A stretch of DNA of 64,000 nt from an uncultured bacterium (GTDB lineage Bacteria > Krumholzibacteriota > Krumholzibacteriia > Krumholzibacteriales > Krumholzibacteriaceae), in assembly GCA_965371515.1 (NCBI GenBank), contig CBDUYR010000011.1, forward strand, positions 1 through 64,000, given 5' to 3'. Numbering within the stretch: position 1 is the first letter of the stretch; each line of letters begins with the position of its first letter. The notes under the pieces were generated by a model. That model did no database searches. It was not told the DNA's origin and saw nothing but the letters and a program-made list of their open reading frames with translations. Position numbers and translations under genes: made by a program. Positions 1 to 64,000 of the stretch are shown one piece after another.

Positions 1-406
1 CGGCCGGATTATTCTTGAGGATCCTGGTCGTCATCGGCGAGAGCAGCACGAAGAAATCGCCCAGCAGGTCGGTGTCGTCGCACTCCTCCTCATCGACGGC
101 GACGCTGACAAGCTCCCTGAGCATGTCGATGCCCCTGAGCAGCAGGTCGGCCTCGGCCCTGGAAACGCTCATCTCTCCCTTGCGGCAGCGATCGAGTACG
201 TTCTCGAGAGCATGGCTGGCCTCGACTACGTGGTCATATCCCATCGCTCCCGACATGCCCTTGAGGTTGTGGGCATTGCGGAAGAGCTCCTCCACACAGG
301 CGGCGCTGTTCCGGCCGCTCTCGAGAGACATCACGCCCGACTCGAGTGACTGCAGGATCTCGCCCGCTTCGCTGGTAAAGAGCGCCTTGTAATCACTGAC
401 TTTCAC
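1..406 (-). CDS. cheA: Chemotaxis histidine kinase CheA, N-terminal Hpt domain (runs off the window edge)
   Basis: Not in the ORF track. Manual translation from GTG at 406 gives VKVSDYKALFTSEAGEILQSLE...ELFRNAHNLKGMSGAMG...SHALENVLD, the Hpt FRxAHxLKG motif. Overlaps the cheB stop. Confidence 0.9.
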   Translation of the reverse strand, partial: MKVSDYKALFTSEAGEILQSLESGVMSLESGRNSAACVEELFRNAHNLKGMSGAMGYDHVVEASHALENVLDRCRKGEMSVSRAEADLLLRGIDMLRELVSVAVDEEECDDTDLLGDFFVLLSPMTTRILKNNPA

Positions 407-1490
407 TGGCCATTACTCCCGCTGTCGCTTTTTCCACCTCGCGTACTATTGCGGCGGCTATCTCCTGTACCGGCAGGACCTCGTGGGCGAGCCCCGCCGA
501 TACGACCGCGCCGGGCATGCCGTATATCATGCTCGTGTCCCGGTCCTGGCAGATCACTCTGCCGCCATACTTTCTGACGGCGTCGCACCCGGCCAATCCG
601 TCCTTGCCCATACCGGTCAGGATGACCGAAATGAATCTCTTTTTGAAAACGGGGGCGATCGACGTGAGCGCGAAATCTATCGAAGGACATGCCGTTCTCT
701 GTTTCTCGTTTCTCGGAAGCAGCATCATCACGGGCTGGCCACCCTTCTCGTCCATGAGAAGATGCCTGCCGCCCGGCGCCACCAGTATGCTTCCCGGCCT
801 GACCGCCTCTCCATTCTCGGCTTCCATCACGTACATCACCGACCTGGCGTCGAGCCGCTCGGCCAGGTAGGTAGTAAAGTTCGAGGGCATGTGCTGGATG
901 ACGATTACCGACGCAGGCAAGTCGGCCGGCAGCCTGGGTATGATCTCTCCGAGAGCCTGGGGTCCGCCCGTACTCGCGCCGATCAGCACTACGCATTCCG
1001 TCCTCGCCTTGCGCGACGGCCTCACCTTGGCCTTCAGGTCGAATTCCACCGGCGCGAAACGGACCTTCTCGGCGTCGACAGTCGCAGCAAGTTTGACCTT
1101 CGCCACAAGATCTTTGACGGGGAAACGCATCCCTTTGAACGTCTTGGCCACAAAATCGACCGCGCCGTACTCGAGGCAGGTGAGCACCATCCTGGCGCCC
1201 TCCGCAGTATGTCCGCTGAGGATTACCACGGGCGTAGGCCATTCGCTCATGATGAACCTCAACGTCTCGAGACCGTCCATCCTCGGCATCTCAAGATCAA
1301 GCGTCACGCAGTCCGGCCGCAGTTCGACGAGTTTCCTGAGAACCTCGCGGCCGTTGGACGCCGTTCCAACAACTTCAATCTCTGGATCCGCGTCGAGAGA
1401 GTCGGCGATCACACGGCGCATGAAGGCGGAATCCTCGCCTACCAGCACCCTGATCTTCCCCTTCGCCGCTGCTTTCTCCTTAACTGACAT
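393..1490 (-). CDS. cheB: Chemotaxis response regulator protein-glutamate methylesterase CheB
   Basis: Receiver domain (EDSAFMR, VTLDLEMP) plus methylesterase motifs GASTGG, QHMP and LTGMGKDG. Confidence 0.97.
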   Translation of the reverse strand: MSVKEKAAAKGKIRVLVGEDSAFMRRVIADSLDADPEIEVVGTASNGREVLRKLVELRPDCVTLDLEMPRMDGLETLRFIMSEWPTPVVILSGHTAEGARMVLTCLEYGAVDFVAKTFKGMRFPVKDLVAKVKLAATVDAEKVRFAPVEFDLKAKVRPSRKARTECVVLIGASTGGPQALGEIIPRLPADLPASVIVIQHMPSNFTTYLAERLDARSVMYVMEAENGEAVRPGSILVAPGGRHLLMDEKGGQPVMMLLPRNEKQRTACPSIDFALTSIAPVFKKRFISVILTGMGKDGLAGCDAVRKYGGRVICQDRDTSMIYGMPGAVVSAGLAHEVLPVQEIAAAIVREVEKATAGVMASESQ

Positions 1491-1996
1491 CAGAACTTCT
1501 CCTCTTTGTTCTGAGCGTCCTTTACCGTCACCCTTCCACTCGTGACGTCAAAAAAGACCGTTCTCCCCTTCGTTCCTCCGGTCGATTCGGCCACTATCGG
1601 GATGTTCCTCCTCGCCAGCTCCTCCCGCGCCGCCTTCACGTTCTCATCCCCGATCTGCATTACGCCCGGGCTGGCGCTTATCGACTGGAACATCTTCGCA
1701 CCGCCGAATATCTTCGCCTCGATCCTGCTCCTCAGTGCTCCCTTCTTGGCCATCCTCGAGAGCATCAATTCCACGGCAGTGTCGACGAACTTCGCCTTGT
1801 TCACATTGTTCTGGACCCTCTCGCTGCTCGGATGCATCACGTGAGCGAGCCCTCCGATCTTCGAGACCGGGTCGTAGAGCACGATGCCTACGCACGATCC
1901 CAGGGCGAAAGTCATTATCCTGGCCGGGGCTGTCGCCACTCTGAACTGCGCCATCCCGACCTTTATCAGTGTTCCTGTTCCTCTGATGCCTATCAT
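1490..1996 (-). CDS. cheD: Chemoreceptor glutamine deamidase CheD
   Basis: ALGSCVG, GGLAHVMHP, AKIFGGA and IGDENV motifs; operon context. Confidence 0.95.
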   Translation of the reverse strand: MIGIRGTGTLIKVGMAQFRVATAPARIMTFALGSCVGIVLYDPVSKIGGLAHVMHPSSERVQNNVNKAKFVDTAVELMLSRMAKKGALRSRIEAKIFGGAKMFQSISASPGVMQIGDENVKAAREELARRNIPIVAESTGGTKGRTVFFDVTSGRVTVKDAQNKEEKF

Positions 1997-2059
1997 TGCT
2001 GTGAATCCGGAAACCGGACCTGCTCCTCTTCCTATCCGCAGCTCCCCTGCTGCTGACCT

Positions 2060-2551
2060 TTATACCGTGACGAGATTCTCGATATCGAGCGATTCGGAAA
2101 CGAGCTTCGCCGGGTCGAGACAGATGATCATCCTGTCGCCGACCTGGGCTATACCGAGAATCGCTTCCTCACACTTGCGATCCGAGCTGACGTCGGGCGA
2201 GGCCTTTATCTCCTCGTTTTCGATCTTTACGACATCCCGGACCTCGTCGACCACGATCCCGAACCGGCCCTCGCCGGACTCGAGAATGATCACCCGCTGT
2301 CTTCGGTTGCTGTTTTCTATCGTCTCCCTCGATCCCAGGACGAGATGAATCCTCAGCACGGGGATGATCTCGCCCCTGAGATTGATGACGCCCTCTACAG
2401 GGCCGGCCATCCCGGGTATCGGGCAGGCTTCCATAGGCCTGATGATCTCTTTGACCTTCGCCACAGGAATCCCGTAGTTCTCCCGGCCGAGACGGAACGT
2501 GACGAGCTGCGTCATTGTCGTTGAATCCCTATTGTCTCTTTCGTTGCTCAT
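2060..2551 (-). CDS. cheW: Chemotaxis coupling protein CheW
   Basis: QLVTFRLG, GVINLRGEIIPV and GIVVDEV motifs. Confidence 0.95.
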   Translation of the reverse strand: MSNERDNRDSTTMTQLVTFRLGRENYGIPVAKVKEIIRPMEACPIPGMAGPVEGVINLRGEIIPVLRIHLVLGSRETIENSNRRQRVIILESGEGRFGIVVDEVRDVVKIENEEIKASPDVSSDRKCEEAILGIAQVGDRMIICLDPAKLVSESLDIENLVTV

Positions 2552-2583
2552 CGATCTGCGCTCCTTCCATGGCGGCCGAACGA

Positions 2584-4218
2584 TCAGTGTGCATTCACTA
2601 CTTCATCGACCTGGTCTATGACGCTTATCTTGAAACGTCCGACATGCTCGCGAAGCTGAATCGCCATATCGCTGAGCTTCTGGGCCGAAGAGGCCACATC
2701 TTCCATGCTCGATGTCATCTGTTCCATCGACGCCGCCGTTTCCTGCGTCGACGAAGCGTTCTTCTCAGCGCTGGACGATATCTCATCGACCGAATCGATC
2801 ACGTTCTTCATCCCGCGGCTCAGCTCTTTGGTGGCCGCGGAGATACGCCTGGCCATATCGCTGGAGCTCTTCAGCACCTCTACGATCTCGTCGAGCGACT
2901 CGCCGGTCCTTGTGATGACCTCGCGGCCCTCGGTGACTTCCTTCGAACCGAGCTCGATACTCGATACTGCCGTCTGCGTGTCTTCCTGCGTCTGCCGGAT
3001 AAGAACAGCGATCTCATCGGCTGCCTTTGCGCTGCCCTCGGCGAGCTTCTTGACCTCGTCGGCGACAACGGCGAAACCTCGGCCGGCCTCGCCGGCCCTG
3101 GCAGCCTCGATAGCCGCATTGAGGGCGAGCATGTTGGTCTGGTCAGCAATGTCGGTGATGACATCAACGATCTCACCGATCTGGTTCGACCTCTCGCCCA
3201 GATGCTTTATGATGGTCGCCGACTCGTTGGTAACGTTGTAGATCGTGTTGATCTTCTCAACAGCCTCCTTCGCGGCGTCCCCGCCCCTGGTAGCCGTTTC
3301 CGAGGCATTCGTGGCGGCCGAAGCGGCAAGTTCGGCGCTGTTGGCTACCTGCTTGACCGACCTCTCCATGTTCCTGATCTCCTTGATCGTCTCATCGACC
3401 TTGTGAGCCTGCAGGTCGGTCGACTTGGCGATGTTCTGTACGGTCAGTGATGTCTCCTCGGTGATCGAGTTCATCTCCTCGGTCGAGGCCGAGAGGCTCT
3501 GGGCCGAGAAGTTGACCTTATCGGCAGTGGACCTGATAACATTTATGATCCCCGCTATGTTGGTGAACATATCGTTCAGCGTCGCGCCTAGCCTTCCCAG
3601 CTCGTCGTTTGACTTGATTTCTATCTTGGTCGTTGTGTCTCCTGCATTGCTCGCCAGTATCCTGCTCGCCGAGAGGAGCTGCTGTACGGGCTTCTTGACT
3701 ACCATATGGACGAGGTAGTTGAAGACCCCGAATATGACGAGAAGGGTCACGGTGATGGTTCCTAATATCTTCCAGCGAAGGCCGCCTGCCTCGTATCTTT
3801 CCGCCGGAACAATGGCAACCCTTATAGAACGGCCCGAACCGTTCCCGACGGGAGCGGTGAAGTCCTCGGCGGATGCCTCTTCAGAAGCCACTCCACCCTC
3901 AACGATCTCGGAAGACGACATCAGTATGGCTCCGTCGCCGCCTATTATCTCGATCTTCTTTACGAAGGAATAATCCTGCTGCAGTTCTTCGAGCCTCGCG
4001 GCCAGATCCTGCTTATTCTCAACGCCCGTTACCGCTTCGATGGCGACAGGCACGAACGCCGTCCAGTCGTTGTCCCGTTGCCTGACAGCGTCTTCCACGG
4101 CTTTGCCGGAGATCTTGATCAGCACTAACGTCGAAGCGGCGCACATGAAAAACGCGATGAGCGCCATCGATATAAACACCCTGCTGGAAAGGGTTTTGCC
4201 AAATCCGATGCTCTTCAT
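2584..4218 (-). CDS. Methyl-accepting chemotaxis protein (2 TM, HAMP, signalling domain)
   Basis: [33 protein letters not shown] hairpin and HAMP (DELGRL). Start moved to ATG 4218 (MKSIG), which follows GGAGG and the cheR stop. Confidence 0.95.
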
Positions 4219-4219
4219 C

Positions 4220-5068
4220 TCAATCCTCCCTGGTATGGTCTTCCTGCGGTTTTTTCCTGTAGATCTTGCATCTTGGTTCCACCAGCTCGAACATTTCTTC
4301 GAGCGGCCCTGACAGGACCTCGCTCTTGCCGAGAACGAGCAGCCCGCGGTCATGAAGCGAGTCGAAGAAATTTCCCATAGCCTCGTCCCTGACTTCGTGC
4401 TCGAAATGTATCAGCACGTTCCTGCACATGATCAGGTCGAGATCGGCGTACGGCGCCTCGGTAAACAGGTCGTGCGGCCTGAATCTCACGAGAGACCTCA
4501 GCCTCGACGTGACTTTCCACGACCGTCCTTCCTTCTCGAAATATCCGTCCCTTATATCTACGGGCACGTCCTTCATCTTTTCCTCGCTGTAGACGCCCTT
4601 CTTAGCCGTTCTGCACGAGTCCTCGGATACGTCGGTCCCGTATACCTCGATATGCGTGTTCGGGGAGACCTTGCTTACGGCGCGGTCGATCATCATGGCA
4701 ATGCTGTACGCTTCCTCTCCGGTGGAGCACCCAACGCTCCAGGCCCGGATAATTCCATGGCCCGAGGACGTCTTCTCGTCGACGAGCGCCGGGATGCATC
4801 CCCGCTCCAGCAATCTGAATACGTCACGGTCCCTGAAGAACTCGGTTACGTGAATCGTGACTATGTCCATCAATTTTTCCATCTCGCCGGGATCGCCCGT
4901 CAGGCGCCCGATGTATTCCTCGATATCCTTGCAACTCGCCATCGCCATTCTGTGCATGACTCGTCTGCGAAGACAGGTCGACCTGTAACGCGAAAGGTCG
5001 ACTCCATACCTGCTCTTGACGAGCCAGGCGAGCTCGCTCAGATCGAGCGCATTCGTCTGGTGGGCCAT
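4220..5068 (-). CDS. cheR: Chemotaxis protein-glutamate methyltransferase CheR
   Basis: [32 protein letters not shown] and LGKSE motifs. Confidence 0.97.
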
Positions 5069-5233
5069 CTGCCTCCCGGACCGGCGGCAACAGCCGCCGG
5101 ATCAAGATGAAAATCATCGGGCGACTCTCGTCACCGGAACGCGCAGTCCCGCAGACTCGTATCGCCCTGTTGTATTTGCTAGTATGCGTTGTACCGCCCC
5201 GAAAAATCGGGGACTGTTGCCGGGAACCGGAAC

Positions 5234-5249
5234 TGCAATTGCCATACCA
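5234..5249 (-). promoter_or_regulatory. Putative sigma54 (-24/-12) promoter of the chemotaxis operon
   Basis: Minus strand reads TGGTATGGCAATTGCA, with GG and GC at canonical -24/-12 spacing, about 165 nt upstream of cheR. Confidence 0.65.
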
Positions 5250-5459
5250 CAAAGAGACAAAGAACGCCTCTCTGGGCGGCATTATTGCCTCTCACGCCCC
5301 GCCTGAGCAACAAACGGTGTAGTGCGCCTTTTTTCAATGAGTTATGCCGTTTAGAAACAACAGGGGGCTATCGGAAGCAGGGATGGATAACTGGTCAGGA
5401 CGCAGGAAATTGCACCTTTTTATTGCTTTTTGCAACCGCAGCGTCAAGGGAGAGTGACA

Positions 5460-6443
5460 ATGAGGAAGCTGGTTGTCAAGCACGTGGATGCTTTTACAAC
5501 ACATCCCTTCGGCGGAAATCCTGCCGGCGTCATCACGAACGGCGACGGACTGCAAACCGAGGAGATGATGAAGATCGCCGGCGAGATGAACCTCTCCGAG
5601 ACGGCGATCGTTACTCTGCCCGAATCACTCGACACGGATTTCAGGATCAGGTTTTTCACACCGAGCAACGAGGTAGACATCAGTGGCCACGTCATTATCG
5701 CCGCCACCTGGGCCCTCCTGGAGGAAGGGCGGATACAGGTCAGCAACGGGGTGACCACGGTCAACATGGACACCAACGCCGGCCGGATACCTGTCGACCT
5801 CCTCTTCTACAGCACCGATTCCCCCGAAACGGGAAACGACCGGGTCGCCGTGAGAAACGACCTGGCCTGCGGTGAGCTACACAGGATCATGATGCACCAG
5901 TCGATCAAAAATCATTCACCATCCACCATCCCGGTCTCGGATGTCGCCGACATCCTCGGCATCGACGCTTCGGAAATAAGCGGAACTGGACTGCCGATGG
6001 AAATCATATCGACCGGTCTCGACCAGCTGATGATACCGATCAGAAGCAAGGAGACGATCCTCGATCTCAATCCCGACTTGATCAAGCTGGGGCTTTCGAA
6101 CAAGAAGCTCGGAATCCATACGAACCACATATTTTCTATCGACACCTTCAGCGAGGACTGCGTCTCGTATTCGAGGCACTTCGCCCCCGCCATGGGAATG
6201 TGGGAGGATCCTGGAACCGGCACAGCCGCCGCGGGCCTGGGTAATTACCTCCTCCGTCACGGAATCGTGAGCTCCGGAGAGATGATCATGGAACAGGGCA
6301 ACAACAGCAGCAGTCTCGCCCGCATACTCGTCGAAGTCGAGGAATCGATGCTCGACGAGGGCTCGGCGTGCATCGGTGGCCTTGCCACAACTTCGATTAC
6401 CAGGGAAATCACCCTGGAGAGCGGCAACGTGGTCATCGTCTGA
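5460..6443 (+). CDS. PhzF family epimerase/isomerase
   Basis: VDAFT...GGNPAGV, EMNLSET, RFFTPSNEV..SGH and EDPGTG motifs; ATG at 5460 after GGGAG. Confidence 0.9.
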   Translation: MRKLVVKHVDAFTTHPFGGNPAGVITNGDGLQTEEMMKIAGEMNLSETAIVTLPESLDTDFRIRFFTPSNEVDISGHVIIAATWALLEEGRIQVSNGVTTVNMDTNAGRIPVDLLFYSTDSPETGNDRVAVRNDLACGELHRIMMHQSIKNHSPSTIPVSDVADILGIDASEISGTGLPMEIISTGLDQLMIPIRSKETILDLNPDLIKLGLSNKKLGIHTNHIFSIDTFSEDCVSYSRHFAPAMGMWEDPGTGTAAAGLGNYLLRHGIVSSGEMIMEQGNNSSSLARILVEVEESMLDEGSACIGGLATTSITREITLESGNVVIV

Positions 6444-6446
6444 TTC

Positions 6447-8147
6447 TTACTTTGAGATCTTTACTCTGTCCTGCAGGCAGCCCGCCATCGGGATGGAGAA
6501 GCTGAACGTCGACCCTTTCCCCTTCTCGCTTTCCACCCAGACCCTGCCCCTGTGCAGGGTAACATAGTGTTTTACGAGGCGAAGACCTATACCGAGGCCG
6601 TTTTTATCCCTCGATGTCCCCCCGTCGACTTGCGTGAAGTTATCGAATATTTCCTGCGTCTCCTCTGGATCCATGCCTGGACCTTCGTCCCTCACGGAAA
6701 CGATTATATCGCCTTCACCGCATTTCGAGGAGATGGTCACCGCCTTACCGGAAGAGGCGAACTTGACGGCGTTACTGAGGAGATTTACGCAGACCTGCTT
6801 GATTCTCTGCGGATCGAACATCGTAATCGGCACCGAGTCGTTGAGCTCGGTGATGATGGTAACATCGTTCTTGTGTGCGGATGGCTCGGCCATCTTCACA
6901 GACAGCCTGATCATTTCATTTATACTCGCCTCGGTGACGTTGAGCATCGTATCGGAGACCTCCACCTTCGACAGGTCGAGCAAGTTGTTTATCGCAGTGA
7001 GTAGCTTCTTCGACTGGGTGTCGATGATCTCGAGGAATTCACGCCTCGTATCAGCTTCGATCTCGAAGTCGGAATCTTCGATCAGCGTGTCGGAGTACGC
7101 CATGATTATCGACAGGGGCGTCCTCAGCTCGTGGCTGATTCGTCCGAGGAACTCGCTCTTCAGACGATCGAGTTCCATCAGCTTCCTGTTTACCTCTGTC
7201 AGCTCCCTGTTCTGGACTGTGATCCTCTCCTCGAGCATCTTTCTCTCGGTCACGTCGTGCCCCACGACCAGCACGTACGGATGTCCTTTGATCTTGACGA
7301 GCGTCTCCGATACGTCCATGTAGACGACCTCGCCGTTTTTTCTCAGATACGGGATCTCGGAGAGCGTGATCGGCTCACCCTTCAGGACCCTGGCGAGATT
7401 GGAACGGGAGAGATCCCTTCTGTCGGGGGTGGTAAGGAGCCAGTAGCTCTTCCCGATGATATCCTCCGGCGAATAACCGAATTCCCTGTAAACAACCTCG
7501 TTGCACTCGATGACGTCGCCGGAATAATCGATCAGCATTATAACATCCCTGGCGTGGCTCATCAGGGTACGGTACTTCTCTCCGAGCTCTCTGTGGCTGT
7601 CGATCAGCTGCGAGTTCTCGATTGCGATGGAGGTCAGCTGGCTGAACTTGTTGACGAGTTCCAGGTCGAACTCGCTGAAATGGTTCTTCTCGCTGCTTCC
7701 GAGGTTCAGAGTGCCGATCAGCGAGTTCTTCGCGATGAGCGGCACAACGATGTCGGAACAGAGATTGTCCTCCTTCATAATCTCGGAGAACCTGTCGTCT
7801 TCGGGTATGTCGCGCCTGAGGATCGGCTTCCTGTTTATCGCCACCCAGCCGACAACGTTCGATTCCTCCAGCGGGACGTATCGTCCCTCATGAGAGGTGT
7901 CTCCGTTACGCCGGTGGATATGCCTTATGTAGAGGCAGTTGTCGTCTTTCTCGTAGATGGCGAGGCAGCCCATGTCGTAGTCGATAATACGGACCAGCTC
8001 ACTCGATATTTTCGACAGGATGTGGTCCAGGTCGAGGCGGGAGTTTATCACCTCCGCCATCTCCATGACGGCGGAGAGCTCCTTGACCACCTCGTCCTTG
8101 TTCTTGGCAGGCGAGTAAATTGTGTCGAAAAAACGTTCGCGTTCCAT
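6447..8147 (-). CDS. Cytoplasmic GAF-PAS sensor histidine kinase
   Basis: GAF (VPLIAKNSLIGTL), PAS, H-box SHELRTPL, N-box NLLSNAVKF, and G boxes DEGPG and GLGIGL. Confidence 0.93.
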   Translation of the reverse strand: MERERFFDTIYSPAKNKDEVVKELSAVMEMAEVINSRLDLDHILSKISSELVRIIDYDMGCLAIYEKDDNCLYIRHIHRRNGDTSHEGRYVPLEESNVVGWVAINRKPILRRDIPEDDRFSEIMKEDNLCSDIVVPLIAKNSLIGTLNLGSSEKNHFSEFDLELVNKFSQLTSIAIENSQLIDSHRELGEKYRTLMSHARDVIMLIDYSGDVIECNEVVYREFGYSPEDIIGKSYWLLTTPDRRDLSRSNLARVLKGEPITLSEIPYLRKNGEVVYMDVSETLVKIKGHPYVLVVGHDVTERKMLEERITVQNRELTEVNRKLMELDRLKSEFLGRISHELRTPLSIIMAYSDTLIEDSDFEIEADTRREFLEIIDTQSKKLLTAINNLLDLSKVEVSDTMLNVTEASINEMIRLSVKMAEPSAHKNDVTIITELNDSVPITMFDPQRIKQVCVNLLSNAVKFASSGKAVTISSKCGEGDIIVSVRDEGPGMDPEETQEIFDNFTQVDGGTSRDKNGLGIGLRLVKHYVTLHRGRVWVESEKGKGSTFSFSIPMAGCLQDRVKISK

Positions 8148-8256
8148 CGATTATCCGCTTTACGAAATATCCCTGTTCAGACCCTGACCAGGTCATTTCA
8201 AGCAGGAAATATTCCATTTTTCGGATAAACGTTACAATGAATCGGAATCAGCTCTG

Positions 8257-9891
8257 TCAGCCCCTGAAAGAGAATCGGCTCTTGAAGTGCCTGAGGCTCA
8301 GATCCCTGCCATACTCGACATTTATGGCCGGTATCCTGTCCCGGTTGTCGGCGAGGACCCTCATCGCCTCTACCACCGATGAAAGGTCCTGATCTTCGTA
8401 GGCCAGTCTCGGAACGGCGGCCCTGACGTAGTTGACCCTCGGCTCGGGCGGGATCTCTTTCTCACCGTCGAAGCTTCCGAAGGCGTACAGACCGAGCTCG
8501 CAGACACGGTGCCCCGCGATCAGCAGCAGCGCGGTAAACGAGATGCCCTTCAAATCATCGTCTCCGGCCGTACCGTCGAAGAACCTGTCAAGATCGATAT
8601 AGACTGCGTGGCCGCCTACCGGCCTGATGATCGGGATCCCCGCCTCGTAGAGTTGAGTGCCGAAGCGAACGACCTGCCCTATCCTCGCGTCGAGGTATTC
8701 GTCGCGGACGATGGTCCGAAGTCCCTCGGCGATCGCCTTGAGATCCCGGCCAGTAAGCCCGCCATAGGTCGGATGCCCCTCGGCCATGATCTGGTGGTTG
8801 GTGATTCCCTCCTTGAAGTGAGGGAACTTCTTCGAGAAATCTCCGTCCTTGCGGATCACCAGCGCCCCGCCCATGTTGACGAGTCCGTCTTTCTTGAGGC
8901 TGATGTGGAATCCGTCTGCGTACCGGAACATCTCGTGGACGATCTGACGGATCGAACTGTCCCAGAACTCGTCCTCTCGTTTTTTTATGAAATACGCATT
9001 CTCGGCGAACCTGCACGCGTCGAAGAAGAAGGGCACGCCGTGCTTGCGCGCCACATTGCGGATTTCCCTGATGTTACCTATCGAAACTGGCTGTCCGCCT
9101 CCCGTGTTGTTCGTAATGGTCAGGTAGACGAGGGGCACTCGATCCTTCTCGTGCTCGAGCAGGTTGTCGAGTTCCTCGATATCCATGTTGCCGCGGAAAG
9201 GGTATATCTCGTCGTTCTCGAGGTGCTCGCGGCAGGGCAGGTTCAGCGGGATCATCCCCTTGTCCTCGATATTGCCCTGCGTCGTGTCGAAATGGGAGTT
9301 GCTCGGAATGATCCAGAGGGGCAGATCCTTCGCATGCCCGTTCGAGTTCAGTTTCGATTCGATACGACTCTTCAGTTCCGGCCTCAGTCCTTCCGATAGA
9401 GGAGCGCTGCTGCCGCCCCCGACAGCGGCCAGCTGCCTGGCCAGGATCGAGAAGAAGGCGTTCTCGGCCGCCCGGCCCTGGTGGAAGAGAAAGAGGCTCT
9501 CCGACGAACCGCCCGAGGCAATGTCTTTCTCGCACCAGCCGGCGCCGAATGTCTCTGCGAACTGCGACCTGAGCTCAAAGTACCCCTCGTTCGACCCGTA
9601 CGCCTCGTCGCCGAGCATCATCGCAGCCCACTGGTTCATCGTCATCGTGGTCGTCCCCGAATCGGAGAGAAGATCGCATCCTGGTATTTTATCCGCCCTG
9701 AAAAGAAAAGCGTTGAGCCCGGCCTCGTTTATCACGATGTCGCGCCTCTGCTCGAAATCGTCCATGGAACATTCGCGGAACCTTACCACGGCGTTCCGGT
9801 ACGGCCTCGGCCTGTACCACTGACCAGGCACTTCCGGGGTATCCATGTTTTCCCTGAATTTCTTGATAAAGAAGGCTGTGGAATCGGACAT
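8257..9891 (-). CDS. tnaA: Tryptophanase (PLP beta-eliminating lyase) with insertions
   Basis: DLLSDSGT, GDEAYG, HQGRAAE, FDTTQG, DACRFAENAYFIK, PLP-lysine motif SLKKD, EGHPTYGG and LRHF. FDTT and RHF are tryptophanase-type rather than tyrosine phenol-lyase-type. Confidence 0.85.
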   Translation of the reverse strand: MSDSTAFFIKKFRENMDTPEVPGQWYRPRPYRNAVVRFRECSMDDFEQRRDIVINEAGLNAFLFRADKIPGCDLLSDSGTTTMTMNQWAAMMLGDEAYGSNEGYFELRSQFAETFGAGWCEKDIASGGSSESLFLFHQGRAAENAFFSILARQLAAVGGGSSAPLSEGLRPELKSRIESKLNSNGHAKDLPLWIIPSNSHFDTTQGNIEDKGMIPLNLPCREHLENDEIYPFRGNMDIEELDNLLEHEKDRVPLVYLTITNNTGGGQPVSIGNIREIRNVARKHGVPFFFDACRFAENAYFIKKREDEFWDSSIRQIVHEMFRYADGFHISLKKDGLVNMGGALVIRKDGDFSKKFPHFKEGITNHQIMAEGHPTYGGLTGRDLKAIAEGLRTIVRDEYLDARIGQVVRFGTQLYEAGIPIIRPVGGHAVYIDLDRFFDGTAGDDDLKGISFTALLLIAGHRVCELGLYAFGSFDGEKEIPPEPRVNYVRAAVPRLAYEDQDLSSVVEAMRVLADNRDRIPAINVEYGRDLSLRHFKSRFSFRG

Positions 9892-10916
9892 CAGACATTC
9901 TCCCTCGTCGGAATGTTCATCACTTCCCTGACTTCCCTCATCGTCTCTTTCGCAATCGCGCGGGCGCTGTCCGCGCCAGCCCCGAGTATATCCCTTACAC
10001 GTTTCGGGGCATCCTCGAGCTCTGCGCGCCTTTCGCGTATCGGCTCCAGAGCGGCGTTCATCTTCTCAGCCAGCTGCATCTTGCAGTCGACACAGCCCCT
10101 CTCGCCCTTCTCGCATTCAGAGCGGATGACGGCAAGCTCGGCCCTGTTGTATATGCCGTGAAATGCGTAGACGACGCAGCCGTCGGGATGGCCCGGGTCG
10201 TCCTTGCGTATCTTGACCGGATCGGTGAACATCGTCCGGATCTTCTTCGTAGTTTCTTCAGCACTGAGGTTCGTCGCGATATAGTTCCCCGAGCTCTTGC
10301 TCATCTTTATATCGACGCCGTCGAGGCCGGGCACCTTGGGCACCTCGGTGAGGAGCGCCTTCGTGATCGGGAAAACATCCCTGCCGTATAGCGAGTTGAA
10401 CCTCTGCCCGAGATCCCGCGTCATGTTGATGTGCGCCTCCTGATCCTTGCCGACGGGGACGAAATCACCCTTGTAGGCAAGGATGTCGGCCGCCTGCAGC
10501 GTAGGATAGCCGAGGAGCCCCAGGCTCGGGTTCTCGATCTTGTAACCCTGAACCATGTCCTTGTAGGTGGGGTTGCGCTCAAGCCAGCCGAGCGGGGTGA
10601 TCATCGAGAAAAGAAGGTGAAGCTCGGCCACCTCGGAGACATGCGACTGGACGAATATCGAACACTTGTCGGGATCGAGTCCTGCGGAGATCCAGTCTAT
10701 GGCCATCTCGTGTACGTTGGTACTGAGATCACCTACGTTCTCGAATCCGACGGCTCCTCCGCCGCCGGGAGTAGTAAGGGCGTGCCAGTCGACGATGAAG
10801 TAGAAGCAATCGTACTCTTCCTGGAGCCTGACCCAGTTATCGAGCGCTCCAAGCAGGTTGCCCAGATGGATGCTTCCCGTCGGCCTCATGCCGCTGGTGA
10901 CCCTTTTCCGTTCCAT
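9891..10916 (-). CDS. trpS: Tryptophan--tRNA ligase (Fe-S motif type)
   Basis: SGMRPTGSIHLGN (HIGH), YPTLQAADIL, VPVGKDQ, KMSKS; C-terminal C-x20-C-x6-C-x2-C. Confidence 0.97.
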   Translation of the reverse strand: MERKRVTSGMRPTGSIHLGNLLGALDNWVRLQEEYDCFYFIVDWHALTTPGGGGAVGFENVGDLSTNVHEMAIDWISAGLDPDKCSIFVQSHVSEVAELHLLFSMITPLGWLERNPTYKDMVQGYKIENPSLGLLGYPTLQAADILAYKGDFVPVGKDQEAHINMTRDLGQRFNSLYGRDVFPITKALLTEVPKVPGLDGVDIKMSKSSGNYIATNLSAEETTKKIRTMFTDPVKIRKDDPGHPDGCVVYAFHGIYNRAELAVIRSECEKGERGCVDCKMQLAEKMNAALEPIRERRAELEDAPKRVRDILGAGADSARAIAKETMREVREVMNIPTRENV

Positions 10917-10935
10917 CGATAATCTCCTTCTGGCG

Positions 10936-10961
10936 AAACCGGTTCTGCAAACCGGTTCTGC
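10936..10961. repeat. 13-bp perfect tandem duplication (AAACCGGTTCTGC x2) in the trpS leader
   Basis: Read directly. Each copy contains the palindrome AACCGGTT; the repeat lies just upstream of the trpS SD (GAAGGAG). Confidence 0.85.
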
Positions 10962-10998
10962 ATTATCGCAATCTTCGTGAATATTTGAAATAAAAAAG

Positions 10999-11072
10999 TA
11001 GGGGTGGCAGGACTTGAACCCGCAACCCCCGGTTTTGGAGACCGGTGCTCTAGCCAGTTGAGCTACACCCCT
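10999..11072 (-). tRNA. tRNA-Trp (anticodon CCA), 3'-CCA not encoded, discriminator A73
   Basis: AGGGGTGTAGCTCAACTGGCTAGAGCACCGGTCTCCAAAACCGGGGGTTGCGGGTTCAAGTCCTGCCACCCCTA folds into a full cloverleaf: acceptor AGGGGTG/CACCCCT, anticodon stem CCGGT/ACCGG, T-loop TTCAAGT. Confidence 0.96.
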
Positions 11073-11096
11073 TTAAACGATTCTATCGTAGGGAAA

Positions 11097-11124
11097 ATAA
11101 TATAGATTCGGGCGGGAAAGTCAA
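11097..11124 (-). promoter_or_regulatory. Putative sigma70 promoter for tRNA-Trp-trpS-tnaA
   Basis: TTGACT-N16-TATTAT on the minus strand, about 25 nt upstream of the tRNA. Confidence 0.65.
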
Positions 11125-11183
11125 GTGATTTGGGCAGGTTACCGGGACAGCCGCCCGTATTCTCTGTCTGCTCCCAAACGTAA

Positions 11184-11212
11184 AGGGAGGGAGCCGACCA
11201 GGCCCCCTCCCT
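11184..11212 (-). terminator. Putative intrinsic terminator after pepD
   Basis: 12-bp stem AGGGAGGGGGCC/GGCTCCCTCCCT with a 5-nt loop and a short U tract. Confidence 0.6.
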
Positions 11213-11236
11213 CTGATTCATCTATCCGGATATCCC

Positions 11237-12691
11237 TCAGCCGGCCAGCTTCGTCAGCAGGGCCGAGAGAAGGTTCCAGAACTGGCCGACGGTGGGCACG
11301 TTGACCCTCTCGTCGGGTGAATGCGGGTGCTCGATGTCCGGGCCGAACGAGACCATGTCCATCCCGGGAAACTTCTCGCCGATGATGCCGCACTCGAGGC
11401 CGGCATGGATGGCGATCGTCTTCGGCTCCTCGCCGAACACTTCCTTGTGAACGCCCTTGAATACCTTGAGAAGGTCCGAGTCGACATTGGGCATCCATCC
11501 CGGGTAAGGCTCGTTCTCTATGATCGCGGCGCCGGCGAGTCGCGCGTCTGCCGAGATCCTGTCGCGCAGGGCCTGAAGCGCTGTCTTTATCGAACTTCTC
11601 GTCGAGGTGCCGATCTTCGCCTCACTATCGGTCATGGCGATCGTGGCGAGGTTGTTCGAGGTCTCTACGAGGCCTTCGATGTCATAATTCATCGCCTCGA
11701 CGCCGTGAGGCAGTGCGATGAGCAGATCGAGAAGCGTCGACTGGCTCTTCTCATCGAGGACCTTTCCGCCGCCGTTCTCCGACGGGGTGAGCGATCCGGC
11801 GAGGCCCTTTTCCTTGCCGCCGAGCTCAATCGCGATCTTCTCGATCCAGTCAGAAACGAGCTCCTCGACATCTTTTACCGCCGTCTCGAGGATCATCAGC
11901 TCTGCGAACGCCTCGCGGGGGATCGCGTTGCGCTTGTTGCCGCCCCTGATCTCGATCAGGTGCGCGGGCTGGCTGCCCGTGATCGTCGCGATGAGACGCG
12001 TGATGATCTTGATCGCATTGCCGCGCTGATCGTTAATATCCAGACCGGAGTGGCCTCCGCGAAGGCCGAACACCTTGAGTGTAAACGGCTTCGTGCCGGC
12101 GGGAGCGTCGTTGCGCGTGAGGGGCAGCGTCAGGTTCGAGTCGCCGCCGCCTGCACAGCCGATCGTGACCTCGCCGAGCTCCTCGCTGTCGAGGTTGAGC
12201 ATGATCTCGCCCTTGAGAAAACCGGGCTGGATCTGGGCCGCACCTGTCAGACCGACTTCCTCGTCAACTGTGGCGAGGATCTCGAGCGGCCCGTGGACCA
12301 GGTCCTCGGCCTCGGCCGTTGCCATACCGGCCGCAAGGCCGATGCCGTTATCAGCGCCGAGGGTCGTGCCCTTCGCCGTGAGCCAGTCGCCGTCCATCTC
12401 GGTCTGGATCGCGTCCTTCATAAAATCGAAATCGAGGTCGGAGTTCTTCTCGCCGACCATGTCCATATGGCCCTGGAGCACGACCACAGGGGCGTTCTCC
12501 TTGCCGGCCGTCGCGGGGACGCGGACTACGACGTTGCCCGCCTTGTCCTGCTCCGCCTCGAGCCCTTTCTCGCCGGCCCACGCCAGCACGTACTCGCCCA
12601 TCCCGGCCTCATTGCCCGAGGTGTGCGGTATCGAAAGGAACTTCTCGAAATGCTTCCAAAGGTTCTTCGGTTCCATGTCGCCTACTGACAT
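11237..12691 (-). CDS. pepD: Aminoacyl-histidine dipeptidase (M20C)
   Basis: LQGHMDMV, TTLGADNGIG, DEEVGLTGA, NLDSEE, GGHSG, IHAGLECG and HSPDE motifs. Confidence 0.95.
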   Translation of the reverse strand: MSVGDMEPKNLWKHFEKFLSIPHTSGNEAGMGEYVLAWAGEKGLEAEQDKAGNVVVRVPATAGKENAPVVVLQGHMDMVGEKNSDLDFDFMKDAIQTEMDGDWLTAKGTTLGADNGIGLAAGMATAEAEDLVHGPLEILATVDEEVGLTGAAQIQPGFLKGEIMLNLDSEELGEVTIGCAGGGDSNLTLPLTRNDAPAGTKPFTLKVFGLRGGHSGLDINDQRGNAIKIITRLIATITGSQPAHLIEIRGGNKRNAIPREAFAELMILETAVKDVEELVSDWIEKIAIELGGKEKGLAGSLTPSENGGGKVLDEKSQSTLLDLLIALPHGVEAMNYDIEGLVETSNNLATIAMTDSEAKIGTSTRSSIKTALQALRDRISADARLAGAAIIENEPYPGWMPNVDSDLLKVFKGVHKEVFGEEPKTIAIHAGLECGIIGEKFPGMDMVSFGPDIEHPHSPDERVNVPTVGQFWNLLSALLTKLAG

Positions 12692-12874
12692 TCTCTTCGA
12701 CCTCCTCTTTCCGTCCGTTCAGTTGATAGATACTGTTGATTTGTATATTTGAGTCCCGGCAGCCCGAGAGCAGGCCGGGCAATGGATTATAATCAAGGCC
12801 GCACAGGCGGTCAAGACTTCCATTGATACCCCCTGTGAAGTATCATGTTCCTGGGCATTATCCTGGAGGCTGAA

Positions 12875-13273
12875 TTGACTAGAGAAATACCCGTGACGAC
12901 CCGCAAGCGCAACGAACTAGTGGACATTACTTCAACGATCCGGGGGCTAATCGACGAGAGCGGCGTCAGCGAGGGGATCTGCCATATCTTCGTCCCACAC
13001 ACGACCGCCGCGGTGACGATCAACGAGAAAGCCGATCCGGCCGTCGCCTCGGATATATCGAACACGCTGGAGAAGATCGTGCCGGCGGACTGGGGATACA
13101 GGCACGCCGAAGGGAACTCCGACTCCCACGTCAAGTCGTCCCTCGTCGGGGCCAGCGAGTTTGTGATAATCACTGAGGGCAGGCCCCTTCTCGGAACGTG
13201 GCAGGCAGTATTCTTCTGCGAGTTCGACGGCCCTCGTTCGAGGCAATGTGTTGTGAGGATAACGGGGGACTAA
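12875..13273 (+). CDS. yjbQ: YjbQ/UPF0047 family protein
   Basis: VPHTTAAVTINE, HAEGNSDSHVK and LGTWQAVFFCEFDGPR; TTG start after GGAGG. Confidence 0.92.
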   Translation: MTREIPVTTRKRNELVDITSTIRGLIDESGVSEGICHIFVPHTTAAVTINEKADPAVASDISNTLEKIVPADWGYRHAEGNSDSHVKSSLVGASEFVIITEGRPLLGTWQAVFFCEFDGPRSRQCVVRITGD

Positions 13274-13405
13274 ATTGATTCAAGCCTGACGGCCGGGCCT
13301 CAGGACTTCCAGATACTCTCCCTGTGCATACGCCGGGACTTCCGGTTTTCTGAAGTTTCTGATGTTGCATGTAATGGTAGCCCTTGCCCCGATCGCCGAC
13401 GCCGT

Positions 13406-14578
13406 TCACCACGGATAGAGGTCGAAGGTGAATCCCAGCGTGATCCTCTCCTCCCTGCCGAAGAAGGGAAGCCTCCTGCCCCAATCGACTGCCAGTTCGA
13501 GATCGGGATGGTACGAGCGTCTCTTCGGACGAGCCAGCGCGTCCCTCAGCAGCAGCCTCACCCTCGAGCGGTGCCAGTACTGCCACGCATCACCTTCCGG
13601 ATAGCATGCCTCCACCCCGTACGAGAGCTGCAGACTTGCCGCCAGGGTCCAGGTGATTCTCGCAGCCAGCAGAGGTCCGCCATCCGACAACCCGCTGCCC
13701 GCCTCGGTCGAATCGTACCAGGCGTACCCCGCCCCAACGTCTATCCCCTTGAAGACACTGGCCGCGTGCCTGTTGATCGGGTCGAAGAGATTGTCGAGCC
13801 TGACCATCCCGACGGCCCTCGCCGTGGATGCGGTGCGCAGGGATCCACCGACGGACGATTCGCGGTCATAAGTATATCCGCCCTCGAAACTCAGCCGTAC
13901 CGGGCCGGTCCAACCCCTCACCGCCGCATCGATCCCGGTCCTCATCCTCGATGCCGACCTCTCAAGGCCACCGCTCGTGTAGGTGGTAGCGTCATGTGTG
14001 AAAAAGGGCGTGACGGAGAACCATCCCCGCCCGAAGACCGGCTCGATGGCAATATCGACCGAACCCTTCGACGAGGTGAAGTCGTACCCTACAGAAAGCC
14101 TGTTGAACCTGTACTCCTCGCCATACGCAGAGAAAGCCGGAGCGATACAGTCGCGGAAGAACCCGGCGGCCCCGCCATCGACGGGAGAGGGATCCCTTCC
14201 CGCCGGGTCACATACAGGCCCGAATTCCCTCGTCGACTGGCCGCCGCCGTATGATATCGAATAGCACCTGCGTCCTTTCAGCCTGCCCGACGATAGGACA
14301 ACGAACCTGCCGCTCTTTCCCCCCGAGACGATCTCTACCCTCGAGGGATTGAACAACTCCCCCGACGAATTATCCGTTATCAGAAAATTGCTCCTGCCGA
14401 GATTCCCGGATTCAAATGAGTCAGCCCGCTCGACCAGGCCGAGTTCGATCCAGTAGTGCCCGCGCTCGAAGAAGACGGCGCATTCGCCGGTGAAATCGGG
14501 CCCGGCGAAGGCCGGTACAGCCCGGGAGATGATCAGAAGAACAAGGACGACCGCCTGAGAAAGAAACATCCTTTTCAT
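13406..14578 (-). CDS. Hypothetical exported protein, possible outer-membrane beta-barrel C-terminal half
   Basis: Signal peptide (..AVPAFA); amphipathic strands ending ITLGFTFDLYPW; overlaps the upstream ORF by ATGA. Confidence 0.6.
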   Translation of the reverse strand: MKRMFLSQAVVLVLLIISRAVPAFAGPDFTGECAVFFERGHYWIELGLVERADSFESGNLGRSNFLITDNSSGELFNPSRVEIVSGGKSGRFVVLSSGRLKGRRCYSISYGGGQSTREFGPVCDPAGRDPSPVDGGAAGFFRDCIAPAFSAYGEEYRFNRLSVGYDFTSSKGSVDIAIEPVFGRGWFSVTPFFTHDATTYTSGGLERSASRMRTGIDAAVRGWTGPVRLSFEGGYTYDRESSVGGSLRTASTARAVGMVRLDNLFDPINRHAASVFKGIDVGAGYAWYDSTEAGSGLSDGGPLLAARITWTLAASLQLSYGVEACYPEGDAWQYWHRSRVRLLLRDALARPKRRSYHPDLELAVDWGRRLPFFGREERITLGFTFDLYPW

Positions 14579-14886
14579 GGCTGCTCCTCCCCGCCACGGC
14601 GCGCGCCGGCGCGAAGGAGATGCTCGGCGAACTGGACGAAACTCTCGCGCCGGTCGTAGTGGGCAACGGCCTTCTCGCCGATGCCCATCGACTCACCCAG
14701 CGCTTTGAGTATGTCGTCGAGCGTATCCCCGTCGGGGACGTACTGCGCCTCAAAATCGCTGATCGAAGGCGGTTTCTCCGGCTCGATATATAATTCCAGG
14801 AAATCTTCCCTGCTGATGCCGGTCCTCGAGGAGAATACATCGGCGATCTCCCCGTAGATCCACTTCCTTCTCTCCGTCCAGCTCAT
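14575..14886 (-). CDS. Small hypothetical protein
   Basis: ATG 14886 after GGAGGG; translationally coupled to the next gene; plausible helical composition. Confidence 0.55.
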   Translation of the reverse strand: MSWTERRKWIYGEIADVFSSRTGISREDFLELYIEPEKPPSISDFEAQYVPDGDTLDDILKALGESMGIGEKAVAHYDRRESFVQFAEHLLRAGARRGGEEQP

Positions 14887-14934
14887 GAACCCCTCCATGT
14901 GACAGATTCGTCGGCAGATTTTTTATATTTGGTC

Positions 14935-15366
14935 TTATTGGAGAGAGATATTAATACATCGGCGTCTTGTGTGGCAAGGACGAGAAAACAATCGGGTCCG
15001 GATCAGAAAAAATATAAAAACGGGATAAGGCCCGAGATCGGAGCCCGCAAGGGCGGGCATCCTGTTCGATTCCCGCAGTATTGCCCCCTTGACCTGGAAG
15101 TTGATCATCGTAGTGATGTCGAGAAGCGTGTTGGTAGTCAGCTGGACCCTGTCCCTCAACCCGAATCCCGTCTCGCCCAGGCCGATCTGGACGTTCGCCC
15201 CGTTGCCGAGGATATATCCCGTATCTAGGCTGAAGAGCTTCGTGGGATATTCCATATGCGGCGGTTTTTCACACAGAGCATCGCCCGGATACAGTACGAT
15301 TACTGCCGTAAAGGCAATCGACGCCCCGATCTCGCAGATTTTTCTTAATTCCTTATGAATATTCAT
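14935..15366 (-). pseudogene. Probable truncated exported/outer-membrane protein fragment
   Basis: Signal peptide and beta-strand-like segment (..NFQVKGAILRESNRMPALA), then runs into AT-rich, non-protein-like sequence. Confidence 0.35.
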
Positions 15367-15806
15367 GTTCCGTCCGGTTCCCGGCGTATCCGACTGAAAA
15401 AAAACCAATCGGAATCGCCCGTGAGGACGGAAGTGAGCAAAAAAAATGCCGCCTGAAAACGACCATAAGCTCCTTTGAAGTGGAAAGCAATCCTAAGGGA
15501 CTCTCACTGGAGCGTTGCTGGTCAGACCTGACGAATCAGGTGGAAGCCTTCTCCCGATAAGCGGCTCATCTCCTAGGGGAAGAGATGGGGTTTTTGTGGT
15601 AGGAAGGAAAAAACTCCCGTTAAATCCAGGCGGCAAACCCGTCGATATTTGTTTATCTCTATTCTTTAAACGACCTCCGCAGTGCCTTACTCCGGGTGCG
15701 TGATCATACGTCGTGCTCTGATGTCTTGGAAGACCGATTAATGATAGCTTATACCGGCCGGTATTACTATAGGGGATTCGACCTATTTTCGTGCGGGTTT
15801 ATCGAG

Positions 15807-16472
15807 TCACCGCTCCAGGTCGAGATCGACGAGGCCTATCTGGATCGCATAGCGCACAAGCCCCGCCGTCTCGTGGATACCGAGCTTGTTCATGATATTC
15901 GCCCGGTGGTTTTCCACCGTCTTGACGCTGATAAACTTCTTCTCCCCGATCAACTTGCTCGTGTATCCCTCGGCGATCAGCTGGAGGATCTCCCTCTCCC
16001 GGAGAGTAAGTCTGCTGAACTCGTCGGTCGACTTGCCGGACTTCTTGTGTTTCTCGTATTTTTCCAGCGCATCGATCGGCACCTCGGGGCTCAGATAGAG
16101 CTCCCCGGTCATGACCGTTTCGATCGCCTGCAGGAGTATCTTTATGTCCTCTCCCTTCACCACGTAGCCGTCAGCTCCCGCATCGAGCGCGCCGAAGAGA
16201 TAGTTCTCTTCATCGTGTATCGTCAGGATGATCACTTTCGTTCCCGGGACGTCCTTTTTGATACGGGTCGTCGCCTCTATCCCTCTCATGATAGGCATAC
16301 TGATATCCATGATGACTACATCCGGGGACAGTTCCATCGCCCGGGTTATGGCGTCCTGGCCGTTGTCGACCTCGCCGACGACCTCGATGGACTCCTCCTC
16401 GACGAGCCGCCTCACACCCTGCCTCACGATCGTATGGTCCTCGGCCAGCAGCACTCTGATTTTATTCATCAT
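15807..16472 (-). CDS. NarL/LuxR family DNA-binding response regulator
   Basis: LLAEDHTIVRQG and DVVIMDISMP receiver; LTLREREILQLIAEG...SVKTVENHRANIMNKL HTH. Start moved to the ATG overlapping the kinase stop. Confidence 0.95.
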   Translation of the reverse strand: MMNKIRVLLAEDHTIVRQGVRRLVEEESIEVVGEVDNGQDAITRAMELSPDVVIMDISMPIMRGIEATTRIKKDVPGTKVIILTIHDEENYLFGALDAGADGYVVKGEDIKILLQAIETVMTGELYLSPEVPIDALEKYEKHKKSGKSTDEFSRLTLREREILQLIAEGYTSKLIGEKKFISVKTVENHRANIMNKLGIHETAGLVRYAIQIGLVDLDLER

Positions 16473-19023
16473 CCTGTCCTTCCATCGGTATGGACGCGCG
16501 AATCCTCGTTCCACGGCCCGGAGCGGAATATATTTTGAATCTGCCCCCCATTCCCTCGAGCCGCTCCCGCATGTTTATTATGCCGAGGCCCTTCCCTCTG
16601 GACTCCTCTCCACCCGGGGTAAAGCCCCTGCCGTCATCCTCTATCGTCAGTATCAGGTCCGGATACCCCCGAATGATCCTGATCGTAACATTCCGTGCCT
16701 CCGCATGCCTCAAGACATTCGTAAGCGCTTCCTGCGCAACGCGATACATCGCCAGCGCCTCTTTACCGATCAGCTTGCCGTCGAATCCCGTCGTAACGAG
16801 TTCCACACGGAGATCATCGCTCTCGATGAATCCGTCGATATACGAGCGCAGCGCGGGCCGCAATCCCAGATCCTCCAGCACGGCAGGATGGATCGAGTAC
16901 GACATCTTCCGAACGTTCCGTGTGAGCTCTTTCAGTTGCTCTTTGATCTTGGCGAGAGTTTCCTTGGGCTTATTCTCGCAGGATTCGAGTTCATTTTCAA
17001 GAAAAAGAATCTCCCCGTTGACGGCGACGAGCTCCTGCCCCAGCTCGTCGTGGAGCTTCAGGGCCATCATGGTCCTCTCTTTCTCGAGCAGGCCGATCAG
17101 ATTGACCGTTAGATCCTTCAGCTCTTTCTCGTGCCATTTTCTGTCTGCCAGCAGTTCGCGCCTTTCGAACTGCAGGGCGACCTGGCTTCTTATAGTCTCG
17201 AAATAACGGATCTTTCTCGCTTCGAGGCCGCGCTCCTTCCCGTAACCGATCATATAGATCGCTATAGTCCTGTCCCTGACGCTTACCGGGAACACGACCG
17301 TCTGCAGGACCCCGAGGCGTCTTATCGCATCCGCCCTGTCCCGGGGATATCCTCCGACGTCTTCGAGCACGATGACTTTGCCTTCTTCGATCACCCTGGC
17401 CGCGGCTGTTTCGTCGACCTGCGTTTGCATGAATTCCCGGGCGAAATCCGCGGGCACATTCCTCGTTACCAACAGGACTATCTCGCGGGACTCTTCATCG
17501 ACTATGCAGACACACGCAAGCAATGATTCACTGTTCACGAGCATCGCATCGAGCACTCCTTCCAGGATCTTCGGATCTTCCGTCTCCGTGTCGAATATAT
17601 CCCTTATCCTGTTGACTGCGGCAAGCTCCCTGTTTCGCCTCGCGAGCTTTACCTCGGCGGTCTTCCGGTCGTTGATATCCTTTACCGCGATCATTCCCCT
17701 CGGATACCCCTCTTCCGAGGGCGACAGAGGCTTGGCAACGGCCTCGACCCACACGTCGTCACCCGATTTCGCGACCATCCTGAACTCGACCGATTCGATC
17801 GGCTGCTGCTCCTTCAGTCCGGGCAGGACATCCATCAGCTTCGGACGGTCAGCCGGGTGGATGATGCTGAACTCGTCAAGCATCTCTTTCAGCTCTTCTT
17901 GCGAATAGCCTGTTATCTTTTCGAACGCGCCGGCCATCCACTCCCTGCGCAGGGTGCCGTCGGGAAGGAGTGTGGCGACGAAGGTGTAGTCTGACGTCAT
18001 CTCGGAAATTGTACGGTACTTCTGTTCCGATTCTACAAGCGCGTCCTGGGTCTTCTCCCGCTGGGCGATCTCCTCTCTCAGAAGCCTGTTGGCCTCCTCC
18101 AGCTCGGCCGTCCTCTCCCTGACAAGTTCCTGGAGATGATCGCGGTGTTCCTTGAGTTCCTTCTCGGCGCTCACCCTGGCGGTGACGTTCTCCGTATGGA
18201 CCATCACGGTGTCGGGGGGTACGAACACGTACTTGACCGACAGGTCCCATCTCTCCGCGATCACGTCATTATAAAAATCCATCTCCTTCTCGAACGTCTT
18301 TTTCTCGGAAAAGCATTTCTCGAGATCCTCGAGGATTCGGGGCCTGCCCCTTAGAAAATCGTCGGCCCTCTTCCCGACGTCATCCACCACGTGCCCCTTC
18401 GTCATCTCCAAAGCGGCGTCGTTGTAGTCCTCGAAGACAAAGGTGTCGTCCTGCCTTCTGAAGGTATATGTAGGAACAGGCAGGGCCTTGAAAAGTGTCC
18501 TTACGTACTCCTCGCTCTTGCGAAGCGATTTCTCCGCCTCACGACGCTCCATTACCTGGGCGGCGAGCATCTCGTTCGCTTCTTCCAGCTCGGCGGTTCT
18601 CACCTTTACGGTCTCCTCGAGCCGGTCGCGGTATTCCTTGAGATCGGTGCGTGTGTGCTCGAGTTCCGAGATGTCCCTGAACATGACTACGACGACGGGC
18701 GCGCCGCCGTCCGATATGAAGTCGACCGATATCTGAAACGTCCTCACCGTTCCGTCGACCTCGAGCGTCCTCATCGTCACGTTCCGGCATCCCGGGGCGA
18801 GATCGGCCTTTATCTCCTCTATCCCGGGACGCAGCTCGGGCATATCGATAACGGAATCCTTCTGGCCTGTATAGTCGATGTCGAAATCGAGGCGGTGCAG
18901 CACCTTCCACGCCCTGTTGCAGTAGATAAACGTCCCGTCCGGATTGAACATAGCGATCGCGTCGTTGGCGTGATCGATCCCTTCGATTATCCTTCCGAGC
19001 CGTTCGAATTCCTGCTGCGTCAT
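16462..19023 (-). CDS. Multi-PAS/GAF sensor histidine kinase (HisKA_3 type)
   Basis: Three PAS-like units with coiled-coil linkers, GAF, H-box LHDELGQ, QEALTNVLRHA, DDGRGF and GLGIINMRER. Confidence 0.92.
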   Translation of the reverse strand: MTQQEFERLGRIIEGIDHANDAIAMFNPDGTFIYCNRAWKVLHRLDFDIDYTGQKDSVIDMPELRPGIEEIKADLAPGCRNVTMRTLEVDGTVRTFQISVDFISDGGAPVVVVMFRDISELEHTRTDLKEYRDRLEETVKVRTAELEEANEMLAAQVMERREAEKSLRKSEEYVRTLFKALPVPTYTFRRQDDTFVFEDYNDAALEMTKGHVVDDVGKRADDFLRGRPRILEDLEKCFSEKKTFEKEMDFYNDVIAERWDLSVKYVFVPPDTVMVHTENVTARVSAEKELKEHRDHLQELVRERTAELEEANRLLREEIAQREKTQDALVESEQKYRTISEMTSDYTFVATLLPDGTLRREWMAGAFEKITGYSQEELKEMLDEFSIIHPADRPKLMDVLPGLKEQQPIESVEFRMVAKSGDDVWVEAVAKPLSPSEEGYPRGMIAVKDINDRKTAEVKLARRNRELAAVNRIRDIFDTETEDPKILEGVLDAMLVNSESLLACVCIVDEESREIVLLVTRNVPADFAREFMQTQVDETAAARVIEEGKVIVLEDVGGYPRDRADAIRRLGVLQTVVFPVSVRDRTIAIYMIGYGKERGLEARKIRYFETIRSQVALQFERRELLADRKWHEKELKDLTVNLIGLLEKERTMMALKLHDELGQELVAVNGEILFLENELESCENKPKETLAKIKEQLKELTRNVRKMSYSIHPAVLEDLGLRPALRSYIDGFIESDDLRVELVTTGFDGKLIGKEALAMYRVAQEALTNVLRHAEARNVTIRIIRGYPDLILTIEDDGRGFTPGGEESRGKGLGIINMRERLEGMGGRFKIYSAPGRGTRIRASIPMEGQDDE

Positions 19024-22000
19024 TTCCAGTCTCTTTCCCTTGTGATGTCCCTTCCCGGAGTGTCATCATAACATAAACCGGCAACAGCAGCCCTGACGAG
19101 ATTCTCGCCTTCGGCGAGGAAATCGGGGCCAGCCTCTATCGACATCTCGACATCGGGCCTCACGAAGTAGAACACGACCCTCCCGACAGGCGAGATCCCA
19201 AGGCGGTCAAGCGCATACGCGTATGCCGCGCCCTGAGGCCTGTATGCCGCAAGGCGTGCAGGCACATCTTCCGGCCTGATATCGTCGGTCTTGAAATCGA
19301 CCACAGTCCATGAACCATCCCTTTCAAAGAGGAGATCGAGCCTCCCGTCGAGCATACCTCCGGGAAGGGGAAGGTTGAACGGTGGTTCGACCATCAGTTG
19401 TTCAGCCGCCCCCGCTTCTTTCATCAGGCCGGACTGGAGAACCTTCGTTCCGAGGGTGAGGATCTCTTCCCCCAGCCATGGTATTCCAGATTCGGCAGCC
19501 GCGATCAGGGCAGCGTCCCCCGGCTCAGCCGGACAAAGCCGCCGCAGCGCCAGTTCCATCATCCGGTGAAAAGCCTTGCCGAAGAGCAGGGCTTCTTCCC
19601 TGTCCAACCCGGAGAACTCACCTTCCCGGACCTCGTACTGCTCCAGCCCCGACGGGCTGACGTTCACGGGCCCTGGCGGCGAGCTCTCGAGAATCTTTTT
19701 TCTGGCCGCCGCCCATCTCGTTCTTGCCGCTTCGCCCGCGGCCATATTCTCCGGCGTGACCTTCGGCATAACGGTGAAGGGGCCCTCGCCCGAAGGGAGC
19801 TGTGGAAGATCCTGCAGACGTATCGTGTCCACATCGGCCAGAGCGTCTGCGAGAAAACCGTAGAGCTTCGGCCGCCCGCGCCCACCCCCGGGGGAGCGCG
19901 GTACGACAAGCATGTCGCCGGCCCTCGTCGCCGCGACATAGAGCATTCTTATCGTCTCTGCGATATTCATACTCTCTTCGCGCAGCGACACCTCAGGGTA
20001 ATCACTCGTCCTGCGGTTGAATATCCTCATCGCCGGCATCTTCCCCGGCCGCGGTATGAATCTGTCGGTCCCGCGCATCGCCTGGACAAGATTGACGAGG
20101 ATGACTACGGGGAACTGCAGCCCCTTCGCCTTATGTATCGTTATCATCCGCACAGCGTTCTCGCCCTCATCTATCGCGGGTGATTCTCCCTCTGCGGCAC
20201 CGAGGATGTCCTGATCCCTCATCCATCTCGCGTAGTGCCTGAAGGAGAGGACCTTCTCCTCGAAGACCCTGGCTGTCTGGATCGCCTTCCGGAGATTGAG
20301 GACCCTCTGGTCGCCGTGGACCCTCAGCTTCGATGTGGAGAGGTATCCCGTGCTCGCAAGAAGGATGCTCAGCGTCGATACGGGGCCCCTGCTGTTTCGT
20401 TCCGTATGGAGTCCGGCGAGGAGGCTGAACGCCTCCCTGAAAGCATCGAAGTCCCCATCTTCGGGGATCTCCGGCTCGAGATAGTCGAGCCTCCCACCTC
20501 CTCTCCTGTAGAGGAATATCTCCTCGTCGCTGAATCCGAACATCGGTGAACGCAGCGTGGCGATCAGCGCCGCCGAATCGAAGGGATCCTCTATCACCCA
20601 TACGGCATTGGAAATATCACGGACCTCCTGCCTCGTGTAATAGAGCTTTCCCCCCTCGACCAGATAGGGTATGTCCGCCTCCCGCAGGGGATCCTCGTAG
20701 TAGTCGATTCCGGTCGTGCTCCTGTAGATCAGCGCGATGTCGCCGAACCTCACCGGCCTCTTCTGCCGCGTCACCGGATCGAGCACCTCTTTTCCCGATT
20801 CGACGAGATCCCATATGAACCTCGCGACGGCCTCTCCCTCCTCGCGGCGGAATTCGTTGGATTTCGTCGTTCCTGTTTCGAGATCGAGGTGGAAGACTGC
20901 CGGCCCGTCCCCCTCGCGCATCGCGTGCACCGGCTCGTACTGCGGCATGTACCTTCCATCGTCCGGCTTCTTTATCAGGCCGGAGAAGGCGTGGTTCACC
21001 CAGTCGATGACCCCTGGCACCGACCTGAAGTTCTGCGTTATGTTGAGGATCGATCCCGCACCGGAGATCGCTTCCTTGACCAGTTCGTATATCTCGACGT
21101 CCGCCCTGCGGAACCTGTATATGCTCTGCTTCGGATCGCCAACGACGAAGAGCCTGCCGGGCTCGGGATCGATACCCGAAGAACCGGGCCGGCCGGCAAG
21201 TAGCATTATGATCTCGGCCTGAAGGGGATCGGTATCCTGGAACTCGTCGACGAGGATATAACGATAGCGGCGGCGAAGGGTCTCGAGCGCACTGCTGTTT
21301 TCCAGAAGTCGTCTCACCCCTATGAGCAGATCGTCGAAATCGAGCACTCCTCCCCGTTTCTTCTTCATGTCGGCAAACTCTACGAAGTCATCGCACCATC
21401 CGGAAAGAGTGTCGCGCAAATCGTCCATGTACGTCGCGCAATACTCCTCGTGGACCGCGGCGATCTCTTTGCAGAGGCTCTTCTGCAGCTTGCACGATTC
21501 ACTCGGGTTCCAGTTGTTCTGGTTACCCTTCGCTTTCGGTGGCTGGACGGCAAGGATACGCGCCGCGAGCGAAAGGCCCTCGAGTGGACCGAGATGCTGG
21601 ACCTCATCGAAGAAGGCCGTTATCTCATCGAAGCCGGCATCGTCATGCGAAATACAGTTCGAACGGGCGAGATCCATCAGGCGCAACGCGGACGAGACGA
21701 GACGCTCCCTGTGGGCGGCCGGATCGAGTCTTTCAGGCACAGCAGCCGTCCCGCCCGCCGGAGCCGCCTCATCGAAGATGCCGCCCAGAACGCTCGACGA
21801 CCTGTTGTGATAATGATAAAATGTCAGCTCCCTCAACATCTCGATGCAGAAGGCCGGCCTGCCGAGCGGCATGAGCTTTCTCAGCGCCTCTTCATGTTTC
21901 CTGTCGGCGTGACCGAGAAACTCGCCGAAGCATTCGTCCTCGAAGATCGAAGCGTCGAAGGCGTCGAGCTGCTGAAAATCGGGGTCGATAACCGCCTCGA

Positions 22001-22367
22001 GCGGAAACTCCCTGAGAATCGCCGCGGCAAAGGCATGGATCGTCGATATCTGGGCCCTCTCGAGGTCGTCCCTCGCAATCTCCAGGCGCGACCTCTCTTC
22101 GCCGGAGAGATCCTTCCCTTCGAGCAGTTCCTCGATCCTGCCGAAGAGCCTGTCCTTCATCTCCGAGGCGGCCTTCTCGGTAAATGTTATCGCGGCGACG
22201 GAGGTACATTCGGCCCTGCCGCCGCGGATGATCGAAAGGAACCTCTCGACAAGGATCGTCGTCTTCCCCGTCCCCGCCCCTGCCTCGAGACAGAACGATG
22301 TGTCGAGATCAGATATCGCCCGCTGCCTGGCCTCGTGATCGACAGGTTTCTTTCTGCCGCTACTCAA
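19020..22367 (-). CDS. addA: ATP-dependent helicase/nuclease AddA (UvrD family + RecB-like nuclease)
   Basis: EAGAGTGKT, ITFTEKAA, VDEFQDT, VGDPKQSIYRFRRAD, TIHKAKGLQF, YVAATRA; nuclease GRLDLL..VVDFKT. Confidence 0.93.
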   Translation of the reverse strand: MSSGRKKPVDHEARQRAISDLDTSFCLEAGAGTGKTTILVERFLSIIRGGRAECTSVAAITFTEKAASEMKDRLFGRIEELLEGKDLSGEERSRLEIARDDLERAQISTIHAFAAAILREFPLEAVIDPDFQQLDAFDASIFEDECFGEFLGHADRKHEEALRKLMPLGRPAFCIEMLRELTFYHYHNRSSSVLGGIFDEAAPAGGTAAVPERLDPAAHRERLVSSALRLMDLARSNCISHDDAGFDEITAFFDEVQHLGPLEGLSLAARILAVQPPKAKGNQNNWNPSESCKLQKSLCKEIAAVHEEYCATYMDDLRDTLSGWCDDFVEFADMKKKRGGVLDFDDLLIGVRRLLENSSALETLRRRYRYILVDEFQDTDPLQAEIIMLLAGRPGSSGIDPEPGRLFVVGDPKQSIYRFRRADVEIYELVKEAISGAGSILNITQNFRSVPGVIDWVNHAFSGLIKKPDDGRYMPQYEPVHAMREGDGPAVFHLDLETGTTKSNEFRREEGEAVARFIWDLVESGKEVLDPVTRQKRPVRFGDIALIYRSTTGIDYYEDPLREADIPYLVEGGKLYYTRQEVRDISNAVWVIEDPFDSAALIATLRSPMFGFSDEEIFLYRRGGGRLDYLEPEIPEDGDFDAFREAFSLLAGLHTERNSRGPVSTLSILLASTGYLSTSKLRVHGDQRVLNLRKAIQTARVFEEKVLSFRHYARWMRDQDILGAAEGESPAIDEGENAVRMITIHKAKGLQFPVVILVNLVQAMRGTDRFIPRPGKMPAMRIFNRRTSDYPEVSLREESMNIAETIRMLYVAATRAGDMLVVPRSPGGGRGRPKLYGFLADALADVDTIRLQDLPQLPSGEGPFTVMPKVTPENMAAGEAARTRWAAARKKILESSPPGPVNVSPSGLEQYEVREGEFSGLDREEALLFGKAFHRMMELALRRLCPAEPGDAALIAAAESGIPWLGEEILTLGTKVLQSGLMKEAGAAEQLMVEPPFNLPLPGGMLDGRLDLLFERDGSWTVVDFKTDDIRPEDVPARLAAYRPQGAAYAYALDRLGISPVGRVVFYFVRPDVEMSIEAGPDFLAEGENLVRAAVAGLCYDDTPGRDITRERDWK

Positions 22368-25300
22368 TTTTCAGCCCCCTCATATCGAGGTAATCGAGCA
22401 CCCGGTCGTCGCCCTCCGCTTTCACCGCGAAGAGGAATCCCCTTCCCGTCGGACATGCCTGCTTGACCCCGCAGTAATCGCAGCGCGTTCCCGGCGGAGA
22501 GACAAAGAAAAATCCGGAGGTTATGCCGTTTACTATCACGTCGAGGACCTTGGCGAATGCCATCCCGTCAGTCTTCCAGTCCGCCCCGGAGAAAACAGCC
22601 TTCTTCCTGCTGTCGCCCGTGCCGACCCTCCTGAGCATCGCTTTCCCTTTTTCGATCGGAACGCCGAGGAGATCAGATGCAGCGAGAAGATATACGGGGA
22701 GCTGAAGGTAACTGCCGCCTCCCAGATCCTGGTCCTTTGCCATGATCCTGCCGGTCTTGTAATCGATGACCACGTAGCCTCCGCCCGGTGTGATATCGAC
22801 GCGGTCTATCTTGCCGTGGAAAGAGAGTCTTCTGCCGCCCGCATCGAATGTTACCGCCTCATCGGGCGTCCTTCCGCCGAACCATGCCTCGAACATCGTC
22901 GGCACCGCCCCGCTCTCCTCGCGTGCTTCGTCGGCGAGAAGCTCCCTGACCGACGAGGCGATCGTCTCGCACTCATATTCCCAGAGGAGGGGATGGCCCA
23001 CCGGCTCGGTCGACTGGTAGAAGTCGAGGACGTCCCTCGTTACCCTTTCCGCCGCTTCGAGCGCGGCGGGAAGTGTCGCCCCTGAGAGGGGAAAGACACG
23101 CCTGCCGGAAAGCTCGGTGTAGAGCCTCTCGAGAACGAGATGCGTCAGCGTTCCACGCTGCATCGGATCGATCGTCAACGCCCTCTCGGGCTCCTCGACC
23201 GACTCGATCCCGATCAGCTTCTCGACGAGAAATGCAAAGGGGCAGTTCGCCCAGGACTGGAGGGTCGTGGCCGAGAGGTTCCAGCCCTTTTCAGCCATCG
23301 CGGCATCTATCTCCGCGAGCGCCTCCGGCGATTCGAAGACACCGTCGTAAGGGGTGAACCTTCTCGTGCCCCAGCGCGACCTTACCAGCGTCGTTCCCAT
23401 CCTGAAGAATATCGACGAGGGATAGTGAACGATCTTTCCGAGCCTCCTGCCCGACATGAGGAAATCGTAATCTTCCTCCCCCAGCGGCACCTCCATCCCC
23501 TCGGGCCTGCCCCGCAGGGGGATGCGGACGGCCGCGGCCGAGCGTGCCGACGGCCCGGCCGGGAGTCCCGGCACGAACCTGATATATGAAGTGGGTATGT
23601 ATTCCTTGTTCCCGCCCGTTTCCAGCCTGGGCCAGCTGCAGACGAGCCTGCTCGAGGCCGACGAACACGCCATCGCGAAGATCATCGCCGACTCCGCAAG
23701 GCGCTCTCCCTTCAGCGAAAGATGTACGCCGCCTCCTGTGACCCTCGATATTGCCTCACGCTCCTGGTCCTTTATGAAGGGATCCTGCCTGACCTTCCCG
23801 GGGACGGAGCCTTCCTTGAGCCCCGTCATGAATGTTACGTTGAACTGCAGGCCCCGCGCGCGGCTCGCTGTTATGACATTGACGCCGTCGCCTCCGAACC
23901 TTCCCCCGCTCTCCGATCCGCCTTCGAGTGAGGCGGCCGCTATCCTCCCGAACCTTCCCGCGTCACACGAGGACGATATCTCGTCGAGAGTGGCTAGCCC
24001 GCTGATCGTCCGGACCGCCTCTTCGGCCGATTCACCGTCGAAAAGGTCGCTCAGGGCACCGGTAAAGGCAGCGGAGAATCCGCTCCAGTCGTCGCATTCC
24101 TCGAATGCCCTTCGTGCACGCTCGATCACGGAGATCGCTTCGACTGCAGGGCCGAGGATCTCCGACCATCGCGTGCCATTTTCATTATCCTCTTCATGCC
24201 GCCTGACCTTCTCGAGAAGCCGTTCGTTCTCAGCGTCCCATCCCGTATCCCCCCTCATACCCTCGCCCGCGCTCAGGCGCACCCATAGGGCGAATGGATC
24301 GGCGCCGGCCCATTCGACGCCGCGCACCACGACCGGCGACGAGATGAGAAAATCGACCAGCCCGCTCCTGCCTCCGTCACCGCAGAGAACATCGAGAAGC
24401 CTTAGCGCTCCGGTCCGCATCGGGTCGGCTGCCTTGTAAGAGCCGATGCGTGAATACCACGGGATCCCCGCCTCCTCGAGCGCCTCCCGCAGGGGAGGCC
24501 AGTCGCCTCTCGACCAGGGAAGTATCGCCGTTTCACCGAACCGGGGCCCGCCGGCCTCGCGGATCTCGATGATACGCCTGACCACTTCCCTCGCCTCTTC
24601 GACCGCATCGGGAGCGTTGAACAATTCAATCTCTTCGGTCCGCTCAGAGCTGCCTTCAAGAGAAAGGAGCTCGAATCTCTCGCCTCCCAGCCGCTCGATC
24701 AGCGGCCATGCGAACCTGTATGGTGCATCTTCGCACCATGGAACGAACACGGCCGCCGGACCGGATTTCATGGCGGCTTTCAGAAGTCGGTACTGAAGCT
24801 CGTTGAGATCATAGAATCCGTATGCGAATACCGCGCAATCGCGGAGAGCGCCTGCAGCGGAATCGGCCGCCCGCATGAAACGCGTATGCATGTCGCCGCC
24901 CCGTGATTCGATCATCTTCCGGTACCGGGCATAGAGATCGAGGACGCCAAGGACTCTTTCCGAACGGAGACCGGGATCGGCGCTTTCGATGACAGCCTTT
25001 GCTTCGGCCGCACCGCAGCCGCCCTCGGCAAGATCGGTGAATGTCAATTGGAGGGCCGTCACGAATCCACCTGTCATGGCGACTTCAGAGAAACAATCTG
25101 GAACGTCCCCACCGGCAAGCTCCTCGAGAAGGACCCTGCACGCAAGTGGAGAGAGCTGCACTCGCAGGCAGGCCTCCGAACGCTCATCCACCAGTGATAC
25201 CAGGTCGGGCATTGTAAGGAAGTGGACATTGAAAAGCCCGCCGAGGATTACAGACAGCCTCTTCTTGAGATACGAGCCGAGAAGGTTGGAACCGGCGACG

Positions 25301-25407
25301 ACGATCGCCTCGGCCGCCGGGTCGTCTTTTTTGAGGGCACGGAGCTCCTCGGCCGCAGCCTCTTCGAGACGCCTGAAATCTCCCGATGTATACAGCGTTC
25401 GCGCCAA
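22360..25407 (-). CDS. addB: AddB-like helicase-nuclease partner subunit with Fe-S staple
   Basis: C-terminal PD-(D/E)xK domain (GKIDRVD..IDYKTG, QLPVY); Cys in NCPF and CDYCGVKQAC; TTG start after GAGGAGG; overlaps addA. Confidence 0.88.
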   Translation of the reverse strand: MARTLYTSGDFRRLEEAAAEELRALKKDDPAAEAIVVAGSNLLGSYLKKRLSVILGGLFNVHFLTMPDLVSLVDERSEACLRVQLSPLACRVLLEELAGGDVPDCFSEVAMTGGFVTALQLTFTDLAEGGCGAAEAKAVIESADPGLRSERVLGVLDLYARYRKMIESRGGDMHTRFMRAADSAAGALRDCAVFAYGFYDLNELQYRLLKAAMKSGPAAVFVPWCEDAPYRFAWPLIERLGGERFELLSLEGSSERTEEIELFNAPDAVEEAREVVRRIIEIREAGGPRFGETAILPWSRGDWPPLREALEEAGIPWYSRIGSYKAADPMRTGALRLLDVLCGDGGRSGLVDFLISSPVVVRGVEWAGADPFALWVRLSAGEGMRGDTGWDAENERLLEKVRRHEEDNENGTRWSEILGPAVEAISVIERARRAFEECDDWSGFSAAFTGALSDLFDGESAEEAVRTISGLATLDEISSSCDAGRFGRIAAASLEGGSESGGRFGGDGVNVITASRARGLQFNVTFMTGLKEGSVPGKVRQDPFIKDQEREAISRVTGGGVHLSLKGERLAESAMIFAMACSSASSRLVCSWPRLETGGNKEYIPTSYIRFVPGLPAGPSARSAAAVRIPLRGRPEGMEVPLGEEDYDFLMSGRRLGKIVHYPSSIFFRMGTTLVRSRWGTRRFTPYDGVFESPEALAEIDAAMAEKGWNLSATTLQSWANCPFAFLVEKLIGIESVEEPERALTIDPMQRGTLTHLVLERLYTELSGRRVFPLSGATLPAALEAAERVTRDVLDFYQSTEPVGHPLLWEYECETIASSVRELLADEAREESGAVPTMFEAWFGGRTPDEAVTFDAGGRRLSFHGKIDRVDITPGGGYVVIDYKTGRIMAKDQDLGGGSYLQLPVYLLAASDLLGVPIEKGKAMLRRVGTGDSRKKAVFSGADWKTDGMAFAKVLDVIVNGITSGFFFVSPPGTRCDYCGVKQACPTGRGFLFAVKAEGDDRVLDYLDMRGLKIE

Positions 25408-25475
25408 ATGGATCCCTCCTCGGGGAGATTCTAGCAGAATGGCGCGTTCTTGATAAGCGTGCAACGGACCCGGGA

Positions 25476-25512
25476 ATAAAAAGGGCGCGGGGCCTGATGC
25501 CCCGCGCCCTTT
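25476..25512 (-). terminator. Intrinsic terminator of the C1 peptidase gene
   Basis: 14-bp perfect stem AAAGGGCGCGGGGC/GCCCCGCGCCCTTT with a U-rich tail on the minus strand. Confidence 0.85.
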
Positions 25513-25537
25513 AAACGCATCGGTGAAATGCCTGTCA

Positions 25538-27808
25538 TCAGGCTCTGTTCGCCGCGCTTCTCTTCATCACTACCGCCGCGACAGCGATCATGGCGAGCAC
25601 TAAAACCGTCATGACCGGAGCTGAGAAGATCGGCACGGGCACGGGCTCGACCACGTGGACTGCCTGTACGCACGTGTCGTAGACGGTACCGGTAGCATCA
25701 TCCCAGACGACGATCGTCAGGGTGTCCCAGGTGCAGACGAAAGCCGCACCGGCATCAACGATGCCGTAGACATCCCCGCACGTTCCGCCGACCACGCCGG
25801 AAAGCGTTCCGGTCTGGTTCAGCGCGCCGCCGACGTTTCCGAGGCTGGTGATCGCGTAGCCGTAATCGGTAGCCGGAGCGCAGGCGTCGCCGTTGCAGAT
25901 CGAGAACGGAATGTAAGCGGAGGTCTGACCCTGCTCGACGTAGTACAGGCTGTCCTGAAGAATGTAGAGCGCCGGAGGCGACGCGACGATCTCGAAGTCC
26001 TGCGTAATCGTGCTCCAGCAGTCGACCGGGCCCGAACGGACGTTCGGATCCTCACAGTCACCACTGTCGGGCTGAGCTGTCATCGTCTCGTCGCAGTAGG
26101 CCATCTGAGCGGTCAGAGTGTTCAGGTCGCCTACGGTAGCTTCGCAGGGAACCGTCATGCAGAGCTCGGTCACGTAGTACCAGGAATCAACACCATCGTC
26201 GTTGATGATGTAGCATTTGGCCTCGGCGTCTTCGCCTTCAACACCCTGCTCGAAACCGAGGAAGATGTTCGTGATCGGCCAACCCTGGACATCCGATGTG
26301 ACAACGCCGAAAGTGTCCATGATAGCGGTGCAAGTCGTTGACGCCCAGCTGAACTGCCCGGCGTACAGAACTTCGCACCAGGTCTCGCCTCTGATAACGC
26401 TGATCGTTCCGCCGGCGAAATCAAAGTAGAAAGCAGGATCGCCCTGCTTGAGGTCATAAGAACCGGAGATTTCCTCCGGGCCGATCGTCGCACGGAGACC
26501 GATGTCGCCGTAGTCGAAGTTACCGGCGTCGAGGGCCGCGAATGTCGCGCCGGTGTTGCTGATAAAGCTCTTGTTCGTTTCCATCGGGCCGGAATCGTCG
26601 AACGGGATGGGATAGTTATATCCCGGGGTCGAGAGGTCGGCGAAGATATAGACCGGATTTCCCGCCGAGACCGCGACGGGAACGGTCAGATCGATAGTGT
26701 AGTAACCCGCTTCGAGGACCGTTGCGGTGAACGGGCCGGCGAGAAGCGTGGTGGGCATGGTCGAGCCGTTGAAATTGTCGTAGAGCGAGATCGAGTAGGT
26801 CATGGGACCGGAAGTGGCCCAGAAGTGAAACGAGTGTACGTATTCGCTGGCGCTCTGAGGCGTGATCTCCACGACGGCGTAGTCGTGGGTGTCGCTGTAA
26901 CCGATGGAGGACCACCATCCCCAGTCGTCCCAGTAATACATCGTCTTGTTCGGATCATGATCCCTGTAGCCGGTGACCACGTTCGAGTTCGTACCGATCT
27001 GTGCGCTTCCCCATGTGATGTAGAAGTACCCGTTGTCGCCCCAGGCGGTCCCCCACGAGTTCTTCACTATCCAGCCGCCGACTCCCGCGCCGCAGAGGTC
27101 GTCGTCCCATCCGACGATCAGTACGGCGTGGTTCGAACCCTCAGGTCCGGCATAACTCAGGCAGCCGGTGCCGTTATACGAGTTGAATGCGGGGAAACTG
27201 GCGTACATCGAGGTGTGGACGGGGCCATATGTCTGCAGCGCCGCCTTGATCGCGTTGACGTCGTTCGGGATGACCTTCCACTCGGTAACCTGCTTGAGAT
27301 AGGTGCACGAGGGATTGACGCAGGTCGGCAGCGGGCATCCGCCCGGGTAAGTATCGCACGACTCGTCGACCGTGCCGAGCAGCGCGAGATAGTTAGTCGA
27401 CATCCATGCGTTACCGCCGGCGTTGCAGTCGTTCGATGTCACGTTGCATGCCTGGATGTTGAGCTCTGAGTAGTCGTAGACGACGCTCTCATTGATCAGG
27501 ACCTTTGATTCGAGGTCCCCGAGCGCGCCGAAGGCCCAGCATGTCCCGTAGGGATTCTGGTTCTTGACCGGTGTGACACCGCTCATCGTCCTCCAGTCCC
27601 ACGAGGCCGCCGGCGCCATCATAAAATCGCGCATCGGTTTGATATGGCTCAGATCGTGAGGGGGCGGCACGTACCCGAACTCCGTCGGGCCCGAGGGGAA
27701 AGCAATATATTTCTTCGGGGCGGCAGTCGGCTGCTGTGCGAAAGCATCCGACGAAACGGCCGCCGCAAGTGTCACGGCGAGAAGAAGCAGCATTAATCTC
27801 GTTCTCAT
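25538..27808 (-). CDS. Exported papain-family (C1A) cysteine peptidase with accessory domains and C-terminal membrane anchor
   Basis: Signal peptide from MRTRLM (27808); WDWR, QNPYGTCWAF, NHAVLIVGW and KNSWG; ends PVPVP-TM-KR. Confidence 0.9.
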   Translation of the reverse strand: MRTRLMLLLLAVTLAAAVSSDAFAQQPTAAPKKYIAFPSGPTEFGYVPPPHDLSHIKPMRDFMMAPAASWDWRTMSGVTPVKNQNPYGTCWAFGALGDLESKVLINESVVYDYSELNIQACNVTSNDCNAGGNAWMSTNYLALLGTVDESCDTYPGGCPLPTCVNPSCTYLKQVTEWKVIPNDVNAIKAALQTYGPVHTSMYASFPAFNSYNGTGCLSYAGPEGSNHAVLIVGWDDDLCGAGVGGWIVKNSWGTAWGDNGYFYITWGSAQIGTNSNVVTGYRDHDPNKTMYYWDDWGWWSSIGYSDTHDYAVVEITPQSASEYVHSFHFWATSGPMTYSISLYDNFNGSTMPTTLLAGPFTATVLEAGYYTIDLTVPVAVSAGNPVYIFADLSTPGYNYPIPFDDSGPMETNKSFISNTGATFAALDAGNFDYGDIGLRATIGPEEISGSYDLKQGDPAFYFDFAGGTISVIRGETWCEVLYAGQFSWASTTCTAIMDTFGVVTSDVQGWPITNIFLGFEQGVEGEDAEAKCYIINDDGVDSWYYVTELCMTVPCEATVGDLNTLTAQMAYCDETMTAQPDSGDCEDPNVRSGPVDCWSTITQDFEIVASPPALYILQDSLYYVEQGQTSAYIPFSICNGDACAPATDYGYAITSLGNVGGALNQTGTLSGVVGGTCGDVYGIVDAGAAFVCTWDTLTIVVWDDATGTVYDTCVQAVHVVEPVPVPIFSAPVMTVLVLAMIAVAAVVMKRSAANRA

Positions 27809-28118
27809 CCTTCGATCTCCCTGTCCTTTGGTCTCCTCTGGTTGATTCAGCCTCATTCGTGGCAGCCTTAAGGGCGGGTTCAGTCGACCCGTCCCACCTC
27901 CTTTGCGGGCATCGCTCTCCCTGATTTCGAGTCGGATCCCATCGATAGCTCGATTCACCGGCGCTTATTATATCAAACATCTCACGATATATCAATGATT
28001 TGTGACATACCGCAATCTCTGAACAACTGCCCCGGATTCCTTTTCCGCTGGTAAGGAACCCGCTGGATGGGGTATCTTTTTACTCCCTAGCAAGAAACAT
28101 AACAACAGGGAGGGGTAA

Positions 28119-29747
28119 ATGACATCCTCCGGGTACCGTTCCCCGGCCCGGATGCCGACGGGTCTCGCAATCCTGATATTCACCGCCGCTTCGGTCCTGC
28201 CGCCGTCCTGCGCGAGTGCCGAATCGGTTTTCGGCAGGAAGCAGCCGTCGGCGAGGATTTACGCCCTCGGCAGCCATTTCGCCGGAATCATTCCCGATCA
28301 GCTGACCGACCTCACACTCAATCCTGCGCATGCCTGGGACGCGGAATCTCTGACGATCAACTACGGCTTCAGGAATCCATCCGGCCAGTCGCTCCCGTTT
28401 CCGATCGCTTATATGGACATGGAGCCGGATTTCCATACAATGAACATCAACGGTACGAACGAGATCAGGCTGTTCGGCGTGAGCGCCTGGGGCTGGAAGT
28501 GGGCTTTCGACACAGAGTGGGAACTCTACCATCGTGACAATTGCAACCGGTGGGGGACTAATGGGTTCGACCGGAACTGGCAAGCGGACATCAGCACGAT
28601 CATAAGGGAAGAATGCGTCATCAACGACAATAATTACTTCCGCCTCGACATCGCATCAGCGAGAAGACTCGGCGACAGGACCGTGCTCGGTCTCAGGGCC
28701 GGAGGAAACTTCAGGTACTACAATTCCAAGTGGCGAGACCGATACGTGAGGGAAGAATACGATTACGATAGCGATACAGGAGAGTACGTGCAGGACTACG
28801 GCCGGTCGACCGACTACCTCCACGACAACTCAAAGAAGCTCTTCACCGGATACCTCGAGGCCGGAATGACCTGGAAGGATTCGGGGGAGCTGGTCGTCCG
28901 CGGAGGGTACGCCGAAGGCACCCATCTGAGGGACGATTACAACCTGTCGATACAGACAGGATACGATAACTACACCTGGGAACTGGACGATTACAACTAC
29001 CGTCTCCAGGAATTCCGCGAGGCCCGCGATGGAGATACGTGGAAACTCTCGGCATTCGTGAAGAAGAAATACTCCGGAGGGTTCGTCATATTCGCAGCGG
29101 GAGGTCATGAGAGAGGCAGCTACGAATCCGACTGGCGCAATTCCTACACGCTCTACTCCTGGGGAAGCTATGGCGACCTTAATGTCGAGGACGAAATGTG
29201 GTATCCCGGTGAGGGAACACGAACGAGATCGGAGGCCGTCTTCAATATAGGTAAGACATACGCCCTCGAACGCAGGATCGACCTGACGCCGGGAGTCCAT
29301 GTAGGCTATAAGAAGGAAAGGTTCGAAGAGAGCGGCGAGGCGAGCATCTACTCGTATATAAACAATGGCGGCACTGTCTTCACGACCTGGTACCGCCTGC
29401 CGGTATCTTTCGAGCGGACGGAATCATGGACCGAACTCGTTCTACCCCTCGCCATCGAGTTCCGTGCGGCTTCGTTCTTCCATCTCTACTCAGGATTCGG
29501 CATGTCGTTCACCTGGAACCGGGACGTAACGAAGCACACATCAATCCTCCAGTTCGGAGAGTCGGATGATGCGCTCATTCCGGAAAAGACCGAGATGGAA
29601 GACAACCGGTTCGACACCGGCTACTACGCGACGCTCGGATTCTCGCTGAGATACAGGGAAAAACTCTTTCTCGACATGTATACGGGAAGCGATATTGTTC
29701 CGGAGAGGATCACGCAATACATAATCGACCTGCGGTACGTTTTCTGA
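28119..29747 (+). CDS. Hypothetical outer-membrane beta-barrel protein
   Basis: Signal peptide; Tyr/Trp-rich amphipathic strands; C-terminal beta-signal-like YIIDLRYVF. Confidence 0.7.
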   Translation: MTSSGYRSPARMPTGLAILIFTAASVLPPSCASAESVFGRKQPSARIYALGSHFAGIIPDQLTDLTLNPAHAWDAESLTINYGFRNPSGQSLPFPIAYMDMEPDFHTMNINGTNEIRLFGVSAWGWKWAFDTEWELYHRDNCNRWGTNGFDRNWQADISTIIREECVINDNNYFRLDIASARRLGDRTVLGLRAGGNFRYYNSKWRDRYVREEYDYDSDTGEYVQDYGRSTDYLHDNSKKLFTGYLEAGMTWKDSGELVVRGGYAEGTHLRDDYNLSIQTGYDNYTWELDDYNYRLQEFREARDGDTWKLSAFVKKKYSGGFVIFAAGGHERGSYESDWRNSYTLYSWGSYGDLNVEDEMWYPGEGTRTRSEAVFNIGKTYALERRIDLTPGVHVGYKKERFEESGEASIYSYINNGGTVFTTWYRLPVSFERTESWTELVLPLAIEFRAASFFHLYSGFGMSFTWNRDVTKHTSILQFGESDDALIPEKTEMEDNRFDTGYYATLGFSLRYREKLFLDMYTGSDIVPERITQYIIDLRYVF

Positions 29748-29756
29748 CGGCCCCGC

Positions 29757-32189
29757 CTACTCCCCGACGTCCGACTGCTTCATAGCGACAATGCATGCGA
29801 GTCCTATCGACGCGAGCTTCGAGCGTGCCGAGTCTCCGCGCGACGTGAGGACTATCGGCACCCCCGCTCCCATTATCACTCCGGCGAGGTAGGCTCCGGA
29901 TGAGACGGTGAGCGATTTGTAGACGACGTTCCCCGCCTCGATGTCGGGCATCAGCAGTATGTCGGCGTTGCCCTTTATCCGGCCGGCGTAATGCTTCTCC
30001 TTCGCCGAATGAGGATCCATCGCGACGTCGAGCGAGAGCGGCCCCTCTACTATGACGTCCTCGCGTTCCGCGTATGCGGAGGCGAATTCGTGGGCCTCGG
30101 TCGAGGACTCGACGCTCGGTGTAACCGTCTCTACGGCCGAGATGACGGCGACTTTCGGCATCTGGATATTGAGATATCCGCAGACCGTCAGCGCGTTTGC
30201 GAGGATCTTGTGCCTGAGAGCGCTGCTCGGGTTGGGGATAAGAGCGGCGTCTGTGACCGCGAGGAGCTTCGGGTAGGTGGGGATCTGGAAGAACCCTACG
30301 TGGCTGTAGATCGAGCCCTTCTTCATCCTGCCGCTGCCCTTGAGATACTTCAGTGTTCCGCCCATTATCTCGGCGGTCTTCACACTCCCCTTCATCAGGA
30401 AATCGGCCTCGCCCGAGTCGAGAAGCTCGACCGCCCTGGCCACGGGATCGTCCGCATCGACTATTGCATAGTTATCGCCGTCGATCTTGATGTCGTATTC
30501 CCATGCCAGCTTGTTGATCTCGTAGTAGTTGCCGACGAGGAGGAACTTCGCGATCGGAAACCTGCCTTCCTCGTTAGCCTGCTTGGCTGCTGCCAGCGCG
30601 TCTTCGTTGTCCGCACCGACTATGGCGATCTTCGGCGCCTTGCCCTTCGCCACTATCGCGCGCGCGACGTACATCAACTCGTCGAGGCTCGTTACCGGTA
30701 CATTCTCGCGCCGGCGCAGATGCGGATGGGCGAAGATCTCGGTCGAGAAGAATTCCTTCTCATCCAGCCTGATCTTTCTCAACCCGTCCCTCTCGGTCAC
30801 GTAATCCTTCATCATGCCGGGTAGATGCTTCGCCCGGTAATGCCCCGCAACCATCGCCTCGTTCTCGATCGAGCCGGGGATGATAACAACTGGAAAATAG
30901 GGAAAGAGCTTCCGTTTGATCCGGCCGGTGAACTCTCCGCTTCTTGCAAGCCCGCCGGTAAGGATAACGAGGTCGATTGCACCTTCTACGGCGGCAAGCT
31001 TCATCACCGCTCCGGCGATCGATGTCGCCATGAAATCGATCACGCGCTCTATCTTCTCGCGCTGCCGGCCGACCGCGCCCGAGTCGCGGAAGTGTAGAAG
31101 CGCCCTGAAATCGTTCGTACCTGTCAGATCTAACATCCCGCCCGTCTTGAAGAGATAGCTCCGCAGTTCGGCGAGGCTGATCCTGTTGTCCTCGATCGCC
31201 CGGAAGATGATGTCGAGGGATATGCTCCCGGAGCGGTTCGCGCTGGGAACACCGGCAAAAGCGTTCACCAGATCGTCGACCTTCCCGTCACTGTGCCTCA
31301 CGATCGATACTCCGCCCCCGATGTGCGCACCGATCGTGATGAGTTCGTCACGCCTTTTGCCGAGTGCGGCGGAAGTGAGATCATGCACGGCGTTCTGGTT
31401 GAGGTAGTGCGCCCCGGAGCCGTCCCTGAGCAGCTTCGAGATGCCGGTGAGCCTCGCCGTCGTCGCCATCTCGTCGCTGGCGACCGGATCGGACATCGTT
31501 ACGAGGATATCCCGGCCCTCGGAGAACTTCTCCCTCAGCGCCAACCCGATCGTGATCCCCATGTTCGAGGCATGCTCGATCCTCGGCTCGGAGAGGTCAT
31601 CGACCATCTCCTTGACAACCTCGTATGTGCCGGTCGGAACGGGATCGACGAAACCGCCCCTGCAGGCTATTCCTGTAAGCTGACCCGGCTGGAGCCCGAG
31701 CTTCTCGAGCCACTGCGCTATCGAGCCGGCCCTTGCGTCAATGCCGTCCTTGAAATCGGGCGGCAGGTGGACCTCGTCGGAAGCGCGGAGGTTCAACCCG
31801 TTGAAGAGGGCCACCTTCGTCGACGTCGATCCGGGATTAATGCAGAGTATCGTCTCGCCCGATACATCGGGCATTTTGTCTTTGCCGAAGAGAAGCGATA
31901 TCATGATGGCAGGCCCGTCACCCGAGGCAAGTGTATACTCGATCAGCAGCGAGAAGAGGTTGCCCCATGCCTCCTCCCACGCCCTGGAGAGGATGGGAGG
32001 CTTGGCGAGGCGTATGACCTCGTACATGAGCCTGCGAAGCTCATCGTCGCTCCCGATACGGCCGTAATGGACCGTCTCCGAGGCCTCGAAGACCTTTTTC
32101 GATATATCCTCGGGGCCATTCGCCTCACCTATCGCATCTATCAGCGCCCCGAGCTCTGCCTCGACAATATTGAGATAACGTTCATACAT
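29757..32189 (-). CDS. Butyrate kinase - phosphate butyryltransferase fusion with N-terminal extension
   Basis: Buk motifs INPGSTSTK, CRGG, EHASNMG, DPV, AHIGGG, TGGLA, then Ptb motifs LMKG, TDAA, EGPLSLD, PDIEAGN and LTSRGDS, in one 810-aa ORF. Confidence 0.9.
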   Translation of the reverse strand: MYERYLNIVEAELGALIDAIGEANGPEDISKKVFEASETVHYGRIGSDDELRRLMYEVIRLAKPPILSRAWEEAWGNLFSLLIEYTLASGDGPAIMISLLFGKDKMPDVSGETILCINPGSTSTKVALFNGLNLRASDEVHLPPDFKDGIDARAGSIAQWLEKLGLQPGQLTGIACRGGFVDPVPTGTYEVVKEMVDDLSEPRIEHASNMGITIGLALREKFSEGRDILVTMSDPVASDEMATTARLTGISKLLRDGSGAHYLNQNAVHDLTSAALGKRRDELITIGAHIGGGVSIVRHSDGKVDDLVNAFAGVPSANRSGSISLDIIFRAIEDNRISLAELRSYLFKTGGMLDLTGTNDFRALLHFRDSGAVGRQREKIERVIDFMATSIAGAVMKLAAVEGAIDLVILTGGLARSGEFTGRIKRKLFPYFPVVIIPGSIENEAMVAGHYRAKHLPGMMKDYVTERDGLRKIRLDEKEFFSTEIFAHPHLRRRENVPVTSLDELMYVARAIVAKGKAPKIAIVGADNEDALAAAKQANEEGRFPIAKFLLVGNYYEINKLAWEYDIKIDGDNYAIVDADDPVARAVELLDSGEADFLMKGSVKTAEIMGGTLKYLKGSGRMKKGSIYSHVGFFQIPTYPKLLAVTDAALIPNPSSALRHKILANALTVCGYLNIQMPKVAVISAVETVTPSVESSTEAHEFASAYAEREDVIVEGPLSLDVAMDPHSAKEKHYAGRIKGNADILLMPDIEAGNVVYKSLTVSSGAYLAGVIMGAGVPIVLTSRGDSARSKLASIGLACIVAMKQSDVGE

Positions 32190-32292
32190 CCAGATGCCTT
32201 TCCGCGTATTTTAAAACCGTGCAGAGTAAAGGTATTAAACAAACTGTGCGCTTTCAAACACTTTCGGACCGGAAACGTAAATATAACTCTCT

Positions 32293-33441
32293 TTACACGA
32301 AAATCGGACGGATCTCGCCCCGGTACCATTCGATCAGCGCCTCGGAGCGCTCCCTGATCTCATCATGCGCCTTCCCCGTGGTGTATACATGCATGTCCCT
32401 CAAGTCGGACCCTGCGATCGAGGGATCGCCGAGGAGGACGCCGCCGAGCGCGCCTCCGTATCCTCCATCCATCTCCCTCCCTGCCAGCTCGGCAAAAAGG
32501 AGGGTCCAGCCGCGGACCGTGTTCCCGATGTTGTACCCTCCGCCTCCGAGCGCCGCGATCCTGGGGAACCGCGAGCGGAGCATCGCGATTGCATCGATAT
32601 AGCCGTTGTTCGTCATCTTCAGATGCGTCAGGGGGTCGGTAGCGAATGTATCGGTCCCGAACGTCCCCACTATGACCTCGGGCGAGAAGAGGCCGAGCGC
32701 GTCCATCACGATCTCGGAGAAGAGGAACATGAAGACGTTGTCGTCTGTCTCTGGCTCGAGCGGGATGTTGATGTTGTACCCTCTCGCGTTTTCCGCTCCC
32801 GTCTCCCTCTCGAACCCACCCCACGGGAAGAGTGTCCTCCCCGACTCGTGGATCGATACGCACAGGAGCTCCGGATCGTCGTAGAAGGCATCCTGAACCC
32901 CGTCGCCGTGATGAGCGTCGATGTCGACGTAGGCGACCCTCAACCCTTTACGCCTCAATTCGAGGATCGCGATCACGGCGTCGTTGACGTAGCAGAAGCC
33001 CGAAGCCCTGTCGCGGTGCGCGTGATGAAAACCCCCGCAGGGGTTGAACCCTGACCCTCCGGCGGCCGCGGCCCTCGCCGCCCTGACACTCGCCGTCGCG
33101 GCGAGCTTCGAGTATGTATGCACGCCTTTGAAGACCGGATTCTCGGCGTTGCCGAGGCCGTGGTGGAGCATCTCGACATCGACCTCGCGTCCGCTCTCCG
33201 CCCTCTCGAGGAGGGCGATGTACCCGGGGGTGTGGAAGGTCTCGAGCAGCCCGTCTTCAGGCTCGGCAAATTCTTCGACGCGCACACCGTCACCTGTCAG
33301 CAGGCCGCGATCGGCACACATATCGAATGTGAGCCTCGCCCGCTCGGGCTTGAACGGATGGTCGGGGGAGAGCTCGAACCCGGCGAGCGCCGGCGAATAA
33401 ACAAATACCGCATCTGTATCTCTGCCTGTCCCGGCGCTCAT
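32293..33441 (-). CDS. acuC: AcuC-like Zn-dependent deacetylase (histone deacetylase family)
   Basis: HPFKPER, GGFHHA, SGFCYVND, DIDAHHGDG, DPL and GGGGY; start overlaps the upstream stop (ATGA). Confidence 0.93.
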   Translation of the reverse strand: MSAGTGRDTDAVFVYSPALAGFELSPDHPFKPERARLTFDMCADRGLLTGDGVRVEEFAEPEDGLLETFHTPGYIALLERAESGREVDVEMLHHGLGNAENPVFKGVHTYSKLAATASVRAARAAAAGGSGFNPCGGFHHAHRDRASGFCYVNDAVIAILELRRKGLRVAYVDIDAHHGDGVQDAFYDDPELLCVSIHESGRTLFPWGGFERETGAENARGYNINIPLEPETDDNVFMFLFSEIVMDALGLFSPEVIVGTFGTDTFATDPLTHLKMTNNGYIDAIAMLRSRFPRIAALGGGGYNIGNTVRGWTLLFAELAGREMDGGYGGALGGVLLGDPSIAGSDLRDMHVYTTGKAHDEIRERSEALIEWYRGEIRPIFV

Positions 33442-35303
33442 CCCTGCTCCTCGCCGGTGAACCATATCTCGAGATAGTAGGCGCCATCCTCCAGCTTCGT
33501 CTTTACAGGAAACCTGCTCTTGTGGAAGACGTACATCATCTTCCTGTTCTGCGCGAGCACCTCGGCCTTGAACCCGCTGATACCCCTCTTTATCGCGATG
33601 TCGGTCATCTTATTGAAGAGGTATGTCCCGATCCCCCTCTTCTGCCAGTTGTCACCCACAAGGAAGGCTATCTCGGCGAGATTGTCTGCTGGATCGATCT
33701 TGTACCGTCCGACGGCTACCATCTCCTCCTCGCCCGGTTCGCCGACGAAGCCCGCTATCGCCATCTCATCGCGGTAGTCGATATTGACCAGCGGCTGCAT
33801 CTTCTCGTGGGGCATCGCCTTTACGATATTGAAGAACCGGTAGTAAATGGTCTCGTCGCTGAGACTGTAGAAGAACTCCCTTCCGAGATCCTCGTCGGAG
33901 GGCTTGATCGGCCTGAAGAAGACATCGATGTCACCGAGAACGGCCGTCTCCTCGAACTCTTCCGGATAATATTTCCCCGAGGTCATCGGCATCTGGTCCA
34001 TGTGGACCAGGTTCCTCTTCCTCGCGTAGTCGATCAGCTCGTTCCTGAAATCGGGATGGGCTATGTCGATCAGCGCCAGCGCCCTCTCGCGGAGGTTCCT
34101 CCCGTGGAGGTCGACGATACCGTACTCTGTGGCGATGTAATGAACGTCGCCCCTCGATGTTACCACACCCGCTCCCTGGTCGAGGAAGGGGACTATCCTC
34201 GAGACCGTTCCACCCTTCGCCGTAGAAGGCAGGACGATCACCGGCTTGCCGCCCTTCGATCGGGCCGCGCCCCGCACAAAATCGACCTGTCCGCCGATCC
34301 CCGAGTAGAAGTACTCGCCGATAGAGTCGGCGCAGACCTGGCCGGTAAGGTCGACCTGGATGGCGGCGTTGATCGAGATCATCTTCTCGTTCTTCGCGAT
34401 GACGAACGGATCGTTCGTGTAGTCGCACGGATGGAACTCGATCAGCGGGTTGTCGTTGACGAAGTCGTAGAGCCTCTGAGTCCCCATGCAGAACGTGGCG
34501 ATTATCTTGCCGTTGTGCAGCGTTTTCTTCCTGTTCGTGATGACGCCCGCTTCGACGAGATCGATGACACCGTCGGAGAACATCTCCGTATGCAGGCCCA
34601 GGTCGTTTTTGTCAGTCAGGTGCGAGAGGATCGCATTGGGGATCATTCCGATCCCCGCCTGAATCGTCGCCCCGTCGCCGATCAGCCTCGCCACATTCTG
34701 GCCTATTCTCATGGCCACTTCGTCGGGCTCGGGTGGAGACCACGTGATCAGGGGCAGGTCGCTCTCTACGATATAATCTATATCCTTCAGATGCACGAAG
34801 CAGTCGCCGAGTGTTCGGGGCATCTGTTTGTTGACCTCTGCGATCACGATCTCGGCCACATCCGCCCCCGCCTTGACAACGTCGACCGAGACTCCGAGCG
34901 AGCAGTACCCGTAACGGTCGGGCGGCGCGACCTGGATGAACGCGACGTCGATCTTAAGCCTGCCCGACCTGATATGGTCGGGGAGTTCGGAGAGGAATAT
35001 CGGTGTATATTCGGCCCGGCCCTCGTTGACCGCATCCCTGACGTTCGGTCCGATAAAGAACGCGTTCTGTTTGAACGGCCGGCTCAGCACCGCCTCGGTA
35101 TAAGGGGTGGTTCCAAGCTCGATGACATTGATAGTCTCGTGATCGGCTATTAACCGGTCCTTCTCGATCAGCATCTCGATCAGGCGCTGCGGTTCGGCCG
35201 CGCCCGAGCCTATGAAGATCCTGCTGCCCGCCTTTATCAGCTTGACGATGTCATCGATCTCCCGGAGCTTCTTTCCGTACATCTCCTCGACATGGCCGCC
35301 CAT
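33438..35303 (-). CDS. Acetyl-CoA hydrolase/CoA-transferase fused to a C-terminal GNAT acyltransferase
   Basis: Cat2/ACH1-type motifs (CSLGVSVD, QAGIG, HTEMFSDG with catalytic Glu, SGIGGQVDFVRGA, TEYG) plus GNAT motif A WQKRGIG. Confidence 0.92.
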   Translation of the reverse strand: MGGHVEEMYGKKLREIDDIVKLIKAGSRIFIGSGAAEPQRLIEMLIEKDRLIADHETINVIELGTTPYTEAVLSRPFKQNAFFIGPNVRDAVNEGRAEYTPIFLSELPDHIRSGRLKIDVAFIQVAPPDRYGYCSLGVSVDVVKAGADVAEIVIAEVNKQMPRTLGDCFVHLKDIDYIVESDLPLITWSPPEPDEVAMRIGQNVARLIGDGATIQAGIGMIPNAILSHLTDKNDLGLHTEMFSDGVIDLVEAGVITNRKKTLHNGKIIATFCMGTQRLYDFVNDNPLIEFHPCDYTNDPFVIAKNEKMISINAAIQVDLTGQVCADSIGEYFYSGIGGQVDFVRGAARSKGGKPVIVLPSTAKGGTVSRIVPFLDQGAGVVTSRGDVHYIATEYGIVDLHGRNLRERALALIDIAHPDFRNELIDYARKRNLVHMDQMPMTSGKYYPEEFEETAVLGDIDVFFRPIKPSDEDLGREFFYSLSDETIYYRFFNIVKAMPHEKMQPLVNIDYRDEMAIAGFVGEPGEEEMVAVGRYKIDPADNLAEIAFLVGDNWQKRGIGTYLFNKMTDIAIKRGISGFKAEVLAQNRKMMYVFHKSRFPVKTKLEDGAYYLEIWFTGEEQG

Positions 35304-35515
35304 CGCGAACCTCCGCCTTTATCATGCTCATAATGATCATTCAATGCACGCTGACATAATGAACGACGAGACACCCGGACGCAAGCACGTCCGTCACGGC
35401 AATCCCCTTTATGGGCAACACCGACGTTTGGGGGTAGCGCAATATCCGTATTTTTAATAGATTCAGGGTGAATGGCATCAACGGGAAATCCGCCGCTCCG
35501 AAGGGAGAATAATAA

Positions 35516-36451
35516 ATGAGCAGGATCTTCGGCCCCGTGCCGTCAAGAAGGCTGGGAAGATCGCTCGGCGTCGACGTCGTGCCGTACAAGACGTGTACCT
35601 TCAACTGCATCTACTGCGAGTGCGGGGCGACGACCGACCTCACCTGCGAACGGAGGGAATTCTTCCCCCTCGAGGAGATACTCGACGAGTTCCGCGACTC
35701 CATCGCCGAGATCCCCACACCCCCCGATGTGGTCACCCTATCCGGTGCGGGCGAACCGACCCTCTACAGCAGGCTCGGAGAACTGATCGACACGATCAAG
35801 ATGTCGACCGGGATACCGGTGGCAGTCATCACAAATTCGTCCCTTCTCTTCATGCCCGAGGTGAGAGAGGAGCTCGGACGAGCTGACATCGTACTCCCCT
35901 CACTCGACACCGCTCTCGCCGGACCGTTCTCGAGGATGAACAGGCCGCACGGGTCGATCACTCTCGAAAGAATGATCGAGGGGCTCGGCATCTTCCTCGA
36001 CGAATACCGCGGGAAGGTACTGTTCGAGATCCTCCTCCTTGATGGTTACAACACCGACGACGAGGATCTGGAAGCGCTCGCCTCGTTCCTCGGCAGGTAC
36101 CGGGTCGACTCGATCCAGCTCAACACCGCCGTACGTCCGGGCACCGAGGACGGGATCGTCCCGCTGTCGCGCAAACGGCTCGAAGGCATCTGCGGATCGT
36201 TCGGACCGCGATGCGAGATCGTCGCCTCGGTCGGAACGAGAGCAAGCCACGAGGAATTCGCGTCTGCAGACCGCATACTTTCAATGATCGAGAGACGGCC
36301 CTGCACCGCTGAGGACATCCACAGAGCGCTCGGGGTCCCGATCCAGGGAGTCGTCAAGCTCCTCGGTATCATGATCGAAAAGGGTTCTGTCAGGTCGGAT
36401 GTCCACGACGGCGAGACATTCTACACCGCCAGTGAGAGAAACAGCGGATGA
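35516..36451 (+). CDS. Radical SAM protein (COG0731-like) with C-terminal wHTH-like tail
   Basis: FGPVPSRRLGRSLG, CTFNCIYC, SGAGEPTL and ITNSSL. Confidence 0.9.
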   Translation: MSRIFGPVPSRRLGRSLGVDVVPYKTCTFNCIYCECGATTDLTCERREFFPLEEILDEFRDSIAEIPTPPDVVTLSGAGEPTLYSRLGELIDTIKMSTGIPVAVITNSSLLFMPEVREELGRADIVLPSLDTALAGPFSRMNRPHGSITLERMIEGLGIFLDEYRGKVLFEILLLDGYNTDDEDLEALASFLGRYRVDSIQLNTAVRPGTEDGIVPLSRKRLEGICGSFGPRCEIVASVGTRASHEEFASADRILSMIERRPCTAEDIHRALGVPIQGVVKLLGIMIEKGSVRSDVHDGETFYTASERNSG

Positions 36452-36554
36452 GCGTCAGCCCGAATCTGCTGTTTATCGAATGAGAAAAGCATTAAATTTT
36501 CAGAGTAAGCCCCGACAGGCCCCACCCGGCCCGCCCCCTGAGGAGATACAGGTC

Positions 36555-38333
36555 ATGAACCGTCACAGATACATCACTAAAAGCATATTCGGCATCGTCA
36601 TCCCCTTGATCGCCGCGCTGACTTTATCGTCGTGCGGGAACGACAACACGGCCGTCCCCGGTATTGAAACCGGTCCGGAAGGCTGGTGGCGGATCGAGAC
36701 GACGGTAAGGATACTGAGGGGCGTATACGATCCCGGGACGGGCGGAGCTATCGCCGTCGGCGACGGAGGTATGATCATGCGCAGGGACGCAGGGGGCTGG
36801 ATCTCCATGGACAGCCCCGTTACGGCCTCACTCAACGCAATATACGGTTCTTCTGGAAGCGACATCTGGGCGGCAGGCAACAGCGGCGTCATCGTCAATT
36901 ACGACGGGATATCCTGGAACACGACCAACTCGGTGACCACAGCCGATCTCAACTGCATCTTCGGCTTTCCCGGCGGCGTGATCTTCGCCGCGGGGGACGA
37001 CGGGACCGTGATCCGATACGACGGGATGTCATGGTCGGTTATGCCGACCTTTTTCGAGGACGATATATACGGGATCTGGGGCACATCGCCCCAGGACGTG
37101 ATCATAGTCGGCGACGCGGGCCTCCTCATGAAATACGACGGCGGCGGCTGGGTGGAGATGTACGGCGGCGGCGGCCGCTACTTCAGGGGAATCTGGGGAA
37201 TGCCGGGCGGCGACATCTTCGCTGTCGCACTCTACGGCGATATGATGAGGTTCGACGGAACTGCCTGGTCGGCCGAGGACAGCGGCACGAGCGAGCACCT
37301 TCTCGCAATCGATGGACTGTCGGCCGATTCGATATTCGTTGTCGGCGACCACGGAACGGTCCTTTTCTTCGACGGGACCTCGTGGGGACTCTACCCGCAG
37401 GTCCAGCCAGACATGAGCAAGCTGAACGCTGTCCACCTGGCCGATCCCGGATCAGGAATCGCGGTGGGAGTCCAGGGCGACATCCTGGAGTTCGACGGCT
37501 ATTACTGGACGACGGTCTCGAACCCGTTCTCGGAGCACCTCTTCGGAGTATGGAGCAACGAGATCGAGGGCGTTTTCGCCGTCGGCAGCTCGGGCTCGAT
37601 CCTTCGCAAGACGGCCGGCAGATGGAATGCGATGTCGTACGGGGGAACCCAGCAGCTCTATACGATCCACGGCCTTCCGGAGGGCGATATACTCTCGGCT
37701 GGACAGATCGGCATTCTGATAGAGTTCGACGGCACTGGATGGGCTTCAACGCAGCTTCCCCTGGGCTGGCAGATAAACTCCCTGTGGGGATCGTCCCGCA
37801 GCGACATATACGCGGTCGGGTCGGTCGTGTCGGTCGGCCTCGTAGCGCATTTTGACGGATCCTCCTGGGAAAAGCTTCCCACTCTGACCTATAAACGGAT
37901 ATGGGACATATGGGGCTCCGGGCCGAACGATGTCTTTGTCGTCGGCGGCGGCGGTTCGATATTCCATTACGACGGCGCCGAATGGGATACAATGGCAACC
38001 GTCACGCCTCACGCCCTCTATGGAGTATGGGGAAGCGGGCCGACCGACGTGTTCGCCGTTGGATCCATCGGCACGATCGTCCACTATGACGGGATCGAAT
38101 GGTCGGCGATGCAGGGCGGAACGTCCAGACCACTTTACGCGGTCTGGGGCAGCGGACCGGACGATGTCTTCGCCTGCGGGGAATACGGAGAGGTCCTCCA
38201 CTACGACGGCAGCGAATGGGAAAAACTCGATTCGGGAGTATCGGTTCACCTTCGCTCGATCTCAGGACTGTCCGGCGAGGACGTCTATGCCGTTGGTTCC
38301 AACGGCACGATCATCCACTACGCGATTCACTGA
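36555..38333 (+). CDS. Lipoprotein made of 14 beta-propeller-type repeats
   Basis: Lipobox LSSC; 14 repeats of about 39 aa, W-x9/10-L-x2-(V/I)WG-x4-(V/I)(F/Y)AVG-x2-G-x-I-x2-YDG; ATG 36555 after AGGAG. Confidence 0.85.
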   Translation: MNRHRYITKSIFGIVIPLIAALTLSSCGNDNTAVPGIETGPEGWWRIETTVRILRGVYDPGTGGAIAVGDGGMIMRRDAGGWISMDSPVTASLNAIYGSSGSDIWAAGNSGVIVNYDGISWNTTNSVTTADLNCIFGFPGGVIFAAGDDGTVIRYDGMSWSVMPTFFEDDIYGIWGTSPQDVIIVGDAGLLMKYDGGGWVEMYGGGGRYFRGIWGMPGGDIFAVALYGDMMRFDGTAWSAEDSGTSEHLLAIDGLSADSIFVVGDHGTVLFFDGTSWGLYPQVQPDMSKLNAVHLADPGSGIAVGVQGDILEFDGYYWTTVSNPFSEHLFGVWSNEIEGVFAVGSSGSILRKTAGRWNAMSYGGTQQLYTIHGLPEGDILSAGQIGILIEFDGTGWASTQLPLGWQINSLWGSSRSDIYAVGSVVSVGLVAHFDGSSWEKLPTLTYKRIWDIWGSGPNDVFVVGGGGSIFHYDGAEWDTMATVTPHALYGVWGSGPTDVFAVGSIGTIVHYDGIEWSAMQGGTSRPLYAVWGSGPDDVFACGEYGEVLHYDGSEWEKLDSGVSVHLRSISGLSGEDVYAVGSNGTIIHYAIH

Positions 38334-38453
38334 CAGGAATACTGCCGCTCGAGATATAGTGTTGCCTCGAACACGCCTCATCTTCTAGAATCGCCGGGAA
38401 ATCCATTGACGAAGAACGTCCCGGCCGGGACGGCCGAACCGAAAGGAGCAGGA

Positions 38454-40493
38454 ATGAAACGCGCAATAGTCACCGTGATGCTCGCCGTGACCCTTCTCAC
38501 AGGCGCCGCGTCCTTGCGGGGAGAAAAACACGCGATCACGTTCGACGACCTGATCGCCCTCGGGCGCATCGGCAGTTTCGAGATCTCGCCCGACGGCAGT
38601 AACGTCGCCTTCACCGTCACGTGGTTCGACAAGGAAGAGAACTCCTCGAACACCGACATATACATCGTACCTGTCAAGGGTGGAGATCCGTACCGCTTCG
38701 TGCGCAGCGACGGGGCCGACTATGACCCGTGCTGGTCGCCCGACGGCAGAAAGCTCGCCTTCGTCTCGACCCGAGGCGGAAGCCCGCAGATCTGGGTGAT
38801 ACCGGTCGACGGCGGAGAGGCGAAGAAGATCACAGACATCCCGACAGGTGTTTCAGCGCCACTCTGGTCACCCGACGGAAAAAGGTTCGCCTTCACGTCG
38901 AGCGTCTATCCCGACTGCGAGGACATGGACTGCAACGAAAAAAAATTGGACGAGCACAATGACGGGAAGGTGAAGGCACGCCTTATCGACCACCTGATGT
39001 TCAGGCACTGGAATTACTGGAGGGAGGGACGCTGGGATCACCTCTTCCTCATCGGCATGGACGGAGGAGAACCCGTCGAGATCAACAAGGGCAGAACGGA
39101 CGTGCCGCCGATCTCGCTCGGCGGCTCAAGGGACTACGACTTCTCCCCCGACGGGAAGGAGATATGCTATACCCTCAATCCCGATCCGATGGTCGCCGCC
39201 TCCACGAACAACGACATCTGGATCGTGCCTGTTGCGGGCGGAGAGCCGAAGAACCTCACCGTCGGCAACCCGGCAAACGACAACAGCCCCCGCTACTCCC
39301 CCGACGGCAGATACATCGTCTGGCGCTCTATGACGAGGGCGGGATTCGAGGCTGACAGGCACAGGCTGACGCTCTACGACCGCAGGTCGGGCAAGGTCAC
39401 GACCCTCACCGAAGAACTCGACTACAGCATGGGTAACTTTGACTGGGCGCCGAACAGCCGCGACATATACTTCTGCGTCCAGGACAGGGGACGCTACTCG
39501 ATAGGCAGGGTGTCGGTCAAGGGAGGCGACGCGAAGTTTGTCGTCACGGGTGGATACGACAACAACGTCCGCGTCTCACCGGACGGCAAAAGTCTCGTAT
39601 TCCCGCGCCAGCGGGTCAATGCGCCGACGGACCTCTACAGATCGTCCACTTCGGGTAAAAATATAGCAAGACTGACCGATATCAATTCGGAAATCCTCGA
39701 GAACCTCGAGATGAACCCGCTCGAGGAGTTCTGGTTCGAGGGCGCCGAAGGCAGGCAGGTCCATGGCATGATCGTCAAACCTCCCTTCTTTGAGGAGAGC
39801 AGGAAGTATCCCGTAGTACTACTCATACACGGCGGACCGCAGGGAGCCTTCGGGGACAATTTCCATTACCGATGGAACGTCCAGATGTTCGCCTCTCCAG
39901 GATACGTAGTCGCTACGATCAACTTTACAGGGAGCACAGGCTACGGACAGGCATTCACCGACGCGATCAGCGGCGACTGGGGCGGAGCGCCTTATGAGGA
40001 CATCATGAAGGGCGTCGACTACCTCGAGGCGAACTTCGACTTCATCGACGCGGAAAGGATAGGCGCGGCGGGCGCTTCGTACGGCGGATACATGGTCGAC
40101 TGGATCGAGGGCCATACCGATCGGTTCGAGTGCCTCGTCTCGCATGCCGGAGTCTACAACCTCGAGAGCATGTACGGTGCGACCGAGGAGCTGTGGTTCC
40201 CAGAGTGGGAGTTCAAGGGCACACCCTGGACCAACCTCGAGATGTACGGGAAGTTTTCGCCGCACAGGTACGCGGCCGATTTCAGTACGCCCTGCCTTGT
40301 CGTACACGGAGAACACGACTACAGGGTACCGTACAACCAGGGACTCGAATTCTTCACGGCGCTGCAGCGGCAGGGAGTAGAGTCGAAGCTCCTCTTCTTC
40401 CCCGACGAGGACCACTTCGTGCGCAAGCCGCTCAACGCCGAGTTGTGGTGGGGCACGATCCACGAATGGTTCGAGGGATACCTTATGAAATAG
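38454..40493 (+). CDS. Exported S9 family peptidase (dipeptidyl/acylaminoacyl peptidase)
   Basis: Signal peptide; WSPDG propeller repeats; IHGGPQ, GASYGG, HGEHDYRV and DEDH. Confidence 0.95.
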   Translation: MKRAIVTVMLAVTLLTGAASLRGEKHAITFDDLIALGRIGSFEISPDGSNVAFTVTWFDKEENSSNTDIYIVPVKGGDPYRFVRSDGADYDPCWSPDGRKLAFVSTRGGSPQIWVIPVDGGEAKKITDIPTGVSAPLWSPDGKRFAFTSSVYPDCEDMDCNEKKLDEHNDGKVKARLIDHLMFRHWNYWREGRWDHLFLIGMDGGEPVEINKGRTDVPPISLGGSRDYDFSPDGKEICYTLNPDPMVAASTNNDIWIVPVAGGEPKNLTVGNPANDNSPRYSPDGRYIVWRSMTRAGFEADRHRLTLYDRRSGKVTTLTEELDYSMGNFDWAPNSRDIYFCVQDRGRYSIGRVSVKGGDAKFVVTGGYDNNVRVSPDGKSLVFPRQRVNAPTDLYRSSTSGKNIARLTDINSEILENLEMNPLEEFWFEGAEGRQVHGMIVKPPFFEESRKYPVVLLIHGGPQGAFGDNFHYRWNVQMFASPGYVVATINFTGSTGYGQAFTDAISGDWGGAPYEDIMKGVDYLEANFDFIDAERIGAAGASYGGYMVDWIEGHTDRFECLVSHAGVYNLESMYGATEELWFPEWEFKGTPWTNLEMYGKFSPHRYAADFSTPCLVVHGEHDYRVPYNQGLEFFTALQRQGVESKLLFFPDEDHFVRKPLNAELWWGTIHEWFEGYLMK

Positions 40494-40667
40494 GCGTCGA
40501 GAAGGATCATCAGATAATAAAAACCGGAAAAGAGATCCGTCGAAAGGGTCACGCGGGCCACCTCCTCAGAACCTTTTCCGGTTAAATCTTTTCTTCGGGC
40601 AATGCAATAAATACGGTACCTGTGGTATTATATCACAAGGTCCATATTTTTCAAAACGATTTCAGGA

Positions 40668-41552
40668 TCATACGACAACAGAACCTTCACCGACCGACAC
40701 TACCTGCCCGGATACTTTCACGCTCTGGACGAGGCCGCGGTCGCAGCGCACGTGCGTGTGCAGCAGGGACTTCCTTCCGATCTCCTTCCCCTGCTCGATG
40801 TTGAGCTTCAGTTCGGTGGGGAACTTCAGTATCCTTGCGAGGTAACCGCCGAGCGCACCGGCAGCCGAGCCGGTGGCCGGGTCCTCGATCACTCCCACGG
40901 CCGGGGCGAAGAACCTCGCATGCACGTTGATCTTCCTGCTCTCGACCCTGGCAAAGAGGTAGATTCCGATCACCTTGTGCCTCGCCGTGACGTTGTAGGC
41001 CTCCTCCATGTTCAGCTTTGCGCTGCTGACGATCTCTGAATCCCTCGCCTCTACGATGAGAAAATCGAGACCGTTGGAGACGACGCCCCCTCCCATAACC
41101 TCGAACGGCCGGATACCGACCGCCCTGGCTGCCTGCCCCCTGTTCTGCAGCGCTGTACCGAACTCGGGCAGGGGCTGGTTCATTGTGAAGGTGTAGCCCT
41201 TCTTCTGCGTACCGGACACCTCGACCTCGATGAGCCCGGCATTGAGCTCGAGCAGGAAATCTGACGGTTTCTTGCCCTTGCTGCGCTTGTGAAGAACGTA
41301 GGCGGTTCCCAGTGTGGGATGTCCGGCGAACGGAACTTCCTCACTGGGCGTGAAAATCCGTACCTTCGCGTCCGCTCCCGAAGCCTTCGTCGGAAATATG
41401 AATGTCGTCTCCGAGAAATTCATCTCACGGGCTATCATCTGCATCTGCGGCTTGGTCAGTTTACCCGGTGTGTGAAAGACGGCAAGCTGGTTCCCGGTGT
41501 ACGACTTGTCCGTAAAAACGTCGACATGCTCGTAAGAGAGTTTTCGACTCAT
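40668..41552 (-). CDS. PhzF family epimerase/isomerase (second paralog)
   Basis: VDVFT, GNQLAV, EMNFSET, EEVPFAGHPT and EDPATGSAA. Confidence 0.92.
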   Translation of the reverse strand: MSRKLSYEHVDVFTDKSYTGNQLAVFHTPGKLTKPQMQMIAREMNFSETTFIFPTKASGADAKVRIFTPSEEVPFAGHPTLGTAYVLHKRSKGKKPSDFLLELNAGLIEVEVSGTQKKGYTFTMNQPLPEFGTALQNRGQAARAVGIRPFEVMGGGVVSNGLDFLIVEARDSEIVSSAKLNMEEAYNVTARHKVIGIYLFARVESRKINVHARFFAPAVGVIEDPATGSAAGALGGYLARILKFPTELKLNIEQGKEIGRKSLLHTHVRCDRGLVQSVKVSGQVVSVGEGSVVV

Positions 41553-41804
41553 GTTAAGGCCCCTCGAATACGGTTATAAAGCCACTTCAGCCGCTTCGAA
41601 GCGATGTTAACAGAAAAATCGCGAACCCTGAAAGAAAAAAGTCTTAAATTCATGCTAACCCGTTATATTACACGGTATTGTGTGCCAAAAGCTCGCTACT
41701 CGGAGGCCATTTTCCTCTTTCTTCGATTGTATATGGTGGCCGGAATCGCATATATTTCACCATAATCCGAATAAGAATCTCTCGAACTATGGAGGTGACC
41801 CCGA

Positions 41805-42407
41805 ATGATGAGACTTCTACCCGCCCTTCTGACGATGGCAGTGATCCTGGCCGCAGCGATCCCGGCTTCCTCCGAAGAGAAGGCCAGTGAGTCTTACCCC
41901 CACGTCTATGTCAAGACGAACGTGGGCGGATTCACGATCGAGCTCTACCCCGACAAGGCCCCCGTTACGGTGGCGAACTTTCTCAACTACGTCGAGAAGG
42001 GGTATTACAGCGATACGATATTCCACAGGGTGATCAAGGGCTTCATGATCCAGGGCGGCGGATTCACGGTCGACATGAGCCAGAAGGATACCGCTCCCTC
42101 GATCAAGAACGAGGCGGATAACGGGCTGAAGAACAAGAAGTACACGCTTGCCATGGCAAGGACTGACGTCGTGGACAGCGCGACGAGCCAGTTCTTCGTC
42201 AACGTCAAAGACAACTCGAACCTCGACCACAAGAGCAAGGCCCGGTTGGAGTACGGCTATTGCGTGTTCGCCAAGGTCATCGAGGGCACCGATGTCATCG
42301 ACAAGATCGAGATGGTCAAGACGGGGGATAAGGGCGGCTACGGCGACGTGCCGGTAAAGCCGGTGATCATCAAGGCGATGACGCTGATGACGGATGAGGA
42401 TGAATAG
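41805..42407 (+). CDS. Exported cyclophilin-type peptidyl-prolyl isomerase
   Basis: Signal peptide; APVTVANF, FHRVIKGFMIQGGG, AMART and SATSQFFVN. Confidence 0.95.
   Translation: MMRLLPALLTMAVILAAAIPASSEEKASESYPHVYVKTNVGGFTIELYPDKAPVTVANFLNYVEKGYYSDTIFHRVIKGFMIQGGGFTVDMSQKDTAPSIKNEADNGLKNKKYTLAMARTDVVDSATSQFFVNVKDNSNLDHKSKARLEYGYCVFAKVIEGTDVIDKIEMVKTGDKGGYGDVPVKPVIIKAMTLMTDEDE
42174..42226 (+). repeat. 53-bp sequence identical (inverted) to 56936-56988
   Basis: GACAGCGCGACGAGCCAGTTCTTCGTCAACGTCAAAGACAACTCGAACCTCGA is shared exactly by the two cyclophilin genes. Confidence 0.9.
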
Positions 42408-42436
42408 AGATTCAGGCTGAGATAATTCAGATCACA

Positions 42437-42468
42437 GGGGCGGGTCCACCGGGAGCCGCCCTTTTTTT
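42437..42468 (+). terminator. Intrinsic terminator after cyclophilin
   Basis: GGGCGG...CCGCCC stem followed by T7. Confidence 0.8.
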
Positions 42469-42527
42469 AATCAGATCTGAACCCTGATACCTGTAATGGA
42501 TTGATGGGGAATATTTAGAAGCCTTAT

Positions 42528-43725
42528 TCACCTTCTCCCCACCCACCCGCGGCGAGTCAGACAATCTCGAATCCGTAAAAATAATTCGCGCAGGATCACC
42601 CCGGCCGCAAGTGCCAGACCGGCATGAGGAAAATAGCCGTAACGCATGAACATTCGTTTCTCAAGTATTACATGCGGTGCCGCCGCACAGAAGAAAATCA
42701 CGAGACCGAAAGCAATTATGCGTATTGTAGTGGATTGGTAACCTTTGAGCCGATTTTGCAAAAGGGTATAAGCCCCGACAGCAAAACCCATCCCGAGTAC
42801 AACCAGCCGAATTAACCAGTTCTGCGCCAGGGACGCTACCCCTGATACCATAATAACACTGTCCAGGGAATGAGTTAGCAGATAATTGAATGACAGCAGA
42901 TAACCAGCGAGATTCATACTCAGGTTGGCGAGAGAAAAGTTATAGATAAAACCGGTGGTCTGATTTTCGGTCATACCTTTGAACACCGTAACAAAGAGAA
43001 AGACCCACACTGCTGCTAACGCCGGGTGCCACCGGTAGTGTTTCCACGCAGTGGGTTTTTCAAAAAGAAGAGCAAAACCTGCCAATATGCCCGCGAGCAC
43101 AATCGAAGTTTCCTTGCTCAACAGGGCCAGGGCAAAAAAGAGAGCAGAGACAAGAAGCAGCCCGGACCGTTTCCTGACTCGTGCCGTTATGAAGATCTCC
43201 AGCGATAAAAGAGCAAAGAATGTCGCAAGCAAAGCCTGGAACTCACAGCTGTTACAGACTACTTCGACATGCGCATGTCTCGAAACCCATAACATGGGCG
43301 GGATTATCGCCCAGTAGCCGGGCAGAAACTTCCGGGAGATCTGAAAAAGAAGCAGGCCGTTGAGCAGATAGAGAACGATATTGATAGCATGGTGAACCTC
43401 GATTCGATTATTAAATAATTTTCGCCCGAGATAATAGTAAAGGTTGGTAGTCAGCGGCCGGTACAGTCCGCCCCACAGAGGTCTTTCGGTAAAACAGTCA
43501 CCAACCGAGTTGATAAGAGCCCGATTATGATTGATGAATTTCCCATCTTCCCATTGATACAAGCTGAAATTGTCAGCTGCCCTTGGGCCATGAACGACTG
43601 CAAAAGCCAGCACGATCAAAAGGAGCCCTATAGTAATTTCCAATAGTAATTTCCAACCGCGCCTGTCGTCCGGTACTCGGGGTGTTCGGTAACTGGAGAC
43701 TCTTGTTATGCTTGTTCGCCATCAT
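42528..43725 (-). pseudogene. Multi-TM GT-C/PMT-like membrane protein frameshifted by a 13-bp duplication
   Basis: LYRPL, HAINIVLY and LALLSKE motifs typical of GT-C-like proteins; lower GC. ATG 43725 joins the main frame only if one 13-bp copy is removed; an internal TTG restart at 43643 is possible. Confidence 0.65.
43631..43656. repeat. 13-bp perfect tandem duplication (TAGTAATTTCCAA x2)
   Basis: Read directly. Confidence 0.9.
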
Positions 43726-43884
43726 GAAAATCAAAAGTCCTTTCCCCGGTTATTGTACTGACTCTAAAGACAGCCTCATAGCGTTTCTTGCCATTGATAT
43801 GGTAGAGGACTGATTCCGAAGAGGGTTACGAATGGGGAACCAATTATTTGCCCGGGAAGTTTTAAATGCGTCCACTATGGCAAG

Positions 43885-45204
43885 CTAGTACGCCAGGGGG
43901 AGCCATACCGAGATACCGCCGGCATTCTCCTCATCGACAACCAAGAGGCCGCCGTGGAAGTCCAGTATATATTCCGATAGGGTCAGTCCAGAGTCGGCCG
44001 GTGGCCCTGCAATATCTCCATGCTCCGCGGCGAGGCTGTCGAGGATAGCCTCTATGGCGTCGTCGTCTCCTGGCCTGCCGCCGCCGCTCACGCGCAGCAC
44101 GAACCAGGAGCCGTCGTCCCCTTTCGGTCCGACGTCGCTCGTCGACCAGGCGATATCCACGGTGCCGCCCCTGTCGGTTGACTGCATGACATGATCTATG
44201 ACGCTTCGTACGACATAGACGAGCTTCCCGGAATCGGCGCGCAGCATTCTGCCGCCTGTCCGGTCCTCGACGGAGACGACAAGTTTCTTTCGCTCGAAAT
44301 CAGCGATCATCTCCCTCGTTACATCCTCGACCATATCGGCCATATCGACCTCTTCGAGATCGAGATCCGACCCGGCCGGCTCGATGCCGCTCAGTGATAT
44401 CAGTTCCCCGATCTTCGCGCCGAGACGGATAGCGGCGTCCCTCGCCATGTCGATCATCACCGAGCCGCCGTCCGGATCGGGGTCTATCGACCAGAGACCG
44501 CTTTTGAGGACCCCCAGGGAGGTTTCGAGATCGATGGCTGTCTTCTCGAGGACTGCCCTGCGGACGGCCCGGAACTCGATCGCACGGGCTCTCTCGCGAG
44601 CCTCGGCACCCTTGCCGGCCTCCAACGATATGAGCTGGCTCGCGACAGCGGCCGCAGCTATGCCGGTCATAAGGCCGACCGCGGCGTGCATGTCCTCTAT
44701 CCGGTATTCCTCCCCCGAGGCGAACACATAGAGCCCCATTACCTCGCCGCCGAACCTCAGCGCACATGCCGAACCGGTCCCCGCACGTACGAAGGCATCC
44801 TGCATACTCAGTTCGCTCTCCATCAATTTACCGGATGAACGGAAGAAGCTCTCAATGATCTTCGGCGACCCGCTTCGGCCGAGCCATTCCACGAATGCCG
44901 AGCCGGTGCCTATTGACTCGGGAAGCGTTCCCGGCTCCGCCCCGCAACCGCGCAGAAGTCTCATGTCGCCGGTCCCCGCCTCGTCGAGATAAACAGCGTG
45001 GCATCCGATCCCGAGACTTTCGGTAAGGACGTCGATCAGGAGCCTCATCGATTCGAGGTGATCGCGGGATCTCTCCAGCGCGCCGGCCAGGCGGGCCCCC
45101 GCGTCGAAAGCGCGTATCTTCCACTCGAGCTGCCGACTCGCCGGATCGACGGCGGAAGGCCGCTTCAGCTCTTTTTCACTCTTAGCCGGTTTCGGTTTGC
45201 CCAT
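43885..45204 (-). CDS. GAF-like domain plus degenerate histidine kinase (pseudokinase)
   Basis: HK-like layout (ADSGKL..V, LRVSGGG, GLTLSEYILDFHGG, VWLPL), but the H-box His, N-box Asn and DxGxG Asp are absent. Confidence 0.7.
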   Translation of the reverse strand: MGKPKPAKSEKELKRPSAVDPASRQLEWKIRAFDAGARLAGALERSRDHLESMRLLIDVLTESLGIGCHAVYLDEAGTGDMRLLRGCGAEPGTLPESIGTGSAFVEWLGRSGSPKIIESFFRSSGKLMESELSMQDAFVRAGTGSACALRFGGEVMGLYVFASGEEYRIEDMHAAVGLMTGIAAAAVASQLISLEAGKGAEARERARAIEFRAVRRAVLEKTAIDLETSLGVLKSGLWSIDPDPDGGSVMIDMARDAAIRLGAKIGELISLSGIEPAGSDLDLEEVDMADMVEDVTREMIADFERKKLVVSVEDRTGGRMLRADSGKLVYVVRSVIDHVMQSTDRGGTVDIAWSTSDVGPKGDDGSWFVLRVSGGGRPGDDDAIEAILDSLAAEHGDIAGPPADSGLTLSEYILDFHGGLLVVDEENAGGISVWLPLAY

Positions 45205-45399
45205 TCTATCCCTCTCGTGGGAAAAACTTGCACCACGGGCCGGATTTCTTGCGCTTTCAGGCGCAGAAAACCCTACCGGCTATATCGGGCAAGAAACGTT
45301 CACAATTCGGATAGAATGAAAAAGGGACGCACCCGACTGGCGCGCCCCGAAAGACAGCTCTGCGTTATGCGGACGCCGTCTGGCGCCCCTGAGGCATGA

Positions 45400-45903
45400 T
45401 CAGGCTTCCCTCTCCCTGATCTTCCTGATCATGCCGGAGATCCAGATGATATGCTCCCTCTCCTCAGCAATCAGACGGTCTATCTCGCTCTTTCCAAGAT
45501 CCTCCCTCGTCCTCCCCTTCATCTCGGTGAAGAAGAGGATCGTGTCCTTCTCGAAGGTCAGGGCGCCCCGGAGCGCCTCGATCGGGCCTGACGTCTTCGA
45601 GACGACTTCCTCCGCCTCTCGGACACTGTTGAACAGTCTCGATTTCACCAGCGCGTCGAGATAGAGATACTCCTGATCATCGGGATCGGAGACCAGTGGA
45701 GTCGTATCCTTCGCGGGAAGGTTCTCCCGCAGTTTTTTGAACGTATCGTAATGCTGCTTCTCGGCAATCATCAGATCCTCGAAGATCTTCTTTATCTCGG
45801 GATCCTCGGTCAACTCGACCGCCTTGCGGTAGTACGCCTGGCCGTTCATCTCGATATCCATCCCCATCTCGAAGACTTCATCGGCGTTAAAGGAAATTCC
45901 CAT
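45400..45903 (-). CDS. Ferritin-like/rubrerythrin-type di-iron protein
   Basis: E..G..YY, EKQH, FEKDTILFF and EEREH motifs; ATG 45903 after GGAGG. Confidence 0.88.
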   Translation of the reverse strand: MGISFNADEVFEMGMDIEMNGQAYYRKAVELTEDPEIKKIFEDLMIAEKQHYDTFKKLRENLPAKDTTPLVSDPDDQEYLYLDALVKSRLFNSVREAEEVVSKTSGPIEALRGALTFEKDTILFFTEMKGRTREDLGKSEIDRLIAEEREHIIWISGMIRKIREREA

Positions 45904-46008
45904 TAATGATCCTCCCGTAAACAATCGTACATTTCCGTGCCGGGACGAATGACGGGTCCGGCAGGAATGTATCTTAATCGGCCGTCCAGCCTCCATCAAT
46001 ACTTATTA

Positions 46009-46170
46009 CTACTCGGCAGCAGAGAACTCCTTCTTACCGGCTCCGCAGTCGGGGCATACCCAGTCGTCGGGAAGATCCTCGAAGGCTGTCCCGGGATCGA
46101 TACCGTTGTCCGGATCACCGGCTTCGGGATCGTAGATATAACCGCAGACGTCGCATACATACTTCTTCAT
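46009..46170 (-). CDS. Rubredoxin (53 aa)
   Basis: Not in the ORF track. Translates as [53 protein letters not shown], with SD AGGAG. Confidence 0.97.
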
Positions 46171-46181
46171 GCTTGCTCCTT

Positions 46182-46667
46182 TCAATCCTCGAGAAATGCC
46201 GAAGAATCCATATCGAACCAGTAGAATCCCCCGGTAAGAGCGTTCTTCTCCGCTGTAAGCAGATCGTAATGTCCCTTTTCCTGTTCCGCAAGACTTTCGA
46301 ACATCTTTTTCAACTCGGGATCCTCGGCCTTCTCCGCCTCGGCGAGGTAGAAGTCGTTGGCCCTCGACTCGGCCTCGATGGCGATATCGAGCGCCTCGAT
46401 CGCGCCGGCCTGCCCGTTGATCGGTATGTCGCCGATCTCCGAGCTCTTTATCTCTTCCTCACTCTCGACGAATTCAGTCTCGAAGAGCCGCGAGTACCAT
46501 CCCTTCAGCGTGTCCCTGTGACCCTTCTCGTCCTCGGACAGCTGCGCGAACTTCCCGCTTCCCTCCTCGTTCTCTATCTTCCCGGCCATCCGCGCGTAGA
46601 AGTTAGTCGCTCCTATTTCGGCGTATATCGCCCTCGTGATGGCATCTTTCAGAGTATGGTGCGACAA
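46182..46667 (-). CDS. Ferritin-like/rubrerythrin-type di-iron protein
   Basis: [24 protein letters not shown] and EQEKGH duplicated ExxH motifs. Confidence 0.9.
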
Positions 46668-46670
46668 GGC

Positions 46671-47666
46671 TCACTCTCCCTTCAGTTTTACTACGATAAT
46701 CGACACCTCGTCCTTCAGCGGCTTCCCCCCGAGGTGATCATTCAAGCCCGCCAGAACGCCCGCGATAATATCACCGGGCGTTCTCTCCCTGTTCTCCTCG
46801 AGGATCTCCGATATGCCTCCTCGCCCATAGATCTCTCCCGCTGCGTTCTCCGCTTCGACGATCCCGTCGGAGAAGATGCAGAAAATCTCCTCCGGGCCTA
46901 ATGGCATCGAATGCTCCCTGTAGTGGAAGGCGGGGTCTATACCCGCTATCAACTGTGTCTGCAGAAGCGACGAGGCCTTGCCCGAAGCATCGACGAGGAA
47001 CGGGGGCTCGTGCCCGGCGTTTGCATACGTAAGCGTCCCTTCCCCGCGATCGAAGAGAACGCAGAGAACGGTGAGGAAGACCCCTTCGTCCTCGTACTTC
47101 TCGGCGATCTTCTCGTTGAGCAGGGATACTATCTTTTTAGGGCTCAACATCTCGGTCTCCATCTTCGAGAGGGAGACCGACTCGATATACTCGCCGACCG
47201 CCTTTGCCGCCAGGGCGTTGATCTCGGTCGTCTTCATGCTGTGGCCCATGGCATCGTAGAGCAGCAGAAGGGTTCCCCTGGCGTTTCCCGCGTGATCCCT
47301 TATGACTCTGGAGAATATGCTGTCGCCGCCGACCAGCCTGCTCGGCATGGTCAGTGCGACAGCCTCGAGGCGTTCGCTCAGCTCGAGCGGGGTGAACGAG
47401 GGATCATCGGGTATGGTATAGGAGAGCTCCGGCTCCCCCTTCTCGCCCTGCTCGCCGTTCCAGCCCTTCTCGATGGCCTTGTACTCATTGAGAAGGAGCT
47501 GCCTGTGGACACGTTCTTCCTCAGCGAGTCTCGAGAGAAGGCCACTGGCGCCTGCCGGTATATTCTGATTTTCGCTGCCCTTGTAGTAGTAGTTGAATGC
47601 GTTGGTCTCGCGGATGATCGCTCCCGAGAGTATCTTCAGGATCTCTTCGCGTTCGTCGATGCTCAT
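46671..47666 (-). CDS. Half-ferritin domain fused to a SpoIIE/RsbU-type PP2C phosphatase
   Basis: N-terminal RETNAFNYY...LAEEERVH; PP2C motifs GGD, DAMGH, NAGHEPP, SDGIVEA and KDEVS. Confidence 0.88.
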   Translation of the reverse strand: MSIDEREEILKILSGAIIRETNAFNYYYKGSENQNIPAGASGLLSRLAEEERVHRQLLLNEYKAIEKGWNGEQGEKGEPELSYTIPDDPSFTPLELSERLEAVALTMPSRLVGGDSIFSRVIRDHAGNARGTLLLLYDAMGHSMKTTEINALAAKAVGEYIESVSLSKMETEMLSPKKIVSLLNEKIAEKYEDEGVFLTVLCVLFDRGEGTLTYANAGHEPPFLVDASGKASSLLQTQLIAGIDPAFHYREHSMPLGPEEIFCIFSDGIVEAENAAGEIYGRGGISEILEENRERTPGDIIAGVLAGLNDHLGGKPLKDEVSIIVVKLKGE

Positions 47667-47691
47667 TGCCGCGGCCGCCTTTCCCCTGCCG

Positions 47692-48333
47692 TCATTCCTT
47701 CGATCTCGCCCTCTTCATCTCGCCGGACCTGACCTCGTGATAATGCGCGTAGGTCATCGGATCACCGCCGGCGAGGATGCCGCCACCGGTCAGGTCGGCG
47801 ATGAATATCGTGTGAGTCCCAGCACTGACCGTCATCTCCGGGACGACCTCGCACTCGAAGTATCCTGCCGCTTCTGCCAGGACAGGGCAGCCGTTTTTCG
47901 CCGTGCGGACTTCGACCCCCTTGAATTTATCGAAATCCCTGCCCGACCTGTAGCCGAAACGACGGACGAACCTGTGATCGTCCCTGCCGAGGATCGAGGC
48001 GGCAAACACGCCGCTCTTCTCGATCAGTTCGTGCGTGTAGTTCTCCCGGTTGATCGCGATCGCCAGTCTCGGCGGAATAGACGTCACCTGGAAGAGCGTG
48101 TTGCCGATCTGCCCGTTGATCCTTTCGCCGTCTGTAGAGGATATCATGTAGAGTCCGTAGGTGACCTTCCAGCACGCGTCGATGACGCCATCGATCTCAT
48201 CTGCAGGTATCTTCAGCTCGTCGTCCGATGTATAGACCGACCGCGGCTCGCCGCACTCGGGACACGTTTCGGGTGGGAAAAGGCCTATCGTCTCGTGTCC
48301 GCATACCGAACACTTCCAGACCTGGGCTATCAA
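47692..48333 (-). CDS. Rubredoxin-like domain plus flavin reductase-like domain (Hrb-related)
   Basis: WKCSVCG...CPECG, then TYGLY, NYTHELI, FGYRSGRDFDKF, GTHTIFI and PMTYAHYH. Confidence 0.88.
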   Translation of the reverse strand: MIAQVWKCSVCGHETIGLFPPETCPECGEPRSVYTSDDELKIPADEIDGVIDACWKVTYGLYMISSTDGERINGQIGNTLFQVTSIPPRLAIAINRENYTHELIEKSGVFAASILGRDDHRFVRRFGYRSGRDFDKFKGVEVRTAKNGCPVLAEAAGYFECEVVPEMTVSAGTHTIFIADLTGGGILAGGDPMTYAHYHEVRSGEMKRARSKE

Positions 48334-48345
48334 GCAGGTTCTCCC

Positions 48346-48762
48346 CTAAAGGCAGCTCTTGCATGTACCTTTGAAAACGACCTGTGCCGATTCGATCCTG
48401 TTTCCGGAGATATCGCCTTCCGGCAGTGATACATTTTCGCCGTCACGCGGGAAAATGTCAATGATACTGTTGCAGTTCCTGCAGACGAAGTGGTAATGAG
48501 AGCCGGTATCCGGATCATAATTCAGAAAATCGTCGAAAAGATGGAGTGGCTGCACCTCGTTGATCTTCTCGAGCATGTTCAGCGTATTGTAGACCGTTGA
48601 GAAGGAAAGACTCGGGTATTTCTTCTTCAGGTCCCCGTAGATGACGGCGGCAGTCGGGTGGGTCTTGTTGCCGATCAGGTAACGGATCACTGACAGACGC
48701 TGCGGCGTCAGCTTGAATCCTTCGCTCCTGAGTCTTCCGATTGTCGTCTCGAACGAATGCAT
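48346..48762 (-). CDS. Fur family transcriptional regulator (PerR-like)
   Basis: LTPQR, HPTA, STVYNTL, HYHFVCRNC and CKSC; heads a redox operon; ATG 48762 after AGGAG. Confidence 0.92.
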   Translation of the reverse strand: MHSFETTIGRLRSEGFKLTPQRLSVIRYLIGNKTHPTAAVIYGDLKKKYPSLSFSTVYNTLNMLEKINEVQPLHLFDDFLNYDPDTGSHYHFVCRNCNSIIDIFPRDGENVSLPEGDISGNRIESAQVVFKGTCKSCL

Positions 48763-48811
48763 TCTCCTACTCCTATTCCCCTCCGGAAATTTTAATCCTT
48801 TACACGGTTTA

Positions 48812-48852
48812 ATGTTACGAATTAACGGCAATCAAGTCAATAACAATTATCG
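48812..48852 (-). promoter_or_regulatory. Putative sigma70 promoter with overlapping Fur/Per-like box
   Basis: TTGACT-N17-TAACAT; an imperfect 7-1-7 palindrome CGATAAT-T-GTTATTG (48838-48852) overlaps the -35. Confidence 0.6.
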
Positions 48853-48931
48853 ATGCCGTTGATCCTTTCCGGCACTCCGACTGCGAGTTGTCGGCCGCTG
48901 CCGCGCCATCTCGATGAGCGAAGGAAAGACA

Positions 48932-49654
48932 CTACTCTTTTCCTCGCGAGCTTTCGGATGCACACAGGGTCGAAAGGGGACAGTCGATACATACCTGTAC
49001 GCTCATACAGCAGCGCTTGCATTGCTCGACGATAAGCGCATGGTACTCGTTATAAATTTCCGGAGTCCTTTCGAGGTTTCCCTCGAAAAGGCCCCTGATC
49101 CGGTCGTAACTCTCGTCACCCCGTATGACACCCAGTCTTGAAAATAACCTTTTTGTATAGGCGTCCACAACAAAAAAAGTGGCCGAATACGCGTACAGCA
49201 GTATCGAATCGGCGGTTTCGGGACCTATCCCCTCGAGAGCGAGAAGCGATTCCCTCTCCGGAGGGCCGTTGCCGGCATCGAGTAAATAGCGGGCAAGTAT
49301 CCCCAGGCGGCGGGCTTTCTGGTTGTAGTAGCCTGAGCTGCGTATCAGTCCGGCGACCTCGTCGTGGGAGGCGGAGGCGAGCCTGCCCGGATCGATCATA
49401 TCCGCAGCCGAGAGGGCCGAGACCGCTCTGGCCGCGTTCTTCCAGGACGTGTTCTGCGTAAGCACCGCCCCGACGGCCACCTCGAATCTCTCCCGCCGGT
49501 CGCGGGGGCCGCCGAGGTATTCGGGCTCCCCACCCTTTCGCCTCGTCACGGGCCACCACCCCTGCCTCCCGTACTCCGACAGCAGGATTTCGTAGACCTC
49601 CCTGATCGTGTCAGCGGTCTTTCTTTCCTGTGCTTCCCCGCGGAACATATCCAC
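48932..49654 (-). CDS. Endonuclease III-related HhH-GPD DNA glycosylase
   Basis: GAVLTQNTSW, SGYYNQKA, LEGIGPETADSILLY, VVDAY and C-terminal Fe-S cysteines. Confidence 0.9.
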   Translation of the reverse strand: MDMFRGEAQERKTADTIREVYEILLSEYGRQGWWPVTRRKGGEPEYLGGPRDRRERFEVAVGAVLTQNTSWKNAARAVSALSAADMIDPGRLASASHDEVAGLIRSSGYYNQKARRLGILARYLLDAGNGPPERESLLALEGIGPETADSILLYAYSATFFVVDAYTKRLFSRLGVIRGDESYDRIRGLFEGNLERTPEIYNEYHALIVEQCKRCCMSVQVCIDCPLSTLCASESSRGKE

Positions 49655-49812
49655 CTCGCGTCACTCTATTATCGACCGTATAAATTTACATCAGCCGGCC
49701 GTCCGCGTTCAACAGTCTCTTTTCCAACACCGGAATCCGGTTGACCTTCGGGCCGTTTCTCTCTTAGGGTCATCATGTCTGACATAACCTCGAATATTGC
49801 GAAAGGTCTCAT

Positions 49813-50226
49813 ATGAGTACGACAAGATTCGGAGTGTCGATGGGGGACGGGCTCCTCGAAAAACTCGACGCGATGGTCCGGGAGAAGGGTTATCCCAACA
49901 GGTCCGAGGCAATACGCGACCTGGTGAGAAAAACAATCGTCGACGATGAATGGACCGACGCCGCGGGAGAGATCATCGGGGTGCTCGTCATCGTTTTCGA
50001 TCATCACAGACGCGAACTCTCGTCGCGGCTCCTGAATAAAGAGCACCACTGGGAGGGCAGTATCCTTTCGACCCTCCATCTCCATCTCGACCACGACACT
50101 TGTCTCGAAGTAAAGGTGATCCGCGGAAAAGCTGGAGAAGTAAAGGATTTCGCCGACGAGATGATCTCCATGAAGGGCATCAAGTACGGAACTCTGATAA
50201 AGGCTACCGCCGGCGGAGAATTCTGA
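49813..50226 (+). CDS. nikR: Nickel-responsive regulator NikR
   Basis: RHH domain RFGVSM..NRSEAIRDL; Ni site HLHLDHDTCLEV. Confidence 0.93.
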   Translation: MSTTRFGVSMGDGLLEKLDAMVREKGYPNRSEAIRDLVRKTIVDDEWTDAAGEIIGVLVIVFDHHRRELSSRLLNKEHHWEGSILSTLHLHLDHDTCLEVKVIRGKAGEVKDFADEMISMKGIKYGTLIKATAGGEF

Positions 50227-50241
50227 CAGAGAGGACTGACG

Positions 50242-51780
50242 ATGACCGAAGGCAATGACAATACCGCAACAGTAAAGAGATCCGCCCTGATGAGATTTCT
50301 CGACAGGGTCGAAAAGGTGGGCAACAAGCTTCCCCACCCAGCGACACTCTTCGCCATATTCGCGTTCACAATCGTCATAGCCTCATGGCTGGTCTCGAGG
50401 GCCGGCATCACCGCCGTACACCCAGGGACCGGAGAGACGATCATGGCGGTCAACATGCTCTCCGGCGATGGATTCCGGTTCATGTGGACAGAGATGACCA
50501 ATAACTTCGTTCACTTCCCTCCCCTCGGCATCGTGCTGGTAGCAATGATCGGAATAGGCGTTGCGGAAGGCTCGGGGCTGATCTCGGCGCTGCTGCGCCA
50601 CCTCGTCACGAGCGCCCCGCCCCGGATGATCACAGCTGCTGTGATCGCCGCGGGTATCCTCTCCCATCTGGCTTCGAGCGCCGGGTACGTCGTGCTGATC
50701 CCCCTCGGAGCGATGGTATTCGCCGCATTCAAAAGACATCCGATCGCCGGGCTGGCAGCGGCCTTTCTCGGCGTGTCGGGAGGCTTTGGAGCGAACTTTC
50801 TGATCGGTTCGATCGATCCTATCCTCGCCGGTCTTACCGAATCGGCCGCCCAGATCATCAATCCCGAGATGCACATATCCCCTGCGGTCAACTACTACTT
50901 CATGCTCGCCTCTGCCTGCATGATCGTCATATTCGGCACGATCGTCACCGAGAGGATCGTCGAGCCGAGACTGGGAAAATACGAGGGAGAGAGCGAAGAC
51001 TTCGAGAAGGTATCGCCCAATGAGCGCAAGGGGCTCGCCTGGGCGGCGATTTCGGTCGCGGTTTTCCTGGTAATCCTCGCCCTGCTCACGATCCCTGAGG
51101 GAGCCGTTCTCAGGGACCCCGAGACGGGATCCCTTCTACATTCCCCCTTCATGAGCGGCCTGATCACCGCGATCATGATCTTCTTCATCGTCCCCGGCAT
51201 CGCCTACGGAATCGCCGTCGGAACGATCGGCAACGACAAGGAGATCATCAAGTTCATGGCGACATCGATGAAGGGCCTGTCCGGTTACATCGTCATCGTA
51301 TTCTTCGCGGCCCAGTTCGTCTACTACTTCAAATACAGCAATATCGGAGTGCTCATGGCGATAAGGGGCGCCGAGTTCCTCGGCAACATCGGCTTCACCG
51401 GGGTCATGCTCCTCGTCGCATTCGTGATCCTGTCGGCATTCATCAACCTCTTCATGGGAAGCGCGTCGGCCAAGTGGGCGATCATGGCTCCTGTCTTCGT
51501 CCCGATGTTCATGCTCGTCGGATATCACCCCGGGATAACACAGGCGGCATTCAGGATCGGCGACTCGATCACGAACATCATCACACCGATGATGAGCTAC
51601 TTCGCCCTGATCGTAGCCTTCGCTCAGAAGTACGACGAGAAATACGGAATAGGCACGATCACGGCCACAATGCTTCCGTACACGATCATAATCGGGGTAG
51701 TATGGATTATCCTGCTGGCCGTATGGATGCTGATAGGCCTGCCTGTCGGCCCCGACGCGCCGATCCATCTTCCCGGCTGA
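50242..51780 (+). CDS. abgT: AbgT family transporter
   Basis: VEKVGNKLPHP, FPPLG, SASAKWA and RIGDSITNIITP. Confidence 0.93.
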   Translation: MTEGNDNTATVKRSALMRFLDRVEKVGNKLPHPATLFAIFAFTIVIASWLVSRAGITAVHPGTGETIMAVNMLSGDGFRFMWTEMTNNFVHFPPLGIVLVAMIGIGVAEGSGLISALLRHLVTSAPPRMITAAVIAAGILSHLASSAGYVVLIPLGAMVFAAFKRHPIAGLAAAFLGVSGGFGANFLIGSIDPILAGLTESAAQIINPEMHISPAVNYYFMLASACMIVIFGTIVTERIVEPRLGKYEGESEDFEKVSPNERKGLAWAAISVAVFLVILALLTIPEGAVLRDPETGSLLHSPFMSGLITAIMIFFIVPGIAYGIAVGTIGNDKEIIKFMATSMKGLSGYIVIVFFAAQFVYYFKYSNIGVLMAIRGAEFLGNIGFTGVMLLVAFVILSAFINLFMGSASAKWAIMAPVFVPMFMLVGYHPGITQAAFRIGDSITNIITPMMSYFALIVAFAQKYDEKYGIGTITATMLPYTIIIGVVWIILLAVWMLIGLPVGPDAPIHLPG

Positions 51781-51805
51781 CGGGCAGCAGGTATCGCTGG
51801 AAAGG

Positions 51806-52918
51806 ATGAAGATGCGGATCGCTTTTCTCGGCGACGGCTCTCTCGGCCACGTTCGCCGGTGGGCAGGTTACTTTCACGACAAGGGGCATGACGTCCTCCT
51901 GATCTCCTTCGAGGATGTCTCTGGATGTCCCTTTCCCTCCAGGCGCATCAGAAAACTCCTCCCCACGAAGCTCGCCGGATACGCGGCGGCTCTCGGCACC
52001 GTAAGGAAGGAGCTCGAATCGTTCGGCCCCGACATCGTCAACGCGATCTATGCGGGCGGATACGGATTCATAGGCGCGCAATCCGGCTACCGTCCCCTCA
52101 TCGTATCGGCTATAGGGTCGGACATGCTGGTCGACTATCCCTCCTCGATCGTTCACAAGCTCCAGATCGAGTACGCCCTGAAACACGCGTCGCTCGTGAC
52201 GACCGATGCCGAGTCGCTGTCCAAAAGCGTCGTCGATGCGGGCGTGGAACCTTCCAGGATAGTCGAGATCTATTTCGGCATCGATCCGGCCGTCTTCAAC
52301 CGCGAGGGCCGGACCTTACACGGGGACGGGTCGCTGAGGATCATCAGCACGAGGAATCTTTACCCCATCTACGACCTCAACACCCTCCTCGCCGCCTTTG
52401 CAGAGCTGCACAGGAAGATTGACGCAAGGCTCGTGATCTGCGGCGACGGCCCCGAGAGGGGCGCGCTGGAGAAGAGGGCAGAAAGCCTCGGTGAAGATGA
52501 CAGGATCACGTTCACCGGCAGGCTCGATCCGGCAGGTATCGCAAGGGAGTTGAAACACGCCGACATCTACGTCTCCACAGCGAAATCGGATTCGACGTCG
52601 GTTTCCCTTCTCGAGGCGATGGCATGCGGCGCCGTGCCAGTGGCGACCGACCTCGATGCCAACCGCGAATGGATACGCGACGGCGTCGGTGGCCTGATCT
52701 TCCGTCCCGGTGATGTAACCGGCCTGACCGGAGCGATACTCAGACTCCACGAAAATCCAGTCATGGCCGCCTCGATGAGGGAAGAATCGGCGGCAACGGT
52801 AGCGAAACGCGGACTATGGCTTCCGAACATGGAAAGGGCCGAGATGGAATTCACACGCCTCATCGAAGGAAAGCACCCGCAGTCACGGGAAAGCACTGGG
52901 AACGACGGGAAACGATAG
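51806..52918 (+). CDS. Glycosyltransferase family 4
   Basis: GT-B motifs GDGPER, ADIYVS and SLLEAMACG. Confidence 0.9.
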   Translation: MKMRIAFLGDGSLGHVRRWAGYFHDKGHDVLLISFEDVSGCPFPSRRIRKLLPTKLAGYAAALGTVRKELESFGPDIVNAIYAGGYGFIGAQSGYRPLIVSAIGSDMLVDYPSSIVHKLQIEYALKHASLVTTDAESLSKSVVDAGVEPSRIVEIYFGIDPAVFNREGRTLHGDGSLRIISTRNLYPIYDLNTLLAAFAELHRKIDARLVICGDGPERGALEKRAESLGEDDRITFTGRLDPAGIARELKHADIYVSTAKSDSTSVSLLEAMACGAVPVATDLDANREWIRDGVGGLIFRPGDVTGLTGAILRLHENPVMAASMREESAATVAKRGLWLPNMERAEMEFTRLIEGKHPQSRESTGNDGKR

Positions 52919-53246
52919 GCCATCTTGCACACTTCGAAGAGCGCCTGTATTTCTTAATAGGCAATTCTACTCAAAGGGGCGGAAGTCCGCCGCCCCGCCA
53001 TGAGGGAAATCCCCCATCCGCAGTCCTCGCCCTTCGTTCAGGCTGACGCGAATACAAGTTTTCACCTGCAGCCCCCGACAATCGTCAGCCAAGTTACCCT
53101 CACCATATCAATGGGTTGCGACACATTTCGGTATTGTCCCCTGATGCCGGCAGCAGCTTACGATCCGATCCCGAATCCATGGAATGTATCTTGATAATAC
53201 TTACTATTGCGCGGATTCGAGGGACAGTTTTAGGAGGGAGATCTCC

Positions 53247-53867
53247 ATGAGCATCTGGGAAACAGAAACACTCATACTCAGACTCATAACTGTCCTATTC
53301 GTTTTCGCCCTTCTTCGCGTCTACGGAAGAAGGAAGGCCACAGGACGGGAAACCGTGTTGTACCTTATCGTCGTTACCGCCTCCGCCATTGTTAACTTAC
53401 TACGATCTGGCGGAGGCGGGTTTTTAATGACTCTTATCGGAGCCGCGGTGGCATTTGCCGTCTCCGCTCCACTTGTCGCAAGGGACAAGGCCGCGCTCAG
53501 GGACATCGCCGCTCCCGTGGCTGCGGGCTCCCTTCTCGGCCCGTTCGGAGGGCTGGCCGCAATCGTCATAGCGGCTGCGATCTACATCATGCAGCGCTCG
53601 ACCGGCCGCCAGCCAGCGATAATGGACATAGTCGTCCCCCGGTTCGAAGATTCCGGCTCCGTGTTCAGGCCATGCAGCCGTTACGCCCTGACCTTGATAG
53701 AGACCAGGAGACTCAGGAAGACCCACCGAAGAGATCAGGATGACAGCGCCGCCAAACTCAGTGGGAATGCCGACACTCGAATACCAGCCGGCATCGAGAT
53801 GCTGCCCTGGAGGACCTCGCTCGCCGTCGCGACACTGGCAGTGCTGATGACCGACATGTTCATCTGA
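53247..53867 (+). CDS. Membrane protein resembling a degenerate A24 (TadV/CpaA) prepilin peptidase
   Basis: Several TM segments; RDIAAPVAAGSLLG aligns with the GGGDxK..G..LG region; terminal LPWRTSLAVA resembles LPY..AIA; followed by DUF192. Confidence 0.45.
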   Translation: MSIWETETLILRLITVLFVFALLRVYGRRKATGRETVLYLIVVTASAIVNLLRSGGGGFLMTLIGAAVAFAVSAPLVARDKAALRDIAAPVAAGSLLGPFGGLAAIVIAAAIYIMQRSTGRQPAIMDIVVPRFEDSGSVFRPCSRYALTLIETRRLRKTHRRDQDDSAAKLSGNADTRIPAGIEMLPWRTSLAVATLAVLMTDMFI

Positions 53868-53880
53868 CAGGAGGATCGAG

Positions 53881-54228
53881 TTGGCTGTCTGGAACAGAAC
53901 AAGATGCACTTACCTCGGGACAACTCTCCTGACGTTGAACAATCATTTCATGAATACGCTGAGGCATATCAACCACCAGGGGATCCCGGCGGACTGCGCG
54001 CTCTATATATCACCCTGTCAGGGCATCTACACGGTCGGCATGCACAGGGCCATCGACATCGCCTTCCTCGACGGCGATATGCAGGTGATAAAGATCTACC
54101 GCAGCTTCCCGCCGAACTGCTTCGTCGAACCGGTCGCCGGCGCGGTCAGCGCCTTGGAGCTCCCGGCCGAGCGCCTGCACGAGACGGGCACAGCGGTCGG
54201 CGACATCCTCGTCATAGAACCCGGATGA
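53881..54228 (+). CDS. DUF192 family protein
   Basis: PCQGIYTVGM..IDIAFLD, ALELPA and VGD pattern; TTG start after GGAGG. Confidence 0.8.
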   Translation: MAVWNRTRCTYLGTTLLTLNNHFMNTLRHINHQGIPADCALYISPCQGIYTVGMHRAIDIAFLDGDMQVIKIYRSFPPNCFVEPVAGAVSALELPAERLHETGTAVGDILVIEPG

Positions 54229-54246
54229 TGCGCGGCCTTTCCTTGT

Positions 54247-55374
54247 CTACCAGTACCCCATCGCGAGATACCCCACCCAGTGTCTCTCCGTGGCGATGTT
54301 CGTCGCTCCGAGACCCGTCTGTTCGACTGGAAGCCGGCCCGGCTCCAGGCTCGTCCCGTACCCGAGGATGTGGCCGTCAGGTGCTTCTCGTCCCTGTGCG
54401 GTTGACAGTCCATCGAGCACGCTCAGTCCAAACGGTATCGAATAGACCCCGCACCACGTGACCTTGTACGGCCACTCGAGATCGTCTCTCTCTACCCGAT
54501 TACGGAAGAAGGCGATCTTCTCCGCCGAAAGGGGTCCCTCCAGGGTCGACCTCGCAATATCGATATCCTGTGCCGTCGCCTTTTCGTACCCATCCCGGTC
54601 CGTGCCGAACGGTGCGTAATTCCTGCCGCCCCACTCCTCGTCGCCGTAGTGGACGCAGTCAGCGGAGATCAGCACGGCTGCGTCCCTGCCCAACACCATC
54701 CCCTCCTCCTCGAGGACCGCGGCGAGCGAGCGCGTCATCTCGCCGACGGCTTCATCGAAAGAATCCCCCGCGAACCTGGTCACGAGGACGGGGAGTATCT
54801 CTACTTTCCCGCCTCCGTAATACTGCAGGAACGGGATGAACGCCTCGAGCGAGTGCTCGGAAGCGTGAAAAGATCCGTCGACGAGAACAATCTCCTCGGG
54901 GAGCCGCTCGATGACCCTCTCCCTGAGACTGGATACGGGTGTCACTCCGTACGGCCCCTTCCACCCGATGAAATCGTCGAAGATCAACCTGCCCTCCAGC
55001 CCGATCCTTCTCGCCCTGTGGGCTACCCCGAAGAGGACGACGAGATCGGCCCCGACCCTGTCGATCGTCATCGCGTAGTACGGGCCGGCATATATGTAAT
55101 CGTCGTGCGGAACGATCGCCCCTATCATAATCCCCGCTCCCGAAGAAGCGGATTGCATCGCGAAAGGAAGAGCCCCGCCTCTGATGAGCGAGTCGGAGAC
55201 TGCGACGACGGCCTCGACCTGCCCCGGAGTCGTCGCGTAACCGACTGTGTCGGCCGGCTGGCGTACTGTTCCGGCCGTCGGGCTCTGAGCTGCCTGCTGT
55301 TCCACCGATGCCGCCGGCAGCGCTGCGACCGTGACTGCGGCGATTACGAGCGCCGCCCGGATATTTCTTCTCAT
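54247..55374 (-). CDS. Exported MEMO1/AmrB-like (dioxygenase-fold) protein
   Basis: PHDDYIYAG, GVAH, EHSLE..IPFLQ, SADCVHYG and TWCG; signal peptide from MRRNIRAA after AGGAGG. Confidence 0.85.
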   Translation of the reverse strand: MRRNIRAALVIAAVTVAALPAASVEQQAAQSPTAGTVRQPADTVGYATTPGQVEAVVAVSDSLIRGGALPFAMQSASSGAGIMIGAIVPHDDYIYAGPYYAMTIDRVGADLVVLFGVAHRARRIGLEGRLIFDDFIGWKGPYGVTPVSSLRERVIERLPEEIVLVDGSFHASEHSLEAFIPFLQYYGGGKVEILPVLVTRFAGDSFDEAVGEMTRSLAAVLEEEGMVLGRDAAVLISADCVHYGDEEWGGRNYAPFGTDRDGYEKATAQDIDIARSTLEGPLSAEKIAFFRNRVERDDLEWPYKVTWCGVYSIPFGLSVLDGLSTAQGREAPDGHILGYGTSLEPGRLPVEQTGLGATNIATERHWVGYLAMGYW

Positions 55375-55503
55375 GGCAAACCTCCTGATACCGGACGATG
55401 ATACAACAACGCGGCGGTCCGGCACATAAAAAGCCTGACATTTTTACGTCATGTAAATATATTCACTGTTCGACACCCCTTTCCGACACGGTCTGGAGAG
55501 ACG

Positions 55504-56727
55504 ATGATAACCGGCAAGAAAAGAAGGATACTAGGCTCGATCTCGCTGCACCATGCGTGCAACGATGCCTCGACCGTCGTGCTGCCAGCAATCTTCCCGG
55601 TTCTCTTGAACCAGCAACTGCTCATACACAACTACTCCGACATCGGGACGATTAACCTCGTCGGCCTCGTGACCGCGGTGATCTTCCAGGCGCTCGTCGG
55701 ACATTTCGCCACGACTCGCCATTCGAGATACTACCTCGCCCTCGACGCTCTGCTCGTCGGGACGTCGCTGATCCTCATGACGATGTCAACGAGCTACTGG
55801 ATGCTCGTCCTCTTCTTCATCGGAATGAGGATGGGAACGAGCATATATCATCCGGTCGGAATCTCGTGGATAACCCATACATTCGCGGGAAAGAACCTCG
55901 ACAGGGCGATGGGATTCCAGAGCGCTTTCGGCAACACCGGTGTTTTCCTCCAGTTCGCTTCCACGGGATTTCTCGTAAAGCACTACGGCTGGCAGGCGCC
56001 CCTCTACATATGGGGCATAATCAACCTCTCCGCCGTCGCCATCGGCCTCTACCTCTCGCGCAACGCGTACGAGAAGGGAGAGATCGCGCAGCAGATCGAG
56101 GAGGAGAAGGAACCCGTCTCATGGATCAGGGCATTCCACGGGATAAAATCGTTCATCCCGATGATGGTGCTCGGAGGCCTCACCTGGGGGATCACCGTCA
56201 ACTACGCGCCGAGCCTCCTCAATCACAGGCTCGGGTTGCCGATGTCGATAACGGGGATTATCATGGGATGCTGGATGGCGGCAGGCACACTCTCGGCATT
56301 TAGCTACGGCAGGGTCTCGACAATTCTCGGCAGGTCGAGGACCCTCGTCTACGCGTATATCGCGATAGCGGTCGTCACAGCGATCATCGGGCTCGGACGA
56401 AACATACCCCTGACGATCGCTGCCTTCGCCGTCTTCGGCGCCGCGCTCTTCTCCACCTACCCCGCCACACTCTCGTTCATCGGGAGTTCCGTCGATCCGA
56501 GGAACAGGACGGCGGCGTTCAGCCTCGCCTCAAACCTGATGATCATCGGCAACTCGATCTTTACGTACATATCGGGGAAGCTATCCGACGCCTACGGGAT
56601 CAACACCCCCTTCCTCCTGCTCGGAGCGATGACGCTTGCAGTACTGGCCTATCTCGTCACGATGATAAGGACCGGCAGGATAGCCGCGGACGGATGCAGG
56701 CTCGCCAGGCGCGTCGAGCTTCCTTGA
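55504..56727 (+). CDS. MFS transporter (FsR-like)
   Basis: About 12 hydrophobic segments; HACND, SIYHPVG and GKLSDAYG motifs. Confidence 0.9.
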   Translation: MITGKKRRILGSISLHHACNDASTVVLPAIFPVLLNQQLLIHNYSDIGTINLVGLVTAVIFQALVGHFATTRHSRYYLALDALLVGTSLILMTMSTSYWMLVLFFIGMRMGTSIYHPVGISWITHTFAGKNLDRAMGFQSAFGNTGVFLQFASTGFLVKHYGWQAPLYIWGIINLSAVAIGLYLSRNAYEKGEIAQQIEEEKEPVSWIRAFHGIKSFIPMMVLGGLTWGITVNYAPSLLNHRLGLPMSITGIIMGCWMAAGTLSAFSYGRVSTILGRSRTLVYAYIAIAVVTAIIGLGRNIPLTIAAFAVFGAALFSTYPATLSFIGSSVDPRNRTAAFSLASNLMIIGNSIFTYISGKLSDAYGINTPFLLLGAMTLAVLAYLVTMIRTGRIAADGCRLARRVELP

Positions 56728-56772
56728 GCACTGAAATGAAAATGATCGATTCCGGTTCTGCGGCAGTAACGA

Positions 56773-57378
56773 CTATTTTTTCCTGAAAGCGCGAATGATA
56801 AAGACGGGTTCGACGGGAATGTACGTACCGATCTCTATAGTCTCGACCTCGCTGATGGCGTCGACCACTTCCATGCCCTCGATCACCCTCCCGAAGACGC
56901 AGTATCCGAATCCGAAATATATGTCGTCCCTGTGATCGAGGTTCGAGTTGTCTTTGACGTTGACGAAGAACTGGCTCGTCGCGCTGTCTATATCCATGGT
57001 CCGAGCCATCGATATCGTTCCGCGAAGGTTGGAAAGCCCGTTGTCCGCCTCGTTCGGAATCGGATCGCGGGCAGGTTTCATCTCCATATGTTCGTCGTAT
57101 CCGCCCCCCTGGATCACGAATCCCGGGATAGCGCGGTGGAAGATCAATCCGTCGTAGAAGCTGTCCTCGACGTATTCGAGGAAGTTCCCGACGGTCACCG
57201 GCGACTGGTCCCGGAACAGCTCGATTACCACTTCCCCCATCGACGTCTCCATCACGACAACTGGATACCGGATAACGCCATCGCCGCCCGATCCGACCAG
57301 GGAATCGTCACCGCAACCGGAGACGAACACGGCAAGTACGAGTATCGAGATTCCAGCGATCCACATTGATCGGCTCAT
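56773..57378 (-). CDS. Cyclophilin-type PPIase lipoprotein
   Basis: Lipobox VSGC; FHRAIPGFVIQGGG and SATSQFFVN. Confidence 0.93.
   Translation of the reverse strand: MSRSMWIAGISILVLAVFVSGCGDDSLVGSGGDGVIRYPVVVMETSMGEVVIELFRDQSPVTVGNFLEYVEDSFYDGLIFHRAIPGFVIQGGGYDEHMEMKPARDPIPNEADNGLSNLRGTISMARTMDIDSATSQFFVNVKDNSNLDHRDDIYFGFGYCVFGRVIEGMEVVDAISEVETIEIGTYIPVEPVFIIRAFRKK
56936..56988 (-). repeat. 53-bp sequence identical to 42174-42226
   Basis: The reverse complement matches the first cyclophilin gene exactly. Confidence 0.9.
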
Positions 57379-57462
57379 CAGTCAAAGTTCCTTTTCGAAG
57401 GTTTCATTCACTGCGACAGTATACCAACAGGGACAGCATTGAAAAGCGCTTGAGTTCCCCGT

Positions 57463-58890
57463 CTACCTCAGAAGAACAAGTTTGTACGTGACCTCAGCCT
57501 TTCCCAGGCGCAGCCTGCAGAAATAGATGCCCGACGGCTGAGCGGACTTCCTGTCATCGAGGCCGTTCCAGACTACACTGTAGTCGCCGGCTTCAATGTC
57601 GCGATCCACGAGGCGCCTTACGAGCTTCCCGTTGACGTCATAGATGGAGATCAGGACCCGTCCCTGCGAGGGCAGCGTGTATTCTATCACCGTAGATGGA
57701 TTGAACGGGTTGGGATGATTGGACAGTGTCAGCGGAACGGACGGGACATCCACAGGTTCCGTCTCGAACAGGATACGTTCACCTTCCCGGTCCACGACAA
57801 GGATCCTGTATACGTAAGTGCTGCCAGGCACAACATCCTCGTCGGTGAACAGATATTCCTCACCACCGAGAGCTTCCGGGCTGGCCTGAAGACTGGCGAA
57901 ATCCGCATCGTTTCTCGACCGCTCAACCGAGAATGAGAGCCACTCATCCCTGGTCGAAAGGGACCAATGGACCTCGATGCGTCCGCCGTCTAAGGCAGCC
58001 GAAAATTCCCCGAGAAGTGTGGCGACAGGCTCGAACCGCTCTATTGTCACGTACCGCTGCCCGCCCCTGCCTGGGCAGCCGGCCATGAATCCGTCGAGGC
58101 TGAGGACGTAATCAATCGCATCGTCGAGAGGCGCTTCCAGTGTAAGGACAGCGACGGCGCTGTCACACGGCATGTTGCAGTACTGGCAGGCGGAAAGATC
58201 GAGTTCCTCCGAGATAACCTCCAGCGTATCCGCGTCCGGGGGAAATATCAGTCTCTCGACGAGACGGAAATGCGGATACTCCGCGCCGCATATACTCAAT
58301 CGCCCGGGGTATTCCTCAAAGACCACGCGTATACGGTCGGGCGCCGTCTGCTGGCAGCGTCTGACGACCGGCGGCCTGTAGTTGGGCCAGTCGCTGTTGT
58401 CATTGAAGTCAAACAGCATCCAGGGCTGGAGAGGATTTGTCTGATCACCACATGTAACAACTGTCAGGTCCCCGTATAAGATCGCCGCTACGGAGATACT
58501 GGCAGGATCCAATGTATTGTTGAACCAGTAGGCCCGGCATACGAGAAAAGGGTCCGTCATACAGGGATCGACAAGGATCTCGGCCCCACCACCTCCCGGA
58601 TCAGCCGAATAGACTGGTATGATCCCGGGAGCCCATTCGACTCCGAGAGAATAAAGATCACCTGTGCTGGGCGAAAGCCTGAACGACGCTTCTTTCACTC
58701 CGTCCTGGTCCGGGACGATCCATACCCAGACCGAGAAAAAATCATAGCCCTCTGTCCAGAACTGGTGCCCGCAATACATGCCCGCACCGCTCGAAAGATA
58801 CATGTATGAGTCACAGGCGGCCCTTGCTGGAAGTATGAGTAGAGAAAGGAAAACAAGGATTGATACGGCAGAAAAAAATCGAGAATACAT
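57463..58890 (-). CDS. Exported protein with C-terminal FlgD-Ig / T9SS-like domain
   Basis: Signal peptide; PVATLLGEFSA linker; NHPNPFNPSTVIEY..IYDVNGKLVRRL..WNG..SGIYFCRL..KLVLLR. Confidence 0.85.
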   Translation of the reverse strand: MYSRFFSAVSILVFLSLLILPARAACDSYMYLSSGAGMYCGHQFWTEGYDFFSVWVWIVPDQDGVKEASFRLSPSTGDLYSLGVEWAPGIIPVYSADPGGGGAEILVDPCMTDPFLVCRAYWFNNTLDPASISVAAILYGDLTVVTCGDQTNPLQPWMLFDFNDNSDWPNYRPPVVRRCQQTAPDRIRVVFEEYPGRLSICGAEYPHFRLVERLIFPPDADTLEVISEELDLSACQYCNMPCDSAVAVLTLEAPLDDAIDYVLSLDGFMAGCPGRGGQRYVTIERFEPVATLLGEFSAALDGGRIEVHWSLSTRDEWLSFSVERSRNDADFASLQASPEALGGEEYLFTDEDVVPGSTYVYRILVVDREGERILFETEPVDVPSVPLTLSNHPNPFNPSTVIEYTLPSQGRVLISIYDVNGKLVRRLVDRDIEAGDYSVVWNGLDDRKSAQPSGIYFCRLRLGKAEVTYKLVLLR

Positions 58891-59072
58891 GATATCCCCC
58901 TTTTGCCAGAAGTGTATCACAGGAAGAGAAGATTTTCAATTTAAATGCCAAAACCGGCAGGCCCTTGATAATAACGATTCCGGATGGAAAATCCCCTGCT
59001 TGACCAGCGCCGGCAGGTACGATAACCTACCTCTAGCACCGCTATCCGACAATCAAAGACAAGGAGAACATC

Positions 59073-59864
59073 ATGCAGTGGGGATTGAAAAACAGGCTGT
59101 CGAGGATATTCAACCCGAAAACGGGCCGCACCGTGATGCTGGCCGTCGACCACGGCTACTTCCTCGGGCCCACGAGAAAACTCGAGGACCCGCGCGAGAC
59201 GATAACGCCCCTGCTCCCCTACGCGGACGCGCTGATGGTCACAAGAGGCGTCCTTCGCAACTGCGTCGATCCCGAGGGGGCAATACCGACCGTTCTGAGG
59301 GTGTCGGGCGGCGCAAGCATCATCGGTCCTTCGCTCGCCGCCGAGGGGCTGACCACCTCGGTCGAGGACGCGATAAGACTCAACGTCTCCGCTATAACGA
59401 TGTCGATATTCGTCGGCACCGAACATGAGCGCGAGACGCTGCTGAACCTGGCCAAGCTCGTCGACGAGGGAGAGAAGTACGGCATCCCCGTGCTGGCCGT
59501 CACGGCCGTCGGCAAGAAGCTCGAGAAGAGGGACGCGAGGTTCCTCTCCCTCTGCTGCCGCATCGCCGCCGAGATCGGTGCCCATTACGTAAAGACATAC
59601 TACTGCGACGATTTCGAGAAGGTCGTCGAGAGCTGCCCCGTGCCGATAGTCATAGCCGGCGGCCCGCAGCTCGACACCTTCAAGGATACGCTTCAGCTCG
59701 CCCACGACGCGATCTCGAAGGGCGCGCGCGGCGTTGACATGGGGCGCAACATCTGGCAGGCCGATCATCCCGTAGCGGCACTTCGAGCGGTGCGCGGTGT
59801 GGTCCAGGAGAATATGAAGGTCAGCGAAGCCTTCGAGCTCTTCGAGAGCCTCTCGAAGGGATAA
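59073..59864 (+). CDS. lsrF: LsrF-type class I aldolase/thiolase
   Basis: MQWGLKNRLSRIF, LAVDHGYFLGPT, VKTYY, IAGGP and GVDMGRNIWQ. Confidence 0.88.
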   Translation: MQWGLKNRLSRIFNPKTGRTVMLAVDHGYFLGPTRKLEDPRETITPLLPYADALMVTRGVLRNCVDPEGAIPTVLRVSGGASIIGPSLAAEGLTTSVEDAIRLNVSAITMSIFVGTEHERETLLNLAKLVDEGEKYGIPVLAVTAVGKKLEKRDARFLSLCCRIAAEIGAHYVKTYYCDDFEKVVESCPVPIVIAGGPQLDTFKDTLQLAHDAISKGARGVDMGRNIWQADHPVAALRAVRGVVQENMKVSEAFELFESLSKG

Positions 59865-59883
59865 GCCGGACTTGACGATCCTT

Positions 59884-60909
59884 ATGAAGGCAGCCGTCTA
59901 CTATACCAACGACGACATCCGCATCGAGGAGATGCCCGTGCCGGAGATCGGCCCTGGCGAGATCCTCGTCCGCATCGAGTCGAGCGGTATCTGCGGCAGC
60001 GACGTGATGGAATGGTACCGCGTGAAGAAGGCGCCGCTCGTGCTCGGCCACGAGATCGCCGGCACGGTGGAGAAGGTCGGCGCCGAAGCAGGCCGGTTCA
60101 CGCCCGGCGACAGGGTGTCGGTCGCCCATCACGTGCCCTGCGAACAGTGCCGATACTGCATCAAGGGCCAGTATTCCCTCTGCGAAACGCTGCGCACTAC
60201 GAACTTCGATCCGGGCGGATTCGCCGAGTTCGTCCGAGTGCCGGAGATCAACGTCGAGAAGGGAACGTTCCCCATCCCTGACGGCCTCTCGTTCGACGCC
60301 GCCGCGTTCATCGAGCCTCTCGCCTGCGTCGTCCGCGGCCTGAACCAGACGCGGTTCACAGAGGGCGACGACGTCCTCGTGCTCGGCAGCGGCATATCGG
60401 GGCTTCTCTTCATCAAGCTCCTCAGGACGAAGGGCGCGGGAAGGATCGTCACCACCGACATCGATCCGGCGAGGCTCGAGGCGGCGATACGGATGGGAGC
60501 AGACGAGGCCCTCGACGCAAAGAAGGCAACGCCGGAAAGGCTTAAGGAACTCAACGACGGGCGCCTCTTCGACCTGGCGGTGACATGCGCCGGGGTCGAA
60601 CCGGTGGTCCTGCAGGCCCTCCGGTCTGTCGATCGCGGCGGCACGGTCCTGCTCTTCGCACCTCTGGCGCCGGGGGTTGAGATCACGATCCCATTTTTCG
60701 ACGTATGGCGAGACCAGCTGACGATCGTCTCCACTTACGCCGGGCCTCCCGCAGACTCGCGCGAGGCGATCGACCTGCTCGCCTCGGGAGAGATCGAGGT
60801 CGATGACATGATCACTCACCGCCTTCCCCTCGACAGGACCGCCGAGGGGTTCAAGCTTGTCGCGCAGGGCGCCGAATCGATAAAGGTGATAATAAGGCCC
60901 AGGGAATGA
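59884..60909 (+). CDS. Zinc-dependent (MDR) dehydrogenase, sorbitol/threonine DH-like
   Basis: GICGSD, GHE, CEQCRYC..C, EPLAC and GSGISG. Confidence 0.92.
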   Translation: MKAAVYYTNDDIRIEEMPVPEIGPGEILVRIESSGICGSDVMEWYRVKKAPLVLGHEIAGTVEKVGAEAGRFTPGDRVSVAHHVPCEQCRYCIKGQYSLCETLRTTNFDPGGFAEFVRVPEINVEKGTFPIPDGLSFDAAAFIEPLACVVRGLNQTRFTEGDDVLVLGSGISGLLFIKLLRTKGAGRIVTTDIDPARLEAAIRMGADEALDAKKATPERLKELNDGRLFDLAVTCAGVEPVVLQALRSVDRGGTVLLFAPLAPGVEITIPFFDVWRDQLTIVSTYAGPPADSREAIDLLASGEIEVDDMITHRLPLDRTAEGFKLVAQGAESIKVIIRPRE

Positions 60910-60916
60910 ACGGAGG

Positions 60917-61471
60917 TTGACGATCATGCCCGTATGGAAGACCTCGACAGGTAAAACCGCGGTGGTAGTATTCGCCGTACTGCTGGCTCTCTTCACGGCC
61001 TGCGGCGGAAGCGGGGAAAACGGCACCGATGACGTTATCAAAAAGCTCCCCGTCAACTCTTCCTCCGAAGTGATCGCGAGAAAGAACATATCCACCGACA
61101 AGAATATCTCACACGACGGGAATGGATCCATCAGGATAGACGTATCGGGAACGCAGACACTGCCGCTCTACAGGCTCGGAAACATCGATCTGGATGAGGC
61201 GTTCCTCGTCTACCGGGCGGCCCTGCGCACCGAGAACCTGGAGGGTGAGACATTCCTCGAGATGAAATGCTTTTTTCAGGGGAAGGGCGAGTTCTTTTCG
61301 CGGAACCACCAGTCCGCACTGTCAGGGACGAACGACTGGACGGTCAGGAGCACACCGTTCAAACTTCTCGCCGGACAGAATCCCGACGTGGTCGAGTTGA
61401 ATATCTACGTCAGCGGCCGCGGAACGGTCTGGATCGACGAGATAAAGCTGCTCAAACGCCCGCTGAATTGA
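60917..61471 (+). CDS. Hypothetical lipoprotein (jelly-roll/CBM-like)
   Basis: Lipobox FTAC; SGTNDW and GTVWIDEIKL motifs. Confidence 0.7.
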   Translation: MTIMPVWKTSTGKTAVVVFAVLLALFTACGGSGENGTDDVIKKLPVNSSSEVIARKNISTDKNISHDGNGSIRIDVSGTQTLPLYRLGNIDLDEAFLVYRAALRTENLEGETFLEMKCFFQGKGEFFSRNHQSALSGTNDWTVRSTPFKLLAGQNPDVVELNIYVSGRGTVWIDEIKLLKRPLN

Positions 61472-61558
61472 TCACTCCCCCAAGTCCGCGTATATCACTC
61501 CCAGCGCCGGGATTGCGGCAATATAATGTTATATGTAGTGGCCGCTCACAGTAAATTC

Positions 61559-61567
61559 TGCTATAAT
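61559..61567 (+). promoter_or_regulatory. Extended -10 element
   Basis: TGCTATAAT upstream of GGAGG and ATG 61594. Confidence 0.45.
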
Positions 61568-61593
61568 TATAATACGAGGGGGGAGGTTCTCTT

Positions 61594-62178
61594 ATGTGCA
61601 AAATTCCGATACAGCTTGTCCTTGTTGTACTTTTATCATTTTCTTCCATAGCATCAGAAGCGACCGAAGTACAACTACCCGATTTATTAGGAAATTATTC
61701 TAGTACTTCAGGTAGCCGCTCATGTGATTTTATATTGGATACAGCTCCAATAGAGGTATATGACGTCTGGATTCATTTCTCTGGCTCAGCGATTGTTGGT
61801 GAAGAATATTGTTTGTATGGAGACCTGGAAGGACCTTTTCCACTCCCTATGAATTATTCAATATTATTGAAAGATCCTATTAGTGGTGACGTTTTATTTT
61901 GGGCGTCCTGTAGCGGAGAGGAAAATTCCGGGCCATTTGAATACACACTACTGTTTGAGCCTTGGCCTTTTGCGGACCCGGAACCAACTTGGGAATTTAT
62001 TATATCGAATGGTGGCACTGTACTTTTAGAGGCAGGTCCCAGGCTCATATATCCCGAGTGTTGGTATGAAGTATATCCGAGCGCAACAATTGAAGAAGCC
62101 ACTCTCATGATTGATGGAAATTTTTCCATAGCATTAGAAACACATACATGGGGAAGTATCAAATCTCTATTCAAATAG
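61594..62178 (+). CDS. Exported hypothetical protein with C-terminal TWGSIKSLFK motif (putative cassette gene)
   Basis: Signal peptide, strong SD, AT-rich codons, terminal TWGxIK motif. Confidence 0.75.
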   Translation: MCKIPIQLVLVVLLSFSSIASEATEVQLPDLLGNYSSTSGSRSCDFILDTAPIEVYDVWIHFSGSAIVGEEYCLYGDLEGPFPLPMNYSILLKDPISGDVLFWASCSGEENSGPFEYTLLFEPWPFADPEPTWEFIISNGGTVLLEAGPRLIYPECWYEVYPSATIEEATLMIDGNFSIALETHTWGSIKSLFK

Positions 62179-62199
62179 CCAAAAGAGCAGCCACTGCAT

Positions 62200-62473
62200 A
62201 GAACATACACTCGGCAGCTACGACGATGTCATCTCGGTATTGTTCGATAGCTTTGAGAAAACTCTCAGGCCCTGCGCTCATGTTGCGGTGGACAAGGATC
62301 TCTCCGTGGCTGTCCAGGATACAGACGTATATGGATCTGGCGTGAAGATCGATACCGCAATAGAATTTATGCTCTTGCGTATAGAACCTCATTGAGGTCT
62401 CCTTTCTGGAAGAGGTTGGATTCTCCAGTATACTCTCAGCTCATTGCTGAGAGGGAGGCCTCAATGAGTATCA
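62200..62473 (-). mobile_element. IS110/IS1111-family remnant: left end plus truncated DEDD transposase (ORF 62171-62392)
   Basis: MRFYTQEHKFYCGIDLHARSIYVCILD..VAAECMF is the RuvC-like N-terminus, and it breaks off near 62200. A 15-bp imperfect IR pairs 62388-62402 with 62454-62468. Confidence 0.85.
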
Positions 62474-62523
62474 GAGTGTTTGCGGCTGCGGGCCCGAGGG
62501 CCCTTCGCTCAGACTGTTATATG
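62472..62523 (+). other. attC-like site (central and right part), interrupted by the IS
   Basis: CAGAGTGTTTGCGGCTGC-GGGCCCGAGGGCCC-TTCGCTCAGACT-GTTATATG has a central hairpin and ends in a GTT core. Confidence 0.55.
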
Positions 62524-62553
62524 AAAAACGCGATAAAAACCGTAAATGACGTC

Positions 62554-62582
62554 TTGACGTTATATAGTTATGTTGCTATATT
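62554..62582 (+). promoter_or_regulatory. Sigma70 promoter of the TA operon (probably leaderless)
   Basis: TTGACG-N17-TATATT, with the ATG 7 nt downstream and no clear SD. Confidence 0.65.
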
Positions 62583-62588
62583 TTAGGC

Positions 62589-62822
62589 ATGAGAAACCAA
62601 AACAAAAGAGCGACGGTCTATTTTGATCCCAAACTTCATCTAGCCCTGAGACTAAAAGCTGCCGAGACAGACCGGTCTGTCTCAGAACTGGTGAATGAGG
62701 CGGTCAAACTGTCCCTCGCGGAAGATGCGGACGATCTCGCGGCGTTCAAGGAACGGGCATCCGAACCGGAAATGCTTTTCGAGGACTTGGTCAAGGATCT
62801 GAGAAGTAGTGGCAAAATATAA
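62589..62822 (+). CDS. CopG/RHH family antitoxin
   Basis: RATVYFD..LH.ALRLKAA...SVSELVNEAV RHH and an acidic C-terminus; overlaps the toxin gene. Confidence 0.85.
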   Translation: MRNQNKRATVYFDPKLHLALRLKAAETDRSVSELVNEAVKLSLAEDADDLAAFKERASEPEMLFEDLVKDLRSSGKI

Positions 62823-63072
62823 AATTCTGGTCAAGGCATCCGCAGCGAAGGAAATCCAGAACATTACTACTCGCAAAGATCGACGCAGGGTGGTGGAGAA
62901 GATTCGCAGGCTGGCGGATGATCCACGCCCTGGCGGCTGTGAGAAGCTTTCCGGGCAAGATCGTTATAGAGTGCGCCAGGGAAACTTTCGTATCATATAC
63001 TCTATTAATGATGATCGTTTGGTCATTCATGTGGTCAAAGTCGGAGATCGAAAAGATGTGTATCGTATATGA
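62809..63072 (+). CDS. RelE/ParE family toxin
   Basis: LADDPRPGGCEKLSG..YRVRQGNFRIIYSI..VVKVGDRKDVYR. Confidence 0.92.
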   Translation: MAKYKILVKASAAKEIQNITTRKDRRRVVEKIRRLADDPRPGGCEKLSGQDRYRVRQGNFRIIYSINDDRLVIHVVKVGDRKDVYRI

Positions 63073-63500
63073 ACAAACTTGATATTTACTTGAATGAAGA
63101 GTTATACGCTGATTGGAAGCCTGAGCAAATTCTGACAATAGGATTTAGAATTGATGGGAAAGAACTTGTCGATTGGGCTTTTGATGCGGGGATTGAATAT
63201 CCTCCAAGGGGAAGGGCTTTTGCCTCGGATTTACTGCCTCCCAATCTAGATTTGCTTGGTGAACCTCATTTTGATTTGTTTAGTGATTGTGGGACAGTAT
63301 TGCTGATATGTCGTTGTAGAGAAATCGGATGCCACCCTCTAGTGGCAAAAATCACTCTATCCGACTTAACTGTCACTTGGAATGATTTCTCAGATCCGCC
63401 GATGGAAACACTTTTTCCATCACTTGGTCCATTTGTATTTGATCGTATTGAATACATGAATAGTATACGTAAGCTCTGTCCTGACTGGGATCCACAATAG
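63069..63500 (+). CDS. Hypothetical protein (CxCxxxxC motif), AT-rich
   Basis: ATGA overlap with the toxin gene; LLICRCREIGCHPL..V.W.DF..GPFVFDR. Confidence 0.7.
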   Translation: MNKLDIYLNEELYADWKPEQILTIGFRIDGKELVDWAFDAGIEYPPRGRAFASDLLPPNLDLLGEPHFDLFSDCGTVLLICRCREIGCHPLVAKITLSDLTVTWNDFSDPPMETLFPSLGPFVFDRIEYMNSIRKLCPDWDPQ

Positions 63501-63507
63501 CGGACAG

Positions 63508-63530
63508 CACATAACAGAGTTCTCGCGGCT
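63508..63530 (+). other. attC-like left end, truncated
   Basis: CACATAAC (7/8 complementary to GTTATATG) starts 8 nt after the stop. It continues as CAGAGTTCTCGCGGCT, 13/16 identical to the start of the 62472 site. Confidence 0.5.
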
Positions 63531-63674
63531 CCATCTGAATATCTTCCCATCCTCCGGTGTATCGGTAAATGAAGACGGCCGAAACAATCACGGCCGCGTA
63601 ACGTATAAATTACCGGGACCCCACACACTCCCGATTTCGGCCCGGCATGGCGGGCGGGCGGTGATGGAGGGATG

Positions 63675-63718
63675 CGGGGCGGCGCGGCCATGACCTATGG
63701 AGCCGCCCCGGGTTTTTT
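63675..63718 (+). terminator. Putative intrinsic terminator
   Basis: CGGGGCGGC...GCCGCCCCG stem followed by GGTTTTTT. Confidence 0.5.
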
Positions 63719-63751
63719 CAGATCAGACGCCTGTAAAGGATGGTAGGAACG

Positions 63752-63943
63752 ATGTTTAGTTTTCTGCTCTGGTGCATACTGCTTGTACTCTGCTGGCCGC
63801 TGGCGCTGATCATCGCGGTGATGATACCGCTGATATGGCTGATCGTGCTGCCTTTCAGGATCGCGGCTGCGGTGATCGGAGCGATGCTGTCTCTGGTGTT
63901 CGGGATACTGAGCTTCCCGTTCAGGTTGATGGCAAAGTGCTGA
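63752..63943 (+). CDS. Small hydrophobic membrane protein
   Basis: LLWCILLVLCWPLAL..LPFRI..FPFRL, a repeated TM pattern. Confidence 0.65.
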   Translation: MFSFLLWCILLVLCWPLALIIAVMIPLIWLIVLPFRIAAAVIGAMLSLVFGILSFPFRLMAKC

Positions 63944-64000
63944 AAGGCGGCCCGGAGCTCGTCCGGACCGCCAAGCCTGCTGTTTATCCTATCCCTTTAC

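Follow-up and report, generated by a model that had tools for sequence, protein, structure and literature searches.

Why should the gene for a tryptophanase-family enzyme lie directly behind the genes for tRNA-Trp and tryptophanyl-tRNA synthetase (TrpRS)? This question is raised by a short unit on the minus strand of the 64,000-nucleotide stretch of DNA analysed here (the window). An earlier note on this DNA had offered two answers, namely that the enzyme supplies tryptophan or a tryptophan analogue to a dedicated synthetase/tRNA pair, or that the unit balances tryptophan pools. The host belongs to an order within the Krumholzibacteriota, its near homologues being labelled Candidatus Krumholzibacteriota and in some cases Krumholzibacteriales, and its genome (G000) is 99.6% complete.

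Organization of the unit

The arrangement described in the earlier note, in which a promoter is followed by tRNA-Trp(CCA), trpS and the lyase gene (the latter three hereafter the trio), was recovered at the same positions, together with the TGATG overlap of the trpS stop and the lyase start. The unit and its surroundings comprise the following features:

11097..11124, minus strand: candidate sigma70-type promoter of the unit, TTGACT-16-TATTAT (sequence scan; recurs across order loci)
10998..11072, minus strand: tRNA-Trp(CCA) with A1-U72, discriminator A73 at 10999 and no encoded CCA end (tRNA search, Rfam)
10988..10997, minus strand: U-rich tract directly 3' of tRNA-Trp, in nearly all order loci
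10962..10989, minus strand: second promoter-like site with extended -10, in the tRNA-trpS spacer (sequence scan)
9891..10916, minus strand: trpS, 341 aa, bacterial-type TrpRS (TIGR00233 profile match)
9900..9905, minus strand: putative ribosome-binding site of the lyase, within the 3' tail of trpS (aligned related loci)
8257..9891, minus strand: tryptophanase-family PLP lyase, 544 aa (NF009709 profile match)
8202..8216, minus strand: GG-N10-GC motif, conserved ahead of the kinase gene that follows (seen by eye)

The scan returned six promoter-like sites against 2.6 +/- 1.7 in shuffled sequences, so that the call of the unit promoter is weak when taken alone; a TTGAC or TTGACA -35 with an ATTAT-type -10 recurs 5' of tRNA-Trp in the 27 order loci that were aligned, and the spacer site at 10962..10989 is confined to the host's own genus. 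The stop/start overlap of trpS and lyase occurs in all 30 related loci (-1 in 24, -8 in five and -17 in one), and in all of them the 3' end of trpS contains a purine-rich putative ribosome site. Such an overlap would imply translational coupling, and the two genes are likely to share one transcript; tRNA-Trp may belong to the same transcript, the U-rich tract that follows it being possibly a partial stop or a processing site. At the other end, the GG-N10-GC motif resembles the sigma54 consensus and is likely the downstream kinase's own sigma54-type promoter, so that the unit probably has its 3' limit there.

An Rfam search of positions 8000-11400 matched the tRNA only, with no T-box and no other RNA, and in the predicted fold of the leader nothing appears beyond the tRNA except a weak hairpin in the spacer. 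The 82-nt spacer between tRNA and trpS contains no ORF, and hence no ORF1 of the kind discussed below. The absence of a T-box and of a tnaC-like leader, both remarked upon in the earlier note, is borne out by these results, since the lyase start overlaps the trpS stop and neither a TnaC-like leader nor a TnaB permease found a match in the host genome.

A sole housekeeping pair with a changed identity element

The host genome holds one tRNA-Trp among 37 tRNAs and, in a whole-genome search, one TrpRS beside TyrRS. A single TrpRS was likewise present in each of the 34 order genomes first searched, in one of them split over two contigs. Being sole copies in the host and in the order, the two genes must decode all UGG codons, and the tRNA-Trp and TrpRS of the trio are the housekeeping pair of this genome. 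The second trpS or tRNA-Trp that the earlier note had suggested looking for does not occur in the host genome, and its notion of a dedicated pair for a tryptophan analogue fails there. The TrpRS itself scores 280 bits against TIGR00233 (cut-off 176.75), and its best PDB matches are bacterial.

The tRNA-Trp was read in 49 of the 52 order genomes, the other three, which had no tRNA match, being left out; all 49 carry A73 and A1-U72 and do not encode the CCA end. All 24 outgroup genomes read, out of 156 in the phylum search, have G73 in a tRNA-Trp gene that adjoins a nusG-like gene. The location of tRNA-Trp in the rpmG-secE region, which the earlier note had described as common, is thus true of the outgroups but not of this order, and in the host the rpmG-secE spacer is empty. 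According to Peng et al. (2025, PMC12135181), Glu155 of E. coli TrpRS bonds to G73, a bond that A73 would lose, and this residue is termed strictly conserved in bacteria; the same G73/Glu rule is given by Giege and Eriani (PMC9976931). When the host TrpRS is aligned to the E. coli enzyme, Asn164 (codon 10427-10425) falls on Glu155. Asn occupies this position in 49/49 order genomes and in 120/120 database TrpRS homologues, and Glu does so in 5/5 outgroup TrpRS.

Two further substitutions accompany it, namely Ala161 at E. coli Gln152 and Thr7 at E. coli Phe7. The change at Gln152 was rejected as a marker of the switch because G73-bearing outgroups also vary there and do without Gln152. Phe7, a pocket residue of E. 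coli TrpRS (PMC12135181), is replaced by Thr in all 75 order loci that cover the residue, and the position is also Leu in outgroup TrpRS. It is very probable from these alignments that A73/Asn164 is a real, co-adapted switch of identity, in which the A73 tRNA would be charged via a contact with Asn164, whose amide could donate the hydrogen bond needed by A73. The 49 genomes that carry it bear repeated witness to a single evolutionary event, not to 49 independent ones.

The host pair shares with the E. coli TrpRS/tRNA-Trp(G73) system (PMC12135181) the HIGH/KMSKS motifs, A1-U72, the anticodon-side positions Thr225, Asp226 and Lys274 and the positions Arg158/Asp159, but combines A73 with Asn instead of G73 with Glu155. 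By Mukai et al. (2017, PMC5370408), bacterial A73 is described only with an archaeal-type TrpRS-A plus ORF1. The Microgenomates tRNA-Trp(A73)/ORF1/TrpRS-A operon reported there also joins a bacterial A73 tRNA-Trp to a TrpRS, but that TrpRS-A is archaeal-type, comes with ORF1 and is additional to a canonical pair, whereas the host TrpRS is bacterial-type, sole, without ORF1 and with a lyase. No description of the trio's arrangement, or of A73 paired with a TrpRS of bacterial type, was found in open-licence papers in PMC and bioRxiv. All three parts are of known kinds, and what seems to be new is their arrangement and the combination of A73 with a bacterial-type TrpRS. The A73/Asn164 switch was no part of the reading in the earlier note.

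The lyase and its relatives

The lyase falls into the tryptophanase/tyrosine phenol-lyase (TPL) family of PLP fold type I (PF01212, NF009709), scoring 463.8 against the tryptophanase subfamily profile NF009709 (cut-off 285); it stays below the equivalog cut-offs for TnaA (289.9 versus 825.8 for TIGR02617 and 342.9 versus 750 for NF053783) and below those for TPL. It has the PLP lysine K334 together with Tyr98, Asp202, Arg294, Arg490, His535 and Phe536, and relative to E. coli TnaA the residues F39, S54, Y74, F136, D137, N198, D227, R230, S267, K270, R419, H463 and F464 are kept. Asp137 and His463-Phe464 are the marks of a Trp-specific tryptophanase, and Thr124/Arg381/Phe448 is the TPL set. The lyase carries the Trp-type set (Asp202, His535, Phe536) and has Leu466 at the TPL arginine, and by this residue test it would be a Trp-specific tryptophanase. 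The predicted structure (pLDDT 91) matches tryptophanase folds, best that of 8SL7 (TM 0.81). This protein, a tryptophanase from Butyricicoccus sp., is the best match in both sequence and structure, a long form with several shared motifs and 34% identity over the structural alignment. The product of E. coli tnaCAB (NC_000913) has the same PLP fold and catalytic residues, but the host lyase is only 31% identical to it, reaches 544 aa with insertions and is coupled to trpS. On the pocket side, the clade to which the lyase belongs differs from the E. coli enzyme by V394 to C, I396 to L, L400 to A and F304 to H.

Conservation of the trio across relatives, another check suggested in the earlier note, was found: the lyase directly follows trpS in 45 of the 49 order genomes read. 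Two of the remaining four end at a contig edge, and two (G015 and G018) have lost the lyase cleanly, G015 keeping the ribosome-site tail of trpS, so that the lyase must be dispensable. This conservation, however, equals baseline synteny and was rejected as proof of function: 147/162 neighbour pairs and 72/73 tight co-directional pairs are kept between a related genome (G027, 400 kb sampled) and the host, and the whole block flanking the trio is syntenic in the order. In the same comparison, the lyase surpasses 77% of the sampled orthologues in conservation.

Outside the order, the lyase clade (68 rows) is split from 18 ordinary tryptophanase rows with support 100 (FastTree) and includes members from WOR-3, Latescibacterota, CPR, DPANN and scattered others. 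Of the 83 outside loci whose upstream DNA extends to 400 nt or more, three have trpS directly upstream of the lyase, namely G041, G043 and G042, the last in the form of a remnant; the corresponding figures are 0/33 for ordinary tryptophanases and 0/30 for further ones with short flanks. A metagenome scan placed trpS beside the lyase in 0/50 outside clade loci, and the two genes were unlinked in all four genomes from outside the order in which both were retrieved. The linked TrpRS proteins are only 29-38% alike, so at least two trpS-lyase joins are independent; the remnant in G042 may share its origin with the order's unit. Other synthetases were found beside the clade in three cases (128 of 179 neighbours scanned), or about 0.16 per synthetase, a rate at which chance would seldom yield two trpS cases (P 0.012) or three (P 0.0006). 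The set in G041 comprises a second trpS, a tRNA-Trp(G73) and the lyase, in a gene order different from that of the host trio; the lyase is there a third family member, and the genome carries TrpB2 and lacks trpA, though 26/30 of its relatives have it. A close copy of the clade lyase occurs in 0/30 relatives each of G041 and G043. Phages, plasmids and viral contigs gave matches to the clade below 60% identity (31-39% among those listed) or none. A natural TrpRS-lyase fusion was sought among 11 long homologues and none was found, which is weak evidence; the single partial TrpRS-lyase chimera (P0189) is probably a frameshift.

Tryptophan supply and regulation

The search for trpAB that the earlier note had called for returned neither trpA nor trpB in the host genome. 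Across the order trpA was found in none of the 52 genomes, and it was found in 7/7 genomes of the same class outside the order; an apparent decay of trpA in G045 was not upheld, as one frame spans residues 3-219. In the host genome, no match was obtained with the E. coli sequences of trpA-E, his, aroA, aroF, pheA, tyrA, leuA, ilvD, argB and argC, which points to a broad auxotroph. Among tryptophanase hosts elsewhere, a trpA-like gene was found with 13/51 outside members of the clade and with 7/13 ordinary enzymes, figures that come from incomplete genomes of unknown completeness.

In 12 of the 52 order genomes, trpB occurs without trpA. In the seven with TrpB1, this gene lies behind a trpR whose promoter bears a palindromic operator, and the lyase is retained in every one of them. 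The matrix built from these trpR-trpB sites scores its training sites at 29.5-35.7 and the host's own trpR at 18.4, and its best score at the trio among 28 loci is 6.4, so that control of the trio by TrpR was rejected. On contig C62, a site with a weak resemblance to the operator precedes an Fe-S protein and not a transporter. The TrpR-controlled trpB of the Chlamydia trpRBA indole salvage system has a likeness in these seven genomes, but the order's trpR-trpB lies apart from the trio and without trpA. With a separate operator-bearing unit and a trio devoid of operator, starvation-induced salvage would have its own unit where present, and expression of the trio looks constitutive. As for the two genomes that have lost the lyase, G015 holds TrpB2 and G018, which is 94% complete, has neither lyase nor trpB.

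What the lyase may do

The reading that fits best, to which we give a probability of about one half, is that a housekeeping A73/Asn164 pair is joined by a coupled, constitutive tryptophanase that balances the tryptophan pool, which was the second option of the earlier note. A host lacking most amino-acid pathways would live on peptides. TrpRS has a high affinity for tryptophan and known tryptophanases a lower one; TrpRS would take tryptophan first, and any surplus would be broken down by the lyase to indole, pyruvate and ammonia. When indole is high the lyase may run backwards, the tryptophanase reaction being reportedly reversible, as Watanabe and Snell are said to have described in 1972. The direction of flux is one that we infer from the genes. 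Several observations sit uneasily with pool balancing: constitutive destruction of tryptophan, coupled to TrpRS, is counter-intuitive in an auxotroph; with trpB in only 12 of 52 genomes, the lyase would be the sole visible route from indole to tryptophan in the rest; the pocket side of the clade differs from that of ordinary tryptophanases; and G041, which lacks trpA, has the clade enzyme as a third family member, next to its second TrpRS and a tRNA-Trp.

In a less probable but credible alternative, the main role of the lyase would be to form tryptophan for the adjoining TrpRS, out of scavenged indole and serine, cysteine or pyruvate/ammonia. The lack of any trpA hit and the rarity of trpB in the order, the frequency of the clade in WOR-3, CPR and DPANN records, the lower share of trpA-like genes among its outside hosts, the repeated linkage to dissimilar trpS genes, the TrpB2 of G015 where the lyase was lost, and the reversibility said to be in print all speak for it. 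They are offset by the missing TrpR operator and the seven genomes holding trpR-trpB as well as the lyase, by G018, by the additional TrpB2 of G041, by the 80 of 83 outside loci that lack an adjacent trpS, and by the tryptophan that a broad auxotroph would get with its peptides; the trpA comparison moreover rests on those incomplete genomes. The suggestion in the earlier note that the enzyme may make tryptophan is strengthened by the missing trpA and the repeated trpS linkage, but weakened by the lack of a TrpR operator, the separate trpR-trpB unit and the genome that does without lyase and trpB. More doubtful still is the wider proposition that the whole clade is anabolic, forming tryptophan from indole without a synthase in auxotrophic bacteria and archaea, repeatedly beside trpS, and here feeding an orthogonal, altered-pocket TrpRS/tRNA-Trp(A73).

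It is unlikely that an ordinary catabolic tryptophanase merely landed once behind trpS and stayed there, with no functional link, as gene order hardly changes among these genomes. The strong synteny with G027 and the small difference between 3/83 and 0/33 are what such an accident would leave, but the two or three trpS joins exceed chance and the same three-part set was rebuilt in another order in G041. Slightly less likely again, the lyase could destroy substituted tryptophans or other analogues that a sole TrpRS with an altered pocket would otherwise load; Thr at Phe7, the clade-specific changes near the lyase pocket and the repeated trpS linkage would agree with such proofreading, yet Phe7 is also Leu in outgroups and the two losses of the lyase left the TrpRS pocket as it was. 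As to an extra pair loading a lyase-made analogue, the altered pocket residue and discriminator, and the second-copy status of the linked TrpRS in G041, are set against sole copies in the host and the order, which largely refute it for the host and make it very improbable.

Significance

The reading of G73 by a conserved glutamate is a textbook mark of bacterial tRNA-Trp, and a whole order that has swapped both partners in its sole pair is a natural experiment in rewriting identity rules. In E. coli, the A73/Asn164 pair could serve as an orthogonal pair of bacterial type. Should the clade of the lyase prove to work in the direction of synthesis, many supposed indole-producing tryptophan auxotrophs would instead be indole consumers.

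trpS and the clade lyase outside the order

Outside the host's order, trpS, whole or reduced, accompanies the clade lyase in the following loci:

L085, 4737-7539 (also L149): a second trpS, tRNA-Trp(G73) and clade lyase, in G041, a record titled Melioribacteraceae
L132, 4802-7434: trpS overlapping the clade lyase, in G043, a record titled Bradymonadales
L121, 1397-3279: trpS reduced to a C-terminal remnant, preceded by an insertion-sequence-like fragment

The G041 set lies on a low-GC patch (0.28-0.36 vs 0.37-0.42), and this genome additionally encodes two more members of the lyase family (43% and 34% identical) as well as TrpB2, while trpA was not found in it, though present in 26 of 30 of its relatives. 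Many CPR and DPANN records carry the clade lyase (L093-L133), and several of these, for example L099, L101, L103, L109, L118 and L133, also have trpA, which is unexpected in such reduced genomes.

Surroundings of the trio in the source genome

The rpmG-secE spacer of the tuf-rpmG-secE-nusG cluster (G000:C92; genes named by eye, from sequence and position) contains no tRNA and is the ancestral tRNA-Trp site, now vacated. Flanking the trio in the window is a conserved element:

8202-8216, minus strand: GG-N10-GC motif preceding a GAF-PAS histidine kinase gene

This motif, which looks sigma54-like by its consensus, is retained where genomes have lost the lyase. On the other side, a hairpin that the scan missed but that is visible by eye (11184-11212), 3' of the pepD-like dipeptidase gene, may separate that gene from the tRNA promoter. 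Several members of the order (L032, L033, L035, L036) have an extra, divergently oriented gene of ~543 aa between pepD and the tRNA. In the tRNA-trpS spacer (10937-10963), a 13-nt unit that contains a palindrome is directly repeated; only in the source genome is it present in two copies.

TrpR and possible indole salvage

In the source genome, which lacks trp genes, there is an orphan trpR (L328, G000:C1:76916-77400) whose operator is a perfect tandem palindrome; no other convincing target of this repressor was found there. Elsewhere in the order, trpR-trpB1 units without trpA occur in G009, G019, G028, G001, G031, G026 and G021 (L316-L322; TrpR identified by Pfam in 3/7 and by similarity in the remainder). 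A 20-bp palindromic operator covers the promoter in all seven, and these units look like indole salvage under Trp repression.
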